Below, in pieces: positions 1-64,000 of a stretch of DNA of 64,000 bases; positions within the stretch are counted from its first letter, which is position 1; each line of letters begins with the position of its first letter. Position numbers and translations under genes: made by a program. This DNA is from an uncultured virus (IMG/VR IMGVR_UViG_2687453420_000003) (Duplodnaviria > Heunggongvirae > Uroviricota > Caudoviricetes): IMG/VR virus record IMGVR_UViG_2687453420_000003. One strand, given 5' to 3'. The notes beneath the pieces are model-generated. The model did not search any database. It was not told the DNA's origin and saw only the letters and a program-made list of their open reading frames with translations.

Positions 1-927
1 TCATAAGAATCTAAAAATATTAGTTACTGCTTTAAATAATTTAGGTTCATACTTATATATTACTTTCAATTCTTTTTCAAAATCTTGATTAAAAGGGCAT
101 CCAGCACAACCAGTCCTTTTTAGTCCATATTCTCTATAACATTTACTATGAACAACTCTAAAATGTTCTTCATATATTTTCTTTGTGCTATCTTTATACC
201 AGAAAATTGGTCTATATTCATCAATGGCTCCACTCTCCGCATTATTAGTAAAACAATTTTTATATGCAGTAGATCTTGCGCCCCCTTCTGCTTTTCTAAC
301 TCCATAACAATTTAAATCAAAATCATTATCTTTTATAAATTCATGAACTGGATCCTTTTTTGCATATTTACAACACTTTGGTGATATCTTAAACTTTGGT
401 GGATTAAATATTATAAATTCTTTTAATCCTTTGTTGTATCTTATATTAAATTTACTATCTTCTCCAAACTCATTACACCACCATCTCAAAGCTGCTTTGC
501 ATTTTGGATATTCTTTATAAAGTTCATGGAAATTTTTATCTTCCCATTTAAAATTATGCCTTTGTAACCTTTCAATCCATTCACTTACCTGTTTACTTAG
601 AAAAGGCTGACCATATTCTTTACAAGTAATTGGAATAGGCTTTTTTGCTCTTATCCATGCAATTTCAATATTATATTTGTCTTCTAATTCTTTTAAATGA
701 TCTTTTGTGGCCTGATATTCTAACCCAGTGTCGAAAAATACAAATTTCACTTTATCTTTATTAATCCTACAAAATAGATCCATCATAATATCGCTATCGC
801 TTCCACCAGAGATTGAGCATAATATTTTTTCATAATTTTTAATTTTATGATTGGTAACTAAAAATGAATCATATATTTCTAGGCATTTTGGAATATTACC
901 TTTTTCAAATTCTGTTGAAATATCCAA
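1..927 (-). CDS. Phosphoadenosine phosphosulfate (PAPS) reductase family protein, phage-borne; C-terminus possibly frameshifted at window edge
   Basis: SISGGSDS PP-loop, FFDTGLE, CCKYAKK, GVRKAEG and RTGCAGCP motifs. Confidence 0.8.
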   Translation of the reverse strand: MDISTEFEKGNIPKCLEIYDSFLVTNHKIKNYEKILCSISGGSDSDIMMDLFCRINKDKVKFVFFDTGLEYQATKDHLKELEDKYNIEIAWIRAKKPIPITCKEYGQPFLSKQVSEWIERLQRHNFKWEDKNFHELYKEYPKCKAALRWWCNEFGEDSKFNIRYNKGLKEFIIFNPPKFKISPKCCKYAKKDPVHEFIKDNDFDLNCYGVRKAEGGARSTAYKNCFTNNAESGAIDEYRPIFWYKDSTKKIYEEHFRVVHSKCYREYGLKRTGCAGCPFNQDFEKELKVIYKYEPKLFKAVTNIFRFL

Positions 928-961
928 TCAACCCACCTCCTTCCTTTTGTTTATCTTTTGT

Positions 962-983
962 TCGCATTAAATTCATATTGTGA
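962..983 (-). repeat. 22-bp cassette-boundary site (tcacaat-atgaattt-aatgcga)
   Basis: Inverted 7-bp arms around an 8-bp core, directly after the TAG of ORF 984-1187; similar to sites at 58014-60664. Confidence 0.7.
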
Positions 984-1187
984 CTATTTAATTTTATTAT
1001 TTTTCTCATATTCTCCTAAAAACTTATAGAAACACTCTCCACAATTGTCCATACCTGTTGAGCAACCACCATTAGGACAATTACTACCTATAAGGGTTAC
1101 AAATCTTATAAAATTATCTTTTCCCATAAATGCACACATTTGATATAAAAATTCTTCATCTTTCATATGTTCAAAAGGATTTTTCAT
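984..1187 (-). CDS. Small Cys-containing hypothetical phage protein
   Basis: 67-aa ORF with aaaggggaat RBS. Confidence 0.7.
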   Translation of the reverse strand: MKNPFEHMKDEEFLYQMCAFMGKDNFIRFVTLIGSNCPNGGCSTGMDNCGECFYKFLGEYEKNNKIK

Positions 1188-1197
1188 TTTATTCCCC

Positions 1198-1219
1198 TTT
1201 CTATTAATTCAAATTACGT
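1198..1219 (-). repeat. Degenerate cassette-boundary site (acgTAAt-ttgaatta-atagaaa) overlapping stop codon of 1214-1561
   Basis: Left arm and core match cgtaatttgaa of the site at 60643-60664. Confidence 0.55.
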
Positions 1220-1561
1220 ATTTTTAAGTTCTACACGCTCCCATGTAAGAAAGCTTCTATATGCTTCAAGTTCTAATCTCAAATTTCTCATAGCTTCTAT
1301 ACATACGCTATAGTTAGTTTCTGCTATATCTCTATTTAATCTTAATTTTGCAATTTCTTCTTTTCCTTTAGCTAAGTCATTTATTAGTGTTGCTGGCTGT
1401 TTCTCTAACTGTCTTAATCTTAACATCTCTTTTCTAAGAGCTACTTTGTAGTCATGTTCCGCTCTAGCTTTCTTTACTCCTAGAGTTTTTAGTTCTGTAT
1501 TACCTCTAGTTAATGCTTGCTGACATACTCCTATCTTTTTCATTATTTCAACTGGTGTCAT
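1214..1561 (-). CDS. Hypothetical coiled-coil phage protein
   Basis: 115-aa ORF with aggagg RBS. Confidence 0.75.
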   Translation of the reverse strand: MTPVEIMKKIGVCQQALTRGNTELKTLGVKKARAEHDYKVALRKEMLRLRQLEKQPATLINDLAKGKEEIAKLRLNRDIAETNYSVCIEAMRNLRLELEAYRSFLTWERVELKNT

Positions 1562-1585
1562 ATTATCCTCCTTATAATCAATGTG

Positions 1586-1987
1586 CTAAACTTCTTCTAA
1601 AACAAGCTCTACTCTTGATTCTTCTCCATACCATTTTTCAATCCAGCAATCTACTATTTGTTTATCATCATCATAAGCAATAGCATTTAAGCTATCTAAG
1701 ATTATTTTGGCTATATTATCCACATCAGGTTTCTTAGTAGGTCTTATATTACCTTTTATCATTTCTTCTCTTCTCTTCTTACTAATACTTTTAGGTATTG
1801 AATAAAAAACTTTCATATCTGCTCTTATTGGGCCTTCTAATCTTTTTTTATCCTTAGTTAATAGATAACATTCTTTTATCCAATTCTCATACTCTATTGT
1901 CTTTTTAGGTGTATATGCTACACCAGTTTTAGTACTCATTCTTGGTCTAGCTTTACCTTTTGGTTCTCCTGGTATAATTATTTTCAA
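1586..1987 (-). CDS. rusA: RusA family Holliday junction resolvase
   Basis: IPGEPKGKARPR, KKPDVDN and DSLNAIAYDDDKQIV motifs. Confidence 0.9.
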   Translation of the reverse strand: MKIIIPGEPKGKARPRMSTKTGVAYTPKKTIEYENWIKECYLLTKDKKRLEGPIRADMKVFYSIPKSISKKRREEMIKGNIRPTKKPDVDNIAKIILDSLNAIAYDDDKQIVDCWIEKWYGEESRVELVLEEV

Positions 1988-2051
1988 TCTGCTTCCTCCT
2001 TTATTTATGAGACAAGCAGTAATTTGTAATTTTACTGCCTGTCCATGTTTG

Positions 2052-2762
2052 CTAAGATATTATATTAATGTTTTGTATTCCTTTTAATTCTTCTTCCAAA
2101 TATGCTTTTATTCTTCTCATGGCTTCATTTCTCCACGCTCCACCGTCTGCTTCATATAATGCTGCTTGTGGACCACTTCTCATTCTAAATATAAACTTTG
2201 ATTCTGGTTGTTGTATCTCTGGGAAAGTTCTAAACGGTGCCAATACTACTGGGTTAGGTATCTTCACTTCATTAACACTTGCTACTCCTGTTTTAATAGT
2301 TGCGGCTTGACTTACGCCATCATCTCCAATCTCTTTTACTGCACTATCTTTTACACAACCTGTTACTTTAAGTAATAATCCTCTATCTTTGTTTTCTATA
2401 AAACTACTTTGAAGCATTATATTAAATTGTTCTGTATCTATAAATCTATCAAAATAAATATTATCTGGTGTTAAAGCATCACATATCATATAAGTTTCTC
2501 TTTCTGCATCTTTTCTTAGCTCTGAATATAAGGCTACTTTATTTGGACTTATAACATGAACTAATAATTTTTCACTTGATTTTTTATCTGTTTCTGATTC
2601 TAAATAATCAATTAATGCTGTAAGTGTTCTAGTCCTCAATTCTGCTGGAATGGGATCCTGTACTTGGTTTAATCTTTTAGTTGAATATATTTGTCCATTC
2701 ACCTCAACCATTTCATTTTTTGCTAAGCCTATTAAATACTCTAAACTTTCTCTGCTAAACAT
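2052..2762 (-). CDS. Conserved hypothetical phage protein
   Basis: 236 aa; LAPFRTFPEIQQPES...ALYEADGGAW is typical of Firmicute phage early proteins. Confidence 0.75.
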   Translation of the reverse strand: MFSRESLEYLIGLAKNEMVEVNGQIYSTKRLNQVQDPIPAELRTRTLTALIDYLESETDKKSSEKLLVHVISPNKVALYSELRKDAERETYMICDALTPDNIYFDRFIDTEQFNIMLQSSFIENKDRGLLLKVTGCVKDSAVKEIGDDGVSQAATIKTGVASVNEVKIPNPVVLAPFRTFPEIQQPESKFIFRMRSGPQAALYEADGGAWRNEAMRRIKAYLEEELKGIQNINIIS

Positions 2763-2787
2763 AATTTTTATTCCTCCTAAAATTTAA

Positions 2788-3174
2788 TTATTTTATAATT
2801 TGTAATCCTTCAGTATCTTGTTTTTCCTGTTCTCCTAAAACTTCTCCAGTTTCTTTGTCAACTTTTATATAGGTTTGTCCAGGTATTTGTTTTTTAAATT
2901 CTGTAGCTAATACCTCTCCATCTAAATCTTTATCAATGATGATTTTAGTGCTAACTGATTCCTTTGGAGCTAATTTAGTTTTTGCAACTATCTCTACCTC
3001 TGTAAGTTCTCTATCTGCTCCAGTCGTAAACTTCATTTCTAAATTTAATTTTCTTTTAGTCTTCCATTCTGTGTTTGGATCCGCGATATTTTCTAACACC
3101 TCCTTTAGAGCTTGATTCATTCTCTCTGCCAATGCTCCATCAGCAAAAGTTTCTAAGTTAATCATCTTTTCCAT
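2788..3174 (-). CDS. Conserved phage protein (family often labelled replication terminator protein; function unverified)
   Basis: GALAERMNQAL..NIADPNT..KRKL motif; usually paired with the adjacent 236-aa gene. Confidence 0.6.
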   Translation of the reverse strand: MEKMINLETFADGALAERMNQALKEVLENIADPNTEWKTKRKLNLEMKFTTGADRELTEVEIVAKTKLAPKESVSTKIIIDKDLDGEVLATEFKKQIPGQTYIKVDKETGEVLGEQEKQDTEGLQIIK

Positions 3175-3271
3175 AATATTGTTCTCCCTTCTGTATTAGT
3201 GTTTTATTATACTAATACTCTATAGATATAAATATGCCCATAGTTAACCTATACCTACAATATTTAGTTAT

Positions 3272-3553
3272 CTAATCCCAATTGAATACTTGAAGTATTA
3301 TTAATTTCTTAGTTTTCCATCCTCTTTTTCTTAATTTTTTTAAATGCTTACATATCATCTTCTTTAAGCTGTATCTTTCTTCTTCTAAAGTATCTAACAT
3401 ACCTATAGCCACCTGTATAACATCTAATACTTCCTCTGCTACATGTTCTTTGTCTCCCTCTTGTATTGCTTCTAGTACTTCTTTAGTTTCCTCTACAAGC
3501 TTGTCTGCTTGTTTTTCCCATGTATCTTTTTTATCTAGTACCATTAACTGCAC
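3272..3553 (-). CDS. MazG-like nucleotide pyrophosphohydrolase
   Basis: KLVEETKEV...AEEVLDVIQ acidic helices; homologous to 60659-60937. Confidence 0.65.
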   Translation of the reverse strand: MQLMVLDKKDTWEKQADKLVEETKEVLEAIQEGDKEHVAEEVLDVIQVAIGMLDTLEEERYSLKKMICKHLKKLRKRGWKTKKLIILQVFNWD

Positions 3554-3795
3554 TATTTTTTCAACTCCTTTAAGCAGCTCTTACAAATATTTTTACCTTT
3601 AAAGTTTATAACCTCTTTAGCTTCTCCACAAAATATGCATGCTGGAGCATATTTTTTTAATATTATTTGTTCTCCTTCTGTATAAATTTCTAATGGCGTT
3701 TCATTGTCCTTAATGTCTAAAGCCTTTCTAAGCTCCTTTGGTAAAACTATTCTTCCTAATGGATCTATTTTTCTTACTATTCCTGTATTTTTCAT
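3553..3795 (-). CDS. AbrB/SpoVT family transcription regulator, phage-encoded
   Basis: MKNTGIVRKIDPLGRIVLPKELR plus C-terminal CIFCG...ICKSC. Confidence 0.92.
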   Translation of the reverse strand: MKNTGIVRKIDPLGRIVLPKELRKALDIKDNETPLEIYTEGEQIILKKYAPACIFCGEAKEVINFKGKNICKSCLKELKK

Positions 3796-3797
3796 AA

Positions 3798-4118
3798 TTA
3801 CATCTCTCCCTTATTTTTATTTGATTCATATAACATTATTTCTTTTCCTACTGCTCTTAAAGCCTTGTCTAAATCTTCAGTTATAAAATACTGCTTGGCT
3901 ACTTCATCTGCCCACAGATTAGCTCTTATCTTTAAATTTGATACTTCTTCCTGATACTTGTCCAATAACTCCAAACTTTCTAGTAATAAATCCTTATAGT
4001 CCATGCTTTTCTTTACATATTTCTTTAGAAGAAACTTTAAAATTGTATTTTCTTCTTTAAGTGTTTGTGTTTCTTCTGTTCCTTTATTCTCTATCTCTTT
4101 AACTAATACAGCTATCAT
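3798..4118 (-). CDS. Hypothetical phage protein
   Basis: 106-aa ORF, translationally coupled in the operon. Confidence 0.7.
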   Translation of the reverse strand: MIAVLVKEIENKGTEETQTLKEENTILKFLLKKYVKKSMDYKDLLLESLELLDKYQEEVSNLKIRANLWADEVAKQYFITEDLDKALRAVGKEIMLYESNKNKGEM

Positions 4119-4119
4119 T

Positions 4120-4998
4120 TTATCCCTCCATTGCTCTTAATTTTTCATATATACTAAATTCACTTTTACCAATAGTTTTAGATATTAAAGTAGGTGTATA
4201 GCCCTTATCGTAAAGTTCCTTTAATTTTACTTTTTGGTCTTTAGTCCAAAATACACCTCTTCTTTTAGGTATTGGCCTGTATGGAATCTTCAAATCATAT
4301 ATTTTTCTTTTAACTGCAGATTGACTTCTTTCTAATCTTTCAGCTATATCTGCATAAGTGAAATTATAAGTCTTTAATAAACTTATTAATTTTTCTATTT
4401 CTGAACCTGTCCAAGGCCTTTTATTTCTACTTTTGTTATTGGCTAATATGTCTATTCTTCTTTTCTCTTTAGTCCATTGTGGCTCTTTCCCTAAAATATT
4501 TTCTTCTATTCTTGAAAAATCAATTAAATTTTTATTATCTTCAGCCCACTTCCAAAAATCATATTGTGTAACATACACAATATTTTCATTTATCAAAACT
4601 TTAGTTTTTACTGGAAAACCACATTGTTCAACCCAAGTTCTCATAATACTGTGATAATGAACCCCTATAGCTTTAGATAGTTGATTAATAGTTATTCCAT
4701 CTATACTCAGCTTAGGATCACCTAACCCCATCTTGTAAGCTTTCATTCTTACTGCCCATTCACTTCTTTTTAATTTTTTAGCTATAGCTTTAACACTTTT
4801 AGCACCCCATTTTTCTTCTAAATAGATCAATTCTTCTTTTTTATAATCTCTTCTTTCTCTAGATATTAAATTATGTTTTTTTAAATGTGCATATAAAGTG
4901 CTTTCTCCGTATCCTGTTATATTTACTAATTCCTTTACAGTATATTTTTTTATCAGTTTTTCTAGTTGTTTTTTATTCAGTGTGAATTTTTTGCCCAC
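4120..4998 (-). CDS. Multi-HTH/Myb-like repeat DNA-binding protein
   Basis: Repeated W-T-x-x-E/Q helices followed by IAxxLxRSxxAV HTH motifs. Confidence 0.65.
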   Translation of the reverse strand: MGKKFTLNKKQLEKLIKKYTVKELVNITGYGESTLYAHLKKHNLISRERRDYKKEELIYLEEKWGAKSVKAIAKKLKRSEWAVRMKAYKMGLGDPKLSIDGITINQLSKAIGVHYHSIMRTWVEQCGFPVKTKVLINENIVYVTQYDFWKWAEDNKNLIDFSRIEENILGKEPQWTKEKRRIDILANNKSRNKRPWTGSEIEKLISLLKTYNFTYADIAERLERSQSAVKRKIYDLKIPYRPIPKRRGVFWTKDQKVKLKELYDKGYTPTLISKTIGKSEFSIYEKLRAMEG

Positions 4999-5009
4999 TT
5001 CTTTACCTC

Positions 5010-5243
5010 CTACTCCTGTGGCATTTGAAATACAAAGTCCCTTGTTTTTCTTTTTCCGTTTTGTATTTCATCAAACCTAGTCCCTTGCATAATTTTATCC
5101 TCCATCAGGTCTAATACTTCTAAAGCTCTTTGTTCGGTTTCATATTCTCCTAAAAAATAATGAGACCCATACACACTTGATCCATCAACCTCTATATTTT
5201 CACAATGTACTAAAACGTCTTTTCCTTTACTTCTAATCCACAT
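5010..5243 (-). CDS. Hypothetical phage protein
   Basis: MWIRS...LGEYETEQRALEVLD...FQMPQE, a common Firmicute phage family. Confidence 0.75.
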   Translation of the reverse strand: MWIRSKGKDVLVHCENIEVDGSSVYGSHYFLGEYETEQRALEVLDLMEDKIMQGTRFDEIQNGKRKTRDFVFQMPQE

Positions 5244-5262
5244 TTTTTTATCCTCCCATTCT

Positions 5263-6105
5263 TTAACTTAATAATTCTTGTAAAAAGTTTTCTGTTTTTT
5301 CCTTACCTTGAATCTTTCTTATATCTGTTCCTGTGTTCCTTATAAAACTACACATTTCAACTAATCTACTATAAGTTCTATCATCATATCTTTCTTTCAG
5401 TTCATCTATACTTATGTTAGTTGTTATAATAACTGGTAATCCTGTACTATTTCTCTTTTCAATGATTTGATATATCATAGACCTGGTCCATTTATTATCT
5501 GGTTCAGTTCCCAAATCATCTATAATTAATAAATCTGCATTTTCCAAACTATTTAGTACTGTAAATATTCCTTCATCTCCCCAATTTCTTTTACTTTCGC
5601 TTATCCTTTCAACTAAAGCTATAGCTCCTACACATATTACTGGTATTAACTTATTTAATAATTCATTTGCTATAGCTGCTGAAAAATAAGTTTTTCCGTT
5701 TCCTGGATTTCCATAAATCAACATTCCTTGATTTTCCTCTTTCATTTTCTTAAAATCATTCACATACTTATTGCCTAATCTAAACAATTTTTCATTTCCT
5801 AAGTTGTGATTCCAATTTTCAAAATTAGATTCTCTAAATTTTTTATTCATCATGCTATTTTTCAAAACTCTCTGTAATCTTATTTGCTTTTCTTTATTTC
5901 TTTCTTCTATTTCCATAGTCTTAAGCTTATCTCTTTTACATTTACATGCTCTTGGACCTAATACATAGCCAAATGCCGTTTTAACTAATGCTCCAGTAGG
6001 TTCTCCACATATCTCACAATCAGGTATTTCTTCAATCTGATCTTTACACACTAAACCCAAGTCCTTCTCTTTCGAGTTCTTTAATACTTTGCTTACTGTT
6101 TCCAC
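5263..6105 (-). CDS. DnaC/IstB-like ATPase (helicase loader)
   Basis: Walker A GNPGNGKT, Walker B LLIIDDLG, IITTN, N-terminal Zn-binding Cys. Confidence 0.9.
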   Translation of the reverse strand: METVSKVLKNSKEKDLGLVCKDQIEEIPDCEICGEPTGALVKTAFGYVLGPRACKCKRDKLKTMEIEERNKEKQIRLQRVLKNSMMNKKFRESNFENWNHNLGNEKLFRLGNKYVNDFKKMKEENQGMLIYGNPGNGKTYFSAAIANELLNKLIPVICVGAIALVERISESKRNWGDEGIFTVLNSLENADLLIIDDLGTEPDNKWTRSMIYQIIEKRNSTGLPVIITTNISIDELKERYDDRTYSRLVEMCSFIRNTGTDIRKIQGKEKTENFLQELLS

Positions 6106-6973
6106 CCTTTACTTCACCTCTTCTCCTGTTTTCTAAAACACCTTTTAAATAGTTATATGAGTGTTTACTATTTTCATCTGATATTTCTGCTGCTTTCATC
6201 ACTTCAGAATGTCCATAGATCTCTATATCAGCTGCTATCTTTTCCATTAGCATAGTTGACATTATAAAATTACATTTTTCTAAATGCTTGAATACATCTA
6301 TATTACTTTTACCACTATAACTACTTTTCTTTGTACTTGTATTTGTAGTTGTATTGTCCCCCTGTCGTGGTACGACACGTTCACGATTCGTTACCGTATC
6401 GTTGAAACCCTGATATATCCTCAAAATTTGCTTTTCTCCATTTGTACTTGCTTTGGTATCGTCCACCTGTCGTGGTACGATACGTCCACGACTCGTTACC
6501 GTATCGTTCTCCTTTCGTGGCACGTCACGTTCATGACTCTTTACCATATCAATAAAGCTTTGATATAACTGTCTTAAATCTTCACTTTTTACATTTTCAC
6601 CAACATATTTTATAAGTGACTTGTCTTTAACTTCTTTTAGTTCTTTGGTCAAGCAGTCCAAGACTGGCTTGCCACCCTTATTTAAGTTGTACTTGCCCCA
6701 ATTTTTTATGGCAAGCTCTCTAGTTTCTGTGTTGTACATGATTAACTTATGGTGATTAGTAAATCTATCCATTAAGCTATTTATTGATTCTGTTGAATGT
6801 CCAATCTCAAAAGCCATTTGTTTTCTCGTTATTTGATATATTCCACAATTTGTAGTACATGGATTAGTCAATAAATATAAGTAAAAGTATCTATCTTCTG
6901 GTGTCATTTCTTCCAATACTTTAGGATCTGTCCAAAATTCTGTATAAACCAGTCTATAAGCCATACATATCAA
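6044..6973 (-). CDS. Phage replication initiator with DnaD-like C-terminus
   Basis: FWTDPKV..TPEDRYFYLYLLTNP N-terminus, YNYLKGVLEN C-terminus, internal repeats, upstream of loader. Confidence 0.85.
   Translation of the reverse strand: MICMAYRLVYTEFWTDPKVLEEMTPEDRYFYLYLLTNPCTTNCGIYQITRKQMAFEIGHSTESINSLMDRFTNHHKLIMYNTETRELAIKNWGKYNLNKGGKPVLDCLTKELKEVKDKSLIKYVGENVKSEDLRQLYQSFIDMVKSHERDVPRKENDTVTSRGRIVPRQVDDTKASTNGEKQILRIYQGFNDTVTNRERVVPRQGDNTTTNTSTKKSSYSGKSNIDVFKHLEKCNFIMSTMLMEKIAADIEIYGHSEVMKAAEISDENSKHSYNYLKGVLENRRRGEVKGGNSKQSIKELEREGLGFSV
6361..6550. repeat. Iteron-like direct repeats; probable phage replication origin
   Basis: 43-bp unit at 6361-6403 and 6466-6508 (3 mismatches), degenerate third copy 6511-6550. 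Confidence 0.8.
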
Positions 6974-6997
6974 TCCTTTCTTTTGTTACATTTTTAA

Positions 6998-7237
6998 TTA
7001 CTTATACATAAAGTAAGACATTGCTATAAAACTCCCAAATATTATTAATACTATTATTGCTAAAACCAAGTTAGCTAATAATCTATATCTATACTCTTTA
7101 CTTACTGCCTTCTTTGCTATTTTTAAAGCTTTTATGTCATCTTCCCATATTGAGTTATAATCACCATCACTTGTTATTAAGCTTTTGCTATTATCTATCA
7201 AACTGTCTAATTGCCATAAAACTTCTCTTCTTTTCAT
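6998..7237 (-). CDS. Hypothetical protein with C-terminal TM helix
   Basis: Likely start MKRREVLW inside ORF 6998-7324; hydrophobic C-terminus. Confidence 0.6.
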   Translation of the reverse strand: MKRREVLWQLDSLIDNSKSLITSDGDYNSIWEDDIKALKIAKKAVSKEYRYRLLANLVLAIIVLIIFGSFIAMSYFMYK

Positions 7238-7731
7238 TTTTCCCATCCCCCATGTATATTTTTCTACTTTTGTCCATATACTATATTGAGAAACCATTGA
7301 TATGTGTGTTATACTAAGGGACAAGAGCTTTGTAGAGCTCTTATCCAGCTTTTAAATCAATCAATTTCCAATAGGTGCTTTGTAGAGCACCTATTTGCTT
7401 TTATCTTCTATAGTTTCAAATACCACTTCATCACTATCGCTGTCATATTTTACACCACTTATAAAATATTCTGGATTATCAGCATCATATATTGCATATC
7501 CATTTTTATTTAGTACAGCTAGTTGTGCATTTATACTTTGTATTAAAGTTTTAAAAGAATTATCCACGCTCTCACCCCCTTCCTAAAATGGAACTACTAA
7601 GTCATAATTTTCTATCTCGTCTAAAAGTTTTTCTGTTTCCTTTTTTATATCATCCACCCTCCCTTCCTCTGCATATTTACGAATCCAGTTTAGTCTATAA
7701 ATTAAAGCTTCTTTATTCTTCTTATCCATAA

Positions 7732-8616
7732 TTAATTCTCCTGGTCTTGTAGAAAAGGTGCTACATCTTCACTATCTTTATTGACTTTTATTATGTCCTC
7801 TTCGGTATCTATGTTATTAACCTCTACTGTATCTACATCTACATAATTAAAATTATTTAGTTTTTCTTCTTTGGCCTCTGCTTTATAATCCATATCTAAT
7901 GCTTTAGCCATTTCTACACTCTTAGGTGCATACTTAAGAACATCTAATAGTACTGTTTTCTTGGCCATGCTATCAAAGTTTTTAGCCCATACTGAATTTT
8001 TATTAACATTACCCTTGTAAGTGTAATTTTTTGAAAATTCTCTTGCATGATGTTCTACTCTTTCTCTGGACCATACTACAAAGTCAAATCCACCATTTTT
8101 AAGTTTATATACAGCATAGTAGTGAGTAACTTCATCACTAGGAATATCTGCAGGTTTATGCACCAAAGTTTTGTGTAATCCATATTCATACTCGAATTCA
8201 TCACCTTTTCTAACTTCATGAGCATATATAGCTTCATATTCTCCAGTATTGAAAGCCATTTTTAAAATACCTTTGTATCCAACTTGAAAATTAACTTCTG
8301 TTATGCCTTGCTTATTGTTTTTATATGGTATTACATAAGCCTCTCCCAAAACTGTATTAGGTTCTAAGCCACATTGTGCACTTTGCATTAATGCACTTAG
8401 AAAACTTGTAGTATCTGCTTCCCAAAATTGGGGATTTCCATTAAATAAACTTAATGCTATCCTTGAAAATCTTTCCGGTGTCATTGTTTTACCTACTGCT
8501 TTTTTAATCTCTGGTAACATTTTTTCTAATGCATTTTGCATTTTCTTTTGTGGTGTTAATTGAATATTTTGTGTTGCTTGTTTATTAGCAACTAGACCTC
8601 CATTTACATTAGCCAT
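7732..8616 (-). CDS. recT: RecT family single-strand annealing protein
   Basis: GLEPN..LGEAYVIPY, FQVGYKG, FDSMAKKTV. Confidence 0.92.
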   Translation of the reverse strand: MANVNGGLVANKQATQNIQLTPQKKMQNALEKMLPEIKKAVGKTMTPERFSRIALSLFNGNPQFWEADTTSFLSALMQSAQCGLEPNTVLGEAYVIPYKNNKQGITEVNFQVGYKGILKMAFNTGEYEAIYAHEVRKGDEFEYEYGLHKTLVHKPADIPSDEVTHYYAVYKLKNGGFDFVVWSRERVEHHAREFSKNYTYKGNVNKNSVWAKNFDSMAKKTVLLDVLKYAPKSVEMAKALDMDYKAEAKEEKLNNFNYVDVDTVEVNNIDTEEDIIKVNKDSEDVAPFLQDQEN

Positions 8617-8628
8617 TATTATTCCTCC

Positions 8629-9678
8629 TTATTTGCATTTAGTGATTCTCATATTTACATACTCTGTTTGACCATTTAATACTGCTGCATAAGTAACTGG
8701 GTACTTTTCTTTAAATGTTTTAGTATCTAATTTATCTCTTTTCACCTCATATCTGCTTACTTTATAAAGTCCATCTGACCCATTTTTACTATCTCCTAGA
8801 TCTAAATATATGAGTTGTTTTAACTGCTCTTTTTCTTTTTCTAAATTCTTAATTTGTTCACCAATATCTTTATATTTTTCTAACTTATTTTCAGTTACAG
8901 ATACCTCTATATCATTGTCTAATGCTTGTTGATGCAATATATCCTTAGTTTCACAGTGAAGTCCTACAGGCATCGGAGGTATTTTTTTAAGAATATTGTT
9001 ATTCCAAAAACTCTCCCCTATTTCAAACAAAGCTTTTATATCACCATCATTTCTAGGAACTACTTTCCATTTAACCTCTTTCCCTAATAAATAAATTATT
9101 AAGAAGTACTTAAGTCCTGTAATCCCCATATACCATTGACATTGGCAGTAATATTCGTCTGGAATTTCTTCTCCCTGCCACATTTTACTTAAAAACTCAC
9201 TTGCTGTTTTTATCTCAATTCCTATTAATTCATCTTTAGATATAAATTTTATTTCTCCAGTATCCAGGTTTTCATAGAACTTATAATCCTGGTTTACTTT
9301 TGCTAAGCCATCTATATTTGCACTAAAGTATTCATATTCTTTATGGATCATCATGTAAGGGTACTCATAAGTAGTAAGCTTAATACCTGTATCTTTCTCA
9401 AAGTCTTCTTGTACCCACTCTCTTATAATAGGTTCCATTCTGTTACCAAACTTGGTGTTGATATTTCCTTTGAATTTTTCTGAAAATCCTAACTTTTCAT
9501 TAAATATAGTTAAGCTACTTCCATATTTACTAAAGCCTGCTATCTTTGCTATTTCTGAACCTCCTATACTATTGCATCTTTGACTTAACCATTTTGTTCT
9601 AGCTTCATCATCTTTTCTAGTGTCAAAAATTACTTTTATATTAGGAAACAAATTCTTGTCTTCTATAAATTCAACCAT
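8629..9678 (-). CDS. YqaJ-like viral recombinase exonuclease
   Basis: WLSQR..IGGSE, ANIDG, EIKT, YYCQCQWYM. Confidence 0.92.
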   Translation of the reverse strand: MVEFIEDKNLFPNIKVIFDTRKDDEARTKWLSQRCNSIGGSEIAKIAGFSKYGSSLTIFNEKLGFSEKFKGNINTKFGNRMEPIIREWVQEDFEKDTGIKLTTYEYPYMMIHKEYEYFSANIDGLAKVNQDYKFYENLDTGEIKFISKDELIGIEIKTASEFLSKMWQGEEIPDEYYCQCQWYMGITGLKYFLIIYLLGKEVKWKVVPRNDGDIKALFEIGESFWNNNILKKIPPMPVGLHCETKDILHQQALDNDIEVSVTENKLEKYKDIGEQIKNLEKEKEQLKQLIYLDLGDSKNGSDGLYKVSRYEVKRDKLDTKTFKEKYPVTYAAVLNGQTEYVNMRITKCK

Positions 9679-9933
9679 CTAAACTCACTCCTTCATTTTG
9701 CACCTATTCACCTCCTTGTAACTAAATCAACTAACTGTTATCGCAGTGGCCATACATTTTATTATGGTGTGGCTCTTATTTTCGCCTACTCCCGCTCTAA
9801 TTAGTTCATTTAGTTACAAGGATTTTGGTACTAATTGCAATGTTTTTGCATATACATAGACTAGAGAAGTATATGCATTTTTGCTGTAGTAAAATTTTTT
9901 AAAAAGGCTTTTCAGCCTTGCTTATCTATATAG

Positions 9934-10098
9934 TTATTCTTTTTCTAGTCCTTCTATGATTTTCTCTATAATCTCTGGTGGATACATCTCGGATAAAATC
10001 TTGGCATAAGCAGCACAAGCTTTTCTTTCTACTTCTTCTATTGTTGTATCTTCTGGAATTTTAATAGTTACTTTTTTAATTTCTGCACCTTTTGCCAT
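9934..10098 (-). CDS. 54-aa hypothetical protein (not in ORF track)
   Basis: Manual translation MAKGAEIKKVTIKIPEDTT...PPEIIEKIIEGLEKE with gagagg RBS. Confidence 0.7.
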   Translation of the reverse strand: MAKGAEIKKVTIKIPEDTTIEEVERKACAAYAKILSEMYPPEIIEKIIEGLEKE

Positions 10099-10106
10099 GA
10101 ATTTTG

Positions 10107-10265
10107 TTACCTCTCTTCTAATTTTTTTATAATTTCTTCAATTACCTCTGGAGGATGTTTTTTAACTAAGGCTCTGGCTAATATTTTCATAGCTTCATCT
10201 TGTATTTCTTCCATTACTTTTGGGTCTTCTGGATAGTTAACTATAATCTTTTTAATTTTGGCCAT
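10107..10265 (-). CDS. 52-aa hypothetical protein, paralog of 9934-10098 (not in ORF track)
   Basis: Manual translation MAKIKKIIVNYPEDP...PPEVIEEIIKKLEER with gaggag RBS. Confidence 0.7.
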   Translation of the reverse strand: MAKIKKIIVNYPEDPKVMEEIQDEAMKILARALVKKHPPEVIEEIIKKLEER

Positions 10266-10317
10266 AGCTCTCCTCCTCTCTTTACTTGGCTATTAATCAT
10301 CTTATGAATAGTTGTAT

Positions 10318-10524
10318 CTATTTGTTAAAATTATTTTTATTTATAGATTTAAGTGATGTTTCCATGCATTTATATTCCAAGACTTTTATAGTGTCCTCTA
10401 ACAGTTTTTTAGTAAATACTGCTGTAACATCTAGCCCTTTGAATTCTTTTTCTACAAGCTCTAATATTTTATCTATTGTTTCTTCTCTTTTCTCTTGTGT
10501 AACAATTACTTTTATATCTTCCAC
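10318..10524 (-). CDS. Hypothetical phage protein
   Basis: 68 aa, aggagg RBS. Confidence 0.65.
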   Translation of the reverse strand: MEDIKVIVTQEKREETIDKILELVEKEFKGLDVTAVFTKKLLEDTIKVLEYKCMETSLKSINKNNFNK

Positions 10525-10592
10525 ACTATTACCTCCTAAAGGGTTTTTTTACATTTTTGTCGAATATTAATAATTGAAAGGTGGTGAATATT

Positions 10593-10784
10593 ATGAGTAA
10601 TAATTCTGTCTCAGATCATGCCGCTTATTATCCTTCTATAACTCAGAAGTATCACGACTTAACCATGATGTACTTAGAAAAAAACTTTAAGTTCGCTAAA
10701 TCTAGTCCTAGTGATCTAATAAAGGAATATATGAAAGTTTATGAAGATCTTAGATCTACTTATAAAGAATTAAAAACTAAATAA
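10593..10784 (+). CDS. Small counter-oriented hypothetical protein
   Basis: aaaggtggtg RBS then ATG at 10593; opposite strand to the early operon. Confidence 0.6.
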   Translation: MSNNSVSDHAAYYPSITQKYHDLTMMYLEKNFKFAKSSPSDLIKEYMKVYEDLRSTYKELKTK

Positions 10785-10939
10785 TTTTGTAAGTTCTTTA
10801 GCTGAATCAATACTCATCCTCTCAAAAGTTGAAAGTATTGATTTTGCTTTTCTTATTCATTTTTTTAAATAAATTTTCTTCTATAAATCCCTCTGAATCA
10901 TATTTTTTAAAATCCTTAATTTTCATCTTTCTTCCCCCA

Positions 10940-11728
10940 CTATTTAGTGCAAGCTACTTCTTTTTCAGCTTGATATTTCATAAACTTATTTATAAAATAT
11001 ATCTGGCCTTTCCCAGTAATTTTTGGGGTCTTACTTATACTTATATGCCCATCTGAATGTGTAATGGATGTTTCCTTAACTTCAAATAATCCTAAATCCA
11101 TACTGTATTGAGTTGGCATATTGTAATCTGTTCCTTTTCTTTTTATTAAATATCCATTTTCCCTTAACCAGGCAAATAATCTTTTAGCACCTATATCTAT
11201 ACCATTTTGTTTAATTAACTTTGCTAGATCTCCTACTAAGATTGATGTATGTGAAGTTGATACTGCATCTGCAAATAGTACTTTGGGTTTTTGCTTTTTA
11301 AGCTGCTGCTTTTGTTCTTCATTTTCTAGTTTTAAATTTTGTACATTTCTATTAGCAATTTCTAGAGCTCTTTTCATTATCATTTCTGGACTATTCCACG
11401 CTTTTTCTACTGCTATAAAATATTGTCTTGCTTGCTTTCCTTTTTCATTTCTTTGTATCATTGCTAACTCTTTTGCCATATCTAATTTTATGGCATGATC
11501 TGTTATTTCCTGATAACCACCATTAGCTATTGGACTTTTTTGTTCAACTGTAACAAAATCAATATTTTCGTTAAAACCATATTCTCTCATTCTGTCAAAC
11601 CATTTTTTATATGGAGTTTTTATTTCTAAAAACTCATGTAATTCTCTTCCACTTACTATTACTTCTCCATATTCGGTTTGATTGATTGGTATAAGTTGTT
11701 GATTTTTAAAAATCTGTAAGCTACTCAT
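10940..11728 (-). CDS. Phage antirepressor (AntA/AntB plus KilA-C/ANT domains)
   Basis: VSGRELHEFLE, DMAKELAMIQR..GKQARQYFI, KPKVLFADAV, TPKITGKGQIYF. Confidence 0.92.
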   Translation of the reverse strand: MSSLQIFKNQQLIPINQTEYGEVIVSGRELHEFLEIKTPYKKWFDRMREYGFNENIDFVTVEQKSPIANGGYQEITDHAIKLDMAKELAMIQRNEKGKQARQYFIAVEKAWNSPEMIMKRALEIANRNVQNLKLENEEQKQQLKKQKPKVLFADAVSTSHTSILVGDLAKLIKQNGIDIGAKRLFAWLRENGYLIKRKGTDYNMPTQYSMDLGLFEVKETSITHSDGHISISKTPKITGKGQIYFINKFMKYQAEKEVACTK

Positions 11729-11785
11729 TCCCTCATCTCCCTTTTGTTCACTAATTTAATTTTTAAAGAACTACATAGACTATAT

Positions 11786-12025
11786 TTAAATAATGTTGGT
11801 GTCACTTTGTTGCAACGATTTTACTAAAAAAAATTTATCAAAATTTTCTTTAGGAAATGCTTGTTTAAAACCAGCTATAAATTGTTCTCCTGGATTACAT
11901 TGATTGTTCAAAACTCTCCATAAATGACTTCTAGATATGCACATAATATTAGCCATCTCTGTCATATTTAATTTGTTTTTGTTTTTTAATCGTATAAAAT
12001 TATCAATATTTAATTCTAGTACCAC
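11786..12025 (-). CDS. Cro-like XRE HTH regulator
   Basis: EMANIMCISRSHLWRVLN HTH; GTG start at 12025 after aggaggtg; divergent from repressor. Confidence 0.8.
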   Translation of the reverse strand: MVLELNIDNFIRLKNKNKLNMTEMANIMCISRSHLWRVLNNQCNPGEQFIAGFKQAFPKENFDKFFLVKSLQQSDTNII

Positions 12026-12143
12026 TAAGTCACCTCCTTTGTTGCATCGATGTGACACTTTCTATATATATTATATACATAATCGTAACAATTATGCAAC
12101 ACTTTTTTGAAAACTTTTTGAGAATTGTTTCATCTACGCAACA
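11800..12143. promoter_or_regulatory. Four 18-bp operator-like palindromes (consensus TGTTRCA-N4-TGYAACA)
   Basis: Sites at 11800-11817, 12040-12057, 12084-12101 and 12126-12143; three lie between the divergent cro and cI genes. Confidence 0.75.
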
Positions 12144-12180
12144 AATCAAGTAAAATACTAAGTATAAGGAGGATTTTATT

Positions 12181-12639
12181 ATGTTGAAAAAAATGATAAA
12201 TGAAAGTTTTGGTGAGTATATAACTAGATTAAGAAAATTAAAAGGATATTCTCAACGAAAACTAGCGTTAATAACTGGCATTAGCAATACTACAATAAGT
12301 AGAATCGAAAAAAATATTACTACAAATCCTGATTTAAATACCTTGAAATTGTTAGCACAACACTTAAATATAGATGAAATATATATGCTCGAAGCTGCTG
12401 GATATAAAGATGATTCAAACCATAATAAACAACTAAATAAAAAAGATGAAAAGGAAATAGAAAAAATATTAAATGAAACAAAAGAAAAATTAGGAAATGC
12501 AGAAGGTCTAATGCTAAATGGTGAACTTGCTACACCAGAAGCCATACAAAGTATATTAGATGCTATGAAAGTTGGCATGGAAATAGCCAAACAAAGAAAT
12601 AAAAAATATACTCCTGATAAATATAAGAAAAATAAATAA
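12181..12639 (+). CDS. CI/ImmR-like XRE repressor
   Basis: LRKLKGYSQRKLALITGISNTTISRIE HTH; C-terminal LMLNGE...KKYTPDKY; adjacent to ImmA. Confidence 0.88.
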   Translation: MLKKMINESFGEYITRLRKLKGYSQRKLALITGISNTTISRIEKNITTNPDLNTLKLLAQHLNIDEIYMLEAAGYKDDSNHNKQLNKKDEKEIEKILNETKEKLGNAEGLMLNGELATPEAIQSILDAMKVGMEIAKQRNKKYTPDKYKKNK

Positions 12640-12658
12640 CTCCTGAATAATAGGACTA

Positions 12659-13120
12659 ATGGTCAAATCATGGGAGGTATATGCATTGAATAAAATTATA
12701 AAAAATCAGGTTAATAAACTTATAAAAAAATATAATACACATAATGCTTTTGAAATAGCTGATGAATTGGGAATTATAGTTATAAAAGAGCCATTAGATG
12801 ATAATATTAATGGCTTTTACCAATACTTTAAAAGAAATAGGATAATTTACATCAATAGTAAATTAGATGAGCATAATCAACTTATTGTTGCATCACATGA
12901 ATTAGGACATGCTATTTTACATAGCAAACTTAATATAGTTTTTTTAGAAGAAAACACTTTCTGTGTTAAAAATAGATATGAAAAAGAAGCTAATATGTTC
13001 GCTATTGAACTCTTACTCCAAGATAAGACTTTAAATCAATATCTGGGATATACACTAGACCAAATTGCTGCTGCAGAAAGTATTCCATTAGAACTTCTCA
13101 AACTTAAATTTAAGGTTTGA
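12659..13120 (+). CDS. ImmA/IrrE family metallopeptidase (anti-repressor protease)
   Basis: HELGHAILH and EKEANMFAIELL. Confidence 0.92.
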   Translation: MVKSWEVYALNKIIKNQVNKLIKKYNTHNAFEIADELGIIVIKEPLDDNINGFYQYFKRNRIIYINSKLDEHNQLIVASHELGHAILHSKLNIVFLEENTFCVKNRYEKEANMFAIELLLQDKTLNQYLGYTLDQIAAAESIPLELLKLKFKV

Positions 13121-13316
13121 TTATTTTTTTGATTATCTCGGGAATATTTTCTATTTATGCATAATGTTGAAATAAGTCTAATTATGTAACACTCGACCAT
13201 TAAGAGAGCCTTTGAGCACCTGTCCATTAAAATAAATTTACTTATTTATCGAAATTAGATTTAATATGTAATTTATGGTATTATATACTATATACTGTTT
13301 ACAAGGAGGTTTATAT

Positions 13317-14756
13317 ATGAAAAAACCATTTTATACTGAGGAAGGACTTTTATTAATGCTTGCAATCCTTTCTATATTTTTTCAGCCATTATCAATACTA
13401 TGCGTTATTATAATTATAATGAAAATTCATTATAATAAAAAAATGGAAAAACAATTAGAAGAAACTACTAATAACAAAATTAAAGATGCGCAAAATAAAT
13501 TAAATGAATTAGATAATAAAATTCTAGACAAGCAAACTGAAGACAATTCATTAAATTTAAAACTTGAAACAATTCAGTCTAAGCTTAAAGACACAAATAT
13601 GATTATTAATAAAAAAGAGGATAAAATCAAACAATATGAAGAACAATTTAATATTATGAAAAATTTCAAATCATATAAAGATTTAGAAAAAGAATTAACT
13701 ACTTATGAAGTAGGTGTATTTAAAAAACAATATGCTTTTGAAATATCAGAAGAATACAGTGTAAAACTTAAAGAGATTCAAAAAAAGCAAGCTGATTACA
13801 TTAAAAATGGAAATGCAATAATAATAAATTTAAGTGAGTTTATTGAAACATTAGAATTAAACAAATCAACTCGAAATAAATTTGTTAGCTCTATTAGTAA
13901 ACTTGTATTAAGAGCATTTAATAATGAATGTGATGCAGCTCTTTCAAAAATAAATAGTAACAATATAACTAATATAAGAAAACGTATAGAATCTTCTTTT
14001 AATCAAATAAACAAACTTTCATCATTATTTGCAGTATCTATACATAGCGATTACTTAAAACTTAAAATAGAAGAGCTTCAGCTAGCATTTGAATATGAAG
14101 TTAAAAAACAAGAAGAAAAAGAAGAACAAAAAGCACTTAAAGAACATATGCGTGAAGAAGCTAAAGTTCTAAAAGAAATTGAAATAGCTAAGAAAAAAAT
14201 TGAAAAAGAAGAAACTCATTTTACCAACGCTCTTTCTGATGTTAAAAATAAACTTAAAAATGCTAATGATACTGAAAAAGAAAATTTACTAAAAAAACTT
14301 GAAGAATTAGAAAATAAAATAAAAGAAATAGAAGAAAATAAAAAAGATATACTTAATAGGGAACAAAATACTCGTGCTGGATACGTATATATAATTTCTA
14401 ATATAGGTTCTTTTGGTGAAAATGTTTATAAAATAGGTATGACTAGAAGACTTAACCCAATAGAAAGAATTTCGGAATTAAGTAGTGCATCAGTACCATT
14501 TTCATTTGACGTCCACGCTATGATATTTAGTGAAGATGCTCCTACGCTAGAAAATTCATTACATAAAATTTTTGAAAAATATAGTGTAAATAAAATCAAT
14601 CTTAGAAAAGAATTTTTCAGACTTCCACTAGATAAAATTGAACATGAAGTTAAGAAAAATCATAATGCAGTAGTTAAATTTACCAAGTTAGCAAAAGCAG
14701 AAGAATATAGGCAAACTTTAAAATTAGAACAATCTGAAGAAGTAGAATCTGCATAA
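13317..14756 (+). CDS. DUF4041 / T5orf172-domain membrane-anchored coiled-coil protein
   Basis: N-terminal TM; LRAFNNECD; RAGYVYIISNIGSFGENVYKIGMTRR; VPFSFDVHA; RKEFF; ATG at 13317 after ggagg. Confidence 0.85.
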   Translation: MKKPFYTEEGLLLMLAILSIFFQPLSILCVIIIIMKIHYNKKMEKQLEETTNNKIKDAQNKLNELDNKILDKQTEDNSLNLKLETIQSKLKDTNMIINKKEDKIKQYEEQFNIMKNFKSYKDLEKELTTYEVGVFKKQYAFEISEEYSVKLKEIQKKQADYIKNGNAIIINLSEFIETLELNKSTRNKFVSSISKLVLRAFNNECDAALSKINSNNITNIRKRIESSFNQINKLSSLFAVSIHSDYLKLKIEELQLAFEYEVKKQEEKEEQKALKEHMREEAKVLKEIEIAKKKIEKEETHFTNALSDVKNKLKNANDTEKENLLKKLEELENKIKEIEENKKDILNREQNTRAGYVYIISNIGSFGENVYKIGMTRRLNPIERISELSSASVPFSFDVHAMIFSEDAPTLENSLHKIFEKYSVNKINLRKEFFRLPLDKIEHEVKKNHNAVVKFTKLAKAEEYRQTLKLEQSEEVESA

Positions 14757-14779
14757 AAGCTCATATTTTATGGGCTTTT
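14756..14779 (+). terminator. Intrinsic terminator
   Basis: aaaagctcata-ttt-tatgggctttt followed by T-rich run. Confidence 0.6.
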
Positions 14780-14850
14780 ATTTTATACCTTATTTTGCAT
14801 ATTTACCTTTTAAGTTAATAAATATAAAATTGTATATGAGGTGATTACTT

Positions 14851-16473
14851 ATGAAAACAATAGCCATATATGCTCGTAAATCTCTTTTTACAGGTAAAGG
14901 GGATTCTATCGGAGCCCAAGTGGATACTTGTAAAAGGTTTATAGATTATAAGTTTGCTAATGAAAATTATGAAATTAAAATATTTAAAGATGAAGGTTGG
15001 AGTGGTAAAACCACAGATAGGCCTGACTTTACTAATATGGTAAATCTAATTAAAAGTAAAAAAATAGATTATGTAATAACTTATAAACTAGATCGTATAG
15101 GGAGAACTGCAAGAGATTTACATAACTTTCTATATGAATTAGATAATTTGGGTATTGTATATCTTAGTGCTACTGAACCATACGATACTACAACATCTGC
15201 TGGTAGATTTATGATTTCTATATTGGCAGCTATGGCACAAATGGAAAGAGAAAGACTTGCCGAAAGAGTTAAATCTGGGATGATACAAATAGCTAAAAAA
15301 GGCAGATGGCTTGGTGGTCAATGTCCTTTAGGATTTGATTCTAAAAAAGAAATTTATATTGATGATATGGGTAAAGAACGTCAAATGATGAAACTAATCC
15401 CAAATAAAGAAGAAATAAAAATTGTTAAACTTATATATGATAAATATTTAGAAATAGGGAGTATGAGCCAAGTAAGAAAATATTGTTTAGAAAATAGTAT
15501 AAGAGGTAAAAATGGTGGTGACTTCTCTACAAATACACTTAAGCAATTGCTTACCTCTCCTATTTATGTAAAAAGTTCTGATAATATATTTAAGTATTTA
15601 GAATCACAAAATATAAATGTATTTGGAACTCCAAACGGCAATGGTATGTTAACTTTTAATAAAACTAAAGAAATAAGAATAGAAAGAGATAAATCAGAAT
15701 GGATTGCTGCGGTTGGAAAACATAAAGGCATTATTGATGATAATAAGTGGCTACAAATCCAACAACAATTACAACAACAATCTGAAAAACAAATTAAAAG
15801 TTCTGGAAGACAAGGTACTACATCTACAGGTTTACTTTCTGGAATTATAAAATGTGAAAAATGTAGTAGCAATCTTCTTATAAAAACTGGTCACAAAAGC
15901 AAAAAAAATCCTGGAACTACATATAGTTATTATGTATGTGGTAAAAAAGATAATTCTTATGGCCATAAATGTGATAATAAAAATGTTAGAACGGATGAAG
16001 CAGATTCTGCTGTTATAACTCAACTTAAATTATATAATAAAGAATTACTTATAAAAAATCTTAAGAAAGCTTTAGTTCAAAATAAAAAAGCTGATACAGA
16101 TAATATTGAAATATTAGAAAGTAAACTAAAAGAAAAAGGGAAAGCTGTTTCCAACCTTATGAAAAAACTTTCCCTTGTTGATGATGAAAATATCTCTAAT
16201 ATAATTTTAAATGAAATAACTAATATTAACAAGGAAATTAATGATATTAAATTACAACTTTCTAATGAAACTGTAAAAATTAATGAAGTGAATAAAGCTA
16301 CTTTAGATACAGAAATATATATAAAGATATTAGAAAACTTCAATGAAAAAATAGATGGTATTACAGATCCTATAGAAAAAAGAAATCTTTTAAAAAGTGC
16401 CTTAGAAAGTGTTGAGTGGAATGGTGAATCTGGAGAATTTAGAATTAACTTAATAGGTTCTAAAAAAAAATAG
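14851..16473 (+). CDS. Large serine recombinase (prophage integrase)
   Basis: IAIYARKS catalytic Ser, DEGWSG..RP, KLDRIGR, recombinase domain, Zn ribbon CEKC...YYVC...C, coiled coil. Confidence 0.96.
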   Translation: MKTIAIYARKSLFTGKGDSIGAQVDTCKRFIDYKFANENYEIKIFKDEGWSGKTTDRPDFTNMVNLIKSKKIDYVITYKLDRIGRTARDLHNFLYELDNLGIVYLSATEPYDTTTSAGRFMISILAAMAQMERERLAERVKSGMIQIAKKGRWLGGQCPLGFDSKKEIYIDDMGKERQMMKLIPNKEEIKIVKLIYDKYLEIGSMSQVRKYCLENSIRGKNGGDFSTNTLKQLLTSPIYVKSSDNIFKYLESQNINVFGTPNGNGMLTFNKTKEIRIERDKSEWIAAVGKHKGIIDDNKWLQIQQQLQQQSEKQIKSSGRQGTTSTGLLSGIIKCEKCSSNLLIKTGHKSKKNPGTTYSYYVCGKKDNSYGHKCDNKNVRTDEADSAVITQLKLYNKELLIKNLKKALVQNKKADTDNIEILESKLKEKGKAVSNLMKKLSLVDDENISNIILNEITNINKEINDIKLQLSNETVKINEVNKATLDTEIYIKILENFNEKIDGITDPIEKRNLLKSALESVEWNGESGEFRINLIGSKKK

Positions 16474-16524
16474 AACCGCTTTTTCCAAAACAATCCAAAA
16501 TATCGTATTTTAACATAGGAAACA

Positions 16525-17463
16525 TGCCCTTGTCATTTAGCTGAAACAGGAGATTGTATATTATGTTCTCAGTTATCTGGCAAAAAATTTTGTGATTGTA
16601 TAAATTGGAAGGGTGTTTGTATATATCAAGAATTTATTTGGAACGGTAAAAAAGCTAAAGAGGAAAGAGAAACTTACTTAGGTAAAATTATAAAAAAGGA
16701 TAACATAGAGGATAAAACCATAGTGCTAACCATATCATTGAGCCATAAATTGTGTCAACAGTTGGTTTATCCAGGCAGTTTTGTATTTTTAAGAAACAAA
16801 AATGACTCTGGTTTTTATGATGCTCCTATTTCTATTATGGATGTAGATACAGAAGAAAACTTTATTAAGGTCGCTATTGAAATTAGAGGTGTAAAGACTA
16901 AGACTATAGCTAGTTTAAATAAAAATGATGATATTTGGGTAAGGGGTCCTTTCTGGAATGGGGTCTTAGGTCTCAAAAATGTTTATATGACAAAAGATGG
17001 AACTAGCCTTTTAATATCAAGAGGCATAGGTCAAGCGCCTTTAGTTCCTGTTATGAAAAAATTATACTCTAACGGAAATAAGATAATAGCTATAATAGAT
17101 AATTCTGGTTATGAAAATATATTGATAAAAAATTACTTAGAATTATACAATGCAGAGATTATAGAATTAAATACTTTAAAAGCTGGTGAGCTTACAGAGG
17201 AATTAAAAGACAAATTAAAAGAAATCCTAGATAAAGAAGATATTAATATAATTCATTGTTCTGCTCAAGATATTATAATATATAAACTTGTAGAATTTTT
17301 AGATGGGAAAGTGCCAATATCTAGTTCTAATAATGCAAAAATGTGTTGTGGTGAAGGAGTTTGTGGTACTTGTACTGTAAGATATAAAGGTCATATAGTT
17401 AAAAGACTATGTAAAGTTCAAACAGAACCTAAATATGTATTTAGAGAAAGAAGACTTATTTAA
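16525..17463 (+). pseudogene. Sulfide/dihydroorotate dehydrogenase-like FAD/NAD-binding Fe-S protein, 5'-truncated by prophage 1
   Basis: Frame is open upstream of the ORF-track start as CPCHLAETGDCILCSQLSGKKFCDCINWKGVCIYQE, back to an in-frame TAG at 16516 with no start codon; C-terminal MCCGEGVCGTC 2Fe-2S motif. Confidence 0.8.
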
Positions 17464-17473
17464 AGTTTAGAAA

Positions 17474-17497
17474 AACCCCAGGTATTTCTACCTGGGG
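17474..17497. terminator. Intrinsic terminator between convergent genes
   Basis: ccccaggta-tttc-tacctgggg stem. Confidence 0.75.
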
Positions 17498-17557
17498 CCC
17501 TTTGAATAACTTAAGCATTAAAAAATCTAATACTTTTCTTCTTTAGTGTGCTAATAC

Positions 17558-17725
17558 TTAGTGATTCTGTCTTAAAAATTTGTTGTACTCATTAAGCAAA
17601 TTGTCTAACTTTTGACTTAATAGTACAAGATCCTCATCAATGAGCTGAGATCTTTCACTTATTAGCTGGTTCATTAAAGTTCTAGCTTCTTCTATTTTCT
17701 CTAATAATAACTGCTCTTTTGACAT
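17558..17725 (-). CDS. Spo0E-like aspartyl-phosphate phosphatase (55 aa, not in ORF track)
   Basis: MSKEQLLLEKIEEARTLMNQLISERSQLIDEDLVLLSQKLDNLLNEYNKFLRQNH; SQxLD signature; aaaggagg RBS. Confidence 0.85.
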   Translation of the reverse strand: MSKEQLLLEKIEEARTLMNQLISERSQLIDEDLVLLSQKLDNLLNEYNKFLRQNH

Positions 17726-18368
17726 AGTATCCCTCCTTTCAATTTCAACTATATAAAATTGAAAGGATACTATGTAATAATTTCCCTATCTTGAAGGGTG
17801 CTTGTACTACCATTCGTCAAAGAATAGAAAGTAACTATATCATTCATTTTTGCCATCCATAGTGTCACACAAATAACTAATCATTTCTATCACTTTTAAA
17901 ATTACAAGGAACATCTCTTAAAACTCTTATTAAATTTGCAACAAAATGAGCAAAAATAAAAAGCTGTTGATAAAATATATTTATCAACAGCCTAATATAG
18001 CTTCTTAAAGGGAGCTAGCTATTTTCTAGTTTTCTATTTTATTTTCCTTAGAATCGGACAACTGCTTTTTTTCATTAGTTATTGAATCTGCTGGTTCGAG
18101 TAATTTTGATTGCTTTATTTGATTATTCATAACATAATCCGTCTAATTATTTATGTTCTAAATTCCTTTATCTATATATTTATTTAAACTACTTATTAAT
18201 ATTATATTAGCCATTAGCTTAATTTGACTCTCTAACATATAAACTTCAACTTTTCTCTATTTTTTCACAAAGAGTTATTATGAAATTTTATGTAAAGAAT
18301 TATTTTAATAATATTAAGATAAAGTAGGAGAATTATAACAACTAAAAAAGTTTATTTGACTATACAAT

Positions 18369-18404
18369 AGAAGCACATACTATTATTACTTAGTATGTGC
18401 TTCT
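18369..18404 (-). terminator. Intrinsic terminator of lipoprotein gene
   Basis: agaagcacatacta...tagtatgtgcttct inverted repeat. Confidence 0.7.
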
Positions 18405-18412
18405 TAATTACT

Positions 18413-19006
18413 TTATTTAGATTGGAACTTTTTTGCTACTGAATAAAGATTACCACTTAGCGCATTTGCTAATTCTTCATCAGGTTCTATAAGCCAACCC
18501 TTATCTCCTTTAACTAATTTTACATTAATATTTGTTTTTATTTTTGGAGCATTAGGATCATTTATAGAATTCAGCATATGTTGAATAATTACAGCCTGTT
18601 GTTTCTTTTCATCAATTTTTCCTTGGGAAAAAGCTTCATCTATTAAATTTGGTAAAATTTTGTCAATTGTTTTTATTGTTATTTTTCCTAAATCTATTGA
18701 TGTCACTGAAACCTTTGCTGTAGCAGTATTACCATTCTTTTCTACATCTCCTAAAGAATAATCAAATTTAGATAAAACAGCTTTTACAATTTTCTCCTGC
18801 TCTTTGCTATCAAATTCATCAACTTTTAATTCTTTATAAAAAGAATTAACGTTTATAAATGTAGATGCCTTTTTAATATCTTGTTGCTTAAGAGCTCCAA
18901 AAAAACCCTTAACAGTTTCATCTGGCTTTGGACTACATCCTGTTAAAGAGATAGATAAAATTGCTATGAATATAATTGGCATTAATTTTTTAAAAGTAGA
19001 CTTCAT
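18413..19006 (-). CDS. Lipoprotein (NTF2-like, DUF4878/DUF5105 type)
   Basis: Lipobox LTGC; PDETVKGFF; KLVKGDKGWLI. Confidence 0.75.
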   Translation of the reverse strand: MKSTFKKLMPIIFIAILSISLTGCSPKPDETVKGFFGALKQQDIKKASTFINVNSFYKELKVDEFDSKEQEKIVKAVLSKFDYSLGDVEKNGNTATAKVSVTSIDLGKITIKTIDKILPNLIDEAFSQGKIDEKKQQAVIIQHMLNSINDPNAPKIKTNINVKLVKGDKGWLIEPDEELANALSGNLYSVAKKFQSK

Positions 19007-19179
19007 TATATAATTCCCCCCTAAATATTAATATGTATAAATTATACAATTAATATGACAATAAGTAAACTTTTTATTAATTTTTAGATATTATATGACT
19101 TATTTTTTCCTAGTCATCTCTACTTTTTCAATTTCATAATAAAAATTTTGATTTAAATTATTAATAAAATTTATTACTA

Positions 19180-19629
19180 TTATTTAAACAACTTTAAATA
19201 CTCACCATATCCTTCTTCTTCAAGCTTGTTCTTGGGGATAAATTTAAGTGAAGCTGAATTAATACAATATCTTAATCCACCTAACTTTTCTGGTCCGTCA
19301 CAAAACACATGACCTAAATGAGAATCAGAATTTTTACTTCTTACTTCTGTTCTAGTCATTTCATGGCTTTTATCAATAGATTCTTTTATTATTTTTCTAT
19401 CTATAGGCTTGCTAAATGCTGGCCATCCACATGAAGAATTAAACTTATCTTTTGAAGTAAATAAGGGTTCTCCATTGGTTATATCTACATAAATTCCTTC
19501 TTCATTTAAATCCCAATACTCATTTTTATATGGTGCTTCCGTTCCATTTTCTTGAGTAACATAATACTCCTCTGGTGTTAGTATCTTTTTTAATTCCTCT
19601 TTAGACTTTTTACTATAATTTTTATTCAT
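19180..19629 (-). CDS. msrB: Peptide-methionine (R)-S-oxide reductase
   Basis: [29 protein letters not shown]. Confidence 0.96.
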
Positions 19630-19762
19630 ATTTCCTCCTTAATTTAAATTTTTTTAAAAGATTAATCTATACAAACTTTAAATAAAAGTCTTAATATATT
19701 ATTATAAAGTAAAAATAATAATATGCCTTAATATACTGTCACATAACAAATTAAAAAATTAT

Positions 19763-19790
19763 AAAGCCCCATGTATTCACATGGGGTTTT
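19763..19790 (-). terminator. Intrinsic terminator of sod
   Basis: aaagccccatg-tattca-catggggtttt. Confidence 0.7.
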
Positions 19791-19861
19791 TGAACAATCT
19801 TAATAAAAAACTTAATAAACAATAAATTTTTTACTGTGTTTTTAATTAAGTAATACATTAT

Positions 19862-20458
19862 TTATTTTATAGCATTATCATATCTAGTATTTACTATATC
19901 CCAATTTACAATATTCCACCAAGCATTAATAAACTCTGCCCTTCTATTTTGATATTTTAAATAATATGCATGTTCCCATAAATCTAGAATTAATAGTGGA
20001 ACTACTCCCCATTGAGTTAAATTTTGATGTTTTTCTGCCTGCAATATTACTAATTTTTGAAACATAGGATTCCATGCTAAAATAGTCCAGCCTGAACCTT
20101 CTACTGCTATAGCAGCTTCAGTAAATTGTTTTTTAAATTTTTCATAATCCCCAAAATCTTGTTTTATTCTTTCAATTGCAGATCCCTCAGGATTTAGATT
20201 TCCATTAGGGGTCATATTTTCCCAAAATAATGTATGTAAAATATGACCTGACCCATGAAATGCTATTTCCCTTTCCCAATGCTTTATTAATGTAAAATCT
20301 CCTGATTCTCTAGCTTCTTGAAGCTTTTGTTCCGCTTTATTTAATCCATCTACATAAGTTTTATGATGAATATCATGATGTATTTTCAAAGTCTGCTCAT
20401 CATAATGAGGTTCTAATGCATTGTAATCATAATTTAAATTTGGTAAAGTATGTGCCAT
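19862..20458 (-). CDS. sod: Fe/Mn superoxide dismutase
   Basis: HHDIHHKTYV, HILHTLFW, DLWEHAYY. Confidence 0.96.
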   Translation of the reverse strand: MAHTLPNLNYDYNALEPHYDEQTLKIHHDIHHKTYVDGLNKAEQKLQEARESGDFTLIKHWEREIAFHGSGHILHTLFWENMTPNGNLNPEGSAIERIKQDFGDYEKFKKQFTEAAIAVEGSGWTILAWNPMFQKLVILQAEKHQNLTQWGVVPLLILDLWEHAYYLKYQNRRAEFINAWWNIVNWDIVNTRYDNAIK

Positions 20459-20569
20459 TTTAAATATCTCCTTTTTATATTTTTATTTTGTCTATCCTTA
20501 CTTAGTATTAATTACTGTTAAATAAATATTCATGATATTTGTATGCATAAAATCACAAAACAAATATTT

Positions 20570-22315
20570 TTAAATCCTCCATTTTTCTGCCGTCTTTCGT
20601 ATATCTAAAAATCTTTTATAAACTCCCTCTTGATTTATTAATTCTTTATGATCTCCCCTTTGAACAACACAGCCCCTATCCACTACTAGTATCTGATCTG
20701 CATTTTCAATAGTAGCAAGACGGTGTGCAATAATTATAATAGTTTTTCCATGCACCAAAGCACTAATGGCCTTTTGTATTGCATGTTCATTTTCTGGATC
20801 TACGCTGGCAGTTGCTTCATCCAAAATAACAATTGGAGCATTTTTAAGTATTGCTCTAGCTATAGATATTCTTTGCTTTTCACCTCCTGAAAGAGTAGAA
20901 CCGCCATCTCCAATAACTGTTTCATATCCATTAGGCAAGTTCATAATGAAATCATGGCAACAAGCTTTTTTAGCCACCTTTATTACATCTTCAAAGCTTG
21001 CCTCTGGTTTCCCAAATCGAATATTATTATAAACCGTATCATGAAACAAATATACTTTTTGAAATACCATACTTATATTCTTTAAAAGACTATCGCAGGT
21101 TATATCTTTTATGTTACTTCCTCCTATGGATATACTGCCTTTGTCCACATCATAGAATCTAGAAATCAAATTGCATATTGTAGATTTTCCGCTTCCGGAA
21201 GGGCCAACTATTGCTGTAGTAGTATTTTCTGGTATAATAAATGATACATTCTTTAATACATCCCGCTTTTCATAACCGAAAGTAACATTTTTAAACTTAA
21301 TATCATATTTTGATAATTTTATATCTTTGCTATTTTGGTCAATAAAATCTGCACTTTCTATGGCATTTAATTTATCCAATGTTGCATCAATAATTTTTAA
21401 CACATGAGCTGCATTATTTATAGTTTCAATATGCCCAAATATAACAAAAGAAAATATAGCCATCATAAGCATTGTAGGTATATCCATAATTCCATTTACA
21501 GCCATTATTGCTGATGCAAGAACCATAACTACAGATGCTAATTTAAGTACAAATAAATGTAAACAATTATAAGGAACATAATCTTTTTCAATTTTAATAT
21601 TTATATCTTTGCTCATCTTATAGGCATTACGAATCCCATCTATAGAAACTCCATCCTGCTTAAAAGCTTTAACTACAGACATTCCTCTAATATACTCAAT
21701 AGTAGCTGTTATCATACTATCTTGCGCCTTCTGATGTATTGGGGCATTTTTATTACTCTTATCTCCAAGCAATTTTAAGAATATAGCTGACAATAAAATG
21801 CCTGCCATTGCAATTATAGCAATCCATAAATTATAAAAAGCTAGACAAAATACCATTGTAAATGCACTAATATATCCGTTTACAACAACATCAATCATCT
21901 TCATTCCATACATTTCAATAAAAGATAAATCTGTTGTTACTGCTGAGGTAATTTCTCCAGCATTCTTTTCGCTAAAAAATCCCAAAGATACTCTCTTTAA
22001 TATATATCCAATTCTAATTCTTTGCTCTGCAGTTACTTCATATCCAATACTATCTTGGGTGGACGCCCGAAGATAAGAAAACAAAAATCTACCTAATACA
22101 GTAAAAGCCATAAATCCTAGCATATAAAGCACCCAATCTACTGTTAAATTCTTATTTCCTTTCATGTCCCCTATGATAAGATTCAATCCATATGCAGTTC
22201 CCATAATTGGCATGGCTGTAAACATAGTATTAAAGAAGGAATATATAAACCCTACATATAATCGTTTTTTTCGGTGTCCAGACCATTGAATAATTCGTTT
22301 TATTGATTTAAACAT
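20570..22315 (-). CDS. ABC transporter TMD-NBD half (IrtB/YbtQ-like)
   Basis: Six TM segments, GPSGSGKS, LSGGEKQR, ILDEATASVDPENE. Confidence 0.9.
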   Translation of the reverse strand: MFKSIKRIIQWSGHRKKRLYVGFIYSFFNTMFTAMPIMGTAYGLNLIIGDMKGNKNLTVDWVLYMLGFMAFTVLGRFLFSYLRASTQDSIGYEVTAEQRIRIGYILKRVSLGFFSEKNAGEITSAVTTDLSFIEMYGMKMIDVVVNGYISAFTMVFCLAFYNLWIAIIAMAGILLSAIFLKLLGDKSNKNAPIHQKAQDSMITATIEYIRGMSVVKAFKQDGVSIDGIRNAYKMSKDINIKIEKDYVPYNCLHLFVLKLASVVMVLASAIMAVNGIMDIPTMLMMAIFSFVIFGHIETINNAAHVLKIIDATLDKLNAIESADFIDQNSKDIKLSKYDIKFKNVTFGYEKRDVLKNVSFIIPENTTTAIVGPSGSGKSTICNLISRFYDVDKGSISIGGSNIKDITCDSLLKNISMVFQKVYLFHDTVYNNIRFGKPEASFEDVIKVAKKACCHDFIMNLPNGYETVIGDGGSTLSGGEKQRISIARAILKNAPIVILDEATASVDPENEHAIQKAISALVHGKTIIIIAHRLATIENADQILVVDRGCVVQRGDHKELINQEGVYKRFLDIRKTAEKWRI

Positions 22316-22321
22316 ATTGCT

Positions 22322-24106
22322 TTACTCCTCCTTTCCACTGTTGGCTGCCCATTTCTTTGCACCAATATGAGCCTGCCACATATCTTTATAAAGTTGGCAT
22401 TCTTTGAGTAACTCTTCATGTGTACCTGTATTCAAAATACAACCTTTTTCCATAACAATGATTAGGTCTGCATTTCTAATAGTTGACAGTCTATGAGCAA
22501 TTACTAATAAAGTTTTCCCTTTAGTAAGAGCAGCAATTGATTTTTGAAGTTTATCTTCATTTTCGGGGTCTGTAAAAGCTGTTGCTTCATCCATAATAAT
22601 AATGGGTGCATTTTTTAAGATAGCTCTTGCTATTGCAATCCTCTGCTTTTCTCCTCCTGATAATTTCCCTCCTGCTTCTCCAGCATTAGTATCATATCCA
22701 TTATCAAGATTCTTGATAAACTCATGGCAACAAGCTTTTTTTGCAGCATTGATCACTTCTTCATCAGATGCACCAGGCTTTCCAAGCCGTATATTTTCCA
22801 TAATTGAATAATTGAATAAAAAATTATCCTGAGTTACAAAACTAACTGTGTCAGCAAGCTGTGACAAAGGAAATTTTTTGATATTAGTACCACCAATTTT
22901 AATTTCTCCTTTACTCACATCCCAAAATCGTGTAATCAATCTTGCAACCGTAGATTTCCCACCTCCTGAAGGGCCAACCAAAGCTGTAAATTTTCCTTCA
23001 GGAAGTTTTAAATTAATATTATTAAGTACATAATTATTTTCTCTATTTAAATTATCATCTTCATAAGTATTATAGGAAAAAAACACATCTTTAAGCTCAA
23101 TATCATATCTACAAATATTCACTGGCTCTAATGGATTTTCAAGTTCCTTTAAATTTAAAAATTCATAGGCATCTTTTACAGCAAATTCTATAGCTTTAGC
23201 ATCATTTATAAATACTGTAAAACTAGTTAATGGTGCTACAATCCCTAAAGATAATATAAGGCACATTGTAAGATCTGCCGGAGTTAAAGACCCATTTATA
23301 TACAAGTACATTCCAATAGGCATAGTCCCAAGTAAAGTTGATGGTAAAACTGCTCCACCAAAATTCATGAGTTTCCAAGTACTTTTAAACCAATTTAATG
23401 TATATACCTTAAAATCTTCTACTGCTTTTTCAAATTTTTCATAAGAGGATGAGGAACGATTAAAAGCTTTAATGACTTCGATTCCTTCTACATATTCTAC
23501 AATAACACTATTTACATAATTACTAGACTCCATATAATTCTTATACTGTTTACTAAAGGTCTTCATCATAAATCCATATGCTATAATGGCTATAGGTATT
23601 GTAATCATTGACGCCAGTGCCATACGCCAATCTATCATAATAATATAGATAAACACACCTATAGGTAAAAGTAGATTAGAAATTCCTTCTGGTATCATAT
23701 GAGCCAAGGGAAACTCGATAGTTTCTACCCGATCTACAATTATATTTTTTATCTTTCCTATGGGTTGATTTAGCACTGTACCAAGTGGAGCTTTCATTAA
23801 CCTATCGGCAATCTTAAGTCGCATATTCTCTAATATGGTATATGCAGAAAAATGTGCTAAGGTAGTCGATATAGCATAAAAAACAAGCTTCACCACATAT
23901 CCAGCAAGACATATTACCGACCAAAACAATATGTCCTTTACTGTCTGCCTTCCATTAAAAAATAAAATTATTATTTGATAAACTCCTACATAAGGCAAGA
24001 GTCCACCTATAACGCTGATTATTGCACATAATACGGAAATAATCATTTTCATTTTGCATTCTTTAGCAAAGGACAAAACTGTTATTAACCAATTTTTTTC
24101 TTTCAT
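22322..24106 (-). CDS. ABC transporter TMD-NBD half (IrtA/YbtP-like)
   Basis: GPSGGGKS, LSGGEKQR, DEATAFTDPENE; heterodimer pair with the adjacent gene. Confidence 0.9.
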   Translation of the reverse strand: MKEKNWLITVLSFAKECKMKMIISVLCAIISVIGGLLPYVGVYQIIILFFNGRQTVKDILFWSVICLAGYVVKLVFYAISTTLAHFSAYTILENMRLKIADRLMKAPLGTVLNQPIGKIKNIIVDRVETIEFPLAHMIPEGISNLLLPIGVFIYIIMIDWRMALASMITIPIAIIAYGFMMKTFSKQYKNYMESSNYVNSVIVEYVEGIEVIKAFNRSSSSYEKFEKAVEDFKVYTLNWFKSTWKLMNFGGAVLPSTLLGTMPIGMYLYINGSLTPADLTMCLILSLGIVAPLTSFTVFINDAKAIEFAVKDAYEFLNLKELENPLEPVNICRYDIELKDVFFSYNTYEDDNLNRENNYVLNNINLKLPEGKFTALVGPSGGGKSTVARLITRFWDVSKGEIKIGGTNIKKFPLSQLADTVSFVTQDNFLFNYSIMENIRLGKPGASDEEVINAAKKACCHEFIKNLDNGYDTNAGEAGGKLSGGEKQRIAIARAILKNAPIIIMDEATAFTDPENEDKLQKSIAALTKGKTLLVIAHRLSTIRNADLIIVMEKGCILNTGTHEELLKECQLYKDMWQAHIGAKKWAANSGKEE

Positions 24107-24178
24107 TTTACTCTTTCACCTCTTTTAAATTTTAGAATTTAAAATACTCCTTACTTATATAAGCCTCTAAAAATACTT

Positions 24179-24210
24179 ATAGGGATTAGTTAAAATTAAC
24201 TAATCCCTAT
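24179..24210. promoter_or_regulatory. Perfect 15-bp-arm palindrome upstream of the ABC pair
   Basis: atagggattagttaa-aa-ttaactaatccctat. Confidence 0.6.
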
Positions 24211-24273
24211 TTTAATCTGCTAAAAGTATTTCTACCACTCCATAAAGACTAAAGATGCTCCAATTAGACATCG

Positions 24274-24293
24274 AAGTTAGTCTATTCTAACTT
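24274..24293. promoter_or_regulatory. Palindromic operator candidate
   Basis: aagttag-tctatt-ctaactt. Confidence 0.5.
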
Positions 24294-24385
24294 GAACACC
24301 TAGAAAACCGCCCTTAGGAGCTTATAAACATATATATATTAATAAAATAAATAACCTTCAGGACAATTTACAAACAGTATTTTAT

Positions 24386-25345
24386 TCAAATAAACCTTCT
24401 TCGATACTCAGAAGGTGAACTATTCATAATTTTTTTAAATGCAGATGCAAATTTACTGGAATTCTCGTAACCTACTTTACCTGCAATGACGGTAATATTT
24501 TCATTTGTTTCCTGCAGCATTAAAGCAGCCACTTGCATTCTGTAAGATCGCATATAAGAATATATTGATGTTCCATAAACCCCTTTAAAATAATTTTTCA
24601 TAGAAGTTAGTGGTATCTCAAATTTACTAGACAAGTCTTCTAATGTAAAGTTTTTATCTATATGCTCAGTCATATATTTCATAATATTTTTTACTGTTTC
24701 AACCTGCTTTTTAGTAAAATATGGCCGTTCCTCTCCCTTTGCTTTTACATCTACTACACTTAAGAATAATAACAACTCTAAAATTTTGATTTTAAAATAA
24801 TTTGTGCGTATCTCATTAGGTACATTATAAAGCTCAGAAAAAATATGTTCAATTGAATCTTTTGCACGCATAATAAAAGGGGATTCTTTATAACAGAATT
24901 TATTATATAATTCTTGCAAATCAATAGAAAATCCCTGAAAAATAGTCGATAATGTTTTTAATGCCTCTTCAATATATATAGCAACCGTGATTCCTTTATA
25001 ATGATTTAAAGGAAAACCAAATCCAACATCATGATGCTTTCTTCCATTAATCTGCATATCTCCCTCTTGCAAATATATATATGAACCGTTCTGGAATTCC
25101 CATTCAATACGTCCTGTTTTGCAATGATCTATTGCCATCATTTTCACCTTTGGAATAAATTCTGAAAAACAATTCTTCAAGTGGAAATCATTGTAGATTA
25201 AATCAATACCATGGAACACATTGTAACAAGTCATAGTTCCTTCACCAGTAATGTCTTTCATTTTATATACAGTACAATTTTTTCCTCTCTTTATTACAGT
25301 AATATTATTACCGAAAGATACATTTTCCTCCATCAGCTTATGCAA
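24386..25345 (-). CDS. AraC family transcriptional regulator (PchR/YbtA-like context)
   Basis: C-terminal double HTH FKGVYGTSI...VGYENSSKFASAFKK..PSEYR. Confidence 0.92.
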   Translation of the reverse strand: MHKLMEENVSFGNNITVIKRGKNCTVYKMKDITGEGTMTCYNVFHGIDLIYNDFHLKNCFSEFIPKVKMMAIDHCKTGRIEWEFQNGSYIYLQEGDMQINGRKHHDVGFGFPLNHYKGITVAIYIEEALKTLSTIFQGFSIDLQELYNKFCYKESPFIMRAKDSIEHIFSELYNVPNEIRTNYFKIKILELLLFLSVVDVKAKGEERPYFTKKQVETVKNIMKYMTEHIDKNFTLEDLSSKFEIPLTSMKNYFKGVYGTSIYSYMRSYRMQVAALMLQETNENITVIAGKVGYENSSKFASAFKKIMNSSPSEYRRRFI

Positions 25346-25802
25346 ATTCAGTCATCTCCTTTTCATATTCTAATAATTTCCTTTAACAAATAAAAAATTC
25401 TTTAGTATCCAATAAAAAGATAGTTAGTATTCTTATTTTAAAGATACTGTTCTTGTTTTTTAATATAAAAAGTTTCAAAAGTATACCTAGATAACAATAT
25501 AACTTTATTATAATTTTTATAGCTATTTATATAAAGTTAAATTTAAAATATTAAAAAACTTTTAGTAATATATTTTATCATAATTTATTATTCCATATCC
25601 AAAGCTTTCTCTTTATATGTAAATAGAAATACCCCTTACTGTAGTTTCATTATCTATGGTACAATAAGGGGAATTGTTGCAATCTAAAGATTCATATAAA
25701 TACTCTATTATTCAAATCTTATTTTTTAGAATATTAAAAGAGAACTTTATTTTTTAGATTTATCCTTTTAATAGATTAGTATTTCGATAATCATATATAT
25801 TA

Positions 25803-26537
25803 TTATTCTACTTCCATTTTATTTATATACCAACATCCGTATGCAATGCCTCCAATAAACATTACAGCAGCTATTATAACTTGACTTGGCATAATTGAGA
25901 TATCCTTAATAATTTTATGATAATTTCGTATTAGTATAAGATTAGGTATTACTGGTAATGGAAATGGTATAAATGCTCTTACAGTTGGTTCACTTAAAAA
26001 TATAAAACTAGCTACAAGCTGAATACCAATATATATTATTGGTACAATTATCTTTTTGCTTACAATTGCCAAAGATGCAGTTACTGTAATCATAAGCATC
26101 TGAAAGAAAAATGATTTTAAAGTTACTACTAAATGTTTTATCATAACTGCTCTTGTAAGTGTATCTCTAAAAGATATATAATTCATTAATGTAAGCATAA
26201 GAAATTCTACAATATATAATAATAGAGATATTAATATTGCAGAAATAATTTTACCCACAAATACTTTCCATCTTTTGTGCTTATATGTTAACATGGATAA
26301 CATTGTGTTATTATTAAATTCCCAGATAAACATATAGGCAATAAGCATATTTATAGCTGCTAAAAAACCATAGGAAAACACCGTTAAGTTTATCCAAGTA
26401 AATAAGTCATCTGCATTTTTCATAACTGATGTGTTTAAAGTTACTGAACTAAATTGAATAACAATAAATACTCCAATAATTAATGGAATCCAAATTCTTT
26501 TAAACTTCTTTAGTTCACATATTACAATATTTAACAT
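25803..26537 (-). CDS. ABC-2 permease (lantibiotic/bacitracin resistance type)
   Basis: ELKKFKR N-terminus, ~6 TM segments, EF..NT motif. Confidence 0.85.
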   Translation of the reverse strand: MLNIVICELKKFKRIWIPLIIGVFIVIQFSSVTLNTSVMKNADDLFTWINLTVFSYGFLAAINMLIAYMFIWEFNNNTMLSMLTYKHKRWKVFVGKIISAILISLLLYIVEFLMLTLMNYISFRDTLTRAVMIKHLVVTLKSFFFQMLMITVTASLAIVSKKIIVPIIYIGIQLVASFIFLSEPTVRAFIPFPLPVIPNLILIRNYHKIIKDISIMPSQVIIAAVMFIGGIAYGCWYINKMEVE

Positions 26538-26572
26538 AAAAGACCTCCTAATTAAAGATAATATCTACCTTC

Positions 26573-27328
26573 TTAATAAATGTTAGCTTTTCTATAAAAT
26601 AAAATACATCCTACAATACCTAGAACAAATATAGAAATTCCAATATATATATCAGTATTGCTTATTACCATATTTACTGGTATAGGAACCTCTAATATAG
26701 GTGTTCTAAGCTTTGCAACAGGTGCTGCTGGTAAAATTGAAAATATATAATCACTATACTTGTTCCCTAAAAGATAATTTGCATTTCCTATTATTAGTGC
26801 TAAAGAATAAACTGATGAAATTATCGTACTTTTACCCATTAAAGCTACTAAAATTGCCATCGGTGCCAAAGCCACTTGAAAAATAAATGAAATCATAAAT
26901 ATTTTAAAATGATTTATAAGAGGTGCTAAAGCTAAAGGTGTTTTTAAAAAAATAATTCCCTTTAAAACTATAAAAATGTAGCTCATTAAATAAATAATAG
27001 CTATAACTATTATGCTCATCAAAAATTTATTAATAAAAGCTCCAAATCTACCATTAGGATAGGAAAATTCTATAGGTGCTGTTTTATACCTGAATTCTCT
27101 AATAAATATAATCCCAATAATGTTGGGGATCACTAATGTAAAAAATATACTAAAAGCTATAAATTCAAATTTAGAAAAGTATCCATACCAATTTAGAGAC
27201 GACATCATATGTTTATTCATTGTGCTAAATTGTAAACAAATTAAGCCCACTAATAAAATAGTAATATAATATCCCGTTCTTTTTAGCTTTAAGAATTCAC
27301 TATATAATCCATCAAGCACCTTGTCCAC
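26573..27328 (-). CDS. ABC-2 permease (lantibiotic/bacitracin resistance type)
   Basis: SEFLKLKR, REF, multiple TM segments. Confidence 0.85.
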   Translation of the reverse strand: MDKVLDGLYSEFLKLKRTGYYITILLVGLICLQFSTMNKHMMSSLNWYGYFSKFEFIAFSIFFTLVIPNIIGIIFIREFRYKTAPIEFSYPNGRFGAFINKFLMSIIVIAIIYLMSYIFIVLKGIIFLKTPLALAPLINHFKIFMISFIFQVALAPMAILVALMGKSTIISSVYSLALIIGNANYLLGNKYSDYIFSILPAAPVAKLRTPILEVPIPVNMVISNTDIYIGISIFVLGIVGCILFYRKANIY

Positions 27329-28232
27329 CTCCAGTAAGTCTTACAAAGTAATCCTCAAGAGTATCATTCATAACATTAACCTCATAAACATCTACACCTT
27401 CTGAAATCATTTTTTTAGCAATATCATTTGACTTATCAAGCATCTCGTATATTCTAATTTTATTTGGCTCTGTTACTTCATAATCTTTGATGTTCATTGA
27501 CTTTTCTAAAATGGTTACTGCTCTTTTATCATTACCAACTCTTAAATTAATATAATGCCTATTCTTTTTCTCAAAACTTTTATAATCAATCTCTTCTAAA
27601 AGTTTTCCATTATGAATAATACCAATCTTTGTAGCAAGCTGTTGTATTTCTCCAAGTATATGACTTGATACAAGTATTGTTATCTCTTTCTTTTTATTAA
27701 GATCTAGCAGCGTTTCTCTCATTTCCTTAATTCCTACTGGGTCAAGTCCATTAGTTGGCTCATCTAATATAAGAAGTTCTGGTTTATGTAAAAGTGCTCT
27801 TGCAACTCCCAATCTTTGTTTCATACCTAAAGAATATTTCTTAACCTTTTTCTTTTTAATATCATAATTAGTAAGTCCAACAATTTCTAGTGCTTCATCC
27901 ACATATTCTTTATTAGGAATACCCATCAGCCTTCTGTGAATATCAAGATTTTCTCTTGCAGTTAAGTTTGGATAAAAGCCTGGTGTTTCAATTATTGCTC
28001 CTATTCTTCCAAAGACCTCTCTATCTCCCATCTTTTTTCCGAAAAGCTCATATTCTCCTTTTGTTGGAGAAATAAGTCCCATAATCATTCTCAAAGTTGT
28101 TGTCTTTCCTGCACCATTTCTTCCCAAAAATCCGTATATTTCTCCTTTTTTAATATTCATATTAATATTATCAACTACGGCTGTAGTACCATATTTTCTT
28201 GTAAGATTATAAGTTTTTAATATATTTTCCAT
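27312..28232 (-). CDS. ABC ATP-binding protein (BcrA/LanF-like)
   Basis: GRNGAGKTT, YSLGMKQRL, LDEPTNGLDP, SSHIL. Confidence 0.92.
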   Translation of the reverse strand: MENILKTYNLTRKYGTTAVVDNINMNIKKGEIYGFLGRNGAGKTTTLRMIMGLISPTKGEYELFGKKMGDREVFGRIGAIIETPGFYPNLTARENLDIHRRLMGIPNKEYVDEALEIVGLTNYDIKKKKVKKYSLGMKQRLGVARALLHKPELLILDEPTNGLDPVGIKEMRETLLDLNKKKEITILVSSHILGEIQQLATKIGIIHNGKLLEEIDYKSFEKKNRHYINLRVGNDKRAVTILEKSMNIKDYEVTEPNKIRIYEMLDKSNDIAKKMISEGVDVYEVNVMNDTLEDYFVRLTGGGQGA

Positions 28233-28433
28233 TGTTTTTCCTCCCTTTTAATAAATAGTTAAGGATTACCCCTCATCCATATTTATAGTAAGGGATAATC
28301 CTTAAATTCAAGCTACGTAATTATTACAAATTTATTAAATTAAATACTTTTTAGATATTTATTAAGAATTGTATAAAAAGCTATACAATAGTTTAGTAAT
28401 TTCACCTAATATTTTTAGCACATTTAGTCAATT

Positions 28434-29345
28434 TTAACTATTAGCCTTAGGAATCTTTACTGTAAATATAGTTTTCTCATAGGGTATGCTTTGAGCAGTT
28501 ATACTTCCATTCATATGCTGAGCCATATTCTTTACTATACTAAGCCCAAGACCGCTGCCTTGAAAACTTCTATTTCTAGATTTTTCCCCTGTATATAATC
28601 TATCAAAAATATACGGAAGCTCATTTTTATCGATACCCTTTCCTTTGTCCCATATACTAAGAGTCACCCATTTATTATCTTCCTTTAAATCAATACCAAT
28701 AACATTTCCTTCATAACCATACTTTAAACTATTTGAAATGAGATTAGTTATGATTCTACTCGTATAATTTTTATCCCCTAAAGCAAAAATCTCTTCATCG
28801 CCTATATCTATCTCAGGGGTTATAGTTCTTTCATTTATTTCATTCATAAAAGTAATTATATTCTTCCTTACTACTTCGGATATATTAAATTTTTCAATAG
28901 TTATCTCTACATCATTACATTCAAGCTTTGCCATTTGAAAAAACTCTTCCATAAGATCCTTTAAAGCAGTGCCTCTTTCTCTAATAATACTAATATATTC
29001 TTCCTTCTTTTCTTTTGTAATAGAATTATCTGAAAGAAGGTCAACATATCCCATAAGAGCAGTAAGTGGAGTTCTTATATCATGAGAAATATTTGAAATC
29101 ATTTTTTGGTGATGTTCTTTATAATTTTTATTATCAATAGAAATACTCTGGTATTTATCAAGAAAAATATTAATTTCTCTAACAAGTTCCTTCTTGTTTG
29201 TACTTAAATTATAAAACTTTATTCTTTCTCTTGAATTTTCCTTAAGGATCTCTTTTAATTTTGCAGTAATCCTTTTAGTTTTTATTTTATTATTTAATAA
29301 TAGTATAGATAGTATTATTATAATAATTATTAATATCCAATTCAT
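28434..29345 (-). CDS. Sensor histidine kinase (single TM, intramembrane-sensing type)
   Basis: ISHDIRTPL, NLISNSLKY, DKGKGI, GSGLGL. Confidence 0.93.
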   Translation of the reverse strand: MNWILIIIIIILSILLLNNKIKTKRITAKLKEILKENSRERIKFYNLSTNKKELVREINIFLDKYQSISIDNKNYKEHHQKMISNISHDIRTPLTALMGYVDLLSDNSITKEKKEEYISIIRERGTALKDLMEEFFQMAKLECNDVEITIEKFNISEVVRKNIITFMNEINERTITPEIDIGDEEIFALGDKNYTSRIITNLISNSLKYGYEGNVIGIDLKEDNKWVTLSIWDKGKGIDKNELPYIFDRLYTGEKSRNRSFQGSGLGLSIVKNMAQHMNGSITAQSIPYEKTIFTVKIPKANS

Positions 29346-30049
29346 TGTCTATCACCTGTTAATTTGTATCCTATTCCCCAAACAGTTTCTATAAGTTTAG
29401 GGTTATTGGGATCATCCTCGATTTTACTTCTAAGTCTTCTCATATGTACTGTTACCGTATTATAATCTGATAAAAATTCTTCTCCCCATACACTGTCATA
29501 TATCTGCACTTTGGTAAATACTCTGTTTGGATTTTCAAAGAAAAGCTTAAGAATTTTCATTTCCTTTGCAGTAAGAGTAAGTTCCTTTCCTCCTTTGGTA
29601 ACTGTGTAATTATTCATATCAAATTTCACATCACCATACTCATATATCTTATTTTCTTTAATACTTTTGGTTTCATTATAATAAATAGCTCTTCTTATAT
29701 TACATTTAACTCTTGCTATAAGCTCTGGTACTGAAAATGGTTTTACAATGTAATCATCCGCTCCCATACCAAGTCCTATTATTTTGTCACTGTCTTCTCC
29801 TTTTGCAGAAAGTATTATAATTGGGACTTTACTTTTTTCCCTAATTCTTCTCATTGACTCGATGCCATCCATAACAGGCATCATAATATCCATAATTACC
29901 ATATGATAATTTTCACCTTGAAATTTTTCCACAGCTTCAAGTCCATGAAAAGCTTGCTCTATATCATATCCTTCCTTTATCAAGGATTCCTTTATCATAT
30001 TATTTATATTAACATCATCTTCTACAATTAATATCTTTAACCTTTCCAT
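29342..30049 (-). CDS. OmpR family response regulator
   Basis: IVEDD, DIMMP, KPF, IETVWGIGY. Confidence 0.95.
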   Translation of the reverse strand: MERLKILIVEDDVNINNMIKESLIKEGYDIEQAFHGLEAVEKFQGENYHMVIMDIMMPVMDGIESMRRIREKSKVPIIILSAKGEDSDKIIGLGMGADDYIVKPFSVPELIARVKCNIRRAIYYNETKSIKENKIYEYGDVKFDMNNYTVTKGGKELTLTAKEMKILKLFFENPNRVFTKVQIYDSVWGEEFLSDYNTVTVHMRRLRSKIEDDPNNPKLIETVWGIGYKLTGDRQ

Positions 30050-30209
30050 AATATCACCTTATATACTAAATCTATAATAAAAATTTATTATACTTTTCCC
30101 TTTCATAATATTTTTATGATTATTTATATAAGCTACCTATATATAAATAATTATAAAATCCTATTATAATTATACAAAATAGTAAAATACTTTTCTATAA
30201 GTTTGATAA

Positions 30210-30566
30210 ATGATGATCAAAAGAAGTATGATAATGAAAGTAAGTTATAAATTTGTAAAGAAGAAATATTCTACTCATAAATACTGGCCATTCAAGGTGA
30301 ACATAAATGCAACATTTAAAAAGATTTTTAAAACAATTGAAACTAATGAATCTGTAGCCTATTCTAGACTACCTGAAGACACCATAGCTGAAAAAATTTA
30401 TAAATTAAGAATGATTAAAGGATGCACTCAACGTGAATTTGCTAAAATGTGTTCAATTGGATATTCAAGTTTATGTAAATATGAATTAGGGTTTAATCCT
30501 AGTATTAAAAACTTAAATAAAATTAGTAATGCATTCAATATTGATATAGGCTATTTTTTAAAGTAG
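30210..30566 (+). CDS. XRE HTH protein at prophage end; start uncertain
   Basis: LPEDTIAEKIYKLRMIKGCTQREFAKMCSIGYSSLCKYELG; no convincing RBS/start. Confidence 0.7.
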   Translation: MMIKRSMIMKVSYKFVKKKYSTHKYWPFKVNINATFKKIFKTIETNESVAYSRLPEDTIAEKIYKLRMIKGCTQREFAKMCSIGYSSLCKYELGFNPSIKNLNKISNAFNIDIGYFLK

Positions 30567-30590
30567 GAAATTTTATTAATTTCCTACTTT
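30560..30590. terminator. Bidirectional terminator
   Basis: aaagtaggaaatt-ttatt-aatttcctacttt. Confidence 0.7.
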
Positions 30591-30659
30591 TTTATTTTTA
30601 GTTTTTATTATTAATATAACCCTTGTTTTTTTACCAGATTTAGCTTGTCTTTTTTTCAT
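30576..30659 (-). CDS. 27-aa basic peptide (not in ORF track)
   Basis: MKKRQAKSGKKTRVILIIKTKNKKVGN with ggggga RBS and its own promoter. Confidence 0.5.
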   Translation of the reverse strand: MKKRQAKSGKKTRVILIIKTKNKKVGN

Positions 30660-30700
30660 ATGTATTCCCCCGGTAATCACTAATTTTACTTTACTACTAA

Positions 30701-30742
30701 ATTATACCTCTAATAACCCAAACACTCAAGAACATTTGTTCG
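30701..30742 (-). promoter_or_regulatory. SigA-type promoter with abutting LexA (SOS) box
   Basis: TTGAGT (30729-30724)-17 bp-TATAAT (30706-30701); CGAACAAATGTTC at 30742-30730. Confidence 0.75.
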
Positions 30743-30928
30743 AGTAAAATATTTTAAATATTACTTTAAAGTTCTTATAATCTAGTATTTTCCTTTAATG
30801 CTATTATACATCAAAAAATATTCATACCATGAATATCGTTCGTCTTTTTACCACAATTTTCTTATTTATTATTGCTATATTTTGTCGTAAAATTAAAAAG
30901 AATAGGATATTTACACGAGGTGATACAA

Positions 30929-31165
30929 ATGATAAGGATTTTCCGTGAACATAAAGGAATTAGGCAAGAAGATTTAGCAAGCAGATTAGGTATAACACAA
31001 CCTTATTTAAGTAAATTGGAAAATAACTCTATATATAAGATTAATGTTAATGTAGATCTTATAGAAAACTTAGCAATGGAACTTAATGTTTGTCCAATAG
31101 CTGTATTTTTGTATTTTTTAAATGTCAATATTTCATGTCCTTTTTATTTAAAAAAGACACAATAA
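30929..31165 (+). CDS. XRE HTH regulator
   Basis: REHKGIRQEDLASRLGITQPYLSKLEN; ATG 30929 after gaggtg. Confidence 0.85.
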   Translation: MIRIFREHKGIRQEDLASRLGITQPYLSKLENNSIYKINVNVDLIENLAMELNVCPIAVFLYFLNVNISCPFYLKKTQ

Positions 31166-31241
31166 CATGAATTGAAACTTATAACTTTATTAACTGCTAT
31201 AAACTTATTTTATATAAAGTAAGTTTATAGGAGGATCTATT

Positions 31242-31520
31242 ATGTTTGGGGATAGACTTAGAGAATTAAGAGAAGAAAAACAACTTACACAAGAGGAACT
31301 TGGTAAGTTACTGAATGTTTCTCGTCAAGCGGTATCTAGCTATGAAAAGGGAGAAAATGAACCAACTATAGATGCATTGGTTAAAATTGCGAATATATTT
31401 AATGTGAGCTTAGATTATTTATTGGGTAGAACAAAAGAGAGATATAATTTAAATCTAAAAGATAAAAAGAATAAGGAATTATTATTAGATTTAATAAAAG
31501 TAATAGATAAGCATAAATAA
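31242..31520 (+). CDS. XRE HTH regulator
   Basis: MFGDRLRELREEKQLTQEELG...VSLDYLLGRT. Confidence 0.92.
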   Translation: MFGDRLRELREEKQLTQEELGKLLNVSRQAVSSYEKGENEPTIDALVKIANIFNVSLDYLLGRTKERYNLNLKDKKNKELLLDLIKVIDKHK

Positions 31521-31551
31521 AAACTCTAAAGGTTAACCCTCTAGAGTTTTT
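31520..31551. terminator. Bidirectional terminator
   Basis: aaaactctaaagg...cctctagagtttt between convergent genes. Confidence 0.65.
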
Positions 31552-31556
31552 TATAT

Positions 31557-32075
31557 TTATTTTCCCTCTTTGATCAATTTATCAAATATTTTTTGGTATT
31601 CTTCTTTACCAAAAGTACCACTATCAAATGTCAAAAAATTATCTACACTTTCTTTAGAAGTGTACATTAAAATGCCACCTAATTGCTTAGTTGTAAATGC
31701 TATTCTTTTATAACAATTATATTTTTTATCACTGCTAACAATTCCTGATATAACATTAGAATATGTGTAAAAATCTTTTATTTTTTGTTCCACACTTCCA
31801 TCCTTAGTATTCAATTCTACAAATAATCCTTTATCATCACCTTCTCCATCTTCCCTTAATTGAGTAATCTCTAAAGGAATTACGGTTGAAAGTCCTTTAT
31901 TTAATTCTGTATTTTTTAAATCTATTGATTCTTTTTTTTCATCTTTTTTATCTTCCTGTTTTAAATCCTGGTTAATATTTTCTTTATTATATTCCTTAGT
32001 TGTTTGTTTAGATCCACAAGCAACTAATCCTAAGGCTAAAACTCCTGCTATTAATATAGATATTAGTTTTTTCAT
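31557..32075 (-). CDS. Prophage accessory lipoprotein
   Basis: Signal peptide with lipobox LVAC. Confidence 0.8.
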   Translation of the reverse strand: MKKLISILIAGVLALGLVACGSKQTTKEYNKENINQDLKQEDKKDEKKESIDLKNTELNKGLSTVIPLEITQLREDGEGDDKGLFVELNTKDGSVEQKIKDFYTYSNVISGIVSSDKKYNCYKRIAFTTKQLGGILMYTSKESVDNFLTFDSGTFGKEEYQKIFDKLIKEGK

Positions 32076-32195
32076 GTACTAATCCCCCTCTTAGTAATAT
32101 AGCTTAATTATAACAAAAATGTTATATTTGTAAATAAATAAACAAATCTTGTATATAAAAAAAGTAGTTCCACTTGGGAAACTACCTTTTTGTTT

Positions 32196-32441
32196 TTACT
32201 TTAATTCTGTTAATTTAATAATTTTATTTGTATTTGGTTGTCGAAAATAAATAAATTTTTCTTCTTGATGTACATCATATATAGATGTCCACAACGGTCT
32301 ATTCTTGTCTAGACAATACATATATTCTCCATTCTCTGGACAATTATCGTCCGCAGGTTCAATTGCTCTAGCAACACCGATAAATCTTGTACATGCTCCA
32401 ATTAACAAGCCTACTATTAAATATCTTATTCCCTTTCGCAT
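32196..32441 (-). CDS. Small exported/membrane hypothetical protein
   Basis: Hydrophobic N-terminus; overlaps upstream gene. Confidence 0.65.
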   Translation of the reverse strand: MRKGIRYLIVGLLIGACTRFIGVARAIEPADDNCPENGEYMYCLDKNRPLWTSIYDVHQEEKFIYFRQPNTNKIIKLTELK

Positions 32442-32620
32442 TTTAAATTCCCTTCTCTTTCTTTTAATAAATTCCTAAGTTCTTCTATATCTTCTAGTGT
32501 TGCTTTATTCCTTATAAAGCTTCTAGCACTGCTTCTGCTTTTTAAATAGCTTGCATACTCTCTATTTTTTTTCTCCCAATTTTGATTTGCTATTGTTTGT
32601 TTGGATTTTTCTTCAGTCAT
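32426..32620 (-). CDS. Small basic protein, probable ribbon-helix-helix-like DNA binder/antitoxin
   Basis: ANQNWEKKNREYASYLKSRSSARSFIRNKATLEDIEEL; aggagg RBS. Confidence 0.6.
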   Translation of the reverse strand: MTEEKSKQTIANQNWEKKNREYASYLKSRSSARSFIRNKATLEDIEELRNLLKEREGNLKCERE

Positions 32621-32622
32621 AA

Positions 32623-32778
32623 CTATTTCCTCCTAGACAATATTATGTTTAATATTAATGCTATAATTAACAATGTAAATTTCATACAATCTAATAGAGA
32701 TGGATTTATAAAATCTCCATTGAATATATTTAAAATAACTATAGCAATTAAAATTATAGTGATATACTTTTGTTTCAT
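32623..32778 (-). CDS. 51-aa two-TM peptide (not in ORF track)
   Basis: MKQKYITIILIAIVILNIFNGDFINPSLLDCMKFTLLIIALILNIILSRRK. Confidence 0.55.
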   Translation of the reverse strand: MKQKYITIILIAIVILNIFNGDFINPSLLDCMKFTLLIIALILNIILSRRK

Positions 32779-32839
32779 ATTTTTAAGTGGTTGTGTTATA
32801 ATATATTTAAAAGGTTGGGGGATTTCTCCCCCTTTTAGC

Positions 32840-32938
32840 TTAGGACTTCTTGTTATTGTTTTTTAGTTCATTGACCAATGTGCAGATTGTTAGAACTAAT
32901 ACAACAATTTCAAGTAAGTCCTTTATTGTTTCAACCAC
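32840..32938 (-). CDS. 32-aa hydrophobic peptide, type I toxin-like (not in ORF track)
   Basis: MVETIKDLLEIVVLVLTICTLVNELKNNNKKS; strong gggaggtg RBS. Confidence 0.65.
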   Translation of the reverse strand: MVETIKDLLEIVVLVLTICTLVNELKNNNKKS

Positions 32939-32962
32939 TTATCTCACCTCCCTACAATTATA

Positions 32963-32991
32963 ATTATACTACGTGTAGTATAAGAAGTCAA
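32963..32991 (-). promoter_or_regulatory. SigA promoter with palindromic operator overlapping spacer and -10
   Basis: TTGACT-17 bp-TATAAT; ttatactac-gt-gtagtataa at 32964-32983. Confidence 0.8.
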
Positions 32992-33077
32992 CACCTTTTT
33001 ATGAATTTTTTATATAATTTATAACAATTTTTCCAATAAAAAAAGAGGTACTCCCATAAAAGAGAGTACCTTTAAAA

Positions 33078-33842
33078 TTAATCTGTTAATCTTTTTCTAC
33101 CGCCATTACCTTTATTGTCATTCCAGTAGCAATCCATGAATCCTTTACCGATTGCTATATAATTCCCCCTATCTTTGTGTATTATTAATCTTCCATCTGT
33201 AGCCTGTTCTATGTATCCAGTAGTTCCTGGAATTTTAAATATAGTTTCTCCTGTTGGTATAGTCTTATCATCATATTTTGGTTTTTCCACTTTTACCACT
33301 TCCTTTGGTTTATTTGGTGTCGCTACTGTAGTACCTACTAGTCCTTTAACTATAGCATTAGCCATATTTTCAGCATTATATCTATTTATATCTCCTGCAT
33401 TATCGCAGAAACAACATTCTATTAGCATGGCTTTAGCTTTTGTATGTTTTAATACATAAAGACCAGAACCATCTTTTAACCCTCTATTTGTATAGCCTAA
33501 AGCACAAATATTATTTAATACCGCTCTAGCTTGCGGTAATTCTTTCCCTCCATATGTGAATACTTCTGTACCATAAGCACTACCGTTATAACAATTAAAA
33601 TGAATAGATACATATAAATCTACATTGTTATTATTGGCTGTATTAGTTCTATAACTTAAACTATCATTTAGGCTAGAACAACTATCCTTATAACACTTAA
33701 TAACTGTATGCCCTAATGCTTGTAATTTACTTATTACTTTTGTTCCTACTTCTCTAGTTAAATTAGATTCTGCTTTTATTCCTACTGCTCCATAATCTGC
33801 TCCTGACATTGTATGCCCACAATCTATTCCGTATGTAGCCAT
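33078..33842 (-). CDS. Endolysin, N-acetylmuramoyl-L-alanine amidase (Amidase_3)
   Basis: IDCGH, E, SIHFN, LYVLKHT..AMLIECCFCDN. Confidence 0.93.
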   Translation of the reverse strand: MATYGIDCGHTMSGADYGAVGIKAESNLTREVGTKVISKLQALGHTVIKCYKDSCSSLNDSLSYRTNTANNNNVDLYVSIHFNCYNGSAYGTEVFTYGGKELPQARAVLNNICALGYTNRGLKDGSGLYVLKHTKAKAMLIECCFCDNAGDINRYNAENMANAIVKGLVGTTVATPNKPKEVVKVEKPKYDDKTIPTGETIFKIPGTTGYIEQATDGRLIIHKDRGNYIAIGKGFMDCYWNDNKGNGGRKRLTD

Positions 33843-33884
33843 TTAACACTCCTCCTAAAATTTAATATAAAAAAAGAACAGGCA

Positions 33885-34094
33885 TTAATCCTGCTCTTTA
33901 CTTTCTTTTACCGCTTGTCTAGCTGAACTTTGTCCAAAGTAAAACCCTATTATTAATGTAAATACAGAAAGAAATTCCGTACTGGATAGATTCCCTTTTG
34001 CGCTTAAAATGCAAAATACTATAGTAGTTAATAATGCTATTATCTTTTTTATCTGTAGAAATTGTTTTAGAAATTCCATATTATTTTCTTTCAT
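33885..34094 (-). CDS. Holin-like two-TM protein
   Basis: Two TM helices, IIGFYFGQS; precedes endolysin. Confidence 0.75.
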   Translation of the reverse strand: MKENNMEFLKQFLQIKKIIALLTTIVFCILSAKGNLSSTEFLSVFTLIIGFYFGQSSARQAVKESKEQD

Positions 34095-34097
34095 ATA

Positions 34098-34376
34098 CTA
34101 GTCCTCCTTTTCTAATCCATCAATTCTATGGTGAGCACTCTTAGTACTCTCTTCTACTTTAATTAGCCTAGTATTAACGTCTTCTATCTTCCTATCTGCT
34201 GCTTTTAGATCTAATCTTATATCATCTACACCTTTTGAAATATAATCTAATTTTAAAGCAGTTATTCCTTCATTTTTCCCTTCTTCTTTATTATCCTTTT
34301 CTTTAAGTCTTTTATATCCTAAATAGCTTAATGCAGCACCTAAAATAGTGTACAGTATTGACATTTCAATATTCAT
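34098..34376 (-). CDS. Lysis-module membrane/coiled-coil protein
   Basis: N-terminal TM; KVEESTKSAHHRID. Confidence 0.75.
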   Translation of the reverse strand: MNIEMSILYTILGAALSYLGYKRLKEKDNKEEGKNEGITALKLDYISKGVDDIRLDLKAADRKIEDVNTRLIKVEESTKSAHHRIDGLEKED

Positions 34377-34446
34377 ATGTCACCTCTCTTAATTAAAAAT
34401 AGGCAAAATAAAAACACCTATTCGGTGCATACTTTGCCTTTATAAT

Positions 34447-34593
34447 TTATTCTACTTCAAAATATATCTTTGTTATTTTATAATACTCATCTGGGGTTAT
34501 TTCTCCAAACGGAAACTTTTCCGTCTTAACTGCTCCTTTTAATTGTTCAGCATCTATCCAATTTTGTTCAAAAGCTAAAATCCAAAATTCCAT
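34447..34593 (-). CDS. XkdX family protein (48 aa, not in ORF track)
   Basis: MEFWILAFEQNWIDAEQLKGAV...GEITPDEYYKIT. Confidence 0.8.
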   Translation of the reverse strand: MEFWILAFEQNWIDAEQLKGAVKTEKFPFGEITPDEYYKITKIYFEVE

Positions 34594-34793
34594 TATAAAT
34601 TACCTCCTCTGCTTTGTAACATTTCTAATTTTATTTGAGTTAATTCTTTACCTAAATTATTTATTATAGCATCTTTTTGCATATTCTTAATTTTTTCTTG
34701 TGTTAGTTGTTGTCCTAAACTTTGCAATGTAAGATTATTTTTTTCTTTTTCCTCTCTTTTTTTTATTATTGTGTTATTAATATAAATTCCCAT
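34593..34793 (-). CDS. Small tail-associated coiled-coil protein (XkdW-like position)
   Basis: LGQQLTQEKI/LGKELTQIKL repeats; upstream of XkdX. Confidence 0.65.
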   Translation of the reverse strand: MGIYINNTIIKKREEKEKNNLTLQSLGQQLTQEKIKNMQKDAIINNLGKELTQIKLEMLQSRGGNL

Positions 34794-34813
34794 ATTTGTA
34801 CCTCCTAATATTC

Positions 34814-37455
34814 TTAGTAGTTATAGTAATATAATGTTGTCAATTTAGTATTTCTTCCTTTGATATTTATGTCTCTTTGTGATTCTGCTTTTGTAAATTG
34901 TGCATCATATTCATAATAGTCTTCTGTTATATCTAATGGTTTTACTGTTGCTATTTCTTCTCCTGCTTTTACTTCTAAGTCGTAGTCTAGAAATTTGATT
35001 GTCTCCCCCGCATGGGCTGAGATGGTTTATCTAGGGTTAATTTATTATCCCTCGGTTCTTCCATAGTATAATCTGACCTTAGCATTACTCTATCTGTTTT
35101 ACTAGATGCGTCATACTCTAGCAACAATAATCCTGGGTATTGACCATAGGCATATGGGTTATAGTCTACCACTTCAAAGATATGTTCTGAATCTCGACTA
35201 GCTACTTGGGTAACTTGACTAATGTCGCCCCACTCCTTCTCGATTGCTACTGTTGATGTTTGATTTATTATTCCGTCTGAGAATGAGTACAATAACATGA
35301 AACCGTGTAATTTATCATAAGTTAGTCTAAGGAACGGTATTCTACTGTACTCTGGGGTTAGTGTAGCCCAATAACTCTGGTATGAACCTTTCTCTTTTGT
35401 CTGAGTATACGTTGCAACTTTCATTTTATTTGCACCTTCTTGATAACTGTAAGCAATTATCCAAGTATGCTTTCCGTTCTCCCCCTGAAATAACCTACTA
35501 TATACACATGAGTTAACTGCATTTATACCATCTTTAAAAACTCGACCCACATTACTTATTTGTCCTGAAGCTGTATATATAGCCTCTACTAATTGTAATT
35601 GCGTTTCATCATATTTCTTTACAAAACTTATAGATATGTTACCCTCACGAAAATCTTGTATATCAGTCACATATGGAAAGCTGACATTGTTGTTATTTTC
35701 ATCGTTAAACATCACACTTCTAGCATCGATAGTTATCTTGTCTGGATTTGACATGTTAAACCAATAACCTACGATATTGTAAGTACTGGTACTTAAGTTC
35801 AGTTCCTTAGTTGCTACGACTAGGTGATTTGTTTTACTATCCACGGTAGCGCTTACTGACATGACTGAGTTATCCATAGCTACACTTTGAAACTTAGATT
35901 TATTTGTATCAGTGTTGATAGTTAAGAAAGTTAATTCTCTAGGTTCAGCAATTACCATATATACCTTATTGTCTTTACCTGTTATAGCTACACTCTTTAA
36001 GGGGTTACTGTTCATTGACCCATGAGCTTTAGGCGCTGTTCCATCTAAGGCAATACTTCTAATATTAATACCGTACTTAGGTGATGTTGTTCTAGTGTGT
36101 ATGTCTGGAAAATATATTCTTCCATTATGGACATAAGATTTTTGACCTCTTCCCATAGCAAACAATTGGGTTGGCTTTTCTACATCTTCTTGAGTAATTA
36201 ATTCCGCTACTACATTAACTTCTTTTGCTCCACCTATTATACTTGATATTGTATATATTTCTTTATCCTTTATTAGTCTATCCCCCACGACTGGTGCTTT
36301 TGTTGATGTTGTATATTCTAATTCCTTACTATTTAGTGTATTCCATTCCGTAGTTGTTAAGCTATTCATAACTTGAGGGACTAGTCTTAGCCTTGAGTTC
36401 TCTGTCTCTGGAAATGTTTGTGGTTTCATTACTAAGGATTCTCCGCTTGTATATGATTTAATAGGGTCAAACTGCTTTATCGTAATTGGTTCTGATAGCT
36501 TATATTTTTCTAATTCTCCCCCGATTACATAGAGTCCAAGCCATTCCTTAGCAAACCCACCTGTTCCTTTGTGTCTTACTGTTATCTTATAATTGTTACC
36601 CGCCTTGAATGTTACTGGAAGTTTCATTGATCCTGTTGTATTGTCTACCATTTCAGATTGGTATTCAAATTTTTGTTGGGTGTAATTATATACTGACACA
36701 TCCATTTGTTCTAATTGACCTTCGCCGTTATACTTGGTTTGTAAAGTAATTTCACCTTTTACTGGCTCTGGATGTGTTCTATCTTCTGATGTTGGGTATA
36801 CTGGTATTGGTTTTTCTGGTGGGTCTATTTCGATATACTCTAAAACTGGTCGCCAACCTGCATCCTTAAATGAAGCACTAGCACTATAATAGGTAACCTT
36901 GTTAACATTTGAATAACCTCTTTCCATTACGCTTCCACTAATAGTTTCCTGACATGTTGTCCAGATTCCCCACCAATTCCATAATTGGTTGTGTTGTCCA
37001 TCTAATTGACCATAGGTGTTAGTATCTGTTAAATCTTCCTGTGTCGGCATTGGTAGACCTGATATATTATAGACATTACGGATAATACCAATCCACTCGT
37101 TCTCCGCTAGTACTCTAAGTTTATAGTCCTTTCCATCTATTGTAACTGGTGTTCCGTATATCCTACCTAACTTGTTTAGGTAATCCCATGAGACATTAGT
37201 AAATATCACTCTATCGGATATATATAGGTGTTTGTTACCATCCTTTAAATGAATCCATGTTAAGTTATAGGTTTCATCCGTGTCTGAATTTCCAATATGA
37301 CAAGTATCTCCCGATGCGTAGGCTCGTATATCGCCCTTACCACGTCCAGATAGGTCACCTGGGTAGCTATCTGTAATCCAGGGTCTAGTCGGTATTGCAC
37401 GTATAACTCCGTTAGTTTTAAACGTTCCGAACTTTTCTTTCCCTATATACTCCAC
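34814..37455 (-). CDS. Tail fibre / receptor-binding protein; 1-nt frameshift near 35020
   Basis: Follows BppU; N-terminal domain ends GWRPVLE; alternative frame continues SAHAGETIKFLDYDLEVK...LYYYNY to stop at 34814. Confidence 0.75.
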
Positions 37456-38819
37456 TATACTACCTCCTCTATTGTTAATAGTTTATCTCCTACTTTTATT
37501 GAATCCCCCACATTTAGTTTCTCCCCGACTAGTTCAATTGTATCTGAATTGGTTACGCCTTGATATACTGTTTGCTGAACTTCTGGACTTCCGAAATCCA
37601 CTGTAGTATCTGCTTTGTTGTAAGTTGCTGTAGTAGATTCTATATATTCATCTGTCTCAAATGTATCAAAGAATCCTATTCCTGACTTGTTTATAAAATC
37701 TACTGCTAGTTTCTCTTTTAGTTTAAGTTTAATATCTATTATTTCTTCTCTAGCATGTTGGTCATTTGCATTTAAAGTATTAAATTTATTATTAATATCG
37801 GTTACGTTATATGTTATAAATCCATCTGTTATAGATTCAGCTTTATCAACTATACCATTATTATTTTGGTCATAGGTGTCTGTATGCATGTTTCCGCTGC
37901 CCAATCCATCTTTACCTTTTTTAGCTATAAGAATCCAGTATTCTTTATTAACTGGGTATATGTTAGTACAATCTTTTAAACATTCACAACAACTACCATT
38001 ATAAACAACTCTATTGTATTTTTTATATTCTTTAGTTAAATCAAATTCTTCGCATATAGAAAAATCATCAATAGTATTTTTTATTTCTGTATATCCTTGC
38101 TGCCTATCTGTTTCATTTACCTTTCTTTCTTCTTCCGCATCTACTCTTTCAGATTCTTTAGCAATTCTATTTTCTTCATTCTCTTTTCTCTGGTTTTCAT
38201 TTTCTAGCCTAGTTTTTTCATTTTCAACCCTTTGATTTTCATTTGCTTCTCTTCCTGCTTCATTTTCTACTCTAATGTTTTCACTATCTACTCTTTTAAT
38301 TTCTTCTAGTTTCCTGTTTTCTTCACTTTCTACTCTAGCATTTTCAACATTTTTTCTATTATCTTCATTTTTTACTCTTTCATTTTCTGCTCTTATTCTT
38401 TTATCTTCTTCAACCCAAATGCTCTGTATTAAATCCAAATCTTCTTTATCTATATAGTCATTTCGATAAACACTAGAATCTACAAACATAGAAAATGTTG
38501 CACTTGTTATTTTTCTATTATCTTTATCAAAAATACTTAAATCTGCTTTAATTTCTCCTATACTTTCTAATGCTTTAGTAAGTATATTTATTTTTACTTC
38601 CCCATCTGTAGCATTTGTTATATCTGCCATTTGGAGAAATATTTTATTGTCTGGTCTTTTATAATTTATTCTTATGGTTGTTCCAGTTAAATCAAAAGGG
38701 ACACTATTCTGCACTAAAATAATATTTAATACAGAATTATTGTCCCCCTGTTTTAATCCTCTTACAGCATTGAAACCTGTTCGTTTTGTATCTATAAGTA
38801 AATTAAACGGTTTATCCAT
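37455..38819 (-). CDS. BppU family baseplate upper protein with coiled-coil repeats
   Basis: LKQGDNNSV..PFDLTGTTIRINYKRPD; E-x-x-R-x-x-N heptads; GDM-like GNMHTDTYDQNNNGIVDKA. Confidence 0.85.
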   Translation of the reverse strand: MDKPFNLLIDTKRTGFNAVRGLKQGDNNSVLNIILVQNSVPFDLTGTTIRINYKRPDNKIFLQMADITNATDGEVKINILTKALESIGEIKADLSIFDKDNRKITSATFSMFVDSSVYRNDYIDKEDLDLIQSIWVEEDKRIRAENERVKNEDNRKNVENARVESEENRKLEEIKRVDSENIRVENEAGREANENQRVENEKTRLENENQRKENEENRIAKESERVDAEEERKVNETDRQQGYTEIKNTIDDFSICEEFDLTKEYKKYNRVVYNGSCCECLKDCTNIYPVNKEYWILIAKKGKDGLGSGNMHTDTYDQNNNGIVDKAESITDGFITYNVTDINNKFNTLNANDQHAREEIIDIKLKLKEKLAVDFINKSGIGFFDTFETDEYIESTTATYNKADTTVDFGSPEVQQTVYQGVTNSDTIELVGEKLNVGDSIKVGDKLLTIEEVV

Positions 38820-38834
38820 ATAATCACTCCTTTC

Positions 38835-40524
38835 TTATAATACTTTTACCCCATCTTTATACAGCCCATCTTTTTTAAAAGTCCAATAAGCGTGTGAACC
38901 GCCACCACCTGAAAAAATAAACTTATAGCTTCGTTGTTACCATCCGCACAAACATAGCAGTATCTATTTGCACGTAACCTTATAAAGTTATCTCTGTTTT
39001 GCCCCGAACTATCTCTAGTATCTATACTTGTACCATTACTAAAATTTATTACTCCGTTATTTGGTATTAAATTTATAGTGTCAGCTAACATATTAATAGA
39101 ACTGCTATCATTAGCTATGGCTAAAGCAATTTGTGCAGCCTTTATACTTCCTCCACCATCTACAACCAAATTTATTTTATCTGCCTGTTGTTCAATTTTA
39201 CTATTCACGTTTGATATTTGATTATTAACTGTAAATGTTATTGTTTCTGCTGTTTGCTCAATCTTACTATTTAAACTTCTATTAACATCATTAACTTCTG
39301 TCATTATATGCTTTTCAGTTATCTCCAACTTACTAGACAGGCTTTTATCTAAATTGGAAACTTCCATTTCTATTTTTTCTTTAGTGAATTCTATATCAGC
39401 AACAGTCTGCTTTATCTGTAAAGTTAAATCTTTTTTTCTCATACCCATTTCTATTTTTATATATTTTTTTAATAAACAGTCATAATCATAGGCTATCATT
39501 CTTCCCTTTAGATCCAATCCTAGTTCCTCATGTCTAATTGTTACAGTATCACCAAGATTAATCTTTTCTAAGTTCTTATATTGTTTATATTCTTCCGTTT
39601 TTCCTAACTCTTCAAACTCCACCTCATAATTGAAAAAAGGTATGTCAATTTTAGTCTCAGAAAATAGTCTTTGTGTTTGCTTTCTCATTTCTGCATAAGC
39701 TTCTTCCTTAGTTTCAAAGCCCTCACTATCTTCATCCTCTAAAGCTTCCTCACCTTCTAAATTTTTTCTTTTACCTTTATATCTTCAAATTTCACATGAG
39801 CTATTAAAGGTTGATAATAAGCTCCAATATTAGGACTATCAATATAATACTCTGGTAATAATAATTCATTGTACCCTTGTGGTATTATTCTAGTTGCAAC
39901 CTCTTTCATATCAAGTGTTTCATGTATGCCTAATAAGTTTTTTCTATATGCAATTAATACTCCTGTATCCTTTCCTATTTTTTCTTTAGCTATTATTTTA
40001 TAGTTATCAAAATCAAGTTCTAAACCCCATCTATTTCTTACAGTATTATCATTATCTCCAATAAGAGCTTCTACAGGATTTTCTCTTACTAGTCTACAGT
40101 TATTTTGTCTTCCACCTTCTTCACTTTCTAGAGTAAAATTGTGTGGATTTAAAGTTTTATCTAATACCTGTTGCACTGCCTGTATTCTTGTTTTTCCAAC
40201 TATATTAGTATCAGCTATAAAATTTTTAGCTAAATCAAAGAAAATATGTGTAGCATACACTCTAACTACACTTAAATCCCTCTCTCTTTCTTGTATTCTG
40301 AAAAGTTGTTCGCCTTGAGGTGTAGGTGCTTTAATTATCATATGCTTTTCTATCTTATCGCCCATTTTAGAAAATATAGGGTATTCCAATTCTAAAGAAA
40401 AAAGACCATTTATTTCCCTGTGTAATTCACATTGTAAACAGTCTTTTAATATTCCTATTCCATTATGAGTAAAGTTAGTTTCTACTTCTTTATATAAAGT
40501 AATCATTTTTATAAGCACCTCCAA
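38835..40524 (-). pseudogene. Tail spike/endopeptidase (Tal-like), split by 1-nt deletions at ~39762 and ~38912
   Basis: ORF 39757-40524 (NGIGILKD..EINGLFSLELEYP) joins ORF 38846-39688 (LEKINLGDTVTIRH) if one A is added to the A-run; a second shift gives GGGSHAYWTFKKDGLYKDGVKVL. Confidence 0.8.
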
Positions 40525-41210
40525 TGAGGTATAATTTCTATTTTATTAATGTTACCTGTCCAACTTATTTTATTTTCTCCCACTTTTAAAATTGGGAATT
40601 CTCCATACATATGATTATTTAACGCTTCATCATTCTTATAACATTCCATAATTTCAGAATCTAATTCTATATAACTATTAATATTTTTTAATTTAATAAC
40701 TTCATCATTTATATTTAAAGTTATATCTCCTGACCCAAATATTTTTAAATATGGTTGACTTTCAAAAGTTCCTTCATTATATATGGAAATTGGTTTATCT
40801 ATAATTAAAAGCTCTTCATCTATATATCCAAATGGATCACATGTAAAAAGTACCGTAAACTTTCCTAAGCTCTTTATACTTCTTTCAATATTATCTATCT
40901 TCACATTTTTAACTTTGTAATATGTTTCAATATCATCAGAAAGATATAACTTGTAATCTTTTATCTTATCTAATAACCACATTTTTATTTGCCTGCATTT
41001 ATTATTTATATTAACTTTATCTTGAAAACCAAATGTAATAGAGATACCTATATCCTCATAACTTCCCAGGTCCTCTGTTAATGTCCCATTTTTACCTGGT
41101 ATATAAATATTTTTAATATTTCTTTCAGGGGCAGGAATATTGGGTCTATGTTCTACAACTAATCCTAGATCCTTATAAGAATTATAATTATTAAACTGTA
41201 TACTAAACAT
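40509..41210 (-). CDS. Distal tail protein (Dit)
   Basis: IPGKNGTL, FTCDPF, NEGTFESQP, FPILKVGEN; directly after TMP. Confidence 0.88.
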   Translation of the reverse strand: MFSIQFNNYNSYKDLGLVVEHRPNIPAPERNIKNIYIPGKNGTLTEDLGSYEDIGISITFGFQDKVNINNKCRQIKMWLLDKIKDYKLYLSDDIETYYKVKNVKIDNIERSIKSLGKFTVLFTCDPFGYIDEELLIIDKPISIYNEGTFESQPYLKIFGSGDITLNINDEVIKLKNINSYIELDSEIMECYKNDEALNNHMYGEFPILKVGENKISWTGNINKIEIIPHWRCL

Positions 41211-44200
41211 ATCCTAATCCCCCTCTCCTATTTAACTTTCCCAATTCCTCTGACATTGGTTTCGCTGTTACTCTTGCAATTTCTCTACTATCCAAATTAA
41301 CTGGAACTATAATAGTCTGATCTTGCCTACCTGCTGTTAACCCTTTAAAATTTTTTAATACACTATTAGCTACTTTAGATGCTACATTTTCAGCTGTCTT
41401 AATAACTAAATCTTCGCTAGCATCATGGTTATAGATTCGACTTCCCCTTGGTAGATCATAAAGTTCATAATTATTATTTTTCCCTGGTGCATCATGTAGA
41501 TATGTTAATCCACCTGTGAAATATTTATCCCCTGTCCATCTACGCGGTATATATGTAGGTGTGTTAGGGTGTAATACTTGTTGAACTACACTAGCAATAA
41601 AAGGATGGTTACTTAACCAACTTTGTGCGTTAGAATGTGCGTCATGTATCCAATTAAATAAATTATAATTTGTCTTAGCCTGTGCTTCTATCGCACGCTT
41701 CCATATTCCTTCTTTTACACGATCGTAACTATCACCAATTGGCTTAAATTTTTGTCCATTTTTCAATTCCTGATCTATTTTTTCTTGCGCCTTTATAGGA
41801 TTCCCATAAATTTTATTTGTTCCCCTATCCCATGCTCCAACTATTTGTCCAGTACTTTTATCAACTTCTACATAACACTCTCTCATTTTCCCAGTTGTAG
41901 TATCTTTGATTTTGTAGTATCCAGTTTTAGTAATACCTAAAAATCCCTCCATTTTAGAACCATACTCTAATAATTCCGCCTGTTTTTGTTGCTGTTCTTT
42001 GGTTAGCATTGTTCCGTGTTGCATATCTATATAGTTTATTAGTTGCGGATATTTTTCTATTGCGGCATCTAAATAGCCTTTATATTTTTCATTTTCCACA
42101 CCTATTTCTTTATTCTTTGCTGTCTCTAACTGTTCTATTTTTATGTCAATTGCCTTTTTAGTTTCACTATCTACATTAATCGAATTTAGTTTTAATAGCT
42201 CAATTTGTTTATCATAGTTTTCTTTTATTTTCTTTACTTCTGTATCCCTAGCTTTTGCCTTTGATTCCATTAATTTTGAAAGACCGTTCATATCTAAGTT
42301 TTTCATACGCACATTAAAATCAGCTTGTGCTGCCATTAATTCTTCTTTTGATTTAACAGTATTCTTTAATTCTATATTTCCAATTTCTTTAGTTAATTTA
42401 TCAACCTCAGCTAAAGTTGTTTTTTTAGCTTCCCCAGTTTGTTTACCTGCTTTTTTCTCTAGTTCTAAAATTTTAGATTTAATATCGTTAACCTTTTTTA
42501 TTTGCTCTTGGCCATTTTTATTTATTGAAGCCAAAATCTTTTTTTCATTTTCGTCGATTTTACCATCTGCAGCAAATCCATCAGCTAAAGTTTTTTGTAG
42601 TTCCGGTTGTTTCTCCTTAATTTTTTTAATGGCACTATTGCAAATATCATCTAGTTTTGTTTTTAATCTTATTCCAGCCTCACTATCTACCAAATTATCA
42701 ATTTTTTCAGCATTCTTTAGCTCCATACTATAATCTGCTATTTTATTTGCACATTGATCTAGGGACTTTTGGGTATCTTTAGAAACTTTATTACTCCATT
42801 CCTTATGTTTAACATTCATTTCTTCTAATTCTTTATTAGTGTGAATAACATGTCCATTTAATCCTGCCATTGCAGTTTCCATAGTTCCCATATCTTCTGC
42901 ACTCTTTACACAGCTATCATTTAGATATTGTGTGTTTTTATGTGCTAAATAAACAGCTCCTCCAACTGCGGCTATAACACCAATAACTGGCAATGCTATT
43001 GAACCTAATCCTGCCAATCCAGCACTAGCTGCTCCAGTTGCACTTGTTGCCGCTACACCAGCTGTAGCAGTCGCTGCTTCCACTCCTTTTGTAGCAAGCG
43101 TTATCTTACCTATTATTCCAGTTACTTTACTTCCAACACTTAAAATACTTCCAAATCCAGTTGCTAATTTTCCTACACCTACTATAGCAGGGCCTGTAAC
43201 AACTGCAAACATACCAAATTTAGCTATCATGTTTTGTGTTTCAGGGCTTAATGCTGCAAATCTTCTTGTTAATTCTGTTATTTTGTCAGCTATATCTCGT
43301 ATAGTTGGTGCTAATGCACTTCCCATGCTTATCATTGCACCTTCTGCGGCGGATTTAAGGCTTCTCATGCTTCCGCCTAAATTATCTTCCATTGTTTTAG
43401 CTGCTTTTGCTGCACTTCCATCTGCATTTTTTAATTCACCAGAATATGCTCTTACGCTGTTTCCGCCTTCCTTTAAAAGAGCATTCATACCGGAAACGGC
43501 TTCTTGTCCAAATAATGTTACAAGTGTATTCATTTTTTGCTCTTCTGTTAAATTAGATGTACCTTTTTTAACTTCGTCTAAAACTTCTGGTAAAGACTTC
43601 ATTTTGCCTTTTGTATCAAATATCTTTATACCTAATTCGTCCATTTTTTCAGCTGCATCTTTAGAAGGTTTAACAAGTCTAGAAATAGCGCCACGTAAAA
43701 CTGTACCACTCTGGCTACCTTTAATTCCATAGTTAGACATAAGACCTATTGCAGCAGTAGTATCCTCTATGCTCCAGCCTGCTGTATTCGCCATAGCACC
43801 AGCATATTTCATACTCTCTGCTAAATCTCCAACACCTAAGTTAGCTTTATTGGCTCCAAGACTTAATACGTCAGCTACATGTGCTGCGTTTTCTGTTTTA
43901 ATTCCAAACTGTGACATACTGGACACTAATACATCAGTACTTTGTGTTAAATCAATAGCTCCTGCCTGTGCCAAATTTAACACTGCTGGAGTAGTATTTA
44001 AAATTTGATTTGTAGAATATCCAGCTTGTCCGAGCATAACCATAGAATCACTTGCTTCTTTAGCGCTATAACGTGTTTGTATTCCCATGTCTTTAGCAGC
44101 TTTATCAAGTTTCCCCATATCTTCTGCACTGGAATTAGTTATAGCTTTCAATTGGCTCATACTATCGTCATAATCTGCGGTAGTTTTTAATGCAATTGCA

Positions 44201-45042
44201 CCTAATCCAGCAAGTGGTACTGATACTTTTGTAGTTATACTTTTCCCTACATCAGTTATCTTTTGTCCTGTATCCTTTAACTTTTTAGAATGTTCTCCTA
44301 GTTTTTCACTTGCTTGAACCCATTTATTGTTTTGCTTATCTAATTCTTCATTTATCTTTTTTAGTTCTCCCTGTGCTTTATTCATCTGGGATTGTGCTTT
44401 ATTTAGATTAGTATCATACTGTTGTATTTTTTTTGCATTACTATCTATTGCTTTTTCATTTTTTTCATACTCTTTTGTTGTTTTGTCAACTTCTGTTTTA
44501 GCTTTTTCATATGCTTTTATTTCTTTTTCTTTCCCCGCTGTAAGTTTTTTTTGCTCATTTTCTAGCTTACTAATCTGTTCTTTTAATTTATTAGCTTCTG
44601 TACTATTTTCTCCATATCTTTTTTTAGCTGTTTCATATTCTTTATTTAATTTTGATAACTCTTCTTTATTTTTTATATATCCTTGTAGCTCTTTCCCATG
44701 AGTGTCTATAACTTTTTTTAACTGGCTCTCTGCTTTAGATAAATTATCTTTTAACTTATCTCTAACTTTTATATTATCTTCTAGCTTAGATTTAGTTTTT
44801 TCTATAGACTGTGTATATATGCCTACTTTTTTGGAATGTAACTCTACCTGTTTAGAAAGTGCCTCCTGTACAGATTTTAGTTTTTCGCTATCCTTCCCAA
44901 ACGCTTGTATACCGCTAGACGCTAATTTCATCTGGGATTGTGCATTTTTTAATTCTGCATTTACACCTTTAAGAGAGCTATTAAATCCGCTGCTATCTAA
45001 TACCATTTTTGCGGTTATACGTTTCTCTGTATTACTAGCCAT
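41203..45042 (-). CDS. Tape measure protein (TP901-family core)
   Basis: 1279 aa, Ala/Gly-rich, T-x-Y/F-SA, GIKGSQSGTVLR, MEDNLGG. Confidence 0.95.
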   Translation of the reverse strand: MASNTEKRITAKMVLDSSGFNSSLKGVNAELKNAQSQMKLASSGIQAFGKDSEKLKSVQEALSKQVELHSKKVGIYTQSIEKTKSKLEDNIKVRDKLKDNLSKAESQLKKVIDTHGKELQGYIKNKEELSKLNKEYETAKKRYGENSTEANKLKEQISKLENEQKKLTAGKEKEIKAYEKAKTEVDKTTKEYEKNEKAIDSNAKKIQQYDTNLNKAQSQMNKAQGELKKINEELDKQNNKWVQASEKLGEHSKKLKDTGQKITDVGKSITTKVSVPLAGLGAIALKTTADYDDSMSQLKAITNSSAEDMGKLDKAAKDMGIQTRYSAKEASDSMVMLGQAGYSTNQILNTTPAVLNLAQAGAIDLTQSTDVLVSSMSQFGIKTENAAHVADVLSLGANKANLGVGDLAESMKYAGAMANTAGWSIEDTTAAIGLMSNYGIKGSQSGTVLRGAISRLVKPSKDAAEKMDELGIKIFDTKGKMKSLPEVLDEVKKGTSNLTEEQKMNTLVTLFGQEAVSGMNALLKEGGNSVRAYSGELKNADGSAAKAAKTMEDNLGGSMRSLKSAAEGAMISMGSALAPTIRDIADKITELTRRFAALSPETQNMIAKFGMFAVVTGPAIVGVGKLATGFGSILSVGSKVTGIIGKITLATKGVEAATATAGVAATSATGAASAGLAGLGSIALPVIGVIAAVGGAVYLAHKNTQYLNDSCVKSAEDMGTMETAMAGLNGHVIHTNKELEEMNVKHKEWSNKVSKDTQKSLDQCANKIADYSMELKNAEKIDNLVDSEAGIRLKTKLDDICNSAIKKIKEKQPELQKTLADGFAADGKIDENEKKILASINKNGQEQIKKVNDIKSKILELEKKAGKQTGEAKKTTLAEVDKLTKEIGNIELKNTVKSKEELMAAQADFNVRMKNLDMNGLSKLMESKAKARDTEVKKIKENYDKQIELLKLNSINVDSETKKAIDIKIEQLETAKNKEIGVENEKYKGYLDAAIEKYPQLINYIDMQHGTMLTKEQQQKQAELLEYGSKMEGFLGITKTGYYKIKDTTTGKMRECYVEVDKSTGQIVGAWDRGTNKIYGNPIKAQEKIDQELKNGQKFKPIGDSYDRVKEGIWKRAIEAQAKTNYNLFNWIHDAHSNAQSWLSNHPFIASVVQQVLHPNTPTYIPRRWTGDKYFTGGLTYLHDAPGKNNNYELYDLPRGSRIYNHDASEDLVIKTAENVASKVANSVLKNFKGLTAGRQDQTIIVPVNLDSREIARVTAKPMSEELGKLNRRGGLGYV

Positions 45043-45099
45043 TTTCTACCTCCTTTCTAAATTTTTATATAAAAAAAGACACTCTATTGAGTGCCTAGC

Positions 45100-45348
45100 T
45101 TATAGAAATGGTATATCCTCTATATTTACTCTTTTGTAATTTACATCATTTGTAGAGTTATTTTCTTCTTTATTGTTTTTAATTTCCCAACCATTAAACT
45201 TAATATGTGATTTCCACATATTATAGAGTTCCTTATGTGTACTATCCCAAAATTCTTCTTTTGTGTAATTTAAATGTACTTTTGCTATATAAAAAAGCCA
45301 GTCAAAGTCTATTAAATAATCATCAATAGTCCTTAACTGGTCTTTTAG
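45100..45348 (-). CDS. -1 frame extension of tail assembly chaperone (gpGT-like)
   Basis: Start-less 83-codon frame LKDQLRTIDDYLIDFDWLFYIAKVHLNYTKEEFWDSTHKEL..., reachable via A AAA AAC at 45354-45348. Confidence 0.8.
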   Translation of the reverse strand, partial: LKDQLRTIDDYLIDFDWLFYIAKVHLNYTKEEFWDSTHKELYNMWKSHIKFNGWEIKNNKEENNSTNDVNYKRVNIEDIPFL

Positions 45349-45746
45349 TTTTTTTCTTTTTTATCTTCTTTATCTTCTGTTTGATTCATTCCCATGTAAT
45401 CTAAGTATAAATCTACGGATAAGTTTGTAATTTCTTGATATTGTTGTCCTGTTATAATATCTTCTAATTCTTCTATATTCCATTCTTTTATTTTTTCTTC
45501 ATATTTATTTTCTTCTTTATTTACAAGTACTTTTTCTTTATCTACACAACACATAGATACTAATTTTAAAGCATTTGTGTAGAATTGTTGTCCTTCCATT
45601 AATCCATAGATAACAGAACCATAGTTACCATACTTTTCATCTATTTTACGAATTGTTTTATTTGTCATTTTAAAAGAGTATTTTTTATCACCTATTTTTT
45701 GTTTTCTTATTTTATCCAACATATTATCCAGTCCTTTCATCAACAA
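45345..45746 (-). CDS. Tail assembly chaperone (gpG-like)
   Basis: Between major tail gene and TMP; ends EKN-stop on a slippery heptamer. Confidence 0.8.
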   Translation of the reverse strand: MLMKGLDNMLDKIRKQKIGDKKYSFKMTNKTIRKIDEKYGNYGSVIYGLMEGQQFYTNALKLVSMCCVDKEKVLVNKEENKYEEKIKEWNIEELEDIITGQQYQEITNLSVDLYLDYMGMNQTEDKEDKKEKN

Positions 45747-45779
45747 AATAATAAGGGTAGTATTTGACTACCCTATAAA

Positions 45780-46388
45780 TTAAGCTTCCTCACTTTTTTT
45801 ATTTTCTACTTCCTCATCCACTTTTGGGGTTGGTATTATTACTTCTTTAAAGAATTTTTCATCTGTCATTCCATCTTCTTCGTCTACTTTCCAATTCCAC
45901 ATCTCATTACTTCTTAGAGGTGCAAATGTGCCCTTTAATTTTTTTGTTTGGAAATTAGCCTTTCCTTCTTTACCTTTATAACTTTCATCACTTATAGAAA
46001 ATGTTCCTTTGTACATTATTCCATATCTGGCTTTATTATTACCTTTCATTGCCTTATATAATAATGCAACTTCTGGCGCTTCATCATTGGAACTTCTTAT
46101 AATCCCACCCTCAGCTGCCAATTTATGGCCTAATAGAAATGCTTCCTCTTCTTTTTTTAAATCTGTAATATCTATTTCTACATCTATATTAGCTAGTGTA
46201 CTTTCGCTAATCCACAAAATACCTTCTGCATAAAAGTCATCACTATTAACTTTGGGTTTTAACCCTAACTCTTTTACCCCTTCAAAATATCGTGGCATAT
46301 CAAAAGTTGTGGTTAACCTATCTGTTAAAACTTTAGCCACATATAACTTTTTCAAGTCTACTATCGGAACTACTTTTTCTTCTGACAT
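45780..46388 (-). CDS. Major tail protein (phi13 family)
   Basis: LKKLYVA, DFYAEG, LLGH, APEVAL, YKGTF. Confidence 0.88.
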   Translation of the reverse strand: MSEEKVVPIVDLKKLYVAKVLTDRLTTTFDMPRYFEGVKELGLKPKVNSDDFYAEGILWISESTLANIDVEIDITDLKKEEEAFLLGHKLAAEGGIIRSSNDEAPEVALLYKAMKGNNKARYGIMYKGTFSISDESYKGKEGKANFQTKKLKGTFAPLRSNEMWNWKVDEEDGMTDEKFFKEVIIPTPKVDEEVENKKSEEA

Positions 46389-46432
46389 ATATTATCCCAT
46401 CCTTTTTAATTTATTTTTTACACTAAAAAAGA

Positions 46433-46795
46433 CTAGCCTTTGCTAGTCGGTAAATCTATATTGAAACGCATTGCCTTGTGATTTAATTTAGTTTCTTTTT
46501 CATATAGATCCGCTGCCATATCCCTGTTAAATCCATTTTGTATCATTATTTTTTTTACTACCTCTTCACATTCTGTATAATCTCCAGTAGAAAATATATC
46601 TACCTGGACCACATAAGTAGTATAATCTTCTTTCCCTTCGGAATAATCTGCACCATATTCATTTATAATCTCATACTCTAAATACATGCTTTTATTAGGA
46701 TTATTTGTATGGAGAAAATATACTTTTTTATCTGGTAACAGATCTAATATCTCCTTACTATTTAATACTTTTAAAAGGTATTGCTTTATGTTCAC
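46433..46795 (-). CDS. Tail terminator/completion protein
   Basis: VQVDIFS, DLYEKETKLNHKAMRF; synteny. Confidence 0.75.
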   Translation of the reverse strand: MNIKQYLLKVLNSKEILDLLPDKKVYFLHTNNPNKSMYLEYEIINEYGADYSEGKEDYTTYVVQVDIFSTGDYTECEEVVKKIMIQNGFNRDMAADLYEKETKLNHKAMRFNIDLPTSKG

Positions 46796-46802
46796 ATATA
46801 AT

Positions 46803-47162
46803 CTACCTCACTTTGTCTAATAATTCTTTAGCTAATATACTTAATGCTTTATCTTCTGTGTTCTTAACACTTCTATCAAAATATCCTATATTGTGCTTGG
46901 CCATACTTGTGCCAAATTCTTCAAAGATATCATAAAATTCTTTTGTTTTAACTTCTCCAACTGTTGCTAATCCTTCTTTTTTAACTTTTTCTTTTACTTT
47001 GGCTAATTTACCACTTCTTTTAGTTGTATTCTTCTCAATCTCATCAGCTATAGGTTTTATAGCTTCTCTTACAGCCTTTTTCTCGTCAGCTTCATCTATG
47101 GTCATGTGTTGTAACATATCAGTGAATTCTTCCATACCCTCAATTTCTATTCCATCAGCCAT
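46803..47162 (-). CDS. HK97 gp10-like neck protein
   Basis: IEIEGMEE, RSGKL, FEEFGTS. Confidence 0.8.
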   Translation of the reverse strand: MADGIEIEGMEEFTDMLQHMTIDEADEKKAVREAIKPIADEIEKNTTKRSGKLAKVKEKVKKEGLATVGEVKTKEFYDIFEEFGTSMAKHNIGYFDRSVKNTEDKALSILAKELLDKVR

Positions 47163-47166
47163 TAAA

Positions 47167-47406
47167 TCACCAAATAATAAGTTTCTCATTATTATTTATA
47201 TTGGTAGCAAGTTTGTATCCTAAAGATTTAATTTCCTCTTTTATTTTTTCAGGGATATAAAAATTCACATGTAGTTTTCTATCACCATTTTCACAAGCTT
47301 GTTTAATTTTATTATTTATTTTTCTTCTTATACATTCAAAACAATATTCCTCAGCTTCTCTAGCACTATTCATTATTAATTTATTATCAATATATTTATC
47401 CCACAT
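47167..47406 (-). CDS. Hypothetical protein inserted in the head-tail joining module
   Basis: 79-aa ORF abutting both neighbours. Confidence 0.6.
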   Translation of the reverse strand: MWDKYIDNKLIMNSAREAEEYCFECIRRKINNKIKQACENGDRKLHVNFYIPEKIKEEIKSLGYKLATNINNNEKLIIW

Positions 47407-47778
47407 TTATATCACCTCAATAGCCTTTATCTTAAGCCATTTATTTTTATATTGTATATTATCTATAAAAGTAATATTAAAATATCTATATTTATCTTTT
47501 TCTTTTATTGCATTTTTATCTTTTATAGTTTTGATTCTATATTCTTTAGTATTTATATTTTTTAAATCTTTAGAATATCTAACTATAAATTCTACTGTAT
47601 TTTCTGCTTGGACTGCTTTTGCTGCATAAAATTCTTTTCCCCAAAGATTATTCATAGATGCCCGAACAGCTTTATAATCTATCCATCCTTCTATATCAAA
47701 TCCATTTTCATTCTGGTTTATAATATACTTTTGTATAACTATCCTTTTATTTAAATCTCCTATATTAACCTTAAACAT
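47407..47778 (-). CDS. Head closure / head-tail adaptor
   Basis: GDLNKRIVIQ, LWGKEFYAA, FIVRY. Confidence 0.85.
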   Translation of the reverse strand: MFKVNIGDLNKRIVIQKYIINQNENGFDIEGWIDYKAVRASMNNLWGKEFYAAKAVQAENTVEFIVRYSKDLKNINTKEYRIKTIKDKNAIKEKDKYRYFNITFIDNIQYKNKWLKIKAIEVI

Positions 47779-48055
47779 TTATATCACCATCATAGTTACT
47801 TAATTTGTCAAGTATGCTAGCTGTAATTCTATCCTGTTTGACACTTTGTGGTACTTCTGTACTTCTGTTTTCGTACATATCAGCACAAAGTTTCCTTTGT
47901 AGCAAACTAGCTAATTTAATCATTTTTTCATCTTGTTTATATCCTTCTCCTACCATAGAATCTATATAAATTTGACTTATTTCCATTAATTCCTCTGGGA
48001 AACTATCAGATTCATCATCAACTATTATATAATCTTTTATTTCCTCAACCGTCAT
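47771..48055 (-). CDS. Head-tail connector (gp6-like)
   Basis: TVEEIKDYI, DMYENR. Confidence 0.85.
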   Translation of the reverse strand: MTVEEIKDYIIVDDESDSFPEELMEISQIYIDSMVGEGYKQDEKMIKLASLLQRKLCADMYENRSTEVPQSVKQDRITASILDKLSNYDGDINV

Positions 48056-48100
48056 ATTATCACCTGCTTATTAAAAGGGTAGCATTAAGCCACCCAATCA

Positions 48101-49177
48101 TTAAAATTCTATTTTCTTTATAGATCTCTTAGCTCCTAGAACTGGTACAAACCTTTCAAGGATTCTTAATTTTACCGTATCATCTTTAAACCCTGCTTCT
48201 GTACTTCTTGCGATAGTTACAGCTTTTCTATCGCAATATTTAACTGCTTCATTCATATTAGCTACATAAAATACTTGTGTTTTTCCCTCTGATACTGGTA
48301 ATAAGATATCATCTACAGTAATAATTGGTTTCTCGTGGAAATACTCAACTCCGTTTATATTTGTTATAAGGTTTAATGATCTACCTTGTTTATCTTTTTT
48401 GTTCTTTAATTCTACATATCCTGCCACATTAGTCAAGGTAACTAATCCAGCTTTTATAGAAGGTAAAGACCCATCAATAGCTTTCTCTACATCTTCATAA
48501 GAAGTCACCCCAACAACCTCAGTAGCATTGTCCTTTATTACTTTCAATATTTTAGCATTTTCTTTAACTGTTGCTATATTAGCAAAGTTCTTTTTAACTA
48601 AACCTTCCATTTCAACTTCTGCATCATCTACAGTTTCAGACGCTAAAGATTGAATTAAACCTACTTTAGCACACTTAAAAGGTACATCAGTAGTTACAAG
48701 TGTTCCATCTACTATATCTTCGCCCTCTGCAACATCTGCCATTTCGTTCTGATCTAGGTCAATAACTGGTATAGTACCTTCATTTTTTGTAACTGGTATA
48801 ACATCACATAACCCTTTCAGTGAGCCAAAACCTTTTTGTATTTCAATTAATTTATTTACGAATTGCTTTGGAATAACTGCAGCATTATCTACAGATTTTA
48901 TATTTGCTCTTTCTTCTGTCGTTGTTTCCTCTCCCATTACTGTTTTAACTATAGCCCTAAACTCATTGTTCTCTTCTGGTTGAGTTTTCTTTTTTCTTTG
49001 ATTTTCTAGATCTCTTTTTTCCTCTTCCTCTAGTTCCTCTGCTGCCTTAATTAACTTTTCTAGACCTCTCTTTTCTTCCATTGCTTTTTCAGCTTCAATT
49101 ACTTTTTTATCCTTTATAAATTCTCTAATTTCTACCTTCTTAGCTTCTAATTGAGCTCTTAATTCTTCTAATCCCAT
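48101..49177 (-). CDS. Major capsid protein (HK97 fold with delta domain)
   Basis: N-terminal coiled coil, AVIPKQF, VAEG; after protease. Confidence 0.9.
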   Translation of the reverse strand: MGLEELRAQLEAKKVEIREFIKDKKVIEAEKAMEEKRGLEKLIKAAEELEEEEKRDLENQRKKKTQPEENNEFRAIVKTVMGEETTTEERANIKSVDNAAVIPKQFVNKLIEIQKGFGSLKGLCDVIPVTKNEGTIPVIDLDQNEMADVAEGEDIVDGTLVTTDVPFKCAKVGLIQSLASETVDDAEVEMEGLVKKNFANIATVKENAKILKVIKDNATEVVGVTSYEDVEKAIDGSLPSIKAGLVTLTNVAGYVELKNKKDKQGRSLNLITNINGVEYFHEKPIITVDDILLPVSEGKTQVFYVANMNEAVKYCDRKAVTIARSTEAGFKDDTVKLRILERFVPVLGAKRSIKKIEF

Positions 49178-49225
49178 TATCTGTTCACCTTTCCTTTACT
49201 AATTTTTTGTATAAAAAAAGAACTG

Positions 49226-49822
49226 TTATAATTCCAGTTCTAAATTTAATAATTTAAGTTTTAATTCTCTTTCTTCATTTTCTTTAGTTTTAACTTCTTC
49301 AATAGAAATTTCAACATTATCGGCCACAGCCCTTTGTTCAATATTAATTTCTATATTATCTCTATTCTCTATGGAAGTTCCAAAGTATGCTGGTGTTCTA
49401 GTGTCATCTAGTACTGATACTTCGGTTACATCTATCTCCTCTAAGTATCTTCTATCCACTCCACTATCAGATTTCCCCCAACTATCTTTTATCTTAGAAA
49501 ATCCAAAACTCCAACCTGTTAATTCATTATTTTCAGCCTTTTTTATTACTTCTTTATCATATACTCTAGCTTCTGCATAAAGACCTATATTGTCCTCTAT
49601 TAACTTTAACGTTTTTTCTTTTGTTGAGGCTAACTTTCTATTTTTATTGTGATTTAGTAGCATAGGTATATCATCTTTTTTAGATATTGCATTTTTCCAT
49701 GTTCCACTTCTAACCTGTTCCACGAAACCACCTTTAGCAGTTGTCATTTCTCTACTATCTCTTTCAACTGCATTTATATAGCCTTTTATAATTGCGTGGT
49801 CACTTCTTATCTCTACCCTCAC
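49226..49822 (-). CDS. HK97 family prohead protease
   Basis: MLLNH, GWSFGF, EVSVLD..PAY. Confidence 0.9.
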   Translation of the reverse strand: MRVEIRSDHAIIKGYINAVERDSREMTTAKGGFVEQVRSGTWKNAISKKDDIPMLLNHNKNRKLASTKEKTLKLIEDNIGLYAEARVYDKEVIKKAENNELTGWSFGFSKIKDSWGKSDSGVDRRYLEEIDVTEVSVLDDTRTPAYFGTSIENRDNIEINIEQRAVADNVEISIEEVKTKENEERELKLKLLNLELEL

Positions 49823-51047
49823 TTACATCACTTCCTTTCTTTTTTATATAACTTACATCTCCATTAAGTAAATCTCTTAACAGCACTTGTCCTGAAGGTA
49901 ATGTTATTATAATTTCTCCACCTATTTTTTCTACTCCTAAAACATCCCTTGCTTTATCTAAATCATAAATTCCATTTTTTACATAAGTACTTATTACCTC
50001 AGCTTGTGTTTTACTATCTGTTCTAAGCAATACATTTATATTGAATCTTATTTTATATCCTAGTTTTCTTTCTGTATCAGTTAGTAGTTTCCAATCCATT
50101 TCCTGTTCTATCTGTTCAAATATAACAAGTAAACACTCACCTAAATATTTTATATTGTCTTGTTCTTCAGACCTAGCATTTTCTTTTACGAATCCTAATT
50201 TTGTTAAAGGTACTCTAAAAGACATTGCTATTTCTTCTTTAGACAACTTTCTTAATTCTGTATATTGTGCATCTGATAAACTTAAATTTAATGGCTGTAT
50301 ATTATAGCCTGCTGGAATAGTAAATATCTTACCATTATTTGAATAAACTCTATCAAATTTAGCTTGTACCTTTTTTAACTCTTTTTCCTCTTTAATATCT
50401 GAGGTCATTTGCACAACAATTTTATTAGTTAATCCATTAGTAAACAGCTTGTTTAAATAATTTTGACTTTTTAAGCTACTATCTAAGCTTTCTGATAAAA
50501 TACTTCTATTTGCTTTGCCCTTTATTCCATCAAGTGTAAAATCTCTTAGGATAATTATATCTTTATCAAAACAACAACTTGTTTCACCATCTACCCCTTC
50601 AAAATCCCATAGAATTTTATTATTCTTAGTGCTATTAATTAATCCTGTATTATCAATTGTACAATTAGTTATTTTAACAGGATATAAACCTTTTACCTTT
50701 CCTCTTTGCCTATCAATAAAAAGTCCTGCATATCCCCAATGTTTAGCTAACGCTACAAAAGCTTTATAACAATCTATAGCACTCATATAAGGATTAGGTC
50801 TTAATCTTAATAAATCATATAAATAATGTTCTTTTGCTAATACTTCTCCTTTTTCAGTTTCTTTTTTTATTTGTAATGTACACTTTGCAATGTCTTGAGA
50901 TATATTATTTATACAACTAAAATATGTGCTTTCCCTCATTTCAAGTTCAAAAGGTGTAATATCAAATCCATTTTCAAAAGAATACACTGACTTCCAATCA
51001 TTTACGTCAACTGCTTCTCTTCTTTCAATTAATTTATCAAAAATCAC
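49800..51047 (-). CDS. Portal protein (HK97 family)
   Basis: LLRLRPNPYMS, IAMSFRVP, IEQEMDWKLL. Confidence 0.92.
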   Translation of the reverse strand: MIFDKLIERREAVDVNDWKSVYSFENGFDITPFELEMRESTYFSCINNISQDIAKCTLQIKKETEKGEVLAKEHYLYDLLRLRPNPYMSAIDCYKAFVALAKHWGYAGLFIDRQRGKVKGLYPVKITNCTIDNTGLINSTKNNKILWDFEGVDGETSCCFDKDIIILRDFTLDGIKGKANRSILSESLDSSLKSQNYLNKLFTNGLTNKIVVQMTSDIKEEKELKKVQAKFDRVYSNNGKIFTIPAGYNIQPLNLSLSDAQYTELRKLSKEEIAMSFRVPLTKLGFVKENARSEEQDNIKYLGECLLVIFEQIEQEMDWKLLTDTERKLGYKIRFNINVLLRTDSKTQAEVISTYVKNGIYDLDKARDVLGVEKIGGEIIITLPSGQVLLRDLLNGDVSYIKKKGSDVSEGRDKK

Positions 51048-51053
51048 TTATGT

Positions 51054-51272
51054 TCACCTCTTTTCACCTCGATTTCCTCTAAATTTATATAAAAATATAC
51101 TAAAAGCTATTAGAATGATACCTAAAAAATACAGTCCAAAGTATAAGTTCACCTTAAAATTGGTGTAAATAATGATAAGAAATCCAATAAAAAAGACCAT
51201 TTCCATGATAAAAATATCATTTAAAATAGTCTTGTTAAGTAATTTATTAAGTTTTTTCTTCATTTTTATCAC
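51054..51272 (-). CDS. Small two-TM protein between terL and portal
   Basis: Hydrophobic 72-aa ORF. Confidence 0.7.
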   Translation of the reverse strand: MIKMKKKLNKLLNKTILNDIFIMEMVFFIGFLIIIYTNFKVNLYFGLYFLGIILIAFSIFLYKFRGNRGEKR

Positions 51273-51279
51273 CTTCTTT

Positions 51280-52974
51280 CTACCAATCTGTTTTTTCTAA
51301 TTCATCCACTGGATTATAATTTGTATCTCCTCCTAATAATTCTGTAAAAGCAAATATTAAAACTACAACCATATCAATTCTTTGCTTATTTTTATTTTCC
51401 TTAATAAGCATTTCATCATCAGCTTTGCCCTTAGTAGTACTTGCTTTATTCATATTCCAGTCAAGAAGTTCATTTTTAACATATCTTATCTTTTTATCAT
51501 ATACAGCTTTTCTATATTCCTTTGTGGCAGGGCTTAAATTAGTAAAAGTTTGCTTTAATAGTACAACATCATAATCCTCTGCAAGCCTTTCCATCATTTC
51601 TTTTGCATTCATTGGATCTGTTACTATTACCTCAATTTCACATTCATATTCAGTTTCTATATTTCGTATATATTCTTCAACCTTCGTATAACTTACTGTC
51701 ATTCCTGAATGAATATCACAATAACCTGCTTTTTCATATTTTCTATAATCTATATGCTTTTCTCTTCTATTAGGTAAACTATCTTCTGGCAAAAATCCAT
51801 GTGAATTGCAATAAATTATGCCTTCATCTTCAAACTCTATCCCTACTGCTGTCAAGTCTGTAGTTACTGATAAATCAACCCCAACTTTAACCTTTTTTCC
51901 TTTAATTCTTTGCTTAAACTCTTCCTCAGTAATAACCCACTTTTTCCAGTGCTTTATATCAAGATATTTATTTTTCTCATTAGTTTCAAGAAATATATTA
52001 AAGTTTTTGGTCAATAATTCTTCCTGTTCACTTGTCTTTATTTTAGCCTTTTCCCTGTCTGCTCTAATCTCTTCATAGTTTTCTTCAACTCTTAGAGGAT
52101 TGGCTTTATATAATCCTCTATCTGTCCAAGCTTCTTCTTTTGTACAATAATATAACAGACAAAATAACTTTGGATCAGCAACAACTCCATTTAATACGGC
52201 TCTATCATATTCTAATTCTTCCAACATAATTGAATCACTTTCAGCATAAGCAGTAGTTGTTTGCATTTGAATTGGATTTAATACACTTAACTGACCTTTT
52301 CTCATTGCCTGAATATTATCATTTGTTGTAAAAGCTCCTACTTCATCAGCAACAAAACATGCAGGTCTTATAGAGTTGTTTTTATTTGCTTTTGCAGTCC
52401 TCGGAACATAATAACTATTAGTTATTAAACATTTAATTATACCTATTTCACTATCTGATACAAAAAAATGTTTTTTAATATCTGGACTTGATGCAATTAA
52501 TTGTGCCATAGCTTTTCTTGTTTCTTTTGCCAAATCCCTATCTATACATATACTATAGAATTCGCTAAAATTTTGTTCTGTAAGCATTAAAAGGAGGATT
52601 ACTAAAGCTGCTATAAAACTCTTTGCATTTTTACGAGGTATAAATAAAACTATATCTCTATATCTAAACTTCTTTTTATTTTTCTTATATCTCCATCCAA
52701 AAATGGCAGCAATAAATAAAGCTTGAAACCCTTCTAAATTTTCTAATACTTGTTTACCAGCCACAAATCCAGTAGCATAATTAAACAATTTCAAAAGATT
52801 ATTTATTTTTTTAAGTTTTTTTTCACTAAAGCAAAATTCAAACCCTTTTTTATATTGATTTATATTATAATCACATAAAAACATTTCACATTGTTGCTTC
52901 ACTTCATCAGTCGTAATCTCTTTTTCTTCAATAACATCATTACAATATTTTAAAGCTTTATCTAGAAGTATCAA
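51280..52974 (-). CDS. terL: Terminase large subunit
   Basis: IPRKNAKS Walker A, VADE, GVDLSVTTDLTA, RIDMVV. Confidence 0.94.
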   Translation of the reverse strand: MILLDKALKYCNDVIEEKEITTDEVKQQCEMFLCDYNINQYKKGFEFCFSEKKLKKINNLLKLFNYATGFVAGKQVLENLEGFQALFIAAIFGWRYKKNKKKFRYRDIVLFIPRKNAKSFIAALVILLLMLTEQNFSEFYSICIDRDLAKETRKAMAQLIASSPDIKKHFFVSDSEIGIIKCLITNSYYVPRTAKANKNNSIRPACFVADEVGAFTTNDNIQAMRKGQLSVLNPIQMQTTTAYAESDSIMLEELEYDRAVLNGVVADPKLFCLLYYCTKEEAWTDRGLYKANPLRVEENYEEIRADREKAKIKTSEQEELLTKNFNIFLETNEKNKYLDIKHWKKWVITEEEFKQRIKGKKVKVGVDLSVTTDLTAVGIEFEDEGIIYCNSHGFLPEDSLPNRREKHIDYRKYEKAGYCDIHSGMTVSYTKVEEYIRNIETEYECEIEVIVTDPMNAKEMMERLAEDYDVVLLKQTFTNLSPATKEYRKAVYDKKIRYVKNELLDWNMNKASTTKGKADDEMLIKENKNKQRIDMVVVLIFAFTELLGGDTNYNPVDELEKTDW

Positions 52975-53438
52975 TCTTCATCATCTTCTCTTAAGGCTTT
53001 TAATAATGGATCCTCTTGTTCTTCCTTATTGTTCAATGCTAAGTTTCCAAGTTTTGCTCTACTCTGTGGAGATAAACTTAATTCATTACAACATCTATAT
53101 AAATCCTTAGTATATTTATCTTTAGCTGACATTAAATCCTTATTGCATAAACTACCTAAATTTTTATTTATTATTGTTTCTATAGTTCTTAATCTATCTA
53201 CTGATATTGCACATGTAGATAAAATATAGACATCTAGATTAGTTAATATTCCAGTCATTTTTAATTCTTCTACAATAAATTTATATATATTTTTTTGTTT
53301 TTCTGAAAGATATTCTGGAGGCTTCTCAATTTTATCAGCTAGACTTTTTATTCTTTCTTCTTTTTCTTTTCTAGCTTCAATTTCAGCTTTTGTATTATGT
53401 CTACTTTGACTGTCTATTACTTTGCATGGTCTAGCCAT
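52971..53438 (-). CDS. terS: Terminase small subunit (P27 family)
   Basis: MARPCK, PPEYLS, ELSLSPQSRAKL. Confidence 0.88.
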   Translation of the reverse strand: MARPCKVIDSQSRHNTKAEIEARKEKEERIKSLADKIEKPPEYLSEKQKNIYKFIVEELKMTGILTNLDVYILSTCAISVDRLRTIETIINKNLGSLCNKDLMSAKDKYTKDLYRCCNELSLSPQSRAKLGNLALNNKEEQEDPLLKALREDDED

Positions 53439-53477
53439 ATTTTTCACCTTCTTTACTTTAAGTTTTAAAACTTTCAT

Positions 53478-53556
53478 TTTGGGAATTTTATGCGACTGAG
53501 AGGGCACCAGGGACTTTCTAAGTTTGTATAAAAATTTTCAACCCTCCCCCCGGGTA
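53478..53556. other. Probable cos region
   Basis: GC-rich tract (G-run, gtccctggtgccctctcagtcgc on minus strand) between HNH and terS, the usual cos position. Confidence 0.5.
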
Positions 53557-53985
53557 CTAATAAAATTCTTTATTAAACTTTTTTATTAAATCTTTTAAAA
53601 ATTTTTCTATCATGATTTTATCTTTATCGCTCTTATTCATTAATGTATGCACTCTAATGTGGTTCTCTTGTGTTAGTCCTATTAGGTTACTACTATCTAA
53701 TCTCTTAGACCAATCACTCTTAATAGGTTCAATGTGATGGTAAGTCTCTGCTTGTACTATGTTTCCTTTAGACCACTCAATTAAATCTAATCCAAATTGA
53801 TGAACTGCTACGCTATCTCTACACCTTATCCATGTTGTACTAGAATAGAAAGACTGTTCTTTCTTATCGTTCCTATTCATTCTATACTCTTTATATCTTT
53901 CTTTTCTCCTCTTCTCTTCACACTTACACAAAGTACCTTCTAATACTTTCTTACCGCATTCAGTACATTTTCTATATATAGGCAT
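53557..53985 (-). CDS. HNH endonuclease (terminase-associated)
   Basis: FYSSTTWIRCR, HHIEPI, NLIGL..ENHIRVH. Confidence 0.85.
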   Translation of the reverse strand: MPIYRKCTECGKKVLEGTLCKCEEKRRKERYKEYRMNRNDKKEQSFYSSTTWIRCRDSVAVHQFGLDLIEWSKGNIVQAETYHHIEPIKSDWSKRLDSSNLIGLTQENHIRVHTLMNKSDKDKIMIEKFLKDLIKKFNKEFY

Positions 53986-54476
53986 TATATATCTATAACC
54001 TTTGAGTTAACTTCTTTTTCTTTAAGCTTAGTAAGCTTTTTATCATTAGCAGTTTTGTGTGGATCTTCTTTCCACTTAGCTTTCTCTTTATTGTTCAACC
54101 AATACTTTTCTGCATTTAACTCAGGGCCTCTATATTTTTTAACTTTACTGATAATAACATCTTCATTTGTTATTATTTGTCCATCAACTACATCTTCTGT
54201 TTTAACTTTTGTTACTACTTCTTCATAGTAATGATATCCAATACAACATTTATACAATGCCTTTTCAACTTCCTGGTTCTTCTTATCTTTTGCCGTAGCA
54301 ATTCGGCTCTTAAGTGCTACGTTAGTACTCTTATATTTCCTATATGTGGAATATGCAATTCCTAACTTTTCAGCTATTTCCTTATCCGTGTTATTACTTT
54401 CAACCCATTGCTCTATCTCATCTAGACGCTTTTCAATTATGTCTTCAAAGCTATCACTTCTTGCCAATTTTTTCAC
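53985..54476 (-). CDS. HTH DNA-binding phage protein
   Basis: TDKEIAEKLGIAYSTYRKYK, VEKALYK, YWLNNK...W. Confidence 0.7.
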   Translation of the reverse strand: MKKLARSDSFEDIIEKRLDEIEQWVESNNTDKEIAEKLGIAYSTYRKYKSTNVALKSRIATAKDKKNQEVEKALYKCCIGYHYYEEVVTKVKTEDVVDGQIITNEDVIISKVKKYRGPELNAEKYWLNNKEKAKWKEDPHKTANDKKLTKLKEKEVNSKVIDI

Positions 54477-54764
54477 CTCATTATCGTAGCACTTGCTTTG
54501 TAAAGTGCTACGCTATTTTTTTATATTTCCTAACTTTTTAAATTTACTGTAAAAATATAAAATAGCATTTATTAACAAAACACTTGCTAAGTATTGATAT
54601 ATCTAGCTTTACTATGTATCATCAAAATAAGGTCGAATGTTTAATTATATATGTGAATAGCACATTCATTTTAAAAATTAACTTCTAATATATGCACTTA
54701 ATTTTATACCTTCAATACTTACTATATATTTTTTTAAACATTGATTAATAAAAAAAATAAAATA

Positions 54765-55370
54765 TCATCTGATATATTCCTCTAATGATTTTGAATACTG
54801 ATGATATTTTTCTTTATCTAGTCCTATATATTTTTTAGTTTCTTCTATACTTCTGTGCCCTAATAATTCTTTAACTGCAACTATATTTTTATCACTTTCC
54901 ATGTATATTTTATATGCATAAGTCTTTCTCATACTATGTGCAGTTATATCATGTAAGTCAAAATATTCTCCTGCCTCTTTTAATATATTGCTTACTGCTT
55001 GTACTCCTATATGCTGATTAATACCTTTTCTAGATTGGAATACATATTCATAATCTTTTTTATTTTTAATCCAACCTTTTAATATTTTAGCCAGCTTAGG
55101 AATTACTTCAACTGATCTTGGTTTTTTATTTCTCTCTTTTATGTTTTTACAATTCATTTTCTTTCCTTCATAAATTGTAAATTCATTTCTTTTTAAAGCT
55201 TCTTTAATATCTCTAACTTTTAATTTAACTAAGTCACCTGCTCTATACCCTGTTGTAATCCCTAGTATAAATAACACATAATCTCTTTCATTTTTATATC
55301 TGAGATAGTCTTGTATATCCAATACTTTAGTTGTACTAGTAATTGGTTTAGCAGGCCTTTTTATCCCCAA
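54765..55370 (-). CDS. Stand-alone tyrosine recombinase (catalytic domain only, 201 aa)
   Basis: TGYRAGDL (R), EGKK (K), HSMRK (HxxR), LGH, TKKYIG (Y). Confidence 0.93.
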   Translation of the reverse strand: MGIKRPAKPITSTTKVLDIQDYLRYKNERDYVLFILGITTGYRAGDLVKLKVRDIKEALKRNEFTIYEGKKMNCKNIKERNKKPRSVEVIPKLAKILKGWIKNKKDYEYVFQSRKGINQHIGVQAVSNILKEAGEYFDLHDITAHSMRKTYAYKIYMESDKNIVAVKELLGHRSIEETKKYIGLDKEKYHQYSKSLEEYIR

Positions 55371-55583
55371 CTATCTCACCTGCCTTAATACACCTTTAAT
55401 TCTTCTATAACTTCTTTCTTGCATACATTCTTTTAAATTATCTGCTATATTTTCTCTCTTAACTCTTCTACTAGAACAATAAGGACACACTAAGTATCCT
55501 TTTATATTTTGTAATTCTTCTGTTAATAATACAAATTCTTTATTACAACAAATGCACATATAGCTTGTATACATACTTAGCAT
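55371..55583 (-). CDS. Small Zn-ribbon protein immediately upstream of the recombinase
   Basis: CICCNKEF...CPYCSS. Confidence 0.75.
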   Translation of the reverse strand: MLSMYTSYMCICCNKEFVLLTEELQNIKGYLVCPYCSSRRVKRENIADNLKECMQERSYRRIKGVLRQVR

Positions 55584-55801
55584 ATCCTCACATCCTTTTT
55601 TATATAATCTCCTGTACTTTTACAGGTATGTAAAAAGCACCTGGATTATAGATTAAAAATCTCCAAGTGCTTTTTAGTACATACACAATATATTATATAT
55701 TTTTTTATTTTAGCAGTTGCCTTACTATACGATAAAACCCCTGCGTGGGCTTTTAACCCTTATATCATATATTATATTATATTTCTTACTATTGCATTAA
55801 A

Positions 55802-55830
55802 ATTGTCTGTAATTTGTCTGTAATTTGTCT
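55802..55830. repeat. Three 11-bp-period tandem repeats (ttgtctgtaat), candidate late-activator site
   Basis: aattgtctgtaatttgtctgtaatttgtct directly downstream of the ArpU-like gene. Confidence 0.6.
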
Positions 55831-55841
55831 AACTTTTTTTA

Positions 55842-56237
55842 TTATCTTAAATATCCTATTGCTACCATAAATTTTTTTAATGCCCTGTTCCTATAATAAT
55901 AAAATTTATTTTTATCTATGTTTAATTCTTTTAATAATTCTTCTCTAGAATTATTATCTCTAAAATACCATTCTTCAATTATTTTTTTACTCGTAGGATC
56001 TAAGTGTTTTAATACTTTACTTATAATATCAACTTTCCATCTTCTTTCCATATCTTTTATCATATCTTCTTCAACAGTACTTGTTTTAAAGTATCCACTT
56101 TGACTTACTTGTCCTTGTCCCCATCTATTTGGTGAACCTAAACCTGGAGTTTCTATAGCCAACAGCCAATATGGATAATTTCTTAAATCATTCTCTACAC
56201 TTTTTTTATGTCTCTCATAAATTTTTTTATTCATCAT
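55842..56237 (-). CDS. ArpU/RinA family late transcription activator
   Basis: VENDLRNYP; C-terminal sigma4-like ELNIDKNKFYYYRNRAL. Confidence 0.8.
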   Translation of the reverse strand: MMNKKIYERHKKSVENDLRNYPYWLLAIETPGLGSPNRWGQGQVSQSGYFKTSTVEEDMIKDMERRWKVDIISKVLKHLDPTSKKIIEEWYFRDNNSREELLKELNIDKNKFYYYRNRALKKFMVAIGYLR

Positions 56238-56544
56238 AGTTCTTTGTTGCTCCTTTCTTTATGCCACAAACATCATTCTCACCACAATATTCACAATTAA
56301 ATTTACACATTGAATTTTCTTCTTTATCTATCTTTTTAAATGCCACTAACCATATAAAAGTTAATATTGCAATAGCTCCTAATATTTTATTTAACACAAT
56401 GCTCCCTCCTAGAACTGACCATTTTTTCTATTTCTTGATTTCTCAATACTCTTAATCCTTAAATCTGCAATATCTGAATATAATAATCTTTTCTTATATT
56501 CTTTTTGCTTTAATCTTAAATTTGCATAATCCATGAATCTTTTT

Positions 56545-56730
56545 TTATTTTCCTCCATGATTACCACCTCTTACTTTTCTTTTTACCCTACCTAGTTTCA
56601 TCCTTTTCTTATACAAGATGTTTCTATTCTTAACTCTTTTTTTATATCTTTTCAAAGGCTTGTCTTTTTCTTTTAAATACTTTTTAATATTCTCTAATGC
56701 TCTATCTAATATTTCATCTATCCAACTCAA
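56545..56730 (-). CDS. Small basic hypothetical protein
   Basis: 61-aa ORF, translationally coupled. Confidence 0.6.
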   Translation of the reverse strand: MSWIDEILDRALENIKKYLKEKDKPLKRYKKRVKNRNILYKKRMKLGRVKRKVRGGNHGGK

Positions 56731-57440
56731 GCTATCACCTGCCTAATTCCACATATAGGAATAGGTATATATCTATTTCCCTCAATTATGTTGCAAGTAT
56801 ATCTATTATTATAAATGTGGACTACTTTTCCCTGTATAATGTCATCTTTATATTCTGTTTCAACTATATTACCTAGCTTTAAAGTTTTTCTAAGATCTTC
56901 ATTTATACTATTTGCATTTATTTTTTTGTACTTTTCTATATCTACTATCTTTATGTTGTCATATTCCAATATCCAGCCATTTTCTATTACACTTATTACT
57001 TTATTGCCCTGATTAAAAATTATATTTTCGTCTCCTGGTCTTTTTAGAGCCTGTCCTTTTATTTTCTTTATTTTTTCTTTCTGTATATTATTTATTTCTA
57101 AATCTTCTCTAAAATAAATAATCTTATCCCAAGGCAGAACACTTGATTTCTTCTTAATTACAAATTCTTCTTCACCTTTTTTATTTACATAAATTGTTTC
57201 AAATCTATCTTTATACTTAACTTCTATCCCTAAAGCTCCACCAACATATCCTATTATTCTATTTAGATTCTCATATGTTTTATATTTTGCTATTATTTTT
57301 GTTTGATCTATATTGTCTATTTTTATTTCTTTATTTTCTAATTTTATAACTGGTTTATCATTACCTTTCTTAATTGTCTTATTTATTTCCCAAATACTTA
57401 CCTGCCCATCAATCAAGACATTTTCCTGTTTTTTAGCCAC
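56727..57440 (-). CDS. Hypothetical phage protein
   Basis: 237 aa; DGQVSIW clamp-binding-like motif near the N-terminus. Confidence 0.7.
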   Translation of the reverse strand: MAKKQENVLIDGQVSIWEINKTIKKGNDKPVIKLENKEIKIDNIDQTKIIAKYKTYENLNRIIGYVGGALGIEVKYKDRFETIYVNKKGEEEFVIKKKSSVLPWDKIIYFREDLEINNIQKEKIKKIKGQALKRPGDENIIFNQGNKVISVIENGWILEYDNIKIVDIEKYKKINANSINEDLRKTLKLGNIVETEYKDDIIQGKVVHIYNNRYTCNIIEGNRYIPIPICGIRQVIA

Positions 57441-57552
57441 TTATAACACCCCTTCTTAATGTTATACGGTTCTAATATACTAGTACAGTTAAGGTGCAAG
57501 AATATGCATTTTAATCCTTACACCTATTTACTTTTATTTCTCGAATTATAAT

Positions 57553-57984
57553 TTATAATCTTCCTAATTTTTTTGTTTTTTCATATAGCTTTTGTCTATT
57601 TATAACCCGTTTTTTATATTTAGATTGCTTTTCATTCATATTATCTTTTATATAGTTGTAAAGGCTTTGTATTATATCTATAGGTACATACCCCGCAACC
57701 ATTCCATCATATAATTGTAAAAATTTATTTCTATGTTTCCAGTTATTAAAAAAGGTATCTTCTTCTAAGTCAACCCATGCATCCTTATTAAATATTGCTA
57801 CTTCCATTTCTTTATATTTATATAAATCAGTAATTGTCTCTCTTGGTGTACAATAATGAAATTTTGAAGCTTGGATAGACAACTCATATTCTCCAATTTT
57901 TATGCGTTCCATTATTCTGTTTTTTAAATGAAATGTTTTTTCAATACAATCTCCATTTAATAATTTTCTAAAATTATTATTCAT
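57553..57984 (-). CDS. Hypothetical protein (cassette cargo)
   Basis: LSIQASKFHYCTPRE...VAGYVP; aggagg RBS. Confidence 0.75.
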   Translation of the reverse strand: MNNNFRKLLNGDCIEKTFHLKNRIMERIKIGEYELSIQASKFHYCTPRETITDLYKYKEMEVAIFNKDAWVDLEEDTFFNNWKHRNKFLQLYDGMVAGYVPIDIIQSLYNYIKDNMNEKQSKYKKRVINRQKLYEKTKKLGRL

Positions 57985-58040
57985 ATTGGCCTCCTATTAT
58001 TTATTAGATTCTCTCTCATTTATTTCATTCCTGAACCTTA

Positions 58041-58265
58041 TTATTTGTATCGTGCCTGTTCTCCTTGAAGTAATATTTTATAAACATCATTAATTCTTGC
58101 TTTTTTACTCTTTCTTTGAGATGTTTCTATAAGCTGTAAAAATGTATTTTCTTCTACATTCTTAAATCTTGATTCAGTACATATACAAACGTCCGAATAT
58201 GGTTCTCCACAATGGTCTATTATTTTACAACTTCCACAATACATTCCTAATTCTCCTATTTTCAT
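58041..58265 (-). CDS. Cys-rich hypothetical protein, paralog of 59050-59259
   Basis: MKIGELGMYCGSCKIIDHCGEPYSD... Confidence 0.8.
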   Translation of the reverse strand: MKIGELGMYCGSCKIIDHCGEPYSDVCICTESRFKNVEENTFLQLIETSQRKSKKARINDVYKILLQGEQARYK

Positions 58266-58306
58266 TTCTCTAACCTCTTTATTTCATTTAATCTTTGAAT
58301 TGTGAA

Positions 58307-58460
58307 TTAATCTAAATCACATCTGTATCCACAAAAACTGCCACACTCTTTTATTGCCTTTCCATTACAACTGACCACATTCTCCACTGCAATCTTCATC
58401 TTCCCAACGTGTATCACAATATTTACATTGACATTTTTTACATTCTTCTTTATATCTCAT
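58307..58460 (-). pseudogene. Small Cys-rich ORF with 1-nt frameshift near 58375
   Basis: MRYKEECKKCQCKYCDTRWEDEDCSGEC, then alternative frame VSCNGKAIKECGSFCGYRCDLD-stop; ggagggg RBS. Confidence 0.55.
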
Positions 58461-58495
58461 TTTTCCCCCTCCTGTGCAACTAATTTTCTCTTTGC

Positions 58496-58663
58496 TTAAA
58501 TGCCTTTACAATCTGTTTCTCCATCTAATTTAAATTTTTTATAATGCCCTCTTTTACAATCCAGTTCTTCTGAATAATCAGATACATAAGAATGACCATA
58601 AAAACTTTCTTCCTCTCCAGATGTTTCTAAAATACAATATTCACACTTTTGACATTTTGGCAT
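58496..58663 (-). CDS. 55-aa hypothetical protein (not in ORF track)
   Basis: MPKCQKCEYCILETSGEEESFYGHSY...; gaggagg RBS. Confidence 0.65.
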   Translation of the reverse strand: MPKCQKCEYCILETSGEEESFYGHSYVSDYSEELDCKRGHYKKFKLDGETDCKGI

Positions 58664-58730
58664 ACTTTATTCCTCCTCAATTTTTAGTACATAATAATTT
58701 CATTTCCGAATCTAATAGTTGAATTACGTC

Positions 58731-59003
58731 CTAATTTATTGGGCTAATAGAATGTACTAAAAACAATTCTATTAAATTATTTTTTATATCCAATATGCTA
58801 ATATCTTTCTGCCTATTTACATATGTTTTCTCTTTATATTTCAAAGGCTTATTTACTATTTCTTCAATAATATGAGGTTCTTTAAAATCTATATATTGAA
58901 CAGTTATCTCTAATTCATTAGCTTTAATTATTGTTCCTGGTGTAATTTTTTCTTCATCTTTACTTTTAAAATAAACTATATCTCCGACTTGCACCCTTCT
59001 CAC
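58731..59003 (-). CDS. Hypothetical protein, KOW/SH3-like
   Basis: VQVGDIVYF...GTIIK. Confidence 0.65.
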   Translation of the reverse strand: MRRVQVGDIVYFKSKDEEKITPGTIIKANELEITVQYIDFKEPHIIEEIVNKPLKYKEKTYVNRQKDISILDIKNNLIELFLVHSISPIN

Positions 59004-59049
59004 TCCTTCACATTAATTTCAGCTCCTGCGGCTGCTCTTTGTATTGTGT

Positions 59050-59259
59050 CTATTCTCCTTGAAGCAATCTTTTATGAACATCGTTAATTCTTGCTTTTTT
59101 ACTCTTTCTTTGAGATGTTTCTATTAGCTTTAAAAATTTAGTTTCATCTACATCCTTAAACCTTTCTTCACAACATATTGCAATATCTGACCATGGCTCT
59201 CCACAATGTTCTATTAAAATACATTCTCCACAATGCATTCCTAATTCTCCTATTTTCAT
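59050..59259 (-). CDS. Cys-rich hypothetical protein, paralog of 58041-58265
   Basis: MKIGELGMHCGECILIEHCGEPWSD... Confidence 0.8.
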   Translation of the reverse strand: MKIGELGMHCGECILIEHCGEPWSDIAICCEERFKDVDETKFLKLIETSQRKSKKARINDVHKRLLQGE

Positions 59260-59317
59260 TTTTCTAACCTCTTTATTTCATTTAATACTTGTTTTAAAGT
59301 CATGCTGTGTTGATACT

Positions 59318-59590
59318 TTATCCCATATTTTTTAAAAAATTTAGTATTTCTCTTTCTCCACATTTCTTCAAACTTTCTAAATAACATTCTCCGTTCACTT
59401 CTCTCTCAATTAACTCTATATTATTAGCTAGATCCATTTCAGTATTTCCTTGAAATTCTTCTCTAATTATATATTCTTTAATTTCATCAATGATTTTTTG
59501 GCGTTCTAAAAATTCTTTTGATAATTTATTAAATTTATCTGACATATTAAAATAGTTTGATAATGTCAATTTAACTTTTAAATCAATCAT
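59318..59590 (-). CDS. Hypothetical protein
   Basis: 90-aa ORF. Confidence 0.65.
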   Translation of the reverse strand: MIDLKVKLTLSNYFNMSDKFNKLSKEFLERQKIIDEIKEYIIREEFQGNTEMDLANNIELIEREVNGECYLESLKKCGEREILNFLKNMG

Positions 59591-59606
59591 TTAATCACTT
59601 CCAATA

Positions 59607-59771
59607 TTATTTAAAATATAATTCTTTTAAATCATTTATTATTTTCTCTCTAACTCTTTCCGCCATTTTACTCTGTGGTATTTTATCATTGTTTATATAA
59701 GCTGATATAATCTCTTTTTTATCTTGTTTTACTAATTCAATTAAATAAGGTATATATTTTTGTTCTAACAC
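59607..59771 (-). CDS. 54-aa hypothetical protein (not in ORF track)
   Basis: GTG start after gagggag; MLEQKYIPYLIELVKQDKKEII... Confidence 0.65.
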   Translation of the reverse strand: MLEQKYIPYLIELVKQDKKEIISAYINNDKIPQSKMAERVREKIINDLKELYFK

Positions 59772-59824
59772 AGAATCACTCCCTCAAAATTATTTCATTC
59801 CTGGATATACTTTTGTATTCTGAT

Positions 59825-60136
59825 TTATTCTTCAATATATTCATTTCCTATTAATCCATCTTCCCAATTAGGATTAAGTGCTTTACAAGTCTCATATAAT
59901 GCTTGTAAATAATCACTTCTATCATTGAAATAAATAGCATTATTAGCTATAGCAAAAGCTTTCTCCATTCTTTCTTCCGCGTTATTCACTGATCTACATA
60001 TGAATTCAGCTTCAGCACTTCCTACATTTTTACAATAAGTAGCCCCATTTGCTCCAATAACATCATAACTTCTGATACCGTCAAATTCTGCTTTTTTACT
60101 TTCTTCATATTTCAAATGAATCATATGAAATTTCAT
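59825..60136 (-). CDS. Hypothetical protein
   Basis: Likely start MKFHMIH after aagggtgg; the ORF-track N-terminal extension runs through the repeat site. Confidence 0.7.
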   Translation of the reverse strand: MKFHMIHLKYEESKKAEFDGIRSYDVIGANGATYCKNVGSAEAEFICRSVNNAEERMEKAFAIANNAIYFNDRSDYLQALYETCKALNPNWEDGLIGNEYIEE

Positions 60137-60200
60137 TTTTACCACCCTTTCACAAATTCGCCTTAATTTCATTTCTGGATCTTATCTTTGAATTGTGACA

Positions 60201-60623
60201 CTAAAACACTACAACCATACTTGGAAATGGCGCTGAGTTTTTAGCATCTCCGAATTTTAACCTACCTTTTACAAATCTTATTTCCTTAACTTTATGATAA
60301 ATATATTCATGAAAATACTTTGTATCTGTTCTAGCTGGTATTAACATTACTACTGTTGTATTAGGTTTTAGACTTTCTTCATAACACTTTTTAACCCAAT
60401 CCTTTAAAACCCTACCATATGGAGGATTACAAAATACTTTATATCCTTGCCAATCCTGTTTTAGTCCATCTATTTCTTTGGTAAAATATTTAGAACACTT
60501 AGCATTTTCATGGGTAGCACATGGATCTAGATCAAAGTTAAACTCTTTATTTAATTTATCAAAGAAGTCTTGCGGTGTTGCCCATAAATCCGTTTCACTA
60601 CTAAACATTACCGCTGTATTCAA
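60201..60623 (-). CDS. Phage DNA N6-adenine methyltransferase (Dam-like)
   Basis: WATPQDFF, LDPCA, FCNPPY, LIPARTDT, APFPS. Confidence 0.92.
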   Translation of the reverse strand: MNTAVMFSSETDLWATPQDFFDKLNKEFNFDLDPCATHENAKCSKYFTKEIDGLKQDWQGYKVFCNPPYGRVLKDWVKKCYEESLKPNTTVVMLIPARTDTKYFHEYIYHKVKEIRFVKGRLKFGDAKNSAPFPSMVVVF

Positions 60624-60658
60624 TTTATCACCTTCTTTTCTGTCGCCTTAATTTCAAA

Positions 60659-60937
60659 TTACGAATTAATATAAAAATTAATTTTACTTTTAAATTCCCA
60701 TCTTCTTTTTAGCAACTTTCTATTGTGTTTATTTATTTCTTTTTCTAAGTCCATATTTTCTGTTTTTACTTTTGTATACAACATACCGATAAGGACTTGC
60801 ATATTGTCCAATATCTCTTCAGTAGTGTTTTGTTTATCTCCATTTATAATTGCTTCCTTAACTTCCTTAAATTCTTCCTGTAGCTTTAAGAGTTCTTCTG
60901 GTAATGTTTCTTCTTTATCTAAAATCATTAAATGCAC
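60659..60937 (-). CDS. MazG-like nucleotide pyrophosphohydrolase
   Basis: KLQEEFKEV...TEEILDNMQV; homolog of 3272-3553. Confidence 0.65.
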   Translation of the reverse strand: MHLMILDKEETLPEELLKLQEEFKEVKEAIINGDKQNTTEEILDNMQVLIGMLYTKVKTENMDLEKEINKHNRKLLKRRWEFKSKINFYINS

Positions 60938-61251
60938 TATTCTTCTTCCTCCAATATTGATTTAAAATCGTCATAATCTTCTTCAAAACAATTTTTATAA
61001 TCTTTTATGCAATTTCCTTGATACTCAAATATGTCATTTAACTGTATGCAGATATACCCATTCACTAAAAACACCTCTATTTGATTTTCTGGTTCAAAAT
61101 ACTCTGTACCAACAGCCTTTTGAAATTCTGTTAATTCATCAAAATCAACAAATGTTATAGCTTCTACATTTTCTGGTTCATTATCATTGTGGTATAAATG
61201 TGTTTCATGCTCTTTTAGGAATTCATATAATTCTAAATTTATTTCAATCAT
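60937..61251 (-). CDS. Acidic hypothetical protein
   Basis: 104 aa, very D/E-rich. Confidence 0.7.
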   Translation of the reverse strand: MIEINLELYEFLKEHETHLYHNDNEPENVEAITFVDFDELTEFQKAVGTEYFEPENQIEVFLVNGYICIQLNDIFEYQGNCIKDYKNCFEEDYDDFKSILEEEE

Positions 61252-61760
61252 TATTTATCTCCCTCATTTCCTTTTATAGTATATTTAAAATCATTCATCC
61301 TAATTGGAAGTGTTACATAAGTTATGTCTTCAGATTTAAATATTACTGGTGTTACTGGACTTTCAGCATAAATTTCATAATGCCTAATATTTATATTTTT
61401 TAATAACTCTTTATTTATAAATATCAACTCATTGTTTACTTTAAATATTTGCATTTTACAATAACTATCTTCATACACAAAAGGTAACATTGTAGCTTCT
61501 ATTTTATTAGACATATCAAAGTATTCTAATACGTTTAAATTGCCCCATTCTCTTAACTCACCATTTTTAACACAAAATCCATTCTTTAAATCTTGGAAAG
61601 TTTGCTTTTTTATTACCTTCTTATAACTACTAAGCTTATTAGATATCTTAAACCCTGTGTATTCATCTATTACTACGAAAAACTTTTTACATGGAATAAA
61701 TACAAAGGTGTTCGTTAAAGCATTTTTAACCCATCTTTCAAATAGTTTTATATCTGTCAT
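61251..61760 (-). CDS. Hypothetical protein with beta-clamp-like C-terminal motif
   Basis: PVTPVIFK...YVTLPIRM resembles the DnaN C-terminus. Confidence 0.55.
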   Translation of the reverse strand: MTDIKLFERWVKNALTNTFVFIPCKKFFVVIDEYTGFKISNKLSSYKKVIKKQTFQDLKNGFCVKNGELREWGNLNVLEYFDMSNKIEATMLPFVYEDSYCKMQIFKVNNELIFINKELLKNINIRHYEIYAESPVTPVIFKSEDITYVTLPIRMNDFKYTIKGNEGDK

Positions 61761-61762
61761 GA

Positions 61763-62305
61763 TTACCTATCCCCCTCAATCATTTTATTGCCTATATTTC
61801 CTAACATTTTTTTTATTGATGTAGGTATTTGTTTTTCTTCTTTTTTTCTTATTACTGTTGCTTTGTAGCTTCTCATAAAATTAGAACCTATTACTTTTTC
61901 AATTCCGTCTACAGTTTCCTGGCTCCAATTATGAAGTATATTGTGACTGCCTATTGCCTGTTGAATCTTTTCAGGCAACTTATTAAATTCTTCTTCAGCA
62001 TTATAAGCAGAATTTTTAATAGCCTTTCTAACTAGTCCCCATGCTTCAATCTCTGTCATTTCACTTTGTCCGCCACTAGTTATATAATTTATAGCTTCTA
62101 TTACTTCCGCCACACTTGGTGGAAACTTATTAGTTGCTATAATCTTTTTAATAGCTATTTGTACTACGTTATATGGATAGTCCTCTAACATAGTGCTCCA
62201 TAAATTGACCATAGTTTTAGCATCCGTAGGCTTTAAATCTCTAGCCCATTGTGGGTATGCTGCCTTTATAATACTTAATATTTTTATAGTTTCTTCTAGT
62301 ATCAT
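61763..62305 (-). CDS. Replicative helicase loader/inhibitor (G39P-like)
   Basis: ETIKILSIIKAAYP, LWSTMLEDY, KFPPSVAE. Confidence 0.82.
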   Translation of the reverse strand: MILEETIKILSIIKAAYPQWARDLKPTDAKTMVNLWSTMLEDYPYNVVQIAIKKIIATNKFPPSVAEVIEAINYITSGGQSEMTEIEAWGLVRKAIKNSAYNAEEEFNKLPEKIQQAIGSHNILHNWSQETVDGIEKVIGSNFMRSYKATVIRKKEEKQIPTSIKKMLGNIGNKMIEGDR

Positions 62306-63138
62306 CTACATACCCCCATTCAACATATTTAAAAATGGGTTGCTTGAATCAGTATTACTTGAATTTTGTTTTATGGATTCTTGCTTCAATGGGAATACAC
62401 CTTTCCAACTGTTCATTATTGATTGTTCTAATATTTTTATTTTATATCATCATCATTAGATAATTTATCTAGGTTTTTAAGCATTAAGTCTAATGCATTA
62501 TTTGTCATTTTAGATTTTATTAGAGTTCTCATTTTTATAAATTCTAATATAGTATTTTTTAATTCTTCATTTTCTGTATATTCATCAATTATTGTATTGT
62601 AAGTTTTCTTAGTACCTTCTTTCTTACTTCCTTTCTTTTTTTTCTTTTTCTCTAACTCTGTATCTTTCTCTATATCTAACTCTATATCTATCTCTTTCTC
62701 TAACTCTATCTCTGGTGGACGTTCGTCAGACATTTGTCCTTTTGGTAATAAATTTTGTTTTTCCGTTTCTATTTTCTTTCTATATGCTCTTTTTCTATCT
62801 CCCTCTGAACTACTCTTACCTATAAAGTTTTGTATATCTAGCATGTAAATAGCTCCATTGTCCAATATTTCTATTAATCCTAACTCTATAAATACTTTTA
62901 TAGCCTTTTCTACAATTGCAATGTTGTGCCCTGTTACTGTAGCAACCATCTTAGGGTTGTATGGAATATGTTCCTTAAACATTAATCTTCCTTCATTTTT
63001 AAGTGATTTTAAATATAGTTTCATTAATATATCTGAGTATAAATACCCATTATCCATGCTTTGTAAAATCTTTATATCTTCTGTATCATAAAAATTTTCT
63101 TTAATTCTTAGATAATAATATTTTTTATTATCACTCAA
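62306..63138 (-). CDS. Phage replisome organizer; 1-nt frameshift at ~62440
   Basis: KKYYYLRIKENFY, LMKLYLKSL; alternative frame KILEQSIMNSWKGVFPLK...NPF to stop at 62306. Confidence 0.85.
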
Positions 63139-63342
63139 GGTTTGACCCTCCTAACTTTGTAGAAATTCTATTATGTCTTTTAAACTTTACAAATACTTCA
63201 ATTTCTTATAAACTGTACTTAACGTTTTATATTTAAGTTTTTTGGTGGCTTAAGCCATCTCTTTTTTTATCTGAAAATATCCTAAAGTTTGGTTACTATA
63301 ACCAATGTCTTTAAATTTAACTATCATTTTTACACCTTCTTT

Positions 63343-63525
63343 CTATGCACATCTTTTAAAAATACTTGCACTTCTTATTGCAATGTCTAAAACATAATCT
63401 AAGCTTGTACACTTTCTAAAGCTAACTCTATTGAACTTAATATCATCTGTTGTAATTTCAGCAACTATTGCAAATTCTTCTTTTGTTAAATTGATTCCCC
63501 TTTCTTTTAATAACTTTCTTAACAT
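63343..63525 (-). CDS. Hypothetical phage protein
   Basis: 60 aa, aggag RBS. Confidence 0.65.
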   Translation of the reverse strand: MLRKLLKERGINLTKEEFAIVAEITTDDIKFNRVSFRKCTSLDYVLDIAIRSASIFKRCA

Positions 63526-63526
63526 T

Positions 63527-63787
63527 CTAAATCTCCTTTACTATCTCAACATTTTTAAATATCCAATTTAGTGCAAATATTTTTAAATCGTTATGATCTA
63601 CAATGACCTCATCCTCTAGCAAATCAACTTCTTCGAAAAATTCATAATTCTCTCCATCGAGTATTTTAATAGTTAAGTTAAATATTTCTTGATCGTATGA
63701 GAATCTAAAAATATCTATATCCACATAAAGCATTGTTCCTGTAGAAACATTTAAATTTAAATCTGTTGTTTTTATTTTTTTACTCAT
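63527..63787 (-). CDS. Hypothetical phage protein
   Basis: 86 aa, aggagg RBS. Confidence 0.7.
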   Translation of the reverse strand: MSKKIKTTDLNLNVSTGTMLYVDIDIFRFSYDQEIFNLTIKILDGENYEFFEEVDLLEDEVIVDHNDLKIFALNWIFKNVEIVKEI

Positions 63788-63798
63788 TTTTAATCCTC

Positions 63799-64000
63799 CT
63801 AAAAACTTACTTGGTTATTTAATATTTCAATTTCATTTGCTAATGCTCTTGGTAATTTATATTCACTTATAAATTTCTTGGCATCTTCTAAATATTTTCT
63901 TTTTATTGCTGCACAACTTGTTACATCAAATTCTCTCCAAACTTGTTTGTATATGTCTGAGAATACTTTTCTATTTAATTCCTTATATGCTGGAGTACCC
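63799..64000 (-). CDS. C-terminus of ORF6C-domain antirepressor-like protein (partial)
   Basis: GTPAYKELNRKVFSDIYKQVWREFDVTSCAAIKRKYLEDAKKFISEYKLP. Confidence 0.75.
   Translation of the reverse strand, partial: GTPAYKELNRKVFSDIYKQVWREFDVTSCAAIKRKYLEDAKKFISEYKLPRALANEIEILNNQVSF

What the first reader, a model, noticed from the sequence alone, without database searches (positions are those of the whole stretch)
57530..60664. Integron-like gene-cassette array in prophage 2: small genes delimited by stop-codon-anchored inverted-arm sites
Seen (minus strand): one site family begins 0-2 nt after, or overlapping, a stop codon and is followed shortly by the next RBS. Short form, 7-8-7: tcgTAAt-ttgaaatt-aaggcga (60664-60643) and tcacaat-tcaaagat-taaatga (58305-58284). 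Long form, 40-42 bp: tcacaat-tcaaagat-aaga-tccagaa-atgaaatt-aaggcga (60198-60158), tcagaat-acaaaagt-ata-tccagga-atgaaata-attttga (59823-59784), acacaat-acaaagag-cagcc-gcaggag-ctgaaatt-aatgtga (59049-59008), acgtaat-tcaactat-taga-ttcggaa-atgaaatt-attatgt (58729-58689) and gcacgat-acaaataa-taagg-ttcagga-atgaaata-aatgaga (58055-58014). Outer arms are imperfect inverted repeats and in places co-vary (acgtaat/attatgt; tcagaat/attttga). All sites have the same orientation and the cargo has no obvious promoters. Established: tyrosine recombinase core sites are inverted arms around a 6-8-bp spacer, and integron attC sites often overlap cassette stop codons. Inference: this is a phage-borne system that captures or shuffles 1-2-gene cassettes by site-specific recombination, not the IntI/attC type (no GTTRRRY/RYYYAAC).
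Basis: partly seen in the sequence, partly recalled or inferred. Interest (0 to 1): 0.85.

Follow-up and report, generated by a model that had tools for sequence, protein, structure and literature searches.

The report
Conserved gene-junction sites in clostridial prophages
A short, one-directional DNA motif placed right after the stop codon of many small early genes in a family of Clostridium prophages marks the spots where unrelated genes have repeatedly been swapped in and out, much like the linker motifs of T4-type phages, but no enzyme that acts on it could be pinned down.

Summary
The seven sites are real, at the stated coordinates, all on the minus strand, and each starts 0-2 nt after or over a stop codon. 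They belong to a family found at 92 of 342 early-gene junctions, against 2 of 269 other junctions, in 27 related Clostridium (pro)phage loci. The family is almost absent from a related host genome. Anatomy: a 7-nt left arm (TCRYAAT), an 8-nt asymmetric core (WCAAAKAK or TTGAAATW) and, in a subset, a right arm (ATTRYGA) at exactly 8 nt. Long forms carry both cores. The left arm travels with the upstream gene, and what follows the core travels with the downstream gene, so the joints fall inside the core. Contigs of other strains show gene gain and loss bounded by S2, S3, S4, S6 and S7.

Several integron-type details fail:
- There are no attC cores.
- The arms do not co-vary beyond arm-swapped controls, and no stable fold is predicted.
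- The nearby 201-aa Xer-like recombinase is common in phages without arrays and absent from two phages with sites.
- Most mosaic breakpoints in these early regions lie at junctions without a site.

Best reading: a PeSL/'linker'-type junction element with the layout of a tyrosine-recombinase core site. The exchange mechanism is unresolved. It is a new variant of a known kind.

The parts
60643..60664 (-). S1: left arm TCGTAAT (contains the TAA stop of the MazG-like gene), core type 2 TTGAAATT, then a weak right arm AAGGCGA. It is the first joint of the array.
   Evidence: The same site type follows families 11, 28 and 33 in other loci.
60158..60198 (-). S2, long form: left arm plus core 1 (60198-60184), a linker, then core 2 ATGAAATT and AAGGCGA.
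   Evidence: Homology to L123 and L001 ends here, and homology to L122 and L132 starts here. Contig joints lie at 60157, 60194 and 60197.
59784..59823 (-). S3, long form.
   Evidence: A contig joint lies at 59791 in core 2.
59008..59049 (-). S4, long form.
   Evidence: The 99.9%-identical block shared with L122 and L132 ends at 59036, inside core 1. Contig joints lie at 59021 and 59036.
58689..58729 (-). S5, long form. Its left arm ACGTAAT follows the same upstream gene in front of 5 different downstream genes.
58284..58305 (-). S6: left arm plus core 1 (58305-58291), followed by a core2-like stretch. There is no true right arm.
   Evidence: A contig joint lies at 58294.
58014..58055 (-). S7, long form. 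The TAA stop lies inside core 1.
   Evidence: A contig joint lies at 58041. Homology to five loci starts at 58050-58057.
60201..60623 (-). Cargo: Dam-type N6-adenine DNA methyltransferase.
   Evidence: Pfam PF05869, E 2e-35. It is 82% identical in DNA to the gene of Clostridium phage phiCT19406C, which is also flanked by sites. The gene is missing, from S2 to its start codon, in a contig of run X1.
57553..60136 (-). Cargo: nine or ten small genes of unknown function. They include a pair of Cys-rich paralogues (59050-59259 and 58041-58265).
60659..60937 (-). Last conserved gene before the array (MazG-like).
56727..57440 (-). First conserved gene after the array (237 aa, unknown function, phrog_15215). 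It was used to fetch the related loci.
54765..55370 (-). 201-aa tyrosine recombinase with a catalytic domain only. It was considered as the agent and is not specifically linked to the sites.

Best explanation
The sites are conserved, one-directional junction elements in the hyperplastic accessory-gene stretch between the replication genes and the late-regulatory genes. They occur in a family of Clostridium prophages of the botulinum/sporogenes/tetani type.

Each element sits between a stop codon and the next ribosome-binding site. It consists of a 7-nt left arm, an 8-nt asymmetric core and, in a subset, an inverted 7-nt right arm. Unrelated genes have repeatedly been joined inside the core. 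Blocks of one to a few genes, DNA methyltransferases among them, are therefore exchanged, lost, duplicated and occasionally reordered between related prophages without breaking reading frames.

Functionally this is the Botstein 'linker' or PeSL principle.
- Shown: the anatomy, the restriction to this stretch, the orientation, and the position of the joints.
- Inferred: that the motif is kept because it serves as the crossover point.
- Not resolved: whether the exchange is made by a site-specific recombinase or by short-homology recombination.
For: - Sites occur at 92 of 342 early junctions against 2 of 269 elsewhere.
- In five (near-)complete phage records, 14 of 14 exact matches lie on one strand in a single 1-2.5 kb stretch per record, with 0 for the reversed control.
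- The related host genome has 6 matches in 3.9 Mb against 4 for the control.
- Same-upstream pairs diverge at offsets 11-17 of the site in 18 of 18 pairs.
- Same-downstream pairs stay alike back to offsets -5 to +7 in 19 of 24 pairs.
- One upstream gene with its own left arm precedes 5 different genes. One downstream leader follows 5 different upstream gene families.
- A 1137-nt block is 99.9% identical to L122 and L132, and is bounded by core 2 of S2 and core 1 of S4.
- Other strains' contigs show indel and replacement joints at S2, S3, S4, S6 and S7.
- Site junctions carry a homology breakpoint in 71 of 92 cases, against 135 of 248 without a site.
- The neighbour-switch rate is 0.71 with a site against 0.44 without.
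- A right-arm-like 7-mer lies at a spacing of exactly 8 nt in 16 of 72 sites, with none at 7 or 9 and 0.74 expected per spacing.
- PeSLs behave alike in T4-type phages (PMC2839356, sections 13 and 21 read).
Against: - Mosaic joints are common without sites: 221 of 391 breakpoints lie at site-less junctions and 71 lie inside genes.
- The statistical contrasts are modest (nominal p 0.026 and 1.6e-4), and the loci are related, so they are not independent.
- The homology shared between two short sites is only about 8-13 nt, which is little for homologous recombination.
- No phage single-strand annealing protein was seen among the 12 early proteins scanned.
- No recombinase tracks the sites.
- Tight packing against the stop codon and the ribosome-binding site would also fit an expression signal.
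Confidence: 0.55

Rival explanations
1. One reading: a true site-specific gene-cassette system. A tyrosine recombinase of phage or host (Xer-type) binds the 7-nt arms and exchanges strands at the edges of the 8-nt core. It excises cassettes as circles and re-inserts them.
For: - The layout is rigid at 7-8-7, with an asymmetric core. The right arm lies at exactly 8 nt in 16 of 72 sites.
- The crossover zone is confined to the core.
- The core varies independently of both flanks. Families 65 and 31 are joined with two different cores.
- All sites are direct repeats.
- One reordering and two within-array duplications were seen.
- Shared homology is too short for ordinary homologous recombination.
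- An intact-looking Xer-like recombinase lies 2.6 kb downstream of S7.
Against: - The 201-aa recombinase is absent from phiCT19406C and from a 98%-complete provirus that both carry sites.
- It is present at 73-82% identity in 16 loci with at least 7.5 kb of upstream DNA. Of these, 9 have no site, 6 have one and 1 has three.
- Most core-1 sites lack a right arm at the 8-nt spacing. Only 7 of 51 have one there, and 20 of 51 have one at 25-30 nt.
- Joints also occur at a second core and behind the ribosome-binding site.
- Neither circles nor excision could be examined.
Confidence: 0.25
2. The motif is mainly an expression signal on the mRNA or the DNA. Candidates are a processing or stabilising site, a translational coupling or decoupling spacer, or an operator of the stoperator kind. 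The mosaic joints fall there only because it is the sole conserved intergenic sequence.
For: - The motif is strand-specific.
- Its distance to the stop codon is near-fixed (58 of 72 sites at 0 to +2).
- In minimal forms it is followed directly by the ribosome-binding site.
- A 15-nt element is retained in otherwise tightly packed junctions.
- Some arm pairs need G-U to pair.
- phiCT19406C has a half-site followed by a 16-bp hairpin with G-U pairs, z -4.2.
Against: - No stable fold is predicted for any of the seven window sites (z -1.7 to +1.7).
- Arm pairing is not above arm-swapped controls: 16 of 90 against 12.6 +/- 2.8, with 71 of 500 shuffles reaching it.
- Rfam finds nothing.
- The motif is absent from the replication and late operons and from the rest of five phage records, unlike genome-wide stoperators.
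- Many neighbouring genes are expressed from junctions without it.
Confidence: 0.15
3. The long forms are weak sigma-A promoters. The -35-like TTCAAA lies in core 1 and a TG-extended -10-like AATTAT lies in core 2, 18 nt apart. That would make them PeSL-like promoter cassettes.
For: - Reading of S2 and of the L023 long form.
- PeSLs are promoter-containing linkers (PMC2839356, section 13).
Against: - The consensus scan calls none of the sites; the hexamers match 7-8 of 12 positions.
- The conserved TCCAGGA in the spacer is not explained.
- Short forms have no room for a promoter.
Confidence: 0.05

Closest known systems
PeSL (promoter-early stem-loop) cassettes of T4-type phages, and Botstein's 'linker' sequences
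   Same: - Both are repeated intergenic motifs running from the stop codon to the next ribosome-binding site.
- Both are concentrated in hyperplastic regions full of small genes of unknown function.
- Indel and replacement endpoints lie in the motif.
- No dedicated recombinase is known for either (PMC2839356, sections 13 and 21 read; PMC4122927, abstract read).
   Different: - The host phages here are temperate siphovirus-type prophages of Gram-positive anaerobes.
- The element is 15-42 nt long, with neither a consensus promoter nor a terminator stem-loop.
- It has a 7-8-7 core-site layout, and shared homology is far shorter than a PeSL.
- Mini-circles were shown for PeSLs and could not be tested here.
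Integron attC sites with IntI
   Same: - Both are arrays of cassettes in one orientation, without promoters by the consensus scan.
- Both have sites at or over the stop codon.
- Both have imperfect inverted arms.
- Gain and loss happen at the sites.
   Different: - There are no RYYYAAC or GTTRRRY cores.
- No folding or arm co-variation was found.
- The joint splits the site between the two neighbours, whereas an attC leaves with its own gene.
- There is no IntI: the integron-integrase model scores 24.8 bits against a cut-off of 265.
- No integrase stands at the head of the array.
Xer/dif-type core sites and Xer-dependent modules (IMEX elements, dif modules of Acinetobacter plasmids)
   Same: - Both have short inverted arms around a 6-8-bp central region where strands are exchanged.
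- Small gene modules are bounded by such sites and use a recombinase encoded elsewhere.
   Different: - This comparison is recalled, not tested. The host dif site was not available and no sequence comparison was made.
- The arms here are 7 nt, not 11.
- All sites here are direct repeats.
Stoperators of cluster A mycobacteriophages
   Same: Both are asymmetric sites of about 13-15 bp in short intergenic gaps, with one orientation relative to transcription (PMC9283540, abstract in the listing).
   Different: Stoperators are spread over the whole genome and double as the operator of the early promoter. These sites are confined to one 1-2.5 kb stretch. Association of stoperators with gene swapping is not known to me.
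Start-associated sequences (SAS/ESAS) of cluster K mycobacteriophages
   Same: Both are repeated short motifs at many gene junctions, some with inverted extensions.
   Different: SAS are tied to the start codon, whereas these sites are tied to the stop codon and lie at a variable distance from the start. I saw only the search listing of PMC3203893; the details are recalled.

Membership tests
Integron (IntI/attC) | An IntI-type integrase next to an attI site at the head of the array | tested here: not met
   The only recombinase lies downstream of the array. It scores 24.8 bits against a cut-off of 265 for the integron-integrase model. The array starts behind a MazG-like gene.
Integron (IntI/attC) | attC core sites RYYYAAC and GTTRRRY | tested here: not met
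   In 57530-60664 there are 3 and 3 matches, both strands counted. Only one position, read on both strands, lies near any of the 7 sites.
Integron (IntI/attC) | Sites that fold as imperfect hairpins, with arms that stay complementary | tested here: not met
   Fold z-scores are -1.7 to +1.7. Pairing of at least 6 of 7 occurs in 16 of 90 sites, against 12.6 +/- 2.8 in arm-swapped controls.
Integron (IntI/attC) | Cassettes in one orientation, gained and lost at the sites | tested here: met
PeSL / linker-type junction motif | A repeated intergenic motif concentrated in the hyperplastic region | tested here: met
   92 of 342 early junctions against 2 of 269 others. All 14 exact matches lie in one stretch per phage.
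PeSL / linker-type junction motif | Endpoints of insertions, deletions and replacements lie in the motif | tested here: met
   The association is not exclusive.
PeSL / linker-type junction motif | Composite of a consensus early promoter and a terminator stem-loop | tested here: not met
   No promoter call falls at a site, and only one weak hairpin lies in S4. No stable folds were found.
PeSL / linker-type junction motif | Mini-circles formed by exchange between neighbouring motifs | not testable with these tools
   No raw reads of this strain were served. Run X21 laid nothing, and X22 held only a look-alike site in another context.
Tyrosine-recombinase core site | Two inverted binding arms at a fixed spacing | tested here: inconclusive
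   A right arm lies at exactly 8 nt in 16 of 72 sites and at 27-29 nt in 16 of 72, with 0.74 expected per spacing. About half of the sites have no right arm.
Tyrosine-recombinase core site | Exchange within a 6-8-bp asymmetric central region | tested here: met
   The joint is confined to about positions 8-14 of the site. This is equally expected if the core is merely the only shared sequence.
Tyrosine-recombinase core site | A cognate recombinase that co-occurs with the sites | tested here: not met
   For the 201-aa enzyme. Other enzymes, such as the host Xer proteins or the prophage integrase, were not tested.
Stoperator-type repressor sites | Sites spread through the genome, including the early-promoter operator | tested here: not met
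   All exact matches in five (pro)phage records lie in one 1-2.5 kb stretch.

The most novel reading that the evidence does not exclude
A gene-cassette system of Gram-positive temperate phages. Promoterless 1-3-gene cassettes, which include anti-restriction methyltransferases, would be moved by true site-specific recombination at 7-8-7 core sites. The enzyme would be encoded elsewhere, for example a host Xer-type recombinase. This would be a functional counterpart of integrons in a group of bacteria where integrons are, to my knowledge, not found.
Probability: 0.25. Interest if true: 0.85.

Novelty: new variant of a known kind. Interest (0 to 1): 0.6.

Why it matters
Phage genomes are mosaics, but how unrelated genes get joined cleanly at gene borders is mostly unexplained. 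PeSLs of T4-type phages are the one well-described linker motif. Here a much shorter, differently built motif marks such joints in temperate phages of clostridia, and the crossover can be placed within a few bases. That makes the question 'site-specific enzyme or short homology?' directly testable. It also gives a handle for predicting which accessory genes (methyltransferases, possibly counter-defence genes) move between prophages of toxin-forming clostridia.

Tried and rejected
- RNA family search: nothing found.
- Single-site RNA folds: none stable.
- blastn of the array against cultured phages: only the methyltransferase gene matches.
- blastn of one long-form site against cultured phages: only chance-level hits, best E 0.01.
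- My first loose DNA pattern in IMG/VR returned mostly chance matches. Only about 8 of 120 loci held true sites.
- A de novo k-mer search found no other post-stop motif in phages with more distant copies of the recombinase.
- Language-model look-alikes of the conserved 237-aa protein: best score 0.77, which is uninformative.
- Inverted repeats around the recombinase gene gave no clear invertible switch.
- The dif-site paper (PMC3025954, passages searched) prints no clostridial dif sequence in its main text, so the Xer lead stayed untested. Its supplements are closed.
- Runs with a small share of words were not used for any claim about habitat or expression.
- Earlier findings of this scan: none on record.
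- No whole genome is held for the window.
Full report
**Observation**

Exact copies of the two half-motifs occur only between 58020 and 60197, all on the minus strand and all between genes. These are 4 of 4 exact matches of GRAATGAAATWA and 3 of 3 of CACAATWCAAAGA. With mismatches allowed, neither pattern is enriched in the window (14 against 10.4 expected; 75 against 78.7). The signal is therefore the local cluster, not the words. A two-half weight matrix finds the five long forms and nothing else in the 64 kb.

**Setting**

The genes run on the minus strand in this order:
- replisome organiser (62437-63138);
- G39P-like loader;
- a MazG-like gene (60659-60937);
- the array (60664-57553), which holds a Dam-type methyltransferase and nine or ten small genes of unknown function;
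- a conserved 237-aa gene;
- an ArpU-like late regulator;
- a Zn-ribbon gene;
- a 201-aa tyrosine recombinase (54765-55370);
- small terminase and HNH genes.

No whole genome is held for the window. The 237-aa protein fetched 21 IMG/VR loci and one contig of Clostridium botulinum ATCC 25763. Relatives of the recombinase are named from C. sporogenes and C. botulinum. The methyltransferase gene of C. tetani phage phiCT19406C is 82% identical and is itself flanked by sites.

**Anatomy, extended**

I compared 27 oriented loci, with my own ORF calls and gene families set by blastp at 35% identity or more over 60% or more of the length.
- The universal part is KWCRYAAT-WCAAAKAK, that is a 7-nt left arm plus an 8-nt core.
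- It starts 0 to +2 nt after the stop codon in 58 of 72 distinct sites. For that count, 18 of 90 post-stop candidates without a recognisable core were dropped.
- A second core, TTGAAATW, follows the same left arm at the first joints of the arrays. S1 is of this type.
- A right arm of consensus ATTRYGA, the inverse of the left arm, lies at exactly 8 nt in 16 of 72 sites, with none at 7 or 9 nt. It lies at 27-29 nt in 16 of 72. The expectation is 0.74 per spacing.
- The long forms are left arm, core 1, a 10-13-nt linker (TCCAGGA-like), core 2 and right arm.
- Many core-1 sites have no right arm, and the ribosome-binding site follows at once.

**Distribution**

- Strand bias is 45 to 3 in 21 loci.
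- Sites of any type stand at 92 of 342 junctions in the early regions and at 2 of 269 elsewhere.
- In five (near-)complete phage records, all 14 exact matches lie on the transcribed strand in one 1-2.5 kb stretch per record. The reversed control gives 0.
- The 3.9-Mb C. botulinum genome has 6 matches against 4 for the control.
- The motif is thus neither a host repeat nor a genome-wide operator.

**Joints**

- Pairs of loci with the same upstream gene but different downstream genes diverge at offsets 11-17 of the site in 18 of 18 pairs.
- Pairs with the same downstream gene but different upstream genes remain alike back to offsets -5 to +7 in 19 of 24 pairs, and to 12-28 in the other 5, which are long forms.
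- The left arm therefore travels with the upstream gene. One gene with ACGTAAT precedes 5 different genes.
- The leader travels with the downstream gene. One leader follows 5 different upstream gene families.
- The joint lies inside the core.
- The core itself can differ between otherwise identical joints (families 65 and 31).
- A 1137-nt block (window 59036-60172) is 99.9% identical to L122 and L132. It is bounded by core 2 of S2 and core 1 of S4, whereas conserved late genes of the same loci are about 93% identical.
- Contigs of other strains, laid on the array, show several joints:
  - the gene between S6 and S7 is missing (joint 58041/58294);
  - replacements lie between 58320/58998 and between 59036/60157;
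  - a deletion runs from core 2 of S4 to core 2 of S3 (59021/59791);
  - the methyltransferase gene is lost (60197/60621);
  - there is a rearranged joint (60194 to 58460).
- One family pair occurs in both orders, and two families are duplicated within an array.

**Limits of the association**

- Of 391 clustered homology breakpoints in early regions, 99 lie in site junctions, 221 in other junctions and 71 inside genes. HSPs of at least 150 nt and 85% identity were used, and loci with under 1.5 kb of early region were left out.
- 71 of 92 site junctions against 135 of 248 others carry a breakpoint (odds ratio 2.8, nominal p 1.6e-4).
- Gene families followed by a site change neighbour at a rate of 0.71 (18 families), against 0.44 (36 families), p 0.026.
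- The loci are related, so these p-values are nominal.
- Sites are favoured joints, not the only ones.
- Some joints lie behind the ribosome-binding site or in core 2, so there is no single fixed crossover position.

**Hairpin, RNA, promoter and operator readings**

- None of the seven sites folds better than shuffles (z -1.7 to +1.7).
- Rfam finds nothing.
- Left and right arms pair at 6 of 7 positions or more in 16 of 90 sites, against 12.6 +/- 2.8 after swapping arms between sites. 71 of 500 shuffles reach that value. With G-U allowed the figures are 29 against 25.0 +/- 2.9, with 46 of 500.
- The arms are therefore inverted repeats of one consensus, not co-varying partners. This speaks against a folded attC-like or RNA-hairpin requirement.
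- The consensus scan calls no promoter at any site. A weak TG-extended -10 reading of core 2 remains possible.

**The recombinase**

- It is a catalytic-domain-only, Xer-like protein. XerA and XerH are the nearest solved relatives.
- All curated models score far below their cut-offs, and the integron-integrase model scores 24.8 against 265.
- It is absent from phiCT19406C and from a 98%-complete provirus that both carry sites.
- A 37%-identical homologue stands in a phage with the same motif.
- Copies of 73-82% identity stand in 16 loci with at least 7.5 kb of upstream DNA. Of these, 9 have no site, 6 have one and 1 has three.
- No other post-stop motif replaces it there.
- It is therefore not the specific partner of the sites.
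- No single-strand annealing protein was seen among 12 early proteins scanned.

**Mechanism**

What is shown:
- a conserved, oriented junction element;
- its confinement to the hyperplastic stretch;
- gene blocks exchanged with joints inside its 8-nt core.

What is inferred: the element persists because it serves as the crossover point. This is the linker principle that Arbiol et al. documented for PeSLs (PMC2839356, sections 13 and 21; PMC4122927, abstract).

The rigid 7-8-7 layout and the very short shared homology lean towards a site-specific enzyme. The lack of any co-occurring recombinase, the many arm-less sites, the several crossover zones and the many site-less joints lean towards short-homology exchange at a conserved element.

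I put:
- 0.55 on the linker reading, with the mechanism open;
- 0.25 on a true site-specific cassette system;
- 0.15 on a pure expression signal;
- 0.05 on a promoter.

**Novelty**

My searches of the held papers found no description of such an element in clostridial or other Gram-positive phages. That covers open-access papers and preprints only. It is a new variant of a known kind: a linker motif of different build, in a different phage group, and with base-level placement of the joint.

Circles or excision could not be tested. No raw reads of this strain were served, and contigs cannot show rare forms.

Noticed in passing
window 54765-55370 (-): A 201-aa tyrosine recombinase with a catalytic domain only. 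The RxxD, HxxR and GH...Y motifs can be read in its sequence. It sits between a Zn-ribbon gene and the small terminase gene. Copies of 76-98% identity and the same length occur in prophages named from many Clostridium species. Its nearest solved relatives are XerA and XerH. Its role is unknown and does not track the junction sites.
   Followed up: partly
window 58041-58265 and 59050-59259 (-): Two paralogous small Cys-rich genes, with their leaders, are 85% identical over 254 nt (D1). This is a within-array duplication. Family 32 is likewise present twice in L132.
   Followed up: partly
window 57441-57552 (-), and the same gap in 14 loci: An intergenic stretch of about 106 nt before the 237-aa gene is strongly conserved across loci (rows 'up 9'). 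It may be the promoter or leader of the next operon, and homology to 14 or more loci starts at 57554.
   Followed up: no
L001 5450-5495 (phiCT19406C): A half-site after the methyltransferase gene is followed by a 16-bp hairpin that needs G-U pairs (-23.6 kcal/mol, z -4.2). A look-alike stretch stands at about L001 3680. It may be an RNA element or a terminator.
   Followed up: no
related loci L138 6073-6639, L125 4245-5051, window 60201-60623: Three unrelated DNA methyltransferase families (phrog_359, phrog_67, Dam PF05869) occupy positions in the variable stretch. This suggests that anti-restriction genes are typical cargo.
   Followed up: partly
window 58307-58460 (-): Two short overlapping Cys-rich reading frames lie between the 55-aa gene and S6. 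A homology breakpoint without a full site lies at 58460. It could be a broken or frameshifted small gene.
   Followed up: no
L177 7989-8870; L163, L165, L171, L174: Phages with a 75-79% identical copy of the recombinase carry a few sites with the same left arm but other cores: CTAAGA (L163, L165, L177), GCAAGA (L163, L171) and TTGAAAAT with a perfect right arm (L174).
   Followed up: partly
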